This document shows positions 1 through 24,000 of a DNA stretch of 24,000 nucleotides, one piece after another. The notes below the pieces were generated by a model. That model did no database searches, was not told the origin of the DNA, and saw only the letters and a list, made by a program, of their open reading frames with translations. Position numbers and translations under genes: made by a program. Each line of letters starts with the position of its first letter. Within the stretch, counting starts at the first letter, position 1. The stretch lies in NCBI GenBank assembly GCA_017303905.1, contig JAFLBH010000001.1, positions 511,809 to 535,808 on the forward strand, given 5' to 3'. The DNA is from Bacteroidota bacterium (lineage in GTDB: Bacteria; Bacteroidota; Bacteroidia; B-17B0; Aurantibacillaceae).

Positions 1-206
1 ATGGTGGTATAACGCCCCGGTTCCACTAAAATTTTATGGCGTTTTTTTCCGTCATATTTTTCTTTAAGTAAACGGTGTTGCGCCGCTGAATCAGCCAAAG
101 TAACCTCTGAATTATCGTCGATTTTTATATATATAATACCATTGTCCCAAAAATCTACAGTGGAGTTACGAAGGCGTATAGTTTCAAGAGTAACAGGGAG
201 GCTCAT
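1..206 (-). CDS. Partial CDS (first 68 codons, continues past window start); possible STAS/SpoIIAA-like small protein
   Basis: Absent from the ORF track because it runs off the window. The reverse complement reads ATG (206-204) MSLPVTLETIRLRNSTVDFWDNGIIYIKIDDNSEVTLADSAAQHRLLKEKYDGKKRHKILVEPGRYTT with no stop. The pattern (FW-x-x-GI, TLxxA, GKK...LV) resembles Bacteroidota STAS/SEC14-like small proteins. The function is assigned by eye only. Confidence 0.35.
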   Translation of the reverse strand, partial: MSLPVTLETIRLRNSTVDFWDNGIIYIKIDDNSEVTLADSAAQHRLLKEKYDGKKRHKILVEPGRYTT

Positions 207-290
207 GGTTTTTATCCGCCGCCAATATAGAAGTTTTTATGCCGAGTACATCACGCCTTAGATTAAGAAATTAAAAACAGAATGTTGAAA

Positions 291-2417
291 TCAAACTACT
301 TTTACAGAAATGATGCTCACGTCATCAACCTGCTCATTTTTACCCTTCCATTCCTGTAAGAAATTATAAAGCAGTTCTTTTTGTTGTTGCAACATTAAAT
401 TACTGTTGTTAACGATGAATGATTTTAAGTTTTTCGACATTAATTTTTTACTGCCTTCGCCACCAAATTGATCGGCAAATCCATCTGTGCTTAACACTAT
501 TTGATCGCCGGATTCTAATTGGATTTCATGTAAAGTAAATGGTATTAATTCACCGTGATAATTTCCAACCGGCATCTTGTCACCGGCGTATTCTATTAAT
601 GAACCATTTCTAATTATCCAAAGTTTATTATTAGCACCTGCAAATTCGAGCGTGTTGTTTAATTTGTTCCAGGTGCAAATAGCCATATCCATTCCGTCAC
701 GCCTATCTGTCACGCCTTTTTGTTCGAGGGAAGAAATAATTTTTGTGCGCAGTTTATTTAATATTTCTGCGGGATTGAAAAATTTATTTTCTACAACCAA
801 TTCATTTAAAAAACTATTTCCGAGCATGCTCATAAATCCACCCGGTACGCCATGCCCCGTACAATCGGCTAAAGCAAAAACTGCGCGACTATTAACAGTA
901 TTGTAAGCCCAGTAAAAATCACCACTTACAATGTCTTTAGGTTGAAATAAAATAAAATATTCTTGCGATATTTTTTTCCAAACATCATCACCTGTTAATA
1001 CGGCCGCCTGAATTTTTTGCGCGTAATGAATACTGTCAAGAATCTCTTTTTGTTTTTCTTCAACGAGTAGTTTTTGATGTTCAATTTCTTCTTTTTGTAA
1101 CTCTACTTGTTCCTTCTGGCTATTAATAATGATGTTTGCTTTTTGGGTTTTTTTGAAATTGCGAAAAGCTACAAAAGCAAAAATTACTACCGCAAATAAT
1201 CCCACTGTGCCAATGATTAAAACTTTTGTTTTGGCTTCATTTTCTTTTTCTTGCGCGGAAATTTCTAACGATTGATTTTGTATTTGCAGATCTTTTTTCT
1301 CTGTTTCGTATTTGGTGTTTAGGTTTTTGATAAGCTCAATGTTTTCAAGCGACAATAGAGAATCCTTCATGTTAGAAAAGTCATCCATGAACAAAAATCC
1401 TTTTCCTTTATCACCATAGGCTAAATGGTACTCACCAATTGTTTGTAAAAAAGGAACCTTATATTCGGGAAGGACATGAACCTCGCCAATAGCTTGTGCA
1501 GAATCTAAATATTTTGTTACTAAATGAGGCTTCGGAACAAACCTTAAATATACGTTCGCAGCATTTAAATATCCGCCGTATAAGGTGGCGGGATTATTCA
1601 AGGCTTTAGATAACTCAATCGTTTTTTTACAATAATATATCGCAGAGTCGGGTTGATTTAAATCCATGAATGTTAATCCCAGGTTTTGATAAACACCGGC
1701 TACACCATTTAAATTATTACTTGTTTGAAACTCTTTAAGGGCTAATCGATAATACTCCGCGCACTTAAGAGCATTGTTTTTGTAGTTTTGAATTAGCCCG
1801 AGATTTTGATAAACATAAGCGAGACTTCCGGGTATATATTCTTTAATTAGCAAATTATACGACTCCATTAAATACTTTTCTGCACTTATATAATCTTTTT
1901 GGTTAATATAAATTACAGCAATATTGTTTTTTAAGTCAGCAACATTCAGGGGTTTTTTTGACGCTTCAAAAAGCGTAATAGCGCTAATGTTTTCCTTAAT
2001 TGCGCTTTCATAATCTCCTTCGTTTTCATATACGAGGCCTAAGTTTTGATGCGAATAAGCTGCCAGAAGACTATAATTAATTTTTTTAGAAAACTCAATC
2101 GCTTTAAAATAGAAATATTTAGAGGAATCTTGATTACCAACGGTATAATAATAAATTCCTAATTTGAAATAGCCAACGCCCTCGTGTTTAATCGAGCCGG
2201 ATTTTTTACCTAGCTCAATTATTTTATAACCATATTCTTTGTTCTTTTCAGGAACACTCCCTGCCCAAAGAGCAGCTACCATGTTGTAATAGTTAGCTTT
2301 AGTTGTATCGTTTGCACTTTTACTTAGAGTAAGTAAACTATCAATAACTCGCATATTTTGTGCAAAGCATGCAAGAGAAACAAAAATGCCAAAAAGTAAG
2401 AATTTAAATTTACGCAT
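291..2417 (-). CDS. Membrane-anchored TPR-repeat sensor with a C-terminal PP2C-type (SpoIIE/RsbU-like) serine phosphatase domain
   Basis: 708 aa ORF with an ATG start. It has an N-terminal signal/TM segment and multiple TPR-like repeats (YQNLGL.. recurring). A coiled coil is followed by a TM helix (VLIIGTVGLFAVVIFAFVAF). The SpoIIE-type domain carries SGDFYW, DCTGHGVPGGFMSM, DGMDM, STDGFADQFGG and DDVSII. Confidence 0.85.
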   Translation of the reverse strand: MRKFKFLLFGIFVSLACFAQNMRVIDSLLTLSKSANDTTKANYYNMVAALWAGSVPEKNKEYGYKIIELGKKSGSIKHEGVGYFKLGIYYYTVGNQDSSKYFYFKAIEFSKKINYSLLAAYSHQNLGLVYENEGDYESAIKENISAITLFEASKKPLNVADLKNNIAVIYINQKDYISAEKYLMESYNLLIKEYIPGSLAYVYQNLGLIQNYKNNALKCAEYYRLALKEFQTSNNLNGVAGVYQNLGLTFMDLNQPDSAIYYCKKTIELSKALNNPATLYGGYLNAANVYLRFVPKPHLVTKYLDSAQAIGEVHVLPEYKVPFLQTIGEYHLAYGDKGKGFLFMDDFSNMKDSLLSLENIELIKNLNTKYETEKKDLQIQNQSLEISAQEKENEAKTKVLIIGTVGLFAVVIFAFVAFRNFKKTQKANIIINSQKEQVELQKEEIEHQKLLVEEKQKEILDSIHYAQKIQAAVLTGDDVWKKISQEYFILFQPKDIVSGDFYWAYNTVNSRAVFALADCTGHGVPGGFMSMLGNSFLNELVVENKFFNPAEILNKLRTKIISSLEQKGVTDRRDGMDMAICTWNKLNNTLEFAGANNKLWIIRNGSLIEYAGDKMPVGNYHGELIPFTLHEIQLESGDQIVLSTDGFADQFGGEGSKKLMSKNLKSFIVNNSNLMLQQQKELLYNFLQEWKGKNEQVDDVSIISVKVV

Positions 2418-3796
2418 TACCCAAACAATTGGTTAAACACCTCTTCTATTTTATTGACGGTTATAATTTCAATAGAATAGCTTTTAGGGTCTAATCCTTT
2501 TTTGTTAAAGGTAGAAATAAAAATCTTTTCAAATCCAAGTTTTTGCGCTTCACTTATTCTCTGTTCAATTCGGTTTACCGGTCTGATTTCTCCGGTTAAT
2601 CCAACCTCGGCGGCAAAACACACATTTTGAGGTATAGGTAAATCTTCGTTGCTTGATAAAATGCCACACACCAAAGCCAAATCAATTCCCGGGTCTTCCA
2701 CTTTGATACCGCCGGCAATATTTATAAAAACATCTTTTACGGCCAATCTGAATCCGCATCGCTTTTCCAAAACAGCTAATAACATGGATAATCTTCTTAA
2801 ATCAAATCCGGTAGAAGAACGTTGAGGTACGCTATAGGCGGCGCTGCTTACTAAGGCCTGTGTTTCAATTAACATCGGTCGATTTCCTTCCATGGTGGCC
2901 GCAATGGCTACACCACTGGTGGCATATTCACGTTGCGTGATTAAAATTTCGCTGGGATTCGTTACTTCTCGCAATCCGTCGCCGCTCATTTCGTAAATCC
3001 CCATTTCATTAGTGCTTCCAAAACGGTTTTTAGTGGCGCGCAATAATCTGTAAATATGATTCGTGTCGCCCTCAAATTGTAAAACCGTATCCACCATGTG
3101 CTCCAAAACTTTTGGTCCGGCTAAACTTCCCTCTTTGGTAATATGACCAATCATAAAAACCGGCGTATTGGTTTCTTTAGCGAAACGTAAAAATTCGGCA
3201 GCGCATTCACGAACCTGACTAACGCTTCCCGGACTGCTCTCGATATAGGACGTATGAATCGTTTGTATAGAATCGATAACTACCAGCTGAGGTTGTAACA
3301 CTTCTATTTGCTGAAAAATATTTTGTGTATTTGTTTCTTGCAAAATGAAACACGAATTCGTGGTAACACCAATCCTTTCGGCACGCATTTTTATTTGCTG
3401 TTCGCTTTCTTCTCCGCTAACGTACAACACTTTTAAATTTTTCAATCGTAAAGCCAATTGCAACATTAAAGTTGATTTACCAATGCCCGGCTCACCGCCA
3501 AATAAAACGATACTTCCGGGCACAATCCCGCCTCCCAACACGCGGGCTAATTCTTTTCCGGGAACGGGAATGCGCGGATAGTCCTGCAAGCCGATTTCTT
3601 GTAAAAGCTCGGGTTTGTTACTTTGTTTAGGGTCTTTGTTCCCCGAAAACAATTGCAGGCGATCGTTTTTAGTTTCCTTTCTTACAACCTCTTCCACCAA
3701 TGTATTCCACTCATTACAACTCGTACATTTTCCAACCCATTTATTGTGTTGTGTTCCACAGCTCTGACAGAAATATGTTGTTTTAGTTTTGGCCAT
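2417..3796 (-). CDS. radA: DNA repair protein RadA/Sms
   Basis: 459 aa. It has an N-terminal C4 zinc finger (CQSCGTQHNKWVGKCTSCNEW), a Walker A motif (GGEPGIGKST), the RadA-specific KNRFG motif and a Lon-protease-like C-terminal domain. The stop codon overlaps the downstream phosphatase ATG by 1 nt (TAATG). Confidence 0.95.
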   Translation of the reverse strand: MAKTKTTYFCQSCGTQHNKWVGKCTSCNEWNTLVEEVVRKETKNDRLQLFSGNKDPKQSNKPELLQEIGLQDYPRIPVPGKELARVLGGGIVPGSIVLFGGEPGIGKSTLMLQLALRLKNLKVLYVSGEESEQQIKMRAERIGVTTNSCFILQETNTQNIFQQIEVLQPQLVVIDSIQTIHTSYIESSPGSVSQVRECAAEFLRFAKETNTPVFMIGHITKEGSLAGPKVLEHMVDTVLQFEGDTNHIYRLLRATKNRFGSTNEMGIYEMSGDGLREVTNPSEILITQREYATSGVAIAATMEGNRPMLIETQALVSSAAYSVPQRSSTGFDLRRLSMLLAVLEKRCGFRLAVKDVFINIAGGIKVEDPGIDLALVCGILSSNEDLPIPQNVCFAAEVGLTGEIRPVNRIEQRISEAQKLGFEKIFISTFNKKGLDPKSYSIEIITVNKIEEVFNQLFG

Positions 3797-3803
3797 TATC
3801 TTG

Positions 3804-3883
3804 TTAAATGTTTTTTATTATATGTTTAGTGTTATTCATTCAAGTTAACATTTAACATAAAAAGCATATTGAAAAATGTTAAA
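3804..3883. repeat. Direct repeat DR1 (80 bp; perfect 74 bp core 3810-3883), immediately upstream of the radA start
   Basis: It matches 4312-4391 at 79/80 positions, with the single mismatch at 3809 vs 4317. It contains a 9 bp inverted repeat, TTAACATTT (3845-3853) / AAATGTTAA (3874-3882). Confidence 0.95.
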
Positions 3884-3907
3884 GTTTCCCGTTTACTAAC
3901 GGCATTA

Positions 3908-4276
3908 TTACTTGTTTCTTCTGGCTGTTTCAATACTTTTTACGAATATTGAAATGAGCTCTTTACATTCTTTATTTGCCCTTTCAACTTTATCAAGCTC
4001 TTTTATCAAAGGTTTTCTTTTGACAATTTCCAAGGCAATGCTTGTTTCTTTCAATTCTTTTAGACAAATTTTCATTTTATGAATGAAATCGTTTCTGGAT
4101 TCTGCTACTTGAGCCTCACCGTAATTAAAAGCGGGAGAGGTGCCCGAACGAAGCAGCTGTCCCGCTATGTGATTTCCGGCCTTAGTATTCGGCAACATTT
4201 CTACAATTTCCATATTTAATAAAGAAAAACTGATTAAGCGTTCTTCCAAATCAAACTTTTTTCCAACCTCTGCCAT
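3908..4276 (-). CDS. Four-helix-bundle protein (23S rRNA intervening-sequence protein family, TIGR02436-like; distant relative of DGR Avd)
   Basis: 122 aa with an ATG start. Typical family features are present: LEERLISFS...., AGNHIAGQLLRSGTSPAFNYGEAQVAESRNDFIHKMKICLKELKET..W/AL. The size and all-helical pattern fit the family. Confidence 0.8.
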   Translation of the reverse strand: MAEVGKKFDLEERLISFSLLNMEIVEMLPNTKAGNHIAGQLLRSGTSPAFNYGEAQVAESRNDFIHKMKICLKELKETSIALEIVKRKPLIKELDKVERANKECKELISIFVKSIETARRNK

Positions 4277-4311
4277 AGCTCCTTTTATTTAGGATAAAAC
4301 AAGGGAATCCA

Positions 4312-4391
4312 TTAAACGTTTTTTATTATATGTTTAGTGTTATTCATTCAAGTTAACATTTAACATAAAAAGCATATTGAAAAATGTTAAA
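4312..4391. repeat. Direct repeat DR2 (second copy of the 80 bp radA-upstream sequence), upstream of the four-helix-bundle gene
   Basis: The perfect 74 bp core at 4318-4391 equals 3810-3883. The same internal 9 bp inverted repeat is present. Confidence 0.95.
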
Positions 4392-4550
4392 TCTTTGGTT
4401 TATCAATACAAACACAAAGTTAGGCTCTACAGTAGCAAGTGCTTGCCATAAATTGTAGCAATTCAAAAAATCACCTTTTTTGGCACGATATCTGCTGTGT
4501 TTGCGGGGCTTTAACCCTTATAATATTAGAAATTCTGTATCTTTATTAAA

Positions 4551-5387
4551 ATGTTAAATTCACATATGCGACGGATTAAATGGACATCGGCAATAATTTT
4601 AAGCTTGGTACTTGCCATAACATTTTACAGTTGTAATAAACAAGATACCATTACGCCTCTTAGCGGGACTCCTGTTACAGGAAACGGTTCTGTTGATATT
4701 AGCTGGACTTTTGATAAGGCTCACAGCAATGTAAACTGGGAATCGAAATACCTCGATTGGTCGAGCGGAATGTTAACCGGACGCTTCAACAATTTTAATT
4801 TTTCTCCGAAGTTTGTCTTCAACGAAACTGATTTGAGCCTTTGCAAAATAAATGCCTGGGTACAATTGTCGTCTATAGATTCAGGAGAGCCCGGACGCGA
4901 CGGCGTTGGAAAATGCATTCGCAGTTACATGGGCGTTACTTATTTAGATAGCTTAAAAACAATTACAGATCCCGTTAGTGATACAGCTTGGTTTAAAAGC
5001 ACCAGTGTTGTAAAATCAGGTACGGGTTATGTTGTTTTTGGCAACATGCGTTTTAACCGTTACCGCGCACCAAGCGGAAATCCGGATGGCACGCACATTT
5101 TTAAACCGGCCGTTTTGTATTTAGTATATAATGGCACAGAAGATTTTGATACTAACGGTGATGCCATTACCGACAGATACCGCGCTTCTTTTTCAGCGAA
5201 GTTAAAATTCAAGCGTTCCGATTTTATGGACACCAATTCCACCGTGCAGTGGGTGCCTGTTCCTGCCTTGGCCGACCAAACAGGAAACATGAGCGCAGCG
5301 AATAATAAAACCTACGGTGTTTGGACAACCAACATCGCCGATGAAATGAGTTTTACGTTTAACGCACAGTTTTATAAAAATCACTAA
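4551..5387 (+). CDS. YceI-like (polyisoprenoid-binding family) lipoprotein
   Basis: 278 aa with a lipoprotein signal (..LVLAITFYSC); ATG 4566 (MRRIKW..) is an alternative start. YceI-like motifs are present: W-FDKAHSNVNW..., L-GRFN-F-F, and I-A-V-LSSIDSGEPGRD. Confidence 0.55.
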   Translation: MLNSHMRRIKWTSAIILSLVLAITFYSCNKQDTITPLSGTPVTGNGSVDISWTFDKAHSNVNWESKYLDWSSGMLTGRFNNFNFSPKFVFNETDLSLCKINAWVQLSSIDSGEPGRDGVGKCIRSYMGVTYLDSLKTITDPVSDTAWFKSTSVVKSGTGYVVFGNMRFNRYRAPSGNPDGTHIFKPAVLYLVYNGTEDFDTNGDAITDRYRASFSAKLKFKRSDFMDTNSTVQWVPVPALADQTGNMSAANNKTYGVWTTNIADEMSFTFNAQFYKNH

Positions 5388-5390
5388 GAC

Positions 5391-5771
5391 ATGAAAAACA
5401 TTTATCATATCATATGTGTTTTAATGCTGACGGTGTTTTTTAGCGCATGTAAAAAAGAAGCGGGACCCGGCGGAAAAAACACCATTAGCGGAACAGTGGT
5501 TTACAAGAACGGCGTAAGCGGAAGCAATGATGCCGCAGGCATGGCTACCGTTAGAATAGCTTACGGAACAAACGAATCAACCGAGAGTTTTAATCAAACG
5601 ATCTTAACGGATGAAGCCGGAAAATTTAAAATAGAGGGATTAAACAAAGGAAAATATTTTATAAAAGCTTCTTACAGTGATGGAAACGGATTCGCCTATT
5701 CAAATCCCGGATACGGCATCACCATTGAAAACAAAAAGAAAACCATTGAAGTAAATATTACATTAGAATAA
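5391..5771 (+). CDS. Small lipoprotein with a carboxypeptidase-regulatory-like (CarboxypepD_reg / Ig-like) domain
   Basis: 126 aa with signal plus lipobox (VFFSAC). ISGTVVYKNG...TDEAGKFKIEGLNKGKYFIKASY is the classic CarboxypepD_reg pattern. The gene starts 3 nt after the upstream stop. Confidence 0.5.
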   Translation: MKNIYHIICVLMLTVFFSACKKEAGPGGKNTISGTVVYKNGVSGSNDAAGMATVRIAYGTNESTESFNQTILTDEAGKFKIEGLNKGKYFIKASYSDGNGFAYSNPGYGITIENKKKTIEVNITLE

Positions 5772-5785
5772 TTAAAAGATATAGC

Positions 5786-7450
5786 ATGAAAACACGTTTA
5801 CAAAAAACTTTAACCGCTTTATTGTTGTTGTTTGTTATAAAAGCAACACATGCGCAAACAAATACCTGGCAATGGGCTAAAAGTGCAGGTGCTACCGGTA
5901 ACGAAGCTACCACCGGAACTGTTGTTGATGCGAGCGGCAATGTATATGCGGTGGGATGGTACACCAGTGCCACAATTACCTTTGGAACCATAACACTTAC
6001 CAATCCGGGTAATTTTACAGCGGATATGTTTATTGCTAAATACGATGCTTCAGGAAACGTGTTATGGGCAAAAACGTTTGGTGGAGTAGACGGAGAAATT
6101 GGAAACGGAATTGCGATTGATGCAAGCGGAAATATTTATGTTACCGGATGGTTCACTAGTTCTGCGATGGCCATGGACACGTATACCATTACAAATGCCG
6201 GCACCGCAAGCAGCGATATTTTTGTTGCTAAACTTGACGCGAGCGGAAGTACGGTATGGGCAAGAAGTGGTGGCGGAACCGGCGGCGATAGAGGACTGGG
6301 CGTAGCGGTTGATGCAAGCAACAATGTGTTTGTGAGTGGAGGTTTTAATAGTAACAGCATCAGCTTTGGCAGCGGAGGACTCACCAACGCCGGAACAAAT
6401 ACCAGCGATGTGTTTATCGTAAAATATAATGCAAGCGGAAATGTGCAATGGGCACAAAGTGCCGGTGGTTCAGCGAACGATTTATCCAATGGTGTTGCCA
6501 CAGATAGCTTAGGCAATGCTTATCTCACAGGTTATTTCTCGAGTTCAAATATTAATTTTGGAACCGGCATTATTAATAATAACACCGTTAATACACAAGA
6601 TATTTTTGTGACTAAATATAACGGTTCGGGGACCGCGGTTTGGGCACAGCGCACGGGTGGAAGTATGGATGATTACGCAAACGCCATTGCGATCAGAGGA
6701 AATCGTTTATACATTACCGGTGGATTTAACAGCGCATCCATTGCGGTTGGAACAACAACCTTAAACAACAATAGCGCGGGAACTTCTGATTTTATTTTGG
6801 CGAAATATGATTTAAACGGCAATGCACAGTGGGCCGTCGAAGCAGGCGATGTAGATTCTGAGGCGGGGAATGGCATAGCAACGGATGTGGCAGGAAATGT
6901 TTTTGTCAGCGGGTATTATATCAGTGCAACTATTATTTTTGGAACAAACACACTTACCAACGCTGCTGCGGGTTATCGCGATTTATTTGTGGCGGCGTAT
7001 ACAAGTAATGGTTTTGCCGCATGGGCGAATACAGCTACCGCCGCTACTTATGATGAAACCGCCAATGCCGTAGCGGTTACAGCAAGCGGAAGTGACGTGT
7101 ATGTAGGTGGTTCGTTTAATAGTGCTATTGCTTCTTTTGGAGCGCATAACGTTTATAAAGGTTGTGGCGATGATGTGTTTGTTGCTAAACTTACAGGCAC
7201 TACGGTTGGAATAAAAGAAAATAAACTGCACGATCAATTAGCATTGTATCCAAATCCAACAAGCGGAAAATTTACCGTAGAAGGTGAAGGACAAATTATT
7301 TTTTATAATGTATTAGGCGAAGAAGTGCTTAATGAAAAAGTAAATAAACATCAAACCTTCGATTTTTCATCGCAAGCTAAAGGCGTTTACGTTTATAAAA
7401 TAATCTCTACCGATAAAAAAGTGTATAGCGGAAGAGTAGTGGTGGAGTAA
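5786..7450 (+). CDS. Secreted SBBP-repeat beta-propeller protein (7 repeats) with a T9SS C-terminal sorting domain
   Basis: 554 aa with a signal peptide (..VIKATHAQ). Seven tandem repeats of roughly 60 aa follow the form D(A/S)SGN(V/I)Y(V)TG-F-S....FG...LTN.G...D-F(V/I)AKYDASGN..WA...GG. The C-terminus LALYPNPTSGKFTVE...GVYVYKI...SGRVVVE is a type-A T9SS CTD. Confidence 0.85.
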   Translation: MKTRLQKTLTALLLLFVIKATHAQTNTWQWAKSAGATGNEATTGTVVDASGNVYAVGWYTSATITFGTITLTNPGNFTADMFIAKYDASGNVLWAKTFGGVDGEIGNGIAIDASGNIYVTGWFTSSAMAMDTYTITNAGTASSDIFVAKLDASGSTVWARSGGGTGGDRGLGVAVDASNNVFVSGGFNSNSISFGSGGLTNAGTNTSDVFIVKYNASGNVQWAQSAGGSANDLSNGVATDSLGNAYLTGYFSSSNINFGTGIINNNTVNTQDIFVTKYNGSGTAVWAQRTGGSMDDYANAIAIRGNRLYITGGFNSASIAVGTTTLNNNSAGTSDFILAKYDLNGNAQWAVEAGDVDSEAGNGIATDVAGNVFVSGYYISATIIFGTNTLTNAAAGYRDLFVAAYTSNGFAAWANTATAATYDETANAVAVTASGSDVYVGGSFNSAIASFGAHNVYKGCGDDVFVAKLTGTTVGIKENKLHDQLALYPNPTSGKFTVEGEGQIIFYNVLGEEVLNEKVNKHQTFDFSSQAKGVYVYKIISTDKKVYSGRVVVE

Positions 7451-7458
7451 GTAAATTT

Positions 7459-7634
7459 AACCCCTCTGTCCTGCGGACATCTCCCCTTAGCAGGGGAGAA
7501 TTTTGTCATGGTCGATTCAAACTTTTTAGCAAAGATTTTCTTAATTGATAATATAAGCTCCATCAAAAACGGGCAGCTCCTCCCCCTGCTAAGGGGGAGT
7601 GCGCTTACGCGAAAGCGTAAGGGCGAGGGGGTTT
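7459..7634 (+). repeat. Nested-hairpin MITE-like element, copy 1 (hairpin order D-C-centre-B-A on the + strand)
   Basis: Its reverse complement aligns along its full length to 13793-13958. Termini are AACCCCTC ... GAGGGGGTTT. Hairpins are GTCC-TGC-GGAC, CTCCCCT-TAGC-AGGGGAG, CTCCCCC-TGCTAA-GGGGGAG and the variant CTTACGC-GAAA-GCGTAAG (7604-7621). A solo terminus remnant, GGGAGGGGGTTT, lies at 7650-7661. Confidence 0.85.
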
Positions 7635-7764
7635 ATCACTTACACAAAAGGGAGGGGGTTTGCAACTCAATACCCCAAGGGCTTTTACCTTACACTTTCA
7701 TATGTCCCTAAAAATTTGTTATTTCAAACTGTAACCAAAAAACTAATTTGCGTTATTGCCCCGG

Positions 7765-8955
7765 ATGAGTTTACATTTTACACACTTAAAATTAATTCTG
7801 TTTTTTCTTTTGTGCTTTCAATTAAGCCGGGCACAAAACCTGGTGGCCGATTCCAGCTTTGAAGCCAACAGTAAAGTTCCCGTATTACTTTCTTCTATAG
7901 GATTAAATGCCTCTTGGTCTTCGCCTAGTTGGGGCACTACGGATTTATTATGTGAGTGTGGAAAAAAATTAAAAGACAAATCGGAAGCACAAGTACCGCA
8001 TAATCCATTCGGCACACAAAAAGCAAACACCGGAAAATGTTACGCGGGATTTTATTTGTTCTCACATGCTGATTACAGAGAATATTTAATTACACAATTG
8101 AATCAGCCTTTGATAGGCGGCAACAAATATGAGTTAACGATGTATATCAGTTTAGCGGATTATTCGCGTGCGGCGATTTACCGCATGGGCGTTGTTTTTT
8201 TAAATGCAAAACCAAACTACACCAGCAGCGATGTCATCAGAAATATAAACCCGGTGAATGTGCCTTTAAAAAATCAAGTGGGTACCGACACCGTGAACTG
8301 GCATCAGATTGTTGTGGAGTATGAAGCCCATGGCGGAGAACAATTTTTACTGATAGGAAGTTTTGATATTTACGATTATGATGAAACCAATGCCCGTCCG
8401 CCAAAGGGCGTGCGCACAAAAATAAATCAACGCACCGACCGTGATGCGTATTATTACATTGATGATGTAAGCTTACATCAATTACCGCCGCCTGTTGTGG
8501 CCAAGTTTGATACTGTTGTAGCACCTATCATTGATACCATTCGTCCGGTTGCGATTGCAGAAGCCAATTTTGGAAACGATACGACAAAGCCCATCATTGA
8601 AGTGTTGGTAGACAAAACTTTTATTTTGAAAAATATTTTATTTGAAACCAACCGCGCGGTGTTATTGCCTTCCTCTTATCCGGAGCTGGATGCGTTTGCG
8701 AATTATTTAGTAAAAAATCCTCAGGTGTTTATTGAGATTGGCGGACACACCGACAATACCGGTAGTGAAGAACAAAATAAAATCCTCAGTGAAAAACGCG
8801 CCAATACAGTGGCCGATTATTTAATTACCAAAGGTGTGGAGTTAAACCGCGTTACTTTTAAAGGTTATGGCAGCACCAAGCCTATTGCCAATAATTCTAC
8901 CGACGAAGGCAAAAAGCAAAACCGAAGAGTGGAGTTTACTGTGGTGAAGAAGTAG
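7765..8955 (+). CDS. OmpA-family protein (N-terminal beta-sandwich-like domain plus C-terminal OmpA/MotB peptidoglycan-binding domain)
   Basis: The track ORF starts at TTG 7756. ATG 7765 gives a clean signal peptide (MSLHFTHLKLILFFLLCFQLSRAQN). The C-terminus FETNRAVLLP...IEIGGHTDNTGSEEQNKILSEKRANTVADYL...GYGSTKPIA...NRRVEF is a canonical OmpA_C domain. Confidence 0.85.
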   Translation: MSLHFTHLKLILFFLLCFQLSRAQNLVADSSFEANSKVPVLLSSIGLNASWSSPSWGTTDLLCECGKKLKDKSEAQVPHNPFGTQKANTGKCYAGFYLFSHADYREYLITQLNQPLIGGNKYELTMYISLADYSRAAIYRMGVVFLNAKPNYTSSDVIRNINPVNVPLKNQVGTDTVNWHQIVVEYEAHGGEQFLLIGSFDIYDYDETNARPPKGVRTKINQRTDRDAYYYIDDVSLHQLPPPVVAKFDTVVAPIIDTIRPVAIAEANFGNDTTKPIIEVLVDKTFILKNILFETNRAVLLPSSYPELDAFANYLVKNPQVFIEIGGHTDNTGSEEQNKILSEKRANTVADYLITKGVELNRVTFKGYGSTKPIANNSTDEGKKQNRRVEFTVVKK

Positions 8956-9020
8956 GCGGATTAAGCGTTCGTTTTAGCCTCAAGAAGAGTTTCCCAACAA
9001 TATTTTTTATAATTATTTGA

Positions 9021-9055
9021 ATGTAGACAACTGTCCGTTGTACTAATGTCTACAT
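9021..9055. promoter_or_regulatory. Putative C-box operator: 35 bp imperfect palindrome with perfect 9 bp outer arms
   Basis: The outer arms are ATGTAGACA (9021-9029) and TGTCTACAT (9047-9055). Partial inner symmetry is present (GACA-AC-TGTC at 9026-9035; 12 of 17 symmetric positions pair). It lies directly upstream of the HTH controller gene, and its size matches known C-protein operators. Confidence 0.5.
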
Positions 9056-9072
9056 TATTAGAAATTCACTTA

Positions 9073-9276
9073 ATGGATATTAGAAAAAAATTCGGAAAGC
9101 AAATTAAAAAATTGCGCATAGAGAAAGGAATGTCTCAGGAGGCATTAGCCTTTGAGGCGGAACTTGATAGAACATATATTCCGAGTATTGAAAAGGGTGA
9201 AAGGAATGTTTCATTAGTTGTAATTGAAAAGCTTGGAAAGGCCCTTAATGTTTCACCAAAAGTGTTTTTTGATTAA
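9073..9276 (+). CDS. XRE-family HTH transcriptional regulator, probable restriction-modification controller (C) protein
   Basis: MDIRKKFGKQIKKLRIEKGMSQEALAFEAELDRTYIPSIEKGERNVSLVVIEKLGKAL is a typical C-protein/Cro-like HTH. The track start at 9046 lies inside the operator arm, so ATG 9073 is preferred. Its stop is 2 nt before the HNH gene start. Confidence 0.8.
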   Translation: MDIRKKFGKQIKKLRIEKGMSQEALAFEAELDRTYIPSIEKGERNVSLVVIEKLGKALNVSPKVFFD

Positions 9277-9278
9277 CT

Positions 9279-9935
9279 ATGAGTAGCGCTAAAGAAAAAC
9301 TATTAAAGAAATTATTAGACAATGTAGGAAAGACTCTTACTAGAGAGCTTTTAAGTAAAACAGCAAATGTACACGACTGGCAAAGATCATTAAGAACTCT
9401 AAGGCAAGAAGGATGGCAGATTGTTTCGAGCAAGGAAGGCTATACACTCGTTTCTGAATTAAAGAATGAAACAAAGAAAAGCAGAATCACAATAAACAAT
9501 AAATTGCGCTATTCTATTTTACAAAGAGATAACTCAACTTGTCAAAGATGCGGAAAGACAGTACAAGACGGTATAAAATTGGAAGTTGATCATAAAATTC
9601 CCGTAGAATGGAACGGAACAAACGACGTTGAGAACTTGTGGACTCTTTGTAATGAGTGTAATGGAGGTAAAAAGCATTTTTTCTCTGATTTTGATGATAA
9701 AATAATGAGGGAGGTGATGAATGAAAAGAGCGGATATCAGCGTTTAGTAAAATTGTTTAAACTTAGTCCGAATACCGTTATAGAGCCAATAAAATTAGAG
9801 GCCATAAGCGGCATTAGGGACTGGACTAGAACTATTAGATTAATTAGATCAAAAGAAAAACTTAATCTTGTTTGGATAGATAAATCAACGGAGTTCCCGC
9901 AAGGAGGATACAAATTAATCAGACAAAAGAATTAA
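9279..9935 (+). CDS. HNH-family endonuclease, putative type II restriction endonuclease of the island
   Basis: 218 aa. The central HNH/zinc motif is CQRCGKTVQDGIKLEVDHKIPVEWNGTNDVENLWTLCNECNGGKKH. It appears coupled to the C gene and is convergent with the C5-MTase. Two similar wHTH-like modules flank the nuclease core. Confidence 0.65.
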   Translation: MSSAKEKLLKKLLDNVGKTLTRELLSKTANVHDWQRSLRTLRQEGWQIVSSKEGYTLVSELKNETKKSRITINNKLRYSILQRDNSTCQRCGKTVQDGIKLEVDHKIPVEWNGTNDVENLWTLCNECNGGKKHFFSDFDDKIMREVMNEKSGYQRLVKLFKLSPNTVIEPIKLEAISGIRDWTRTIRLIRSKEKLNLVWIDKSTEFPQGGYKLIRQKN

Positions 9936-11206
9936 ATATGCTTAAAAAGCGTTTCAATTATTAATTTCCCGGTTGCTTTAATTGCAGGCACCGCAACTGA
10001 ATTTCCAAATTGTTTATAGGCAGATGCATCAGCCACAGGAATTAAATAATTATCAGGAAAGCCTTGTAGCCTTGCCCATTCTCTAGGGGTCATTTTACGA
10101 ATTCCCTCCCTGTTTACTTCTCCCTTAATTTTTGTTTCAGGCGTAAAATCTTTTAAGCGAGTATCAATAATTAAATTTCTTTCTCGTCCCATTCCGCCGC
10201 AAACAACAGCGTTGGCGATCCCTTTGTCGGGAATAATTTCGTAACCAAAACCATTGCCTTTATTGGCATGCCTTTCTTTATGGGCTTTTAAGGTTTTTAA
10301 ATATTGAGTAGACAAATAATATCTTGCTGAAACAGGTTTTTTCTCCTTGATATCAGAAAACTTAACTTTCTTATCGGTTGGTTTAGGGTAATTAAAACTA
10401 GTAACTTTTAAATCTTTTCTAAAACCTACAATAAAAATTCTTTCTCTGTTTTGTGGTACACCAAAATCTTTTGCATTAATGATTTGAGGCTCGGGCACAA
10501 AATATCCTAAATCATTTCTTAATACATTTAATATGGTTTCTAATGTTTTTCCTTTGTCGTGATTTCTTAATCCTTTTACGTTTTCAAGAAAAATAGCTTT
10601 TGGTTTTTTTCTTCTAATAATTTCAGCTACATCAAAAAACAAAGTACCACGTGTATCCTCAAAACCGCCTCTTTTTCCTGCTATAGAAAATGCTTGGCAA
10701 GGAAAACCCGCACACAACACATCGAATCCATCAGGTATAAATTTCTTTGTTTCTTCCTTGGTAATATCACCAAACGGAACTTCACCAAAATTAGCTTTAT
10801 ATGTTTTTTGCGCCTCTTTATCCCACTCACTTGTAAAAACACATTTGCCTCCGAGACTTTGCATTGCTATACGAAAACCGCCAACCCCGGCAAACAAATC
10901 AATAAACTTAAACGTATAATTTTCAGGTGTTGGAAATGGAACGTTTTCTACTTCAAAAAGTAATTGTTGTAAGGCGCTTTCAGCAACCTCCGAATATTTT
11001 ATATTAGGAAACTTATAAAGCACCATTTCCTTTATAAATTTTTCCGCTTCTTTTTTGTAATGTTTTTTTACGCCGTTATGATAGTTGTGAAGATAGTGTG
11101 TAACAACTGCCTTTTTGTTGCTTTCAGGTTCTACCAGTTTAATTCTAAACTTTTTCCCTTCAAAATCATCGATTGTTATACTTTCTTTCAGCTTCATGAA
11201 TAGCAT
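9932..11206 (-). CDS. dcm: DNA (cytosine-5)-methyltransferase, Dcm/M.HhaI-like
   Basis: All the conserved motifs are present: I FIDLFAGVGGF, IV GFPCQAFSIAGKRGG, FEDTRGTLFF, VI ENVKGL, VIII QNRERIFIVGF, TRD segment KGNGFGY and X QFGNSVAVP. GGKCVFTSEWDKEAQKTYKANF closely matches E. coli Dcm. An alternative ATG is at 11197. An N-terminal extension of about 95 aa has unknown function. Confidence 0.95.
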   Translation of the reverse strand: MLFMKLKESITIDDFEGKKFRIKLVEPESNKKAVVTHYLHNYHNGVKKHYKKEAEKFIKEMVLYKFPNIKYSEVAESALQQLLFEVENVPFPTPENYTFKFIDLFAGVGGFRIAMQSLGGKCVFTSEWDKEAQKTYKANFGEVPFGDITKEETKKFIPDGFDVLCAGFPCQAFSIAGKRGGFEDTRGTLFFDVAEIIRRKKPKAIFLENVKGLRNHDKGKTLETILNVLRNDLGYFVPEPQIINAKDFGVPQNRERIFIVGFRKDLKVTSFNYPKPTDKKVKFSDIKEKKPVSARYYLSTQYLKTLKAHKERHANKGNGFGYEIIPDKGIANAVVCGGMGRERNLIIDTRLKDFTPETKIKGEVNREGIRKMTPREWARLQGFPDNYLIPVADASAYKQFGNSVAVPAIKATGKLIIETLFKHI

Positions 11207-11600
11207 TAACTATTTTGGTTATACAATATTGCAAATTTTCCTCTATTTCTTTTCCCCAAAAACGCAAAACTTGCCAATTTTCTTTTAACAAAACCTTATT
11301 AACTTCTTTGTCTCTGGCAATATTTCTTTCAATTTTCTTATGCCAAAAGTCTTGATTGCTTTTATGGTCATGTTTTCGCTTTTTCCAATCCTTGCCGTGC
11401 CAGAATTCACTGTCAACAAAAACGGCAATTTTGAGTTTTTTAAAAGTTAAATCCGGCTTACCGAAAACACTTTTATCATTTTTTCTATATCGATATCCTT
11501 TCACCCAAAGGGTTTTTGAAAGCAAGACTTCAATCTTAGAGCCTTTGCTTTTTACTGCCTGCATGTTTTTACGTCGTTGTTCTTTGGTGAGCTTATCCAC
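11166..11600 (-). CDS. vsr: Very-short-patch repair endonuclease Vsr
   Basis: LTKEQRRKNMQAVKSKGSKIEVLLSKTLWVKGYRYRKNDKSVFGKPDLTFKKLKIAVFVDSEFWHG matches the Vsr N-terminus and catalytic core. No ATG precedes the conserved N-terminus. The track uses TTG 11639; I prefer GTG 11600 (VDKLTKEQ). The 3' end overlaps the dcm start by 32-41 nt. Confidence 0.8.
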   Translation of the reverse strand: MDKLTKEQRRKNMQAVKSKGSKIEVLLSKTLWVKGYRYRKNDKSVFGKPDLTFKKLKIAVFVDSEFWHGKDWKKRKHDHKSNQDFWHKKIERNIARDKEVNKVLLKENWQVLRFWGKEIEENLQYCITKIVNAIHEAERKYNNR

Positions 11601-11712
11601 AAAGCGAAAATAGAACAAAGTGTAAAAACAGGGAAACAAAATTATATTAAAAGAATAACAATGCTTGCTATAAAATGTAGCATTTTTTTAAAGTAAGAAA
11701 AAAAGAAAGTAA

Positions 11713-12834
11713 CTACCTCTTATTAATCAACTCATTTGTCTTCAGCAGCAAATCCATAAATAAAATTTTAGGATTAGCGTTGCGCTCTATGTAATAACAG
11801 TTGCTATTAAATTCTTCTACCAGCATTTCGTAATTGCGCTGGGTAATAAAAGGCGCAAATTTTTCTAAGAATTGTTTTTCGTTGCCGCTCAAGCGCACTA
11901 AATCGCGTGAGCCAAAATTATACATCAAACAATCTCTGAATATCTCGAGTCCGTATTGTAAAAATTGTTTTTGTTTTTCGCGTCCTGTTGCAGCGTTCTG
12001 GTCAATCCACTGCAAGGCTTTGTCGCAATCAAACTTTAAAGCCAGGCGCATAAAGCTTTGGAAGTGTTGCAAAAAAGATAATTGCTCATCGCTTTGCGTT
12101 AATAGTTTGATGGCTTCATTAAAATTGCTGTCGCATAAAAATGCCGCTTGCTGCGCGTTCTCTTCGGTAACACCAAACTTTTTTACCAAGGCTTCTTTTA
12201 TCTCCGCTTCCTGTAAACGCAAAAACGGTATTTGTTGCACGCGCGAAATAATTGTAGCCAATAACTGATCAGGATTATTACACACCAAAATAAAAATGGT
12301 TTGTTCAGGCGGCTCTTCCAATACCTTTAATAATTTATTGGCGGCTTCGGTGTTCATTTTCTCCGGCTGCCAGATGATCATTATTTTGTATAGTCCCTCG
12401 TAACTGGTATAACTTAATTCGCGGATGATATTGCCGCTTTCCTCAACAGGAATAATCGGTTGTTTGTTTTCTGCATCCAGACCTTCAAACCAATCGTTTA
12501 AACTTAAGTAAGGATTTTCTAAAAACGCCTCACGGAATTCCTTAATTAAATCGGCGCTGCTTTTTACATCTTTCGATTTGGCGATAGGAAACACCAAGTG
12601 CAAATCAGGATGTACCAATTTATTTGTTTTCTGACAACTCGGACATTCACCGCAGGCATCGTTGTTTTGTTTGTTGCTGCAAAATAAATATTGCGCAAAA
12701 GCCATAGCGGTTCCTAAATTGCCGCTGCCTTCATAGCCTGTAAATAAAAGTGCGTGAGGTAAACGGTTTTCATTCACCATTTTTATCAAACGATCTTTTA
12801 CTTCTTTTTGTCCAACTATGTCGCGTAGCAGCAT
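11713..12834 (-). CDS. holB: DNA polymerase III delta-prime subunit (HolB)
   Basis: The sequence reads MLLRDIVGQKEVKDRL...HALLFTGYEGSGNLGTAMAFAQYLFC...CGECPSCQK...HPDLHLVFP...VLEEPP. The track ORF (to 12945, TTG start) reads through repeat copy 2. ATG 12834 is the first Met and aligns with the family N-terminus. Confidence 0.9.
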   Translation of the reverse strand: MLLRDIVGQKEVKDRLIKMVNENRLPHALLFTGYEGSGNLGTAMAFAQYLFCSNKQNNDACGECPSCQKTNKLVHPDLHLVFPIAKSKDVKSSADLIKEFREAFLENPYLSLNDWFEGLDAENKQPIIPVEESGNIIRELSYTSYEGLYKIMIIWQPEKMNTEAANKLLKVLEEPPEQTIFILVCNNPDQLLATIISRVQQIPFLRLQEAEIKEALVKKFGVTEENAQQAAFLCDSNFNEAIKLLTQSDEQLSFLQHFQSFMRLALKFDCDKALQWIDQNAATGREKQKQFLQYGLEIFRDCLMYNFGSRDLVRLSGNEKQFLEKFAPFITQRNYEMLVEEFNSNCYYIERNANPKILFMDLLLKTNELINKR

Positions 12835-12883
12835 AGAGCAAATATACACTTCCGAGAGGAGAATAGAAAGATTATTTGGGGAT

Positions 12884-13087
12884 AAACCCCCTCCCGCTTC
12901 GCGGACTCCCTCCCGATTATCCCGATAGCTATCGGGACGGGACAAGCTCTTAGCAGGGGGAGAGGCTGTTCGTTTTTGATTCAGCTTTAATTTTCAATAA
13001 GGGAAAATCGTAGCTAAAAATTTTGAATTTACCATGAAAGAATTCTCCCCTGCTAAGGGGAGATGTCGCGTAGCGACAGAGGGGTTT
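12884..13087 (-). repeat. Nested-hairpin MITE-like element, copy 2 (with a ~38 nt structured expansion in hairpin B)
   Basis: The termini and architecture match copy 4. The expansion at 12911-12948 contains TCCCG/CGGGA around a perfect 16 nt palindrome, CCCGATAGCTATCGGG (12921-12936). Hairpin D is GTCGC-GTA-GCGAC (13065-13077). Confidence 0.85.
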
Positions 13088-13137
13088 TGTTTTAAAAAGT
13101 TGTTTGAAGTTTGAGACTCTTCGTTTTATATTGTGGT

Positions 13138-13331
13138 AAAACCCCCTCCCGCTTCGCGGACTCCCCCTTAGCAGGGGGAGGGGCTTTCCGTTTTTGATGG
13201 AGCTTGAATTGTAAAAAAAGGAAAATCGTTGCTAAAAAATTTTTAATCTACCACGAAAGAATTCTCCCCTGCGAAGGGGAGATGTCCGAACTTGCCAGCC
13301 GTGGCGCAGCAGGCTGGGGACAGAGGGGTTT
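13138..13331 (-). repeat. Nested-hairpin MITE-like element, copy 3 (with a ~30 nt structured expansion in hairpin D)
   Basis: The outer D stem GTCC (13284-13287) / GGAC (13318-13321) is retained. The inserted inner stem is CCAGCC (13295-13300) / GGCTGG (13312-13317). The rest is collinear with copy 4. Confidence 0.85.
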
Positions 13332-13342
13332 ATGCCACTCTT

Positions 13343-13708
13343 TCATTTATTTTGAAAATAGGATTTAATTAAATCTAACACACCCTCAGTGTTTTTAAAA
13401 ACATGCTCGTTTTCAATTCTAACGGTTCTTATACCATACTTTAATAATAAATCATCTCGCTGCTTGTCATGTTCAAATCCAACAACAGTGAAGTGATGTT
13501 CTCCGTCTAACTCAACAGCTAATTTTTCTTCTGCACAATAAAAATCAAGAATGAAATTTTTGAAACTGTGTTGTCGTCTAAATTTTCTTCCTTCCAGCTG
13601 AGAATTTTTTAAATATTTCCAGAGTATTTTCTCAGGAACAGTTGTGTTATCTCTTAAATCTTTTCTGTATTCTTTTAAATAAGACCTGTTATTATTTCTT
13701 ATCTGCAT
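13343..13708 (-). CDS. DUF559 endonuclease-domain protein (Vsr-like / PD-(D/E)XK fold)
   Basis: 121 aa with an ATG start. EKILWKYLKNSQLEGRKFRRQHSFKNFILDFYCAEEKLAVELDGEHH...RDDLLLKYGIRTVRIENEHV is the typical DUF559 pattern. Repeat copies 3 and 4 flank it. Confidence 0.85.
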   Translation of the reverse strand: MQIRNNNRSYLKEYRKDLRDNTTVPEKILWKYLKNSQLEGRKFRRQHSFKNFILDFYCAEEKLAVELDGEHHFTVVGFEHDKQRDDLLLKYGIRTVRIENEHVFKNTEGVLDLIKSYFQNK

Positions 13709-13792
13709 ACAGCAAAATTATAAGGAGTTGTTTTTGATCCTTGCTATAATTTGTAGTTTTTTTGGTTAAGACCTTTTATTATATTTAAGAAC

Positions 13793-13958
13793 AAACCCCC
13801 TCCCGCTTCGCGGACTCCCCCTTAGCAGGGGGAGGGGCTGTTCGTTTATAAATTGGCTTGAATTGTAAAAAAAAGGAAAATCGTTGCTAAAAATTTTGAA
13901 TCTATCACGAAAGAATTCTCCCCTGCCAAGGGGAGATGTCCGCAGGACAGAGGGGTTT
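13793..13958 (-). repeat. Nested-hairpin MITE-like element, copy 4 (minimal/consensus form)
   Basis: The termini are AAACCCCCTC ... GAGGGGTTT. Hairpin A is 13803-13813 (CCGC-TTC-GCGG). Hairpin B is 13815-13834 (CTCCCCC-TTAGCA-GGGGGAG). Hairpin C is 13918-13935 (CTCCCCT-GCCA-AGGGGAG). Hairpin D is 13938-13948 (GTCC-GCA-GGAC). Confidence 0.85.
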
Positions 13959-14007
13959 GTGACAGAGACGCTAATTATTTTTCTAAATCAAAAAGTTTCA
14001 AGGAAGT

Positions 14008-15123
14008 TTACCCCACCAAACTATACATTTTTCCGGGTAGGGAGCGAATGACGTTGGAGAATTCGAGTTGCAATAATAAGGCCGCTACTTTGCTAATGGT
14101 AAATCCGGAGGCGTAACTGATTTCATCCATGTGCAATTGCTTTTTTTCCTTAAAGCAATTCACAATTTTTTGTTCTTCTTCGCTGAGGTTAATTAAGAGC
14201 GGAATTTGTGAACTCTCTTTCTTTTTACTTTTTGTTTCGCTTTCCCAACCCATCACATAAAACAAATCCGCTGCACTTTCCATCAATGCTGCTTTATTCG
14301 ATTTTATAAAACCGTTACATCCTTCACTCATTACATCCGTACTTCTTCCCGGAAAGGCAAACACATCTTTATTATAACTGTTAGCAATGGTGGCCGTGAT
14401 TAAACTTCCGCCATCGCGTTTACTTTCCATCACAATCAAGGCATCGCACATACCCGCCACAATACGGTTTCGCTTCGGAAAATTAACGGCATCCGGATTA
14501 GTACCGCTTCTGAAATCGGTAAGTATCCCGCCCTTCTTTTGCATTTTCATGGCAATACTTGTGTGTGTTTGAGGATACATGCGATCGAGTCCGTGCGCTA
14601 CAACACCCACCGTATCCAAATCATTTTCCAAGGCTTTTTTGTGTGCTAACACATCAATGCCATAGGCTAATCCGCTCACCACTAAAACACCACTGCCGCG
14701 TAATTCATTCACTAATTTTTCGGTTTGCTCTCTGCCGTAATCGGTGGGCTGACGTGTGCCTACAATGGCCACAATCTTTTCAGTATTTAAATCGGCATTG
14801 CCTTTGTAATAGAGTAAAACCGGACTATCACTGCAATATTTTAAACGCTGCGGATATTTTTCATTGGTAAAAAAGAGCGTTTCAATGTTGTTTTCTTCAA
14901 TGAAACGAACTTCTTTTTCGGCTTCTTTCAAAACGTGTTGCTGCGCAATAATCGCTTTGGCTAGACCTTCGCCCACACCCGGAATTTTCAATAATTGCGC
15001 TTTATTTGCTTTAAAAATCTCTTCGGCATTTCCGCAATAAGCTAAAAGATTTTTAGCCACCACATCTCCAACGCCTTCCAATAGGGTTAAACCTACCTGA
15101 TACAACAATTCGCCTCCCACCAT
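14008..15123 (-). CDS. dprA: DNA-processing protein DprA (Smf)
   Basis: 371 aa. VAIVGTRQPTDYGREQTEKLVNEL...VVSGLAYGIDVLAHKKALE...TVGVVAHGLDRMYPQTH is the Rossmann-like DprA core. An N-terminal HhH-like region and a C-terminal wHTH-like tail are present. Confidence 0.92.
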   Translation of the reverse strand: MVGGELLYQVGLTLLEGVGDVVAKNLLAYCGNAEEIFKANKAQLLKIPGVGEGLAKAIIAQQHVLKEAEKEVRFIEENNIETLFFTNEKYPQRLKYCSDSPVLLYYKGNADLNTEKIVAIVGTRQPTDYGREQTEKLVNELRGSGVLVVSGLAYGIDVLAHKKALENDLDTVGVVAHGLDRMYPQTHTSIAMKMQKKGGILTDFRSGTNPDAVNFPKRNRIVAGMCDALIVMESKRDGGSLITATIANSYNKDVFAFPGRSTDVMSEGCNGFIKSNKAALMESAADLFYVMGWESETKSKKKESSQIPLLINLSEEEQKIVNCFKEKKQLHMDEISYASGFTISKVAALLLQLEFSNVIRSLPGKMYSLVG

Positions 15124-15152
15124 TTGAATTAAAAATATTCTTGTTTATATTG

Positions 15153-15166
15153 TGCTAATATTAGCA
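15153..15166. promoter_or_regulatory. Perfect 14 bp palindrome TGCTAATATTAGCA; candidate Fur-family-type operator
   Basis: It lies 10 nt upstream of the TonB-dependent receptor ATG, in the dprA/receptor divergent region. Each half (TGCTAAT) matches 6 of 7 positions of the Fur 7-1-7 half-site TGATAAT, but the central spacer nucleotide is missing. Confidence 0.35.
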
Positions 15167-15175
15167 TAACATAGT

Positions 15176-17584
15176 ATGCGCAAAACTACAACACTTTTTA
15201 CACTTTGCTTTATTCTGATTAAAATAAATTTATTTTCTCAGGCTCCTGCATTCATTAAAGGAACAGTTACTGATAATAGCAGCAAAGAAACTCTCCCCGG
15301 CGCGTTAGTATCAATTGGAAAAAGTAATGGAACCAGCACCGACATGAACGGAATGTTCTTACTTACAACAACAGCCGGTAAACAAACGGTGGAGTGTACG
15401 ATGATGGGATACAAAACCATTTCACAAACGGTTGACTTAAAAGAAAACGATACACTTACTCTCAATTTTTCGATGACAGATGCTAACAAACTTTTAGAAG
15501 AGGTGGTTGTGTCGGCCGGAAAGTTCGAACAAAAATTATCGGATGTAACGGTGAGTATGGAGGTGATTAAACCGGCTTTGATTGAAAATAAAAACACAAC
15601 GTCTATCGACAATATTATGAATCAAGTACCGGGCGTAACGGTGAGTGACGGTCAGGCAAGTATTCGCGGTGGAAGTGGTTTTGCTTATGGTGCCGGTAGT
15701 CGTGTGTTGGTAATGGTGGATGAAATGCCAATGATTAGCGCCGACGCAGGTGATGTAAAATGGAACTATTTGCCAATAGAAAATTTAGAACAAGTAGAAG
15801 TAATTAAAGGCGCTTCATCTGCTTTGTTTGGTTCTTCTGCTTTAAATGGTGTGATCAATTTACGTACGGCTTATGCAAAAGATAAACCAAGTACTTCTGT
15901 AACTTTATTCGGTGGCGGATACGATGCGCCAAAATATCAATACAAATGGTGGAAGGGAAGCAGTCAGCAACAAGCTGGCATTAATTTTTCTCACTCCGAA
16001 AAAATCGGAAATTTTGATTTGGTGATTGGCGGCCACATGTTTAGCGATGATGGTTATCGCGGCGGATTGGTGAATGAAGCGGTGACTTCGGGCACAACCA
16101 CCATTAATCGTCAGGTAATGAAAAACGAAAACGAAAGACGCGCGCGCATCAATGCAAACATTCGTTATAATTTCAAAAAGATTCCGGGTTTATCAATTGG
16201 CGTCAATACAAATTTAATGGATGTGCAAGGTGGTCTGTTCTTCTTGTGGAAGCACGCCGACAGTGCCTATGTTCCGAACGATATTCAGAAATACAAAAAC
16301 AAACGTTTTAATGTGGATCCTTTTGTTACGTACTTCTGGGGTAAGGATAACAAATTAAGTTTTAGAAGTCGTTATTACTTAACTCTGAACACCAACGATA
16401 AAAATCAAGAGGCCACCGCTGAATTGTATTATAACGAGTTGCAATACCAGAAGCGATTTAGTAATAACTTAACTATAACGGCCGGCGCCTTGTACATTGA
16501 GCAACAGATTTTCAGCGACTCTTTATATGGTAGACATGTCGGAAAAAACACTGCCGGCTATTTACAATTGGATAAGAAAATTAAACGTCTTACGATGTCA
16601 CTCGGATTACGTGGCGAGTTTTATAAAGTAGATACGGCATTTACACGTGGCTATTTAACTAAGAAAATAAATGATTTGCCGTTTCAGCCGGTGGCGCGTG
16701 CAGGTTTAAATTATCAATTATTGGAATATACGTTCTTGCGCGCTTCATTCGGACAAGGGTATCGTTTTCCGAGTGTAGCGGAGAAATACATCAGCACGAA
16801 TGTAAGTTCTTTAAGAATTTATGAAAACCCATCATTACAACCGGAGCGCGGTTGGAGTGCAGAGATTGGCGTGAAGCAAGGCTTCTCTTTAGGAAAATTT
16901 AAAGGCTTTTTGGATGTGGCCGGATTCTGGACGGAGTACACCAATATGGTGGAGTTTGTTTTTGATTTTTATTTCCCGGAGCCAAAACCACAAGGTTACG
17001 TGGTGCAGTTAACGGATAGAGAGTACGCAGGATTTAAATCTCAAAACTTAGGACGTGCGCAAATTAAAGGAATCGATATTTCTTTAACCGGCGGTGGAAA
17101 GATTGGTCCGGTAAACGTAGCTTTATTTAGTGGTTACACTTATATCGATCCGATTAATCCGGATTACAATCCAACAAAAGACACATTAGGCTTACCTTAT
17201 TTAAATGTGCTGAAATACCGTAACCGTCATTTATTTAAGAACGATATTCAATTCGATTATAAATTTGTTTCAATTGGGTTCAGCACTCGTTATCAAAGTT
17301 ACATGGAGAACATTGATAAAAAGTTTAATGAAAGTTTATTGCATGATTTGTTACCTGAGTTTGATCAGATTCCTTCTACGTATGTATTGCCGGGTTTGCC
17401 TGAATACAGAGAGAAAGATAAAGCAGGCTCTTGGGTGCATGATTTCAGAATAGGTTTCCAATTATCCAAAGTAGTGAAGCTCTCCTACATTTGTAACAAC
17501 GTGGCCAATGAAGAATACAGTTCACGACCGGGCGATGTGAGACCACCACGCACGCATGTACTTCAATTAATGATTAAGCTTTAA
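15176..17584 (+). CDS. TonB-dependent outer-membrane receptor with an N-terminal CarboxypepD_reg domain
   Basis: 802 aa with a signal peptide. It carries a CarboxypepD_reg domain (IKGTVTD...PGALVSI...TDMNGMF) and a plug (VSAGKFEQKLSDVTVSMEVI...IRGGSGF..GAGSRVLVMVDEMP). A long beta-barrel ends in an aromatic-rich C-terminus. Confidence 0.9.
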   Translation: MRKTTTLFTLCFILIKINLFSQAPAFIKGTVTDNSSKETLPGALVSIGKSNGTSTDMNGMFLLTTTAGKQTVECTMMGYKTISQTVDLKENDTLTLNFSMTDANKLLEEVVVSAGKFEQKLSDVTVSMEVIKPALIENKNTTSIDNIMNQVPGVTVSDGQASIRGGSGFAYGAGSRVLVMVDEMPMISADAGDVKWNYLPIENLEQVEVIKGASSALFGSSALNGVINLRTAYAKDKPSTSVTLFGGGYDAPKYQYKWWKGSSQQQAGINFSHSEKIGNFDLVIGGHMFSDDGYRGGLVNEAVTSGTTTINRQVMKNENERRARINANIRYNFKKIPGLSIGVNTNLMDVQGGLFFLWKHADSAYVPNDIQKYKNKRFNVDPFVTYFWGKDNKLSFRSRYYLTLNTNDKNQEATAELYYNELQYQKRFSNNLTITAGALYIEQQIFSDSLYGRHVGKNTAGYLQLDKKIKRLTMSLGLRGEFYKVDTAFTRGYLTKKINDLPFQPVARAGLNYQLLEYTFLRASFGQGYRFPSVAEKYISTNVSSLRIYENPSLQPERGWSAEIGVKQGFSLGKFKGFLDVAGFWTEYTNMVEFVFDFYFPEPKPQGYVVQLTDREYAGFKSQNLGRAQIKGIDISLTGGGKIGPVNVALFSGYTYIDPINPDYNPTKDTLGLPYLNVLKYRNRHLFKNDIQFDYKFVSIGFSTRYQSYMENIDKKFNESLLHDLLPEFDQIPSTYVLPGLPEYREKDKAGSWVHDFRIGFQLSKVVKLSYICNNVANEEYSSRPGDVRPPRTHVLQLMIKL

Positions 17585-18123
17585 GCGAATTTAAATTCTT
17601 TATAGGGTAACCAGCTTTTTCCTGTGTGTTTTAAGAGGAAGAAAGAGTTGCATAGAAAGTTAGCTTCAAAGGATTTGTTGCGATATTCTTCCATCATCAG
17701 GTAGAAAAATTCTTTTTTCAAATCACGGAAAGCGATGGTAACGTGTGGATGATATTTCCGCATGTCATCCGCCTGATTGAAAATGTTGAGATTTGACTTT
17801 ACTTGTTTAACCACTTCTTTTTGTAGTTTGTTTAAATTTTCATTCTCAATAACATCCACAAAAACTACTTTGGGTTCAAAACAATTATAGTTCTTCAAAT
17901 TAATTTCAAAAGCAGGAATTTCTGTTTTGAAATTGGAAAGTGTATTCAAAAGAATTTCTTCTTTTTCTGTTTTCCATTCAAAGGGCATATGCAATGTGAT
18001 GTGCGAAGGGGAACGCAAGGCACTTTTGTTGTTGTATTTTTCCGACACTTCTTTTTTAATGTTTTCTATTTGTGAAAACACCGGTTCAGGAGGAATGATG
18101 GCTATGAAATATTTTTGCAGCAT
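17581..18123 (-). CDS. 2H phosphoesterase family protein (2'-5' RNA ligase LigT/ThpR-like)
   Basis: 180 aa with two H-x-T/S-x motifs (SHITLHMPF and HPHVTIAFRD) at the expected spacing. The ATG overlaps the upstream phosphatase stop by 1 nt. Confidence 0.75.
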   Translation of the reverse strand: MLQKYFIAIIPPEPVFSQIENIKKEVSEKYNNKSALRSPSHITLHMPFEWKTEKEEILLNTLSNFKTEIPAFEINLKNYNCFEPKVVFVDVIENENLNKLQKEVVKQVKSNLNIFNQADDMRKYHPHVTIAFRDLKKEFFYLMMEEYRNKSFEANFLCNSFFLLKHTGKSWLPYKEFKFA

Positions 18124-20108
18124 TAAACACGAACACCAATCACCAGGATATCATCAATTTGTTCAAGATTTCCCTTCCAGTTTTCGTAAGCGGTTTTAAT
18201 GGCTTCGTGTTGTTGGGCTGGAGATAAATCGTGAATGGAGATGAGTAATTTTTTAAGCGCGTTGTACTTGAATTTTTTTCCTTTTGGTCTGCCAAACTGA
18301 TCGGCAAAACCATCAGAATATAAATAAATATAATCGCTTTTTTGTAATTGGATTTTGTGATTGGTATAATTATCGGCTACGCCATCGATGTTACTGCCAA
18401 TTGGAAACTTATCTGCCTTTATCTCTAATAAACTATCTTCAAAAAAGATTTCTTTATCGGATGTGATTTTATGTGATGAAGAGAAATTCTTACGCACAAT
18501 CCACAAATTATTGAAAGCGCCCGCGAATTGTAATTCTTTTGTCTGCGCGTTATAAGTACATAAAGACAAATCCATGCCATCTTTTACTGCATTGTCTTCT
18601 TGATTTTGTCGGAGTGTATCTGTTACACCCATATCCAAATGTTGTAAAATGTCGGAAGGTTTGGTTAAATCTTTTTCGTTAACAGCGCGATTTAATAAAC
18701 TCATGCCCACCACACTCATCATGGCACCCGGTACGCCGTGTCCGGTACAATCAACAGCGGCAAACATGACTAAATTATTTTTTTCTTCTACCCAATAGAA
18801 GTCACCGCTTACTACATCTTTAGGCTTGTAAAATATAAACGCGTCGGGCAACAAGCGTTTTACCATTTTATCGGGGGGTAAAATAGAAAGCTGAATACGT
18901 TTAGCGTAATTAATGCTATCGGTTATTTCTTTTTTCTGATGGGTAATTTCGTCGTTTTGTTTTTGTAATAAGGCGTTTGCCTGTTTTTTGTTTTTATTTT
19001 GTTTAAACAAGACACCTGCAATTATCAAAAATACGATAACAGAAATGATGGAAATAAAAGTTAGTGTGCGTGATTGTTTCACTTTTAAAGTGCTTATTTC
19101 TTGTTCTGCAGAAAGACGTTTTAACTCATCTTCTTTTTTACCGGTTTCATACTTCACTTCCATTTCGCTGAGTTTTTCTACTGTGCGTAGTTTGTTTACA
19201 CTGTCTTTTAGGAAAAAGGCGGTGTTATAAAACTCAGCTGACTTAATATATTTTTTGAGTTCGTAATAAACATCACCAAGGGCTTTATTAATTGACATTG
19301 CTAATTCGACGTTGTCAGGATTAGCTTTATAAGCTAATTCAAAATATTTTAATGAAGTTTCCGCGTCTTTCATTTTGTAATAGAATGTGCCAATATTGTA
19401 AAGGGTTCCGGCATAACCTAAAAGATCCCCCCCGTTTTTATAATATTCTAAAACAATTGCCGAGTATTTTGCAACAGAATCTTTGTTACGCAATTCGGAA
19501 TAGGCAGAAAGCAGGGTTCCATAAATGTTACCCATAAACGATAAATTTTTCGCTTGTTCTTCCGACGCATTATTAATAACCAGGTTGCTATAGAAAATTG
19601 CAGAGTCATTCTGCTTAATTTTAGAATACATTATAGCAAGGTTGCTTTCTACTAAGCATTTTTTAACCTTGTTTTTTGTAAAAACGCTATAAGCTCTTGC
19701 CTCATGATAAGTTAATCTTGCGTTATCAAACCTCTCATTACTTACGTACAAATTGCCGATGGCATTTAAGCTTTCAATGATTTTCGAACTTTGATTTAAT
19801 TTTTTGGCTAAGCCTTTGTTTTCAATAAAACATTCCAAGGAACGATTTAGGTCACCAAGTATATATAGAGCCACCGCTTTTTTATGTCGACTAAGATAGG
19901 TAAGTGAGTCGTTTTTAATTTGAAGGGAGAGGGAAACAGCAGAATCGGCAAAGGTTTGGGACAATTGTGGGTCAGACCTTAAGACAGAGTCGGCTTTATT
20001 GTTTAGTTCAACGATTTTTTTTATATCCTGGGAGAACAAAACCCCCTGCAGAATTGTTATAAAGATGATGATGTAATATTTTGTAATTTTTGTCAAGGAA
20101 ATAAACAA
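18123..20108 (-). CDS. Membrane-anchored TPR-repeat sensor with a PP2C-type (SpoIIE/RsbU-like) phosphatase domain; paralog of 291..2417
   Basis: 661 aa with the same architecture: signal, TPR repeats, coiled coil, TM (LTFISIISVIVFLIIAGVLF) and SpoIIE domain (SGDFYW, DCTGHGVPGAMMS, DGMDLS, SDGFADQFG, DDILVIG). No ATG is available; the start is TTG 20108 or TTG 20096. Confidence 0.85.
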   Translation of the reverse strand: MFISLTKITKYYIIIFITILQGVLFSQDIKKIVELNNKADSVLRSDPQLSQTFADSAVSLSLQIKNDSLTYLSRHKKAVALYILGDLNRSLECFIENKGLAKKLNQSSKIIESLNAIGNLYVSNERFDNARLTYHEARAYSVFTKNKVKKCLVESNLAIMYSKIKQNDSAIFYSNLVINNASEEQAKNLSFMGNIYGTLLSAYSELRNKDSVAKYSAIVLEYYKNGGDLLGYAGTLYNIGTFYYKMKDAETSLKYFELAYKANPDNVELAMSINKALGDVYYELKKYIKSAEFYNTAFFLKDSVNKLRTVEKLSEMEVKYETGKKEDELKRLSAEQEISTLKVKQSRTLTFISIISVIVFLIIAGVLFKQNKNKKQANALLQKQNDEITHQKKEITDSINYAKRIQLSILPPDKMVKRLLPDAFIFYKPKDVVSGDFYWVEEKNNLVMFAAVDCTGHGVPGAMMSVVGMSLLNRAVNEKDLTKPSDILQHLDMGVTDTLRQNQEDNAVKDGMDLSLCTYNAQTKELQFAGAFNNLWIVRKNFSSSHKITSDKEIFFEDSLLEIKADKFPIGSNIDGVADNYTNHKIQLQKSDYIYLYSDGFADQFGRPKGKKFKYNALKKLLISIHDLSPAQQHEAIKTAYENWKGNLEQIDDILVIGVRV

Positions 20109-20171
20109 TATTTATATTTTTATAATGAAAATAAAGATATAACTTTATACTATAAATCTAAAACAAAACTC

Positions 20172-20699
20172 ATGTTAAGTTCAAAAGTAAGTACAGCTTT
20201 AAATAAGCAAATCGAATTAGAGGCATCTTCCTCGCAATATTATTTAGCGATGGCGAGTTGGGCCGAAACACAAGGCTTAAACGGCGTGTCGGGATTTTTA
20301 TATAAGCATGCCGATGAAGAGCGCATGCACATGCTCAAGTTGATTAAGTTTGTGAATGAGCGTGGTGGACACGGTGTAGTGCCAGCATTAAGTCAGCCTC
20401 CTGTAAAGTTTAAATCGGTAAAGTCTGTTTTTGAAGAGATATTAAAGCATGAGGTAAAAGTAACCAATGAAATAAATAAGTTAGTTGAGATTACCTTAAA
20501 AGAAAGAGATTATACAACGCACAACTTTTTACAGTGGTATGTGAGTGAACAAATAGAAGAAGAAGCGTTAGCGCGTCAGATTATGGACAAGATTAAATTA
20601 ATCGGTGATGATAAGAGCGGATTGTACTTCTTTGATAGAGATTTGGAAAGTTTTGCGGTAGCCGGTGCCGGTAATGCCGAAGGCGGAAAAGGAAAATAA
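20172..20699 (+). CDS. ftnA: Non-heme ferritin
   Basis: 175 aa. LNKQIELEASSSQYYLAMASWAETQGLNGVSGFLYKHADEERMHMLKLIKFVNERGG and ...HNFLQWYVSEQIEEEA carry the ferroxidase-centre residues of bacterial Ftn. Confidence 0.9.
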   Translation: MLSSKVSTALNKQIELEASSSQYYLAMASWAETQGLNGVSGFLYKHADEERMHMLKLIKFVNERGGHGVVPALSQPPVKFKSVKSVFEEILKHEVKVTNEINKLVEITLKERDYTTHNFLQWYVSEQIEEEALARQIMDKIKLIGDDKSGLYFFDRDLESFAVAGAGNAEGGKGK

Positions 20700-20721
20700 T
20701 AGCAACTAATAAAATTAAAAG

Positions 20722-20744
20722 CCCTGCATATTGCGGGTTTTTTT
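20722..20744. terminator. Bidirectional rho-independent terminator between convergent ftnA and the serine hydrolase gene
   Basis: The stem pairs CCC(T)GCA with TGCGGG around a TAT loop, 6 bp with one bulge. It is followed by T7 (20738-20744) and preceded by an A-tract for the opposite strand. Confidence 0.6.
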
Positions 20745-21912
20745 AATTTAAGACTACATCGGTTAATTCGCTCTCAAAATCGAAAAAGGTTTGCTTTAAA
20801 CTACTGTTACCGTTTGTGCCGTAATTAACAAAGAAAATAATGGTGTAGCCTCTCTCGGGGAAATAGAATGAGTTAGCGTTGTATCCTAAGTCGCGGCCGG
20901 TGTGACCAATTCCATAAGTAGCTTTATGGGTAAATTTCTTTACTGTACTTACACCACAGTAGTAATCATCGTCTTCCCGGTTAAACTCTGTCATTAAATC
21001 TAAAGAAGCTTGGGATAATAAAGTTTTCTTTGCGAATAACGCCTCCATAAATTTGAATAAATCAAATACGTTCGAATATATTCCGCCAAACCCATTTCCA
21101 CTTCCTGTTATGTAATTAGATACATTTACAATGGTTCCGTTACTGTGTAAATCAAAATAGCCTTGCGCCGCATCATTCGGAATTTGTTCTCGTCCCTGGT
21201 AATACGTGTTACTCATGCCCAAAGGTGTTAAAATCAAATCGCGCAATAACTTATCATGTCTTTCGCCTGTCGCTTTTTCAACACACATGGCGAGTAATAA
21301 TGTATTGGTGTTAGAATAATTGGCGGGATATTGTGAACTTAATTCTTCTCCGTCTTTGTTATATACAAACTGTAACAACTCCTCAAACGACCAGGTTTTG
21401 TTTGGATTGTTGATGATAGCCAGATAAAAAGCAGGGGCAGTAATCACATCAAAAATTCCGGTAGTATGATTCATCAATTGCTTAATGGTTTTTCCATCCG
21501 CATTTTTTATTTTCTTTAAAATATCATTATCAATGTATTTTGATATCGGATCGTTGATGTTGATTTTCCCTTGTTCCTGTAATTTCAAAACCATAGAACC
21601 CACTAACAGTTTGGTTATACTGGCTACTTTCGATATATGACAAGGAGAGAATTTGATTCCTTTGTCAATGTCGGCAAATCCGCTAGAACCAATCCATGTA
21701 CCATTGGAGTCGTTAATTAAAATAGAAATTCCCGGTAAACCTTTTTTACGGTAGCGTTCTAACAACTCAGTGTAAGCGGTATGCTTTGGATGTGTTGTAC
21801 TACTGTCGGCATAAACACAATCAATGGATTTAGTTGGGACAATTTCTTCCTTTTTACAATGAGAAAAGAAAACGATTACGATGAGAAAATATAATCTATT
21901 TAGCTGTTTCAT
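20743..21912 (-). CDS. Serine hydrolase, beta-lactamase (class C/PBP4-like) family lipoprotein
   Basis: The SxxK motif (VASITKLLVG) and YxN-like region are present. The track start is GTG 21924; ATG 21912 gives MKQLNRLYFLIVIVFFSHC, a lipoprotein signal. Confidence 0.8.
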   Translation of the reverse strand: MKQLNRLYFLIVIVFFSHCKKEEIVPTKSIDCVYADSSTTHPKHTAYTELLERYRKKGLPGISILINDSNGTWIGSSGFADIDKGIKFSPCHISKVASITKLLVGSMVLKLQEQGKININDPISKYIDNDILKKIKNADGKTIKQLMNHTTGIFDVITAPAFYLAIINNPNKTWSFEELLQFVYNKDGEELSSQYPANYSNTNTLLLAMCVEKATGERHDKLLRDLILTPLGMSNTYYQGREQIPNDAAQGYFDLHSNGTIVNVSNYITGSGNGFGGIYSNVFDLFKFMEALFAKKTLLSQASLDLMTEFNREDDDYYCGVSTVKKFTHKATYGIGHTGRDLGYNANSFYFPERGYTIIFFVNYGTNGNSSLKQTFFDFESELTDVVLN

Positions 21913-22531
21913 TTTTCTTTTCACATTTGTTTAAGCGTGTTGTAATGCCAAGCATGATTGCGTTGTAAGGAACAATGGGAACAAAACTTCCGGCGAAAGG
22001 CCCTTGAATATTAGTACGAAACTGAATTAATAAATTAAATTTTTCAGGATCTGATTTTTTTAATGCAACACCACAACCAATTATCGTTCCCATAATAAAT
22101 TGTGGCCGACCTTTAATGCCGGATTCTTTTACATAAGTGCCATCCGATTTTAATTTAAAAACTTGATATTGATAAAATGAGTGGAGGTAACCTGCACCAA
22201 GCGCAACATCGGAATAGACACGCGTATTAAAAAAATAACGGTGATGTAAGTTTAAGTTTAGCTTAGCGGCTGTTTGGAAAAAACGATGATAGAATGTGCC
22301 AAGCCCCGCCTCTAGCCACCATTGATTTTTTTCTTTTTTGTTTATTTTTTTTTCAGCAAAAAAATCTAAACCCGGATGAAACGCCGCGTAAAATAGTTTC
22401 GGATAACCAATTACCGGCCATGCTGTACCGTGATTAGAAATGCCAGCCCCAATGCGCATGTCTTGTGCCCTTACACTTAAGCAAAAAATGGAAACAAGAA
22501 TAATAGCAGCGTGTATAAATCGCAGTCTCAC
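21896..22531 (-). CDS. Hypothetical secreted/outer-membrane protein (beta-strand-rich)
   Basis: The ORF has no ATG before the signal peptide. The track uses TTG 22600. GTG 22531 gives (M)RLRFIHAAIILVSIFCLSVRAQD, a clean signal peptide. The alternating aromatic/Gly pattern suggests a small beta-barrel. No family was recognised. Confidence 0.4.
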   Translation of the reverse strand: MRLRFIHAAIILVSIFCLSVRAQDMRIGAGISNHGTAWPVIGYPKLFYAAFHPGLDFFAEKKINKKEKNQWWLEAGLGTFYHRFFQTAAKLNLNLHHRYFFNTRVYSDVALGAGYLHSFYQYQVFKLKSDGTYVKESGIKGRPQFIMGTIIGCGVALKKSDPEKFNLLIQFRTNIQGPFAGSFVPIVPYNAIMLGITTRLNKCEKKNETAK

Positions 22532-22596
22532 AAAACAAATGTAAGCATTGAGGATATCAAAATGATGATAATGCTCAGCTTTTCGTTTGACAAGGC

Positions 22597-23337
22597 TCAA
22601 TTAGTAAACAAATAATTTCCGGCTTTATCAATACTATATTGGGCGGGTTTTTTGTTCGATTCAAAATAGGTGTAGGCCGGCTTTAAAGCACTCCAAAATT
22701 TATTCAGCTCTGCCGAATATGCAGATAATACTTTATCGTTTTCTTTGGTCATGCGGCAAGGGAAAATCTCTACACGTATGGGATTGTTTTTGTTTTTTGC
22801 TTCTACGCAAAGCAAATAAACATCTTCAACCGGACCATCCTGTAGTGGGATACAACCAATGGTCACACAATTTCCGTGAATCATGATATCCCCTCCGGGA
22901 TCTTTACCGGTAGCTAAAATTCTATCGCTTTTATTGGGATATCCGACTTTAAGCGCCAGATAATAACTGCTGCTTGGATTAAAAAAGGGAACATCATAAA
23001 TTCCCTCCGGCACTTGCATATCGCCTTGTTTACGTTTTGGACCTAAATCACCGCTTGACGCACAAATATTTATTTTTTTGAAAAGAGTGAATTGTTGCGA
23101 TGATTTATTTTTAACCCACAACTCCAGCTCTTGTTCATGTTTAAACACACGTATAAAAACTTCTAAGTCGCCGGAACTAATGTTTTTGTTTTTTAAATCG
23201 GCTTCAATACCGGGCCACTTGTTTTGGTATGCTTTTTTAACCCTACTGTTTTTTAGTTGTTGTTCTTTAAAGCTTTGCCCAAAGCTTGAAAAGCACACAA
23301 CAGAAAAAATAATTGTTATGAAATGAGAAAGCCGCAT
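22597..23337 (-). CDS. L,D-transpeptidase family protein (YafK-like)
   Basis: 246 aa with a signal peptide. The sequence is FKHEQELELWVK...ICASSGDLGPKRKQGDMQVPEGIY...NPSSSYYLALKVGYPNKSDR...GGDIMIHGNCVTIGCIPL. It contains the catalytic H-G-x-x-x-T-x-G-C motif. Confidence 0.85.
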   Translation of the reverse strand: MRLSHFITIIFSVVCFSSFGQSFKEQQLKNSRVKKAYQNKWPGIEADLKNKNISSGDLEVFIRVFKHEQELELWVKNKSSQQFTLFKKINICASSGDLGPKRKQGDMQVPEGIYDVPFFNPSSSYYLALKVGYPNKSDRILATGKDPGGDIMIHGNCVTIGCIPLQDGPVEDVYLLCVEAKNKNNPIRVEIFPCRMTKENDKVLSAYSAELNKFWSALKPAYTYFESNKKPAQYSIDKAGNYLFTN

Positions 23338-23425
23338 AAACCTGTATTAAAGATAGAATTTATTACGAACGTGATTACGATAACGTTTCAGATTTAACAT
23401 CACTTAGCATTTGTTTTATGGGCGA

Positions 23426-24000
23426 ATGGTCAGATTTAAAAATTTGATTAAATTAGCCTTAAATCAAATTGTTTTGGAATTTAATAAAAAGCACTTATAT
23501 ATAGTACTTCTTACCGCGTTTGTTTTTTCTTACGGGTTTATTTCTTTCACGGCTCATTACATTAGAAAAGTTAATCCTAATAATGAAAGTAAGTCAAGCC
23601 AAAGTCTTGTCGCGAACACCATGATTTATAGTCCGGATGATTACTGGTACGTAAATCAATATAAAAACTGGCGAGAAGGAAAGGGATTTACGATTGATCC
23701 GGCGTATAAAAACTTAAGCGTCCGCCGTACACCGGTATACCCAATAATTTATGGGTTTTTTACCTATGAATTCGGATATGAGAACGGAATTGTTTTATTA
23801 AGGTATTTCCAAATAATACTTTTCTGTATTTCTGCGTGGTTAATTTATTTGATAGTGTTGGGATTAACTCAGAGGACAAGGAACGCATTAATTGCGGCCA
23901 TACTATATGGGGTTTGTCCGTTTATATCAAGCTATTTGCCTTTTACTATTACAGAGTCCATTACTCCTTTTTTTGTTGTTCTGACTGTTTATAGTTATAT
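23426..24000 (+). CDS. Partial CDS (N-terminal ~191 codons; continues past window end): polytopic membrane glycosyltransferase, GT39/ArnT-like
   Basis: Absent from the ORF track because there is no stop in the window. ATG 23426 gives MVRFKNLIKLALNQIVLEFNKKHLYIVLLTAFVFSYGFISF...DDYWYVNQYKNWREGKGF...RRTPVYPIIYGFF...LLRYFQIILFCISAWLIYLIV...ALIAAILYGVCPF. The multiple TM helices and the R-x-P-x-YP loop resemble ArnT/PMT-family enzymes. Confidence 0.5.
   Translation, partial: MVRFKNLIKLALNQIVLEFNKKHLYIVLLTAFVFSYGFISFTAHYIRKVNPNNESKSSQSLVANTMIYSPDDYWYVNQYKNWREGKGFTIDPAYKNLSVRRTPVYPIIYGFFTYEFGYENGIVLLRYFQIILFCISAWLIYLIVLGLTQRTRNALIAAILYGVCPFISSYLPFTITESITPFFVVLTVYSY

Follow-up and report, generated by a model that had tools for sequence, protein, structure and literature searches.

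In Bacteroidota, Verrucomicrobiota, Planctomycetota and other phyla, few unexplained small genes are as common as those annotated as 'four helix bundle protein', and for the 23S rRNA intervening sequences (IVS), questions about their origin, their mobility and the role of their four-helix-bundle ORF have stood open since the early 1990s. In the 24-kb stretch of Bacteroidota DNA analysed here (the window), one gene of this kind stands directly before radA and is bracketed by two nearly identical copies of an 80-nt sequence. What is this repeat? An earlier sequence-only reading of the locus had taken it for host DNA, doubled when the gene was inserted; the alternative considered here is that it belongs to the element that carries the gene.

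The repeat and the gene that it encloses

A repeat search of the window returned a direct repeat of 80 nt, whose copies, DR1 and DR2 (Table 1), are 79/80 identical and lie 508 nt apart from start to start. Its perfect core of 74 nt has exactly 2 occurrences in the 24 kb, even with 3 mismatches allowed, against an expectation of 0 from shuffles. The two 80-nt units are the only repeats at the locus, and the sole ORF between them encodes a protein of 122 aa. DR1 ends 7 nt from the radA ATG (3796) and DR2 ends 35 nt from the ATG of the four-helix-bundle gene (4276). Each copy contains a 9-bp inverted repeat, TTAACATTT/AAATGTTAA (3845-3853/3874-3882 and 4353-4361/4382-4390), which is the predicted hairpin; in the window, the sense-strand hairpin and the enclosing stem are no better than those of shuffles. 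The geometry, the distances to both start codons and the inverted repeats described in the sequence-only reading were all reproduced. The repeat structure is real and not an artefact of assembly: both copies, with the same junctions, are present on 8 independent metagenome contigs whose RadA is identical (L002-L007, L009 and L010), and the contigs L001 and L008 end inside the repeat, as is expected with a near-perfect one.

Table 1. Features of the radA leader region in the window, listed in the direction of transcription
Feature	Position	Strand	Description
Palindromic box TTGCTACAATTTATGGCAA, single copy	4443-4461	-	Upstream part of the conserved promoter-like region
TAACTTTG, match to TAnnTTTG	4415-4422	-	Single copy, 23 nt upstream of DR2
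DR2, upstream R·L unit	4312-4391	-	R (T-rich) 4352-4391, L (A-rich) 4312-4351
Leader of the four-helix-bundle gene, 35 nt	4277-4311	-	AAGGAG 5 nt before the ATG
Four-helix-bundle gene, 122 aa	3908-4276	-	PF05635, 23S rRNA IVS protein family
Post-stop spacer, 24 nt	3884-3907	-	Contains a 5-bp hairpin, 3889-3902
DR1, downstream R·L unit	3804-3883	-	R half 3844-3883, L half 3804-3843
radA	2417-3796	-	Host gene; the element sits in its 5' leader

The 122-aa protein matches PF05635 with 40.1 bits (E=4.6e-10), above the gathering score of 33.8, in agreement with its first assignment to the IVS-protein/Avd-like four-helix bundles, and its nearest solved structure is PDB 2rld_A (E=3.6e-12). Among 8000 candidates scored, 7996 were homologues at E<=1e-5; the best named matches in other phyla are 72-79% identical, and an alignment of 26 sequences contains 51 invariant columns. 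By these measures the protein is unusually conserved. No transposase or recombinase was found in the 428-nt insert, among the window ORFs scanned against Pfam or in the annotations of L002-L011, and no reverse transcriptase domain was found among the scanned window ORFs. A terminator-like match in the spacer after the stop codon is on the + strand only, and an Rfam scan of positions 3500-4800 matched no family, rRNA included.

The host gene, a repair gene, encodes a RadA with a Zn-ribbon, an AAA_25/KaiC-type ATPase and a Lon_C/ChlI domain (Pfam), and the identical RadA protein is encoded by 21 metagenome contigs. Elsewhere in the window, the ORFs at 21896-22600 and 22597-23337 were without a Pfam match.

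A single promoter-like box upstream of the repeat

According to the sequence-only reading, the duplicated sequence is the promoter and 5'-UTR of radA. A cassette recently inserted before radA would have duplicated 80 nt of host DNA, either as a long target-site duplication or as a copied promoter. Sequence duplicated at a transposon target is host sequence, found once at naive sites. RadA relatives sampled from metagenomes were compared with the window, as were the loci of the closest four-helix-bundle homologues. The gene-less members of the clade that were examined (L101, L102, L104, L105, L106 and L113; RadA 84-86% identical) have a conserved box of the form GCTACAAnnnnTAGCAA (GCTACAA…TAGCAA)-N18-20-TAnnTTTG, the end of which is about 20 nt away from the radA ATG; their leaders contain no sequence that resembles the 80-nt unit. 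The naive radA leaders thus do not hold the flanking sequence even once, and among the loci compared the 80-nt unit travels with the four-helix-bundle gene.

TAnnTTTG is the Bacteroidetes -7 promoter consensus. Every carrier examined has this same box upstream of the four-helix-bundle gene, and GCTACAAnnnnTAGCAA is kept in that position in L092, L095, L098, L181 and L184. In the window, TAACTTTG is the only TAnnTTTG match near the locus; its position is conserved across the clade, and no such box occurs in the 80-nt unit itself. We regard it as the putative shared promoter of the four-helix-bundle gene and radA. A sigma-70 scan found a pair of hexamers in each copy of the repeat, which would suit a copied promoter, but they are weak and close to background (6 found against 3.8 expected). 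As the promoter-like box is single-copy and lies upstream of DR2, the duplicated sequence does not appear to be the radA promoter, contrary to the first reading. As the gene-less leaders are without the unit and the box lies upstream in carriers, the gene and the unit together represent an insertion into the radA leader.

Composition of the 80-nt unit

In the nearest relatives from other lineages, the four-helix-bundle gene has an A-rich left arm, L (ATGAAAAACATATAACA…AAGT), that runs up to its ATG. After its stop codon comes a right arm, R (ACACTTAAACATTTTTCAT…), which is T-rich and complementary to L. The order is plain L-ORF-R in L013 and L015. In L016 it is the tandem [L-ORF-R][L-ORF-R], giving an R·L junction like that of the window unit. 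L017 and L020 contain arrays of gene-less L-loop-R units, and such gene-less arrays adjoin four-helix-bundle genes in L017, L020, L057 and L088. Read in the sense of the gene, the window unit is R followed by L, the junction expected of tandem or circularised elements. A profile of the unit (nhmmer) detected homologues in L092, L095, L098, L181, L183 and L184, with E from 1e-12 to 1e-20, as well as weak matches (E 3e-5 to 0.7) that immediately follow the four-helix-bundle stop codon in L012-L014, L016, L017 and L020; it also matches its own reverse complement. To judge from these matches, the 80-nt unit is an R·L arm module of an IVS-type four-helix-bundle element, not host DNA. Its homology to the arms around four-helix-bundle genes in other lineages speaks against an insertion footprint made by duplication of the host. 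The complementarity of R and L makes the module quasi-palindromic, and for that reason a direct repeat of it is an inverted repeat too.

The L arm ends at the ATG or within a few nt of it in L013, L016, L181 and L184; in the window, the 35-nt leader with its AAGGAG stands in place of this arrangement and is without a counterpart in the relatives. RNAalifold of 11 unit copies gave a conserved R-L helix, yet 0/15 predicted pairs show a compensatory change, so that covariation says nothing either way about R-L pairing. Two other readings of the unit were dropped. A leader peptide in L (ATGAATAACACTAAACATATAATAAAAAACATTTAA, reading MNNTKHIIKNI*) is not conserved as an ORF, since its start codon is missing in L181 and L098. 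An integron attC site was suggested by GTTAAAT at one end of the repeat, which resembles GTTRRRY; the scanned ORFs contain no integrase, there is a single cassette, and the unit is homologous to IVS-type arms.

An old arrangement in front of radA

The close homologues that were fetched with their context (P0006-P0010 and P0012; 80-88% identical) all lie directly upstream of radA, in genomes whose RadA is 82-94% identical to that of the window and whose upstream neighbours differ. The identities of the two proteins fall together, from 87.7 through 83.6 to 79.5% for the four-helix-bundle protein and from 93.9 through 88.5 to 81.8% for RadA. Two of the relatives, L181 and L184 (RadA 82% and 85% identical), have the order promoter, R-loop-L, ORF, R-loop-L, radA. 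Within each of these genomes, the upstream and downstream units are 65-66% identical, whereas between the two genomes the upstream units are 72% and the downstream units 88% alike. As likeness is higher across genomes than within them, the modules are old and separately evolving. In L095 the ORF is preceded by L-R-L and followed by L, and in L092, L183 (RadA 92% identical) and L098 there is a downstream unit only. The single spacer between the gene and radA in these last genomes is homologous to DR1, as are the downstream units in L181 and L184. A duplicated arrangement with diverged copies in all relatives, which the sequence-only reading had itself set against an insertion footprint, is thus present in part of them (L181 and L184, with a variant in L095) and absent from L092, L183 and L098.

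A recent insertion that duplicated host promoter sequence would account for the near-identity of the two window copies, and a strain with identical RadA, one unit and no gene (L011, described below) could be quoted in its favour. However, the arrangement with diverged copies is shared by L181 and L184, the close homologues are all linked to radA with identities in step with those of RadA, the unit resembles element arms, and in the gene-less relatives the unit is missing and the promoter box stands close to the radA ATG. We consider such an insertion highly improbable.

Because each unit is quasi-palindromic, the two units can pair across the ORF. In L181 and L184, this unit-to-unit pairing has a dG of -53.6 and -51.4 kcal/mol, respectively, with 64-75 pairs and z of -9.2 and -7.4, and in the minimum-energy fold of the whole transcript the units are joined by 69-78 long-range pairs. 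Taken by itself, the inner L-R stem reaches -27 to -31 kcal/mol (z about -6 to -6.7), much as in the canonical elements of L013 and L015.

In a neighbour-joining tree of RadA, the carriers have a patchy distribution and are not monophyletic: the window groups with L092, then with L095, and L098 is basal, with many gene-less lineages between them. This patchiness is most likely due to repeated loss, although repeated gain at the radA site or transfer within the clade may also have contributed. The radA-linked arrangement appears to be old in the clade and its homogenisation recent, an order of events that we infer from the RadA neighbour-joining tree and from short AT-rich sequences.

Probable conversion and loss among strains

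Whereas the two copies are 79/80 identical in the window, they are 75-76/80 identical within most strains of the same species. At positions 20, 21 and 40, the two window copies have alleles in common that occur in neither copy of any other strain; a fourth allele common to both, at position 71, occurs elsewhere only in L011. L001, which encodes an identical four-helix-bundle protein, shows 5 differences from the window over 639 nt, 4 of them inside DR1. The shared alleles and this clustering of differences bear out the ongoing homogenisation that the sequence-only reading had offered as one source of the near-identity. The units of the relatives also give its direction. When compared with the units in L181 and L184, DR2 is 70-74% identical to the downstream ones and only 61% to the upstream ones. 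It is therefore of the downstream type, which points to an upstream module overwritten from the radA-proximal one; these identities show the direction of copying, from the downstream to the upstream module.

It might be objected that two diverged window copies were made to look identical during assembly or polishing, since repeats of this size attract mis-mapped reads and the copies on the contigs of other strains are less alike. Yet the alleles shared by the window copies are not the result of averaging the two, because, apart from the one at position 71, which L011 also has, they are absent from the copies of other strains. Over 140 nt the independent contig L008 is identical to the window, and it ends inside the repeat, as a real perfect repeat would lead one to expect. 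Even at 75-76/80, the repeat and the downstream-type identity of DR2 would still stand. An artefact of this kind is hardly credible as the explanation of the identity, but a part of the near-identity could come from read mis-mapping in polishing.

The homogenised copies are predicted to pair poorly. In the window, unit-to-unit pairing amounts to -16.3 kcal/mol on the sense strand (z -1.8, with 9 long-range pairs) versus -33.9 kcal/mol on the antisense strand (z -5.1), and L002 is intermediate, at -24.1 kcal/mol (z -3.6). The arms are thus present in the window, but their sense-strand pairing is, in these folding models, largely decayed.

The gene itself is also subject to change. In L005, a 1-nt indel has shortened the ORF to 101 aa. 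In L011, whose RadA is identical, both flanks are joined by one 80-nt unit (L011:4269-4348), without the four-helix-bundle gene. The locus is polymorphic among strains, with a two-unit form and the single-unit form of L011. Because the ORF is truncated in L005 and the gene lost in L011, the element seems to be decaying in the window species. L011 is most simply a single-unit remnant: the gene is ancestral to the species, so that a deletion between the units would have left one of them. We rejected L011 as a naive empty site, given that gene-less relatives are without the unit and that other relatives have the diverged duplicated arrangement. The single-copy site predicted by the sequence-only reading does exist, then, in L011; as a picture of the locus before insertion the prediction did not hold, since naive relatives have no unit and L011 is best read as a remnant.

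In principle, L011 could have arisen without a deletion, as a landing site. This would make it one stage of a reversible cycle without a dedicated recombinase, in which a 508-nt circle (the gene and one unit) is excised and re-enters any single unit by a single crossover. L011 would then be a landing pad no less than a remnant, and a recent re-integration would be the reason why the units are nearly identical. The three states expected of such a cycle exist, namely unit-gene-unit in the window, a single unit in L011 and tandem elements in L016. A circularised L-ORF-R element would have an R·L junction, the order found in the window unit, and the gene-less arrays beside the genes in L017, L020, L057 and L088 could be accommodated as well. 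However, a profile search of about 1 Mb of clade sequence found the unit nowhere other than at the radA locus, the gene diverges in step with radA, which suggests that it stays put, neither a circle junction nor a second integration site was observed, and a homology of 80 nt recombines inefficiently. The cycle is in our view unlikely, and the same holds for what it implies about L011 and about the near-identity of the units.

Architecture of related loci across phyla

Genome loci encoding relatives 55-79% identical to the 122-aa protein were fetched, 80 in number, from Bacteroidota, Ignavibacteria, Verrucomicrobiota, Planctomycetota, Desulfobacterota and others. RNAduplex on 150-nt flanks was tried as a test of complementarity and abandoned, as random flanks also gave about -56 kcal/mol. 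Because that test did not discriminate, strict local alignment with two kinds of control was used, in which the 200 nt upstream of the gene were matched against the reverse-complemented 200 nt downstream of it. An inverted-repeat score of at least 24 was obtained at 61 of 72 loci (85%), compared with 4.9% for the flanks of 243 other genes of these loci and 2.0% for 2272 sliding placements. At a score of at least 30, the corresponding figures are 75% of loci, 1.6% of other-gene flanks and 0.3% of sliding placements. The median shuffle z of the score is 9.6. Direct repeats of at least 25 nt surround the gene at 16/70 loci versus 0.48% of control placements, and they consist of heptamer-rich arm material, sometimes in arrays of units of about 100 nt. 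The downstream neighbour is co-oriented in 64/72 loci (89%), at a median distance of about 105 nt. The host genes are diverse (gyrA/parC, pntB, gltX, obg, nuoD, aspartate carbamoyltransferase, serine dehydratase and others), and radA was nearby in 0/80 of the wider loci. The close relatives of the gene, then, usually have IVS architecture outside rRNA. No description of PF05635 elements in mRNA leaders was found in the literature searched, where the non-rRNA IVS architecture of these relatives appears to be undescribed.

Elements placed in the leaders of many different host genes across phyla might be thought to transpose. The arms could be the terminal inverted repeats of a MITE-like non-autonomous transposon, with its transposase encoded elsewhere and the upstream window unit as a second, gene-less copy. 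L and R do form inverted repeats of 35-40 nt, and the tandem gene-less L-loop-R units of L017 and L020 would be in keeping with such copies. On the other hand, no target-site duplication was seen at the ends of canonical elements or of the window units, the window ORFs scanned include no transposase, the upstream unit belongs to the local downstream type and is not an independent member of the family, and positions are stable within the clade. A MITE-like transposon is distinctly unlikely.

Proposed explanation and its implications

We consider it likely that the locus contains an old IVS-type element in the radA leader, the upstream module of which was recently overwritten by the downstream one. 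The order would be promoter, [R·L], four-helix-bundle gene, [R·L], radA. A PF05635 ORF with complementary arms would be lodged in the 5' leader of radA, downstream of radA's single promoter, and would probably be co-transcribed with radA from it. In the relatives, the two modules are predicted to pair as a long rod around the ORF, and where it is intact the RNA of this rod would putatively be processed by RNase III. In the window species, gene conversion (non-reciprocal recombination) from the radA-proximal module into the upstream one is the probable route to the 79/80 direct identity, and it would have destroyed most of the sense-strand stem. Recombination between the modules, or slippage, may likewise have removed the gene and one module precisely, leaving the single module seen in L011.

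A broader proposal is possible, if somewhat doubtful: PF05635 orphans outside rRNA may be IVS-type selfish cassettes that occupy 5' leaders across phyla. Their arms would act at the level of RNA, through presumed RNase III excision, and at the level of DNA, through gain, loss, tandem amplification and homogenisation, without a recombinase of their own. The wider pattern of IVS-like arms in mRNA leaders across phyla is more interesting than the window repeat itself. What the window adds is a case at the level of a population, with occupied, truncated and single-unit forms in strains whose RadA is identical and with clear signs of conversion between the arms. Gain and loss of the cassette can be tested by PCR and long reads, and RNA processing by end mapping. 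If the cassette reading is true, the window locus is a natural system for watching occupied versus single-unit alleles within one species. The case also calls for caution, as long 'target duplications' around such genes may be disguised element arms.

Comparison with known systems

The 122-aa protein and the Avd of diversity-generating retroelements share the PF05635 superfamily. Unlike Avd, the window gene stands alone in the leader of a housekeeping gene, and the scanned window ORFs include no reverse transcriptase. As in transposon target-site duplications, direct repeats immediately flank a small inserted gene; in contrast to them, the window repeat is borne by the element, absent at naive sites and diverged in the relatives, and its 80 nt greatly exceed the length of known duplications of that type.

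There is a parallel with the formation of solo LTRs, in which a unit-gene-unit arrangement is reduced to a single unit by recombination of direct repeats. Occupied and single-unit forms coexist in one species here as well (the window and L002 versus L011), and, like LTRs, the two window copies evolve in concert. The window repeats are, however, only 80 nt long, quasi-palindromic and free of retroelement machinery, and unlike LTRs they were homogenised later and not made identical by a replication mechanism.

The system that the window element resembles in most of its parts is the 23S rRNA IVS. In the S23p type, a terminal inverted-repeat stem is cut by RNase III and heptameric repeats lie upstream of the ORF, while the origin and mobility of these IVS and the role of their S23p ORFs have been called unclear (PMC4990558). 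The window element differs from them in placement and structure. It occupies the 5' leader of a protein-coding gene, radA, whereas they lie in helix 25 or 45 of 23S rRNA. Its arms are composite R·L quasi-palindromes, one on either side of the gene, so that they read as direct repeats, and its sense-strand stem appears largely decayed. Since it is not located in 23S rRNA, it is not a strict member of the rRNA IVS. The size of its insert (3884-4311), 428 nt as in the Coxiella IVS, is a coincidence. The likeness to the IVS of Coxiella burnetii and Leptospira (PMC4990558) comprises the PF05635 four-helix-bundle ORF of about 120 aa, a length of about 430-600 nt, complementary terminal arms, which in the relatives L181 and L184 are predicted to pair as a long stem enclosing the ORF, short repeat units in the arm that precedes the ORF, a sporadic distribution among relatives and a putative position inside a host transcript, in the same orientation as that transcript.

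Conservation and possible decay of the four-helix-bundle gene

The 122-aa four-helix-bundle protein retains 72–79% identity across genomes named as Bacteroidota, Ignavibacteria and Planctomycetes (homologous proteins P0013–P0120), and 51 positions, including FNYGEAQVAES and DFIHKMK, are invariant in the alignment of 26 sequences (A1). Taken together, such identity between phyla and such invariance imply either strong constraint on the protein or its frequent horizontal transfer, if not both. In strain L005, one of the metagenome contigs encoding a RadA identical to that of the window, the shortened call and its 1-nt indel suggest that in some of the population the gene is undergoing decay (see table). 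The Shine–Dalgarno-like motif in the leader of the window gene would not ordinarily be expected in a Bacteroidota genome; relatives lack AAGGAG, and their A-rich left (L) arm runs to, or nearly to, the ATG.

Coordinates of features in the window and in related loci
Feature	Sequence	Position	Strand	Details
TPR plus SpoIIE-phosphatase protein	window	291-2417	-	708 aa
L-arm mini-ORF	window	3804-3839 and 4312-4347	-	ATG AAT AAC ACT AAA CAT ATA ATA AAA AAC ATT TAA
Leader of four-helix-bundle gene	window	4277-4311	-	Shine–Dalgarno-like AAGGAG, 5 nt before ATG
GC-rich repeat, copy 4	window	7474-7604	-	85% over 133 nt
Restriction-modification-like island	window	9046-11639		
HTH	window	9046-9276		
HNH endonuclease	window	9279-9935		
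C5 cytosine methylase	window	9932-11206		
Vsr	window	11166-11639		
Repeat-bracketed DUF559 region	window	12873-13960		
DUF559/PF04480 ORF	window	13343-13708	-	121 aa, E=1.5e-28
TPR plus SpoIIE-phosphatase protein	window	18123-20108	-	661 aa
Four-helix-bundle ORF	L005	7330-7635		called at 101 aa; 1-nt indel vs window
Gene-less hairpin-unit array	L020	484-830		
Gene-less hairpin-unit array	L017	964-1111		
Gene-less hairpin-unit arrays	L057 and L088	around 3435-4865		

Strand bias of the 80-nt unit and amplification of the arm modules

Pairing between the two 80-nt units (window 3804-3883 with 4312-4391) is strongly asymmetric, reaching −33.9 kcal/mol (dG; z −5.1) in the antisense, plus-strand RNA as against a far weaker −16.3 kcal/mol (z −1.8) in the sense RNA. 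The same bias is seen within a single unit (z −2.6 antisense, −0.7 sense), and most of the sense-strand mismatches are C·A pairs that turn into G·U on the opposite strand. The arm modules amplify independently of the gene. Whole elements are tandemly duplicated with a period of 464 nt at L016:3946-5200, a wider locus with a related gene, and gene-less hairpin units of ~95–105 nt form arrays adjoining four-helix-bundle genes in four others.

The L arm can also be read as a mini-ORF, whose first window copy ends 7 nt ahead of the radA ATG; in a radA-linked relative (L095:3622-3663) it lies in frame with radA, which the gene caller has extended to 473 aa. Its start codon is absent in two further relatives, L181 and L098, which makes a conserved leader peptide improbable.

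Other repeats and variable segments of the window

The two TPR plus SpoIIE-phosphatase genes are paralogues separated by 16 kb, and some similarity between them persists at the DNA level (repeat D6, 72% over 64 nt). The restriction-modification-like island is strain-variable, its place in L007 being taken by another gene set (Vsr, HTH, a 450-aa methylase and a 350-aa unknown).

The DUF559 ORF, another small orphan gene enclosed by repeats, lies between the holB-like and dprA genes, flanked by the second and third copies of a GC-rich repeat (~150–190 nt) that includes the palindromes CCCCCTTAGCAGGGGGAG and TCTCCCCTGCnAAGGGGAGA. At this site L007 has an unrelated spacer of 196 nt. Copy 4 is found elsewhere, between the genes for a Por_Secre_tail protein and an OmpA-family protein, and the equivalent position holds copies in L002, L005, L007, L010 and L011, all encoding the identical RadA. 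The GC-rich repeat is therefore a dispersed, MITE-like repeat, which the 80-nt unit is not.

Follow-up and report, generated by a model that had tools for sequence, protein, structure and literature searches.

Four elements and a small nuclease gene in the window

The window, i.e. the whole stretch of 24,000 nucleotides that was analysed, carries four copies of a non-coding DNA repeat, each built from two modules in inverted arrangement. Three of them are on the plus strand, namely copy 2 (12884-13087), copy 3 (13138-13331) and copy 4 (13793-13958), and copy 1 (7459-7634) is on the minus strand. A minus-strand gene (13343-13708), located between copies 3 and 4, encodes a DUF559 protein of 121 aa from the YcjD family, a candidate partner nuclease of the repeats. 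All four copies were recovered at the positions given by an earlier sequence-only reading, and the shared hairpin architecture described there was confirmed together with every variant and expansion. Alignment of the copies showed imperfect terminal inverted repeats of ~42 nt and a conserved AT-rich centre. The sequence CCCCTTAGCAGGGG occurs 8 times with up to 2 mismatches (0.03 expected), and the terminus motif occurs 9 times (1.4 expected).

Copy 4 is the minimal element, a module dimer inverted around an AT-rich centre at 13835-13916. The duplex part of its right module is hairpin C (13917-13936, plus strand), with the pyrimidine arm TCTCCCCT, the loop GCCA and the purine arm AGGGGAGA. Hairpin D (13937-13949, plus strand; TGTCC-GCA-GGACA, with a GNA loop) connects the purine arm to the right terminus (13949-13958, plus strand), a putative third strand in which AGAGGGGT (13949-13956) mirrors the arm AGGGGAGA and is followed by TT; position 13949 is common to hairpin D and this third strand. 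The left module (13793-13834), read on the minus strand, consists of hairpin B (13815-13834; CTCCCCCT-GCTA-AGGGGGAG), hairpin A (13803-13813; CCGC-GAA-GCGG) and a second putative third strand (13793-13802; GAGGGGGT and TT). Folding of copy 4 as single-stranded DNA led to four predicted local hairpins, with hairpin C as an 8-bp hairpin and the right terminus unpaired. Hairpins B and C, in which a pyrimidine and a purine arm form 8 Watson-Crick pairs, are present in all four window copies.

The other copies differ from this form in their hairpins. The putative right third strand of copy 3 ends at 13331, which is 11 nt away from the stop codon of DUF559, and hairpin D of this copy (13283-13322, plus strand) carries a nested expansion including a CCAGCC/GGCTGG stem (13295-13317), in place of which the counterpart in the syntenic genome L004 has GTCGCGTAGCGAC. 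In copy 2, an insert of 37 nt (12910-12946) containing a 16-nt palindrome (12921-12936) splits hairpin B (12906-12962, plus strand); the insert is missing from the syntenic L004 copy, and the single-stranded fold predicted for the left module of copy 2 is altered. Hairpin D of copy 2 (13064-13078, plus strand) reads TGTCGC-GTA-GCGACA, while copies 1 and 4 share GTCC-GCA-GGAC. In the inverted copy 1 (minus strand), hairpins D (7467-7479), C (7480-7499) and B (7580-7599) are followed by a long hairpin A, CTTACGC-GAAA-GCGTAAG (7604-7621, within 7601-7624), which recurs in a different copy in the L004 genome, and by the putative third strand GAGGGGGTTT (7625-7634). A solo extra terminus GAGGGGGTTT (7652-7661, plus strand) was detected 17 nt past copy 1. 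That the expansions might come from an unrelated mini-palindrome family was not borne out, the inserts of copies 2 and 3 being unique in the fetched data.

The spacer between copies 2 and 3 (13088-13137, plus strand) is 50 nt long and recurs with conserved sequence in another genome, L016, where it belongs to an element doublet that is not orthologous. Its origin as a relic of a deleted DUF559 gene was rejected, as 288 of 1000 shuffles scored equally well against the upstream region of the gene.

Hairpin covariation and mirror symmetry

The differences between copies had been proposed to preserve pairing, and among 38 distinct right-hand modules from 30 loci this proved correct, with 43 outside-in pairs compared to 12.0 ± 3.6 after shuffling. 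In the same set hairpin D showed 23 different inner sequences, and all four Watson-Crick pair types occurred at the first variable pair. The loops of the mini-hairpins are GAA, GCA, GTA, GGA or GAAA, always on the strand with the G-rich terminus, and the short forms are mostly closed by C-G. GNA and GAAA loops closed by C-G are classic, very stable DNA mini-hairpins.

On the G-rich strand, each module begins with hairpin B or C, whose pyrimidine arm is joined by a loop to the purine arm, and continues through the variable mini-hairpin (A or D) to the terminus. The terminus is the mirror image of the purine arm in every window copy, with AGGGGAGA followed by AGAGGGGT and AGGGGGAG followed by GAGGGGGT, and within each element a 5-G arm goes with a 5-G terminus and a 4-G arm with a 4-G terminus. 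The two termini had been described as complementary to each other; this needs a correction, in that each matches its own neighbouring hairpin better than the other terminus, the left terminus with 5 C standing beside the 5-G hairpin B and the right terminus with 4 G beside the 4-G hairpin C.

Mirror matching, with G reflected as G and A as either A or T, was observed for 40 different arm sequences at 123 related loci. When each hairpin was read on both strands and only asymmetric arms were counted, a full mirror copy of the purine arm was found within 60 nt on its 3' side in 178 of 433 distinct hairpin orientations, and a direct copy in 37. This frequency of 41% compares with 7.4 ± 1.1% for partners drawn from modules with other arms. 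The mirror position of an A was again A in 181 cases and T in 236 cases; the succession of AGGGGAGA and AGAGGGGT contributed 34 cases and that of AGGGGGAG and GAGGGGGT 22 cases. Such matching is the rule of a purine-motif intrastrand triplex. Watson-Crick pairing of the terminus with the pyrimidine arm was rejected, as it needs a mismatch and a wobble pair and fits worse where A is mirrored as T.

The linker between purine arm and terminus (loop 2) is 3 nt long (54 cases) or a mini-hairpin of 12-14 nt among the relatives; in the window its length varies between 13 nt in copy 4 and 40 nt in copy 3, and it folds as its own hairpin. Single-stranded DNA folding, with tools in which triplets are not modelled, gave the hairpin and the mini-hairpin and left the terminus free. 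With respect to genes, the modules have either orientation; some stand inside operons, and one lies in frame within a coding sequence. Window-type modules were found from Bacteroidota to Patescibacteria, and other phyla mostly have single half-modules. From this symmetry, each element most likely represents an inverted dimer of class II purine-motif triplex modules, which would act as DNA and not as RNA.

Association of the modules with DUF559

The protein encoded at 13343-13708 matched Pfam PF04480 (E 1.5e-28; 99.3 bits, gathering cutoff 20.6) and NCBIfam PRK09767, with a weak match to Vsr and a homologue in PDB 3HRL (E 1.6e-24). A look-up of the exact protein sequence returned no record, and the L004 protein is 99% identical to it. 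Of 70 homologues, 69-70 share the residues D55, E66, D68 and H72. Judged by these matches, the predicted fold of DUF559 is the Vsr-like PD-(D/E)XK fold.

Across phyla, DUF559 is the sole protein family that recurs beside the modules, the other neighbours being ordinary housekeeping genes. Modules bound the DUF559 reading frame in the window and at L004, L012 and L028, and these proteins are 42-45% identical. The association is also observed from the side of the protein: the density of pyrimidine/purine hairpins around metagenomic homologues of DUF559 is 4.69 per kb up to 170 nt from the gene and 0.15 per kb further off, and hairpins were detected in 77 of 130 metagenomic DUF559 flanks, whereas among 48 flanks of other genes only 1 had them (Fisher p = 1e-13). 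Modules validated by their mirror copy lie within 200 nt of DUF559 at 51 of 72 loci; the remaining 21 have no validated module within that distance, some of them being misses due to large loops. Among loci from named organisms (Sphingomonas, Azospirillum, Photobacterium, Deinococcus, Neisseria, Pseudanabaena, Methylobacterium, Sinorhizobium and Synechocystis), 9 of 10 have modules beside the DUF559 gene. Viral contigs gave no match to the DNA pattern and two loci with the DUF559 protein, which were uninformative. Most modules of any genome lie far from a DUF559 gene.

Where the downstream module is in minus orientation, it starts at a median of 2 nt past the DUF559 stop codon. All four orientation combinations of modules around the gene occur (8, 7, 7 and 6 cases), and a fixed geometry as at the ends of an insertion sequence, always inward or always outward, is thereby ruled out. 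The identity of DUF559 proteins is 46% if their modules belong to one sequence class and 43% if they do not, and in 28 of 55 cases the nearest neighbour is of the same class; as protein similarity barely tracks module class, a sequence-specific pair of enzyme and site fits poorly. Cassettes with DUF559 were found inserted in operons, between sufB and sufC, between paaD and paaZ, and upstream of an ABC-transporter gene.

In E. coli, the DUF559 gene ycjD has a BoxC element ~165 nt downstream. In a spread sample of 60 genomes, which are not phylogenetically independent, 11-27 places (median 19) matched BoxC in the 37 genomes with ycjD, nearly all of these matches being BoxC copies, compared to 1-16 places (median 5) in the 23 genomes without ycjD. 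O157-like genomes lack ycjD, yet have 12-16 copies. The gene is absent from ~38% of complete E. coli genomes. Two alternative islands exist, of which one is the segment with ycjD and BoxC, and a breakpoint lies ~45 nt from BoxC; a clean empty ycjD site was not found in E. coli, the genomes without ycjD carrying a TetR and RND efflux island there.

Instability between close strains

Comparison of the window with the syntenic L004 locus showed flanking genes that are 97-99% identical, yet whole-hairpin replacements in A, B and D. Gut-metagenome strains have from 1 to ~8 tandem modules beside DUF559, and in L016 a second element with its spacer is inserted exactly at a terminus when compared with L009. 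For the E. coli motif TM_ECO, others have shown that the folds stall polymerases and destabilise loci, and folds of this kind fit the hairpin swaps, deletions and changes in array size between close strains.

Relation to known repeat systems

The closest known relatives are the E. coli elements BoxC/PIT/TM_ECO (Bergler 1992; Hoyne and Maher 2000; Holder et al. 2015, PMC4666352). TM_ECO/BoxC is defined as CCCTCNCCC-N3-6-GGGNGAGGG-N3-GGGNGAGGG; it forms a triplex in vitro according to CD and NMR, occurs in inverted pairs of two types and has been tied to genomic instability, and mobility activity was never found near the motifs (Holder et al. 2015, PMC4666352). Triplex protection was not seen in a published in vivo DMS footprint in E. 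coli. The window modules have the same block order on one strand, with predicted class II G.G-C, A.A-T and T.A-T triplets. In both groups the elements are intergenic, dispersed, multi-copy and often inverted pairs of two unlike types, with local rearrangement and no known transposase, and BoxC likewise adjoins a DUF559 gene, ycjD. However, the window arms are TCTCCCCT/AGGGGAGA and CTCCCCCT rather than CCCTCNCCC/GGGNGAGGG, so that the TM_ECO consensus is unmet. Loop 2 is a mini-hairpin of 13-40 nt in the window but 3 nt in TM_ECO (the limit of ITxF is 1-6 nt), and is longer than in any characterised PIT/TM_ECO element. Furthermore, window-type modules stand in inverted dimers of ~120-190 nt with a conserved centre, and the hosts here include Bacteroidota, Patescibacteria, Clostridia, Synergistota, Verrucomicrobiota and Bdellovibrionota. 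The association with DUF559 goes unmentioned in the BoxC/PIT/TM_ECO literature compared. The window type, with a hairpin in loop 2 and inverted dimers of ~170 nt, is new as a variant; the class itself is already known as BoxC/PIT/TM_ECO.

REP/REPIN-RAYT systems are similar in that short structured repeats work as folded single strands with inverted doublets as a common unit, and in that a small single gene is flanked by repeats without target-site duplication (PMC3733652). In contrast to REP sequences as defined there, the window elements have, by inspection, no GTAG or CGTC tag at the foot of the hairpin (PMC3733652). Their predicted structure is a triplex with a mini-hairpin instead of a simple hairpin, the flanked gene encodes a PD-(D/E)XK Vsr-like nuclease instead of the Y1 HUH protein RAYT, and gene and repeat sequences show no clear co-variation. 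Bacterial MITEs such as Correia/NEMIS, RUP and ERIC resemble the elements in that they are of similar size, have terminal inverted repeats, lie between genes and may act as terminators, but here half-elements are common, the ends are mirror-constrained, and neither a target-site duplication nor a parent insertion sequence was found.

Vsr-like homing endonucleases such as I-Bth0305I are encoded by small nuclease genes and can be selfish site-directed elements. They have the fold in common with DUF559, whose cassettes also lie inside operons; DUF559 differs in having no intron or intein context and in its putative target, which would be a folded structure in many copies and not one long unique sequence. 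In integron attC sites, R''/R' core sites (RYYYAAC ... GTTRRRY) bracket an imperfect hairpin, with one site per cassette in a single orientation. By inspection, the window ends AAACCCCCTC / GAGGGGTTT have the wrong polarity for attC and the modules occur in all orientations, so this candidate was rejected, as were IS200/IS605 ends, uptake sequences and G-quadruplexes, for which polarity, orientation or spacing do not fit.

Interpretation

From the block order of the modules, the mirror copies at their termini and the recurrent gene beside them, the four window copies are best explained as dimers of triplex modules of the BoxC/PIT/TM_ECO kind with the DUF559 nuclease as partner gene, a reading to which we assign a probability of about 0.55. 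According to this explanation, the G-rich strand of a module would become transiently single-stranded during replication, repair or transcription. The pyrimidine and purine arms would then pair, giving hairpin B or C with its 8 bp, the GNA-looped mini-hairpin (A or D) would make the turn, and the G-rich terminus would fold into the major groove, antiparallel to the purine arm, with G.G-C, A.A-T and T.A-T triplets. Selection would act on the fold rather than on the hairpin sequence, as expected for hairpins A and D that vary freely, swap between copies and accept nested insertions. DUF559 may recognise the folded module and nick at or next to it, and such nicking could drive module copying, gene conversion and local amplification, including that of its own gene. 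The relation would resemble that of RAYT and REPIN, with a hydrolytic PD-(D/E)XK enzyme instead. On its own, however, a hydrolytic nuclease of this type cannot perform strand transfer.

The sequence-only reading had offered, as one of two possibilities, DNA hairpins under selection by a structure-specific enzyme, and this view is supported in substance by structures that are kept while their sequence is free, by the MITE-like inverted ends and by the neighbouring nuclease gene. That reading missed the termini as candidate third strands, the kinship with E. coli BoxC/PIT/TM_ECO and the DUF559 gene between copies 3 and 4.

The strongest competing explanation, which we consider unlikely, is a co-location without enzymatic relation, in which the modules themselves are spots between genes, fragile and prone to recombination, that collect small selfish or accessory cassettes such as DUF559, or modules and cassettes share permissive gaps, and in which replication slippage and recombination spread the modules with no protein of their own. 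It would account for the variable orientation of modules around the gene, for the protein similarity that does not track module class, for the copies kept by O157-like genomes and for the alternative islands of E. coli; TM_ECO loci, too, are more rearranged than controls without any mobility gene (Holder et al. 2015, PMC4666352). Against it, DUF559 alone recurs across phyla, the association holds when the search starts from the protein, in unrelated environments and in nearly all loci of named organisms, and tandem arrays expand directly beside the gene. The median distance of 2 nt between stop codon and downstream module is a tight packing unexpected for passive co-location.

An exapted bidirectional terminator or insulator, in which hairpins B and C with inward T-rich runs stop transcription from either side and the other anatomy is incidental, is improbable. 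A terminator scan did detect 21 sites between 7300 and 14200 (6.3 ± 2.3 expected), mostly hairpins B and C, and the copies lie just past the 3' ends of a T9SS-tail gene (stop 7450), of DUF559 (stop 13343) and of dprA (stop 14008). This function leaves the mirror third strand, the position of the mini-hairpin and the DUF559 association unexplained, modules also stand within operons and a coding sequence, and PIT elements are reported to show neither promoter nor terminator activity (PMC4666352).

Slightly less probable again is a conventional MITE, which would have arisen from an insertion sequence by deletion and would be mobilised in trans, its ~42-bp terminal inverted repeats serving as the recognition sites of a DDE transposase. 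The resemblance to a MITE had been pointed out before and stands as far as the imperfect inverted repeats of ~42 nt, the small size, the AT-rich core and the intergenic multi-copy distribution are concerned, and the insertion exactly at a terminus in L016 would also suit it. The check for a target-site duplication was negative, with at best 3 of 12 elements sharing a 2-nt repeat at any offset, and a transposase gene or domain was not found in the window or beside the copies. Single half-modules are common in other phyla, and a duplex-binding transposase would not impose the mirror symmetry that constrains the inverted repeats.

A structured non-coding or cis-regulatory RNA with hairpins A-D as helices with expansion segments, the other possibility offered earlier, is the least probable: compensatory variation in hairpin D, GNRA-type loops, RNA fold z-scores of -3.3 (plus strand) and -4.8 (minus strand) and the transcription of modules inside operons are in its favour, but Rfam gave no match at gathering score for the window and 24 related loci (only chance-level miRNA-like matches with E-values up to 10), the minimum-energy RNA fold is one long hairpin of the inverted repeats that pairs A with D although these vary independently and are never mutually complementary, both strands and orientations occur, the recurrent neighbour is a DNA nuclease, and the mirroring of A as T agrees with a purine-motif triplex of DNA, a structure that RNA reportedly cannot adopt (PMC4666352).

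Returning to the triplex-module dimers with DUF559 as partner gene, a more far-reaching proposal is put forward tentatively and with distinctly less confidence. DUF559/YcjD and the triplex modules may form a two-part replicator similar to REPIN/RAYT, present in at least 8 phyla including E. coli (as BoxC), in which the Vsr-like PD-(D/E)XK enzyme would recognise the triplex folded from a single strand, nick beside it and so drive the copying, gene conversion and amplification of both the repeats and the gene that encodes it.

BoxC/PIT/TM_ECO elements were already recognised in E. coli in the early 1990s and are abundant in many bacteria, without an assigned function, origin or partner protein, and DUF559 (YcjD in E. 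coli) is a large family of solved structure without a known role. The link to DUF559 joins this orphan class of repeats to an uncharacterised family in a model organism, and the motif class is widened by forms with a structured loop, by MITE-like dimers and by many more phyla. If the two-part system is true, it would supply BoxC/PIT with the protein, and DUF559 with the substrate, that each has lacked so far. Should the enzymatic link hold, this would be the first system of protein-DNA-triplex recognition that acts as, or was domesticated from, a selfish genetic element.

Repeat copies and their hairpins

All four repeat copies proposed in the sequence-only reading were present as placed, with copy 1 (7459-7634) on the minus strand and copies 2 (12884-13087), 3 (13138-13331) and 4 (13793-13958) on the plus strand. 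Each is an inverted dimer of two modules, with hairpins A and B at the left end and C and D at the right. A module comprises hairpin B or C (pyrimidine arm, loop 1, purine arm), the mini-hairpin A or D in loop 2 and a G-rich terminus. The hairpin B/C core occurs eight times in the window against 0.03 expected, so that chance is ruled out. The described structural differences were recovered as well, namely the two forms of hairpin D, the expansion of copy 3 (13295-13317), an insert of 37 nt that interrupts hairpin B in copy 2 (12910-12946, palindrome at 12921-12936) and the long hairpin A of copy 1 with its GAAA loop (7604-7621). Two asymmetric boxes (12963-12975 and 13026-13043, with equivalents in copies 1, 3 and 4) lie just on the inner side of hairpin B (GGCTGTYCGTT) and of hairpin C (ACCACGAnnGnATT); both are kept across Bacteroidota subfamilies, are not seen in the single modules that other phyla carry and could be protein-binding sites. 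Directly past copy 1 (7635-7661) stands TTTATCACTTACACAA, the reverse complement of which matches the right-hand portion of the spacer between elements at the related locus L016, followed by a solo second terminus GAGGGGGTTT.

That the copies differ in ways that preserve pairing proved right. Across relatives, the inner part of hairpin D takes 23 distinct sequences, the first variable pair occurs as each of the four Watson-Crick types, and 43 outside-in pairs compare with 12.0 ± 3.6 in shuffles. Hairpins A and D vary independently and are never complementary to one another; therefore, the local hairpins are the conserved structures and not the long inverted-repeat hairpin favoured by RNA folding. 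The mini-hairpin loops (GAA, GCA, GTA, GGA or GAAA, with a C-G closing pair in most short forms) are always on the strand bearing the G-rich terminus, and we take these GNA/GAAA mini-hairpins to be the classic, very stable ones of DNA. Folding of single modules as ssDNA led to an 8-bp hairpin plus the mini-hairpin, with the terminus left unpaired. With a T-rich run after each of hairpins B and C, the element might incidentally act as a terminator, but this leaves its anatomy unexplained.

Mirror-symmetrical termini

The G-rich terminus of every module reads as a mirror copy of the purine arm in the conserved hairpin next to it, with AGGGGAGA then AGAGGGGT in right-hand modules and AGGGGGAG then GAGGGGGT in left-hand modules (minus-strand reading). 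The window and 112 loci supplied 433 distinct hairpin orientations in which the arms are asymmetric. With G mirrored as G and A as A or T, 178 of these were followed by a full mirror match no more than 60 nt to the 3' side, but only 37 by a direct match. This rate of 41% compares with 7.4 ± 1.1% for partners taken from modules of other arms. The mirror pairs involve 40 different arm sequences, A being mirrored 181 times as A and 236 times as T, and the linker between purine arm and terminus is either 3 nt or a mini-hairpin of 12-14 nt. Purine-motif (reverse Hoogsteen) triplexes follow just this mirror symmetry of G to G and A to A or T, and each module therefore represents a triplex motif. Watson-Crick re-pairing of the terminus was also considered and rejected, as it fails to account for the T variants. 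The sequence-only reading had allowed for either a DNA structure or a structured RNA; with the mirror rule and with local hairpins kept in place of the fold favoured in RNA, the former stands and the latter does not. We put the probability that the window repeats are triplex repeats at about 0.85.

The element is a previously undescribed variant of the known BoxC/PIT/TM triplex repeats. BoxC, PIT elements and TM_ECO are the same class II purine-motif intrastrand triplex, formed in vitro according to CD and NMR and of a kind that cannot form in RNA (Holder et al., 2015; PMC4666352). E. coli K-12 has 23 TM_ECO copies, five of which occur as inverted pairs of two unlike types, and the loci are unusually rearranged from strain to strain; transposases, integrases or other mobility functions were, per the authors, never found in their neighbourhoods, and earlier work saw no promoter or terminator activity (PMC4666352). 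The published search covered loops of 1-6 nt only (PMC4666352), and modules of the window type would thus escape it.

Related copies and proposed exchange between them

The 22 specified bases of hairpin C and its 3' box, scanned against one genome per species, yielded 30 loci. Many of these represent full elements of 120-190 nt in two Bacteroidota MAGs, and the corresponding half-module (CTCCCCTGCNAAGGGGAGATGTC, variable hairpin, GACAGAGGGGT) is present, alone or in tandem, in MAGs labelled Patescibacteria, Gracilibacteria, Clostridia, Fretibacterium, Coraliomargarita and Bdellovibrionales as well as in Tangfeifania. In a Paceibacterota MAG (L013 1-700), a module borders an insertion of ~360 nt within a gene for 23S rRNA, where model positions 2480-2818 of the Rfam LSU match are stretched across 700 nt; the insertion adjoins GGGTTCAAACCGT, a region noted for homing-endonuclease sites. 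Another module (L028 3622-3667) lies in frame within an ORF for a 565-aa N6/N4 DNA methyltransferase (3206-4903, minus strand) and leaves the reading frame intact, and a lone module stands directly upstream of an ATP synthase epsilon gene (L026 1164-1211). Termini may also be duplicated or nested, as at L005 5967-6094, where an outer AACCCCCTCGCCCGTG ... CACGTGACAGAGGGGTTA surrounds an entire element, and at L011 5733-5800, which contains GACAGAGGGGTTTGTAACAGAGGGGTTT and has a ~30-nt flank repeated on each side.

Comparison with the syntenic Flavobacteriaceae MAG contig L004 revealed whole-hairpin replacements between orthologous copies, drawn from a common pool, while the flanking genes are 97-99% identical. 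Window copy 2 shares its D form with L004 copy 3 and window copy 1 its long A form with L004 copy 4, and the 37-nt insert is a further difference. At copy 1, a 29-nt deletion at the end away from TTTATCACTTACACAA has cost the L004 orthologue its terminus along with the upstream gene's stop codon, and at copy 4, 22 nt adjoining the left terminus are scrambled. L016 differs from locus L009 by an extra element and a conserved 50-nt spacer joined exactly at a terminus. In human gut metagenomes (L057-L095, alignment columns 2260-3420), 1 to ~8 tandem modules follow DUF559, depending on the strain, and hairpin CCCCGTAATGCTACGGGG is nested in loop 1 of some array units and missing from others. No target-site duplication was found at the elements, and no transposase gene was found in the window. 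We propose a DNA-level repeat, the single-stranded unit of which would fold into hairpin, mini-hairpin and third strand; selection would keep this fold, and fold-caused instability together with copy-to-copy gene conversion may produce the hairpin swaps and expansions, with DUF559 as a likely partner nuclease.

Association with DUF559 genes

Between copies 3 and 4, the minus strand encodes a DUF559 protein of 121 aa (13343-13708), a homologue of PDB 3HRL in the Vsr-like YcjD family, with D55, E66, D68 and H72 kept in 69-70 of 70 homologues. At 9279-11639, genes for an HNH endonuclease, a C5 cytosine methylase and a bona fide Vsr mismatch endonuclease form a compact island, and a true Vsr is therefore encoded in the window alongside the Vsr-like DUF559. 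The host belongs to the Bacteroidota, probably to the Flavobacteriaceae; a T9SS sorting domain and a TonB receptor bearing a CarboxypepD_reg-like domain are encoded as well. Elsewhere, a pair of 80-nt direct repeats (3804-3883 and 4312-4391, 99% identical) flanks a short minus-strand ORF (3908-4276) that belongs to the 23S rRNA intervening-sequence protein family (PF05635), resembling a further small cassette that has flanking repeats of its own.

On the module side, DUF559 was the sole protein family recurring beside modules across phyla (window, L004, Bdellovibrionales L012 and Bacteroidetes L028), with proteins only 42-45% identical next to nearly identical DNA modules. Inspection, from the protein side, of 80 metagenomic loci with DUF559 homologues (42-57% identity) revealed modules sharing the architecture but not the sequence, e.g. 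CCCCTCC-loop-GGAGGGG-hairpin-GGGGTGGT. Pyrimidine/purine hairpins reach 4.69/kb within 170 nt of DUF559 versus 0.15/kb beyond 270 nt, and occur in 77 of 130 DUF559 flanks versus one of 48 flanks of other genes at the same loci (Fisher p = 1e-13). At 51 of 72 distinct loci, a mirror-validated module is found no more than 200 nt from DUF559, an underestimate as large-loop forms are missed. Among named organisms of a plasmid collection, modules adjoin the gene at nine of ten loci (Synechocystis, Sphingomonas, Azospirillum, Photobacterium, Deinococcus, Neisseria, Pseudanabaena, Methylobacterium and Sinorhizobium). DUF559 cassettes sit within conserved operons in Sphingomonas (L116 477-887, between sufB and sufC) and Deinococcus (L119 471-824, between paaD and paaZ) and, in the Bdellovibrionales MAG, immediately upstream of the gene for an ABC-transporter ATPase (L012 280-633). 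At L028, three tandem 56-nt modules adjoin the DUF559 gene and a segment of ~120 nt is repeated, one copy on each side. We are highly confident that the association is real, and it appears previously undescribed within the literature searched, as no description was found in papers mentioning DUF559 or in those on triplexes.

Whether DUF559 acts on the modules is evenly balanced in our judgement, and a true replicator partnership seems doubtful. A simple RAYT-like system, with DUF559 as the RAYT counterpart of the triplex modules, is unlikely, since DUF559 similarity barely follows module class, all four orientation combinations of gene and module occur with a start of downstream minus-orientation modules ~2 nt past the stop codon as the only regularity, and a hydrolytic nuclease alone is unable to transpose DNA.

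In E. coli, CCCTCGCCCCTCTGGGGAGAGGGTTAGGGTGAGGGG is found ~165 nt downstream of ycjD and upstream of fabI; it fits the published TM_ECO/BoxC consensus and has a median of 17 occurrences per genome. In the ycjD region (K-12, L113 5190-5761; also L124 and L125), a C-rich CACCCTCTCCC overlaps the ycjD stop codon, and a fragment of the gene's own 3' end is duplicated. Of 5426 complete genomes, 3378 have ycjD; the ~38% without it carry a TetR and RND efflux island at the same position, with a breakpoint ~45 nt from BoxC. In a spread sample of 60 genomes, BoxC-matching places (nearly all BoxC) numbered 11-27 (median 19) in the 37 with ycjD and 1-16 (median 5) in the 23 without, a higher number with ycjD that is suggestive only, as the groups follow phylogeny. 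The link between DUF559 and triplex repeats is directly testable in E. coli.

Follow-up and report, generated by a model that had tools for sequence, protein, structure and literature searches.

In the 24,000-nucleotide stretch of a Bacteroidota genome analyzed here (the window), a small gene of the DUF559 family stands between two copies of a hairpin repeat. DUF559 is a very widespread domain without an assigned role, and since the 1990s no protein has been associated with repeats of the BoxC/PIT/TMECO type, the design of which recurs at this locus. The question raised by this locus is whether the gene and the repeats belong together and, if so, what the encoded enzyme may do to the repeats.

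Results

The DUF559 gene and its flanking repeats

The DUF559 gene (13343-13708, minus strand) is intact in the list of open reading frames, as an earlier note on this DNA had stated. Its 121-aa product matched Pfam PF04480 (DUF559; E=1.5e-28, 99.3 bits against a cut-off of 20.6 bits) over nearly the full length of the profile (positions 3-106 of 109), and residues 26-114 matched a solved structure, PDB 3HRL (E=2.7e-12). The genome holds four DUF559 paralogs, which are 40-54% identical to one another. All four exceeded the PF04480 cut-off, and the motif D55...E66-x-D68...H71 was retained in each of them in an alignment. The product is thus a putative Vsr-like PD-(D/E)xK nuclease with a retained catalytic motif. 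No identical protein was on record in other assemblies. A search for defense systems yielded a weak local match only, to the nuclease part of DpdF, and membership in a defense system was rejected.

The gene is located between a holB-like gene (DNA polymerase III delta'; 11713-12834, minus strand; PF13177, E=1.2e-46) on the left and dprA (14008-15123, minus strand; PF02481, E=1.3e-72) on the right. Full copies of a repeat, designated family 1, bracket it in the same orientation, which agrees with the earlier description. Copy B (13139-13331, plus strand) lies 11 nt past the DUF559 stop codon and copy C (13793-13958, plus strand, 166 nt) 84 nt upstream of the gene. Copy A (12883-13087, plus strand) starts 49 nt from the start codon of the holB-like gene, on its upstream side. 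A solo copy D without a DUF559 gene (7459-7635, minus strand) lies 8 nt after the stop codon of an SBBP/T9SS gene.

Copy C consists of a left module (C-tail, mini-hairpin, and a CTCCCCC/GGGGGAG hairpin at 13815-13834), an AT-rich center, and a right module (a TCTCCCC/GGGGAGA hairpin at 13917-13936, mini-hairpin, and G-tail). Its termini, AAACCCCCTC...GAGGGGTTT, are terminal inverted repeats of 9-10 nt, and its fold as ssDNA was calculated at -29.1 kcal/mol (z=-2.4). Copies B and C share 95% identity across 164 aligned nt, the right module of copy B being enlarged by 27 nt, while the left module of copy A carries an extra inserted hairpin of ~35 nt. In the 3.95-Mb genome, family 1 comprises 29 copies at 17 loci; these copies are mostly old, with a median identity of 85%. 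An iterated family model matched both strands nearly equally because the repeat unit is near-palindromic. Co-orientation of all copies with local transcription was not general, both orientations being found among same-strand genes. An Rfam search of the window matched no RNA family, which speaks against a known RNA family.

The ~170-bp repeats had been proposed as deletion derivatives of an autonomous DUF559 element. This proposal was not sustained because the gene lies between complete units, and solo units, which make up the majority of the repeat copies, end in terminal inverted repeats of their own.

The segment upstream of the DUF559 gene

The segment at 13725-13763 had been likened to the repeat center. 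The 9-mer shared by the two, GTTTTTGAT, is real; however, the overall likeness is no better than chance. The best local alignment between the 84-nt spacer and any repeat center scored 25. Of 3000 84-mers drawn at random from intergenic DNA of this genome, 4.3% scored at least as high, as did 4.7% of shuffles. The likeness is weak (P about 0.04, chance level), the part of the spacer that aligned varied with the repeat copy, and the family HMM detected no partial repeat copy in the spacer. On this alignment null, the repeat center was rejected as the origin of the segment.

The segment is better explained by a conserved palindromic operator, TTGCTATAATTTGTAG (16 nt, 13741-13756, 33-48 nt upstream of the ATG), with the core CTAT-AATTT-GTAG at 13744-13756, which we predict to be an SOS box. 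A second instance of the dyad, CTATAAAATGTAG (11668-11680), is located upstream of a true vsr gene (TIGR00632, E=2.4e-43) in a neighboring C5-methylase island. The dyad CTAY-N5-RTAG also precedes recA, ruvB, dinB, an exonuclease/GIY-YIG gene, and comM, and two such boxes are present upstream of the only S24 repressor gene of the genome (C5:98981-99763). All 21 matches to the 16-mer operator pattern were intergenic. Closer to the gene, a predicted Bacteroidota-type -7 promoter box, TAATTTTG in the gene orientation (13713-13720, minus strand), lies 4 nt before the ATG and recurs with the same spacing in the paralogs and in many orthologs. We take it to be the promoter from the known TAnnTTTG consensus; the short distance to the ATG would therefore give a leaderless or near-leaderless mRNA.

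An SOS-type box was found upstream of all four DUF559 paralogs. Across the genus, it was present at 17 of 32 DUF559 loci versus 0.9% of all genes, and in most of these 17 loci its position was -48 to -52. It was also found before integrases, toxins (HigB), and a RAYT. None of 12 DUF559 loci in other genera of the class had the box, and a broader dyad scan of these 12 and 6 loci of other lineages gave one unrelated dyad only (ATAAGAGTTTTAT, locus L074). The dyad was accordingly not found as a DUF559 feature in these 18 loci outside the genus.

The non-canonical LexA operator of Bacteroidetes is a 4-5-4 dyad, CTAA-N5-TTAG, with proven variants that include TTAC-AAATT-GTAA, and it precedes an S24/CI-like regulator, recA, ruvB, dinB, and a GIY-YIG exonuclease (PMC8565304). 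CTAY-N5-RTAG occurs on the same gene set and differs in the fourth dyad base; we read it as a predicted variant of the published box. DUF559, vsr, HigB toxins, integrases, and RAYT are not named as regulon members in the main text of that study (PMC8565304).

Hairpins in the genome

The genome contains 85 homopurine/homopyrimidine GC hairpins, 77 of which are intergenic. Within the genome, the enrichment of repeats near DUF559 genes was extreme: all four DUF559 genes adjoin GC-rich hairpins of the intrastrand triplex (TMECO/BoxC) design, whereas a hairpin occurs within 250 nt of 90 of 3162 crude genes (2.8%). Double flanking is seen for just three of the 3162 crude genes, each of them a DUF559 gene; at the fourth DUF559 gene, a hairpin stands on one side only. 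Between them, the four paralogs lie nested in repeats of three families; the pair most alike in sequence (54% identical) shares family 1.

Each repeat is built from two inverted modules of the intrastrand-triplex (TMECO/BoxC) design, in which a mirror tail accompanies the hairpin. Of the 85 hairpins, 45 have such a third segment, a mirror of the neighboring arm, on the correct side (24 G-mirrors and 24 C-mirrors), and the control, mirror segments on the wrong side, gave 0 and 1. In family 1, the mirror spacer is 12-13 nt, not N3. Family 3, located beside the paralog at C1:1658137, reads CCCTCTCCC-TT-GGGAGAGGG-ATTAA-GGGTGAGGG, which is near the Escherichia coli consensus CCCTCNCCC-N3-6-GGGNGAGGG-N3-GGGNGAGGG, with a first loop of 2 nt and a second of 5 nt that fall outside the N3-6 and N3 of that consensus. 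Hairpins of family 2 also bracket a HigB toxin pair; therefore, the hairpins are not exclusive to DUF559.

Other candidate drivers of the repeats were examined. A genome-wide search for a transposase-bearing element with family-1 ends detected no paired ends outside the repeat loci and only scattered matches with two mismatches, and an IS element as a MITE partner was thus ruled out in this genome. Two Y1_Tnp/RAYT genes are located elsewhere in the genome, each with different REPs of its own, which rules out RAYT as the driver of the DUF559-linked repeats.

Pairing of DUF559 clades and repeats in relatives

The enrichment extended to relatives. DUF559 genes were carried by all 14 other genus genomes searched, and 42 of 44 stand-alone DUF559 loci in 31 related genomes had such hairpins at a distance of 350 nt or less. 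These 44 loci occupy at least 33 different genomic contexts. In other families, orders, and phyla, 9 of 10 loci had such hairpins.

The type of hairpin stem tracked the DUF559 protein tree with 10 changes, versus a mean of 23 after shuffling (none of 200 shuffles was as low). The CCCTCTCT hairpin occurred in seven of the eight members of the F2 clade (support 99/96), in at least four contexts. F1 hairpins numbered 35, 35, 34, 17, 11, 7, and 3 in genomes with the F1 clade versus 9, 6, 3, 2, 1, 1, 0, and 0 in those without it. Hairpin numbers were higher with the matching clade for F1 (P=0.003) and F2 (P=0.026), with the significance of the tree and rank tests being overstated because the genomes are related. 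A reversed-pattern control gave 0 in every genome. Stems were conserved and loops freely variable. Hairpins were also present in genomes in which the matching clade was not found: G010 has seven family-2 hairpins and no F2-clade gene was found in it, and G011 and G012 have nine and six family-1-type hairpins, respectively, with the family-1 clade absent. Both tests named in the earlier note, within the genome and among relatives, thus came out in favor of a link, and these results support the conclusion that the DUF559 gene belongs with the repeats and that they are not chance neighbors. No published description of this pairing was found.

The holB-dprA cassette

The dprA-holB region was compared in relatives, as the earlier note had suggested. 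The DUF559 cassette is present in G000 and G008 and missing from G010, where the flanking sequences show 95-97% identity, as well as from 11 further members of the genus; therefore, it was gained recently. However, a clean empty site was not obtained. Where the cassette is lacking (12 relatives), holB and dprA are adjacent with a gap of 4-225 nt. The gap is 197 nt in G010, the closest of these relatives, and its sequence is wholly different and carries other hairpin repeats; consequently, no precise empty site was found there for the landing-site or homing reading that the earlier note had also raised. Among the other sites, contig breaks in G010 and G008 cut off that of the C3:420795 paralog, that of the C1:1658137 paralog lies within a 4.3-kb indel, and that of solo copy D is rearranged in relatives. 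G010, G008, G003, and G002 yielded no clean empty site for a comparison of filled and empty sites with a target-site duplication. The holB-dprA and SBBP-ompA gaps hold different families of hairpin repeats in different relatives and, therefore, are turnover hot spots.

Discussion

The DUF559 gene is probably a free-standing, damage-inducible gene that is partnered with cognate structured repeats. We tentatively favor the reading that it encodes an SOS-induced nuclease acting on its own repeats, similar to the REP/RAYT system, but with an unrelated enzyme. What the analysis shows is the association, the clade-repeat pairing, the link with copy number, a genomic location that changes, and the operator motif; that the repeats are bound or cleaved, that damage induces the gene, and how the gene may move are inferred. 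The S24 repressor, as a non-canonical LexA, would occupy the CTAY-N5-RTAG box over the promoter, and DNA damage would result in the expression of the DUF559 gene. The Vsr-fold enzyme would then recognize its own type of hairpin, either extruded or single-stranded, and nick or cut there. Repair or recombination at the cut sites may homogenize the repeats and multiply them into arrays, and the nuclease gene may be carried along between repeats by the same processes.

We favor this reading because the only double-flanked genes among the 3162 are DUF559 genes and because VsrA (CCNA_02930), a DUF559 protein of Caulobacter crescentus, is induced within the DNA-damage response and is genotoxic in vivo, where it causes DNA damage/SOS response (PMC12907096). 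The gene for VsrA is genetically unlinked to a methylase (PMC12907096). VsrA and the present protein are alike in the DUF559 domain, the lack of methylase linkage, and damage induction, which the operator predicts here. They differ in that no repeat association was reported for VsrA (PMC12907096) and in that SOS control is predicted from a motif in the present case. Our reading is weakened because the repeats are mostly solo and family-1 copies mostly old, because G010, G011, and G012 hold hairpins without the matching clade, and because no clean filled-versus-empty allele was found. It is also weakened because the repeats are not exclusive to DUF559, as the HigB pair shows. The SOS part is weakened because the box was not seen at the 18 DUF559 loci scanned outside the genus.

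It is possible, if somewhat doubtful, that the nuclease is inert on the repeats, which spread otherwise and gather in permissive intergenic spots. A gene between two copies may then move to other copies by homologous recombination, for example, after natural transformation, and recombination alone would keep the nuclease clade and the repeat type together with no need for recognition. The bracketing copies are 95% alike, as recombination substrates should be, and the holB-dprA and SBBP-ompA gaps behave as hot spots in which repeat families differ between relatives. Sixteen of the 17 family-1 loci lie outside divergent promoter regions, an avoidance also seen for REPs and MITEs. The abundance of solo repeats, the flanking of the HigB pair, and the hairpins in some genomes without the matching nuclease clade are also consistent with such passive carriage. 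However, it does not explain why double flanking is confined to DUF559, why phyla with very dissimilar hairpin sequences show the same pairing, or why the number of cognate hairpins rises with the matching clade, and it leaves the repeats without any enzyme for their spread.

We consider it unlikely that DUF559 proteins are simply Vsr-like mismatch- or structure-specific endonucleases of the SOS regulon, with hairpins that are incidental or that serve as terminators, insulators, or mRNA stabilizers. The Vsr-like fold and catalytic motif are consistent with this role; however, a housekeeping gene would not shift its position within the genus over so many contexts, nor would it be absent from a relative with nearly identical flanks. 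The SOS-type box that the true vsr, recA, ruvB, and dinB share with all four DUF559 genes also points to repair, but it precedes integrases, toxins, and a RAYT as well and is therefore not restricted to repair genes. A C5-methylase is located 2 kb from the DUF559 gene, and the damage-induced VsrA is functionally linked to a solitary C5-methylase and was taken to perform very-short-patch repair in connection with YGCCGGCR methylation (PMC12907096). Regarding the hairpins, a terminator or insulator does not need clade-specific stems with mirror tails, and an earlier study, as reported in PMC4666352, saw neither promoter nor terminator activity for PIT/TMECO motifs. The strict version of the earlier proposal, with the ~170-bp repeats as MITEs of an autonomous DUF559 element and the upstream segment as a remnant of a repeat center, is very improbable and largely refuted: the 9-mer, the loose likeness of the segment to the center of copies A and B, and the 9-10-nt inverted ends speak for it, but the likeness is at chance level and inconsistent between copies, the gene is at the junction of complete units and not at a unit center, the segment is explained by a predicted operator common to unrelated SOS genes, and no element of the form "left end, gene, right end" is present in the genome.

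The preferred reading of a nuclease acting on its own repeats invites comparison with REP/RAYT (REPtrons, REPINs, and BIMEs). In both, a single small enzyme gene is nested between its own hairpin repeats, the repeats are also scattered intergenically as singlets, doublets, and arrays, and the enzyme clade and repeat type co-vary; this is a likeness in working, not membership. The two RAYT-type genes of the genome, with their own REPs, permit a direct comparison. However, the enzyme of REP/RAYT is a Y1 (HUH) transposase, whereas DUF559 is a Vsr-fold PD-(D/E)xK protein, a mirror third strand accompanies the homopurine/homopyrimidine hairpins of the repeats here, and the DUF559 gene relocates between species more than has been reported for RAYTs. 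Vsr-like (EDxHD) homing endonucleases, such as I-Bth0305I, are Vsr-fold nucleases that serve a selfish element; they occur within introns or inteins and target a defined allele for homing. In contrast, the DUF559 gene is free-standing between repeats, with no homing site defined.

The repeats themselves share with TMECO/BoxC/PIT (PMC4666352) a hairpin of one homopyrimidine and one homopurine arm, after which the purine arm recurs in mirror form, and both occur in multiple intergenic copies with links to locally variable DNA. They differ in that family 1 forms inverted pairs around an AT-rich center in 166-nt units, has 12-13-nt mini-hairpins in place of a short second loop, and, together with the other families, is tied to a nuclease gene family. 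The 2015 survey of triplex motifs found no associated gene or mobility function near them and mentioned neither ycjD nor DUF559 (PMC4666352). Triplex formation was shown in vitro for the E. coli motif only (PMC4666352). We speculate that DUF559 is the missing protein partner of BoxC/PIT/TMECO repeats across bacteria, with clade-specific cutting, SOS wiring in the present genus, and damage-triggered spread; we regard this wider proposal as doubtful.

If this wider proposal is correct, the DUF559 genes and their repeats would be a second, independently evolved REP/RAYT-like system built on a Vsr-fold enzyme, in which DNA damage triggers repeat-directed nicking, the homogenization or spread of repeats, and movement of the nuclease gene. 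A functional pairing would place a second selfish system of an enzyme plus repeats beside REP/RAYT and would explain one source of intergenic instability. If the pairing is non-functional, the predicted SOS control of DUF559 would still extend the SOS regulon of Bacteroidota, and this control agrees with what has been reported for the one DUF559 protein studied by experiment. A single genome that combines four nuclease paralogs with three matching repeat families and one putative damage-response operator in common may serve as a compact test bed.

Results

The DUF559 gene of the window is an intact ORF of 121 aa in the ORF list (13343-13708, minus strand; Pfam DUF559, E=1.5e-28, nearly the entire profile), and its product also matches the solved "endonuclease-like protein" 3HRL (E=2.7e-12). 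The neighbours of the ORF are a holB-like gene (PF13177) and dprA. The earlier note described this gene as bracketed by repeats, which was confirmed: copy B (13139-13331, plus strand) ends 11 nt past the stop codon, and copy C (13793-13958, plus strand) begins 84 nt ahead of the ATG. The bracketing copies are 95% alike. Together with copy A (12883-13087, plus strand), three plus-strand copies surround the gene, and a fourth, solo copy D is located at 7459-7635 on the minus strand. These family-1 units, of the CTCCCC type, are approximately 166 nt in size. The left module comprises a C-rich tail, a mini-hairpin, and a CTCCCCC/GGGGGAG hairpin, the middle is an AT-rich centre, and the right module comprises a TCTCCCC/GGGGAGA hairpin, a mini-hairpin, and a G-rich tail; the inverted ends are AAACCCCCTC...GAGGGGTTT. 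The predicted ssDNA fold of copy C has a free energy of -29.1 kcal/mol (z=-2.4). An iterated nhmmer search identified 29 family-1 copies in the 3.95-Mb genome, located at 17 loci, where they stand alone or form arrays of two or three; their median identity is 85%, with a maximum of 96% for copies at distant loci. No IS element with family-1 ends was found in the genome. The window also carries a C5-cytosine methylase gene (PF00145) and an overlapping true vsr (TIGR00632) at 9932-11639, 2 kb from the DUF559 gene, and an 80-nt direct repeat (3804-3883 and 4312-4391, 99% identical) that brackets a 122-aa ORF (3908-4276, minus strand).

The genome encodes four DUF559 genes, which are mutually 40-54% identical. 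A family-1 unit is located 217 nt upstream of the paralog at C3:515053, the paralog at C3:420795 is flanked on each side by two copies of the family-2 repeat CTCACCCCC...CCCCCTCTCTACGCGTAGAGAGGGGG...GGGGGTGAG, and the paralog at C1:1658137 lies between copies of the family-3 repeat CCCTCTCCC-TT-GGGAGAGGG-ATTAA-GGGTGAGGG. The genome contains only 85 hairpins with homopyrimidine/homopurine arms (arm length of 6 bp or more, 4 or more G/C, loop of 2-10 nt), and 90 of its 3162 crude genes are within 250 nt of one. Flanking on both sides is limited to three genes, each of them a DUF559 gene; the fourth DUF559 gene is flanked on one side. Of the 85 hairpins, 45 are accompanied on the proper side by a mirrored adjacent arm; the corresponding counts for the wrong side were 0 and 1. 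This mirror-arm design is shared with the TMECO (formerly BoxC/PIT) intrastrand triplex repeats (PMC4666352). Family 3 almost equals the E. coli TMECO consensus; however, its 2- and 5-nt loops fall outside N3-6 and N3. The TMECO study reports finding neither a gene function nor a mobility gene next to its repeats, and it mentions neither ycjD nor an endonuclease (PMC4666352).

Two divergent HigB-type toxin genes, each with the CTAY-N5-RTAG dyad described below, are interleaved with family-2-type hairpins (CCCTCTCT...AGAGAGGG) at C1:1244510-1246019; therefore, the repeats are not confined to DUF559 genes. Long crude ORFs contain two family-3-like hairpins with C-tails (C1:850845-850868 and C5:42531-42554), which may represent solo repeats in frame or artefacts of gene calling.

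The co-occurrence of DUF559 genes and repeats, which the earlier note proposed to check, held for 4/4 genes in this genome and for 42 of 44 stand-alone DUF559 loci in 31 related genomes, with hairpins of this class within 350 nt and approximately half of the loci flanked on both sides. By neighbouring genes, the 44 loci represent at least 33 contexts, indicating that DUF559 genes were not merely inherited in place. Hairpin stem type tracked the clade on the maximum-likelihood protein tree, with 10 changes versus a shuffled mean of 23 (0/200 shuffles as low), while loops varied freely and stems were kept. The CCCTCTCT type corresponded to a clade with 99/96 support in at least four contexts, and the CTCCCC type to the clade holding the window gene. 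In related genomes, many DUF559 domain matches sit in-frame within large genes, in uninterrupted frames of 811-1890 aa (e.g., G006:C132:17266-17577, G011:C11:185424-185738, and G024:C20:116668-116979).

Copy numbers were compared across the genus (15 genomes). CTCCCC-type hairpins numbered 35, 35, 34, 17, 11, 7, and 3 in genomes with the matching clade versus 9, 6, 3, 2, 1, 1, 0, and 0 where the clade was not found. One-sided rank tests gave P=0.003 for this type and P=0.026 for the CCCTCTCT type, values that overstate the association because the genomes are related and many are incomplete. Reversed-pattern control hairpins numbered zero in all genomes compared. Exceptions included the relative G010 (100% complete), which carries seven CCCTCTCT hairpins; the matching clade gene is absent from its assembly, although a contig break coincides precisely with the site where it would be expected. 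Flanking hairpins of this kind occurred at nine of ten further loci in other families, orders, and phyla, drawn from Cyclobacteriaceae, Bacteroidaceae, Ignavibacteria, a Firmicute, Alphaproteobacteria, and a cyanobacterium.

The entire 1.16-kb holB-dprA spacer, with three repeats and the gene, is present at 93% identity in G008, a MAG labelled uncultured Flavobacteriaceae. In G010, the flanking genes are 95-97% identical to those of the window but are separated by a 197-nt spacer that is unrelated in sequence and carries different hairpin repeats; in eleven additional genus members, the gap is 4-225 nt. We regard the cassette as a recent gain based on its presence in G008 and absence from these twelve genomes. 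Thus, the comparison suggested in the earlier note revealed absence of the cassette but no precise boundary: since the entire G010 spacer differs, neither an insertion boundary nor a target duplication is readable. No clean filled versus empty comparison was found among the relatives at the other paralog sites or solo copy D. In G010, approximately 55 nt take the place of a 4.3-kb stretch (C1:1654873-1659215) in which an OmpA-like gene region ends and which also includes the family-3-flanked DUF559 paralog and one further ORF. Other hairpin families, such as GGTCGAGCGTAGTCGAGACC, GTCATTGCGAGC...GCGAAGCAATC, and GGTCATTCCGAAC..., occupy the same gaps in relatives (L006, G010 holB-dprA; L069, G010 SBBP-ompA; L008, G002). 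These spacers are hot spots at which repeats of several kinds turn over.

The segment upstream of the window gene (13725-13763) had been likened to the repeat centre. This likeness was chance-like: the best local alignment score of the 84-nt spacer against any repeat centre, 25, was equalled by 4.3% of 3000 random intergenic 84-mers from the same genome and attained in 4.7% of shuffles, and the alignments differed by copy, separate copies matching separate parts of the spacer. The segment contains the palindrome TTGCTATAATTTGTAG (13741-13756), followed in gene orientation approximately 20 nt further by TAATTTTG, which we take to be a Bacteroidota-type -7 box, with the ATG after it. This arrangement recurs upstream of the other three paralogs and of many orthologs.

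The 16-mer pattern of this predicted operator has 21 matches genome-wide, all intergenic. Named via Pfam or NCBIfam, the genes behind it encode RecA, RuvB, a DinB-type polymerase, an exonuclease/GIY-YIG protein, ComM, an integrase, two HigB toxins, the true Vsr of the neighbouring methylase island (dyad at 11668-11680), and 4/4 DUF559 proteins. Its core dyad, CTAY-N5-RTAG (13744-13756 ahead of the window gene), lies within 130 nt upstream of 28 of the 3162 crude genes, four being DUF559 genes. Two copies (C5:99764-99830) directly precede the start codon of the sole S24-peptidase repressor gene of the genome (C5:98981-99763), the N-terminus of which is a phage-repressor-like HTH. The dyad was present at 17 of 32 stand-alone DUF559 loci of the genus, mostly at -48 to -52, and at none of 18 loci outside it. 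The published non-canonical LexA operator of Bacteroidetes, CTAA-N5-TTAG, has experimentally confirmed variants including TTAC-AAATT-GTAA, and its regulon core comprises recA, ruvB, dinB, a GIY-YIG exonuclease, and the regulator itself (PMC8565304). Since the gene set matches this signature, we read CTAY-N5-RTAG as the SOS box of this lineage, at which repressor binding and damage induction are predicted.

Discussion

DUF559 genes are very strongly associated with triplex-type hairpin repeats, in a clade-specific and repeatedly relocated manner, and share an SOS-type operator. We tentatively favor a nuclease-repeat partnership of the REP/RAYT kind, with a Vsr-fold enzyme whose expression DNA damage would induce. 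The two Y1_Tnp (RAYT-type) genes of this genome parallel the DUF559 genes in that each lies in an array of its own REPs (C1:1771000-1771400, six copies of AAAAAGTCCCGTAGGGACGACCTA; C5:325100-326050, CGCCCTNNAGGGCG-type hairpins). These REPs are quite different from the DUF559-linked repeats, and the Y1_Tnp genes were rejected as their likely driver. In the DUF559-mentioning literature examined, the only published link to repeats found was a table in which "DUF559 domain-containing protein" is 14-fold enriched among predicted inversion targets, namely, genes between inverted repeats (PMC9881135).

The main alternative, which we consider somewhat less likely, is that the repeats build up passively in hot spots, with homologous recombination moving a gene situated between two copies among copies of the same family. 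This is favored by the turnover of differing repeat families at the same spacers, the existence of solo copies, and the family-2 hairpins surrounding a HigB toxin pair; the exclusivity of two-sided flanking to DUF559 genes and the copy-number link between hairpins and the matching clade argue against it. DUF559 proteins may otherwise be SOS repair endonucleases similar to Caulobacter VsrA, a DUF559 protein that is induced by damage and, in the absence of its cognate methylation, itself damages DNA (PMC12907096). This role fits the operator; however, the changing genomic locations and clade-specific hairpins do not fit, and we consider it improbable. The proposal of the earlier note in its strict form, in which the repeats arose by deletion from a DUF559 element, is for the most part refuted and very improbable.

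In the nuclease-repeat partnership, the Vsr-fold DUF559 enzyme would recognise and cut the repeats, this activity may underlie mobility, and DNA damage would switch on the nuclease. The predicted dyad regulon also spans vsr, the two HigB toxins, the integrase, and one of the two Y1_Tnp/RAYT genes. Several selfish-type genes in this genome thus appear to be wired to DNA damage.
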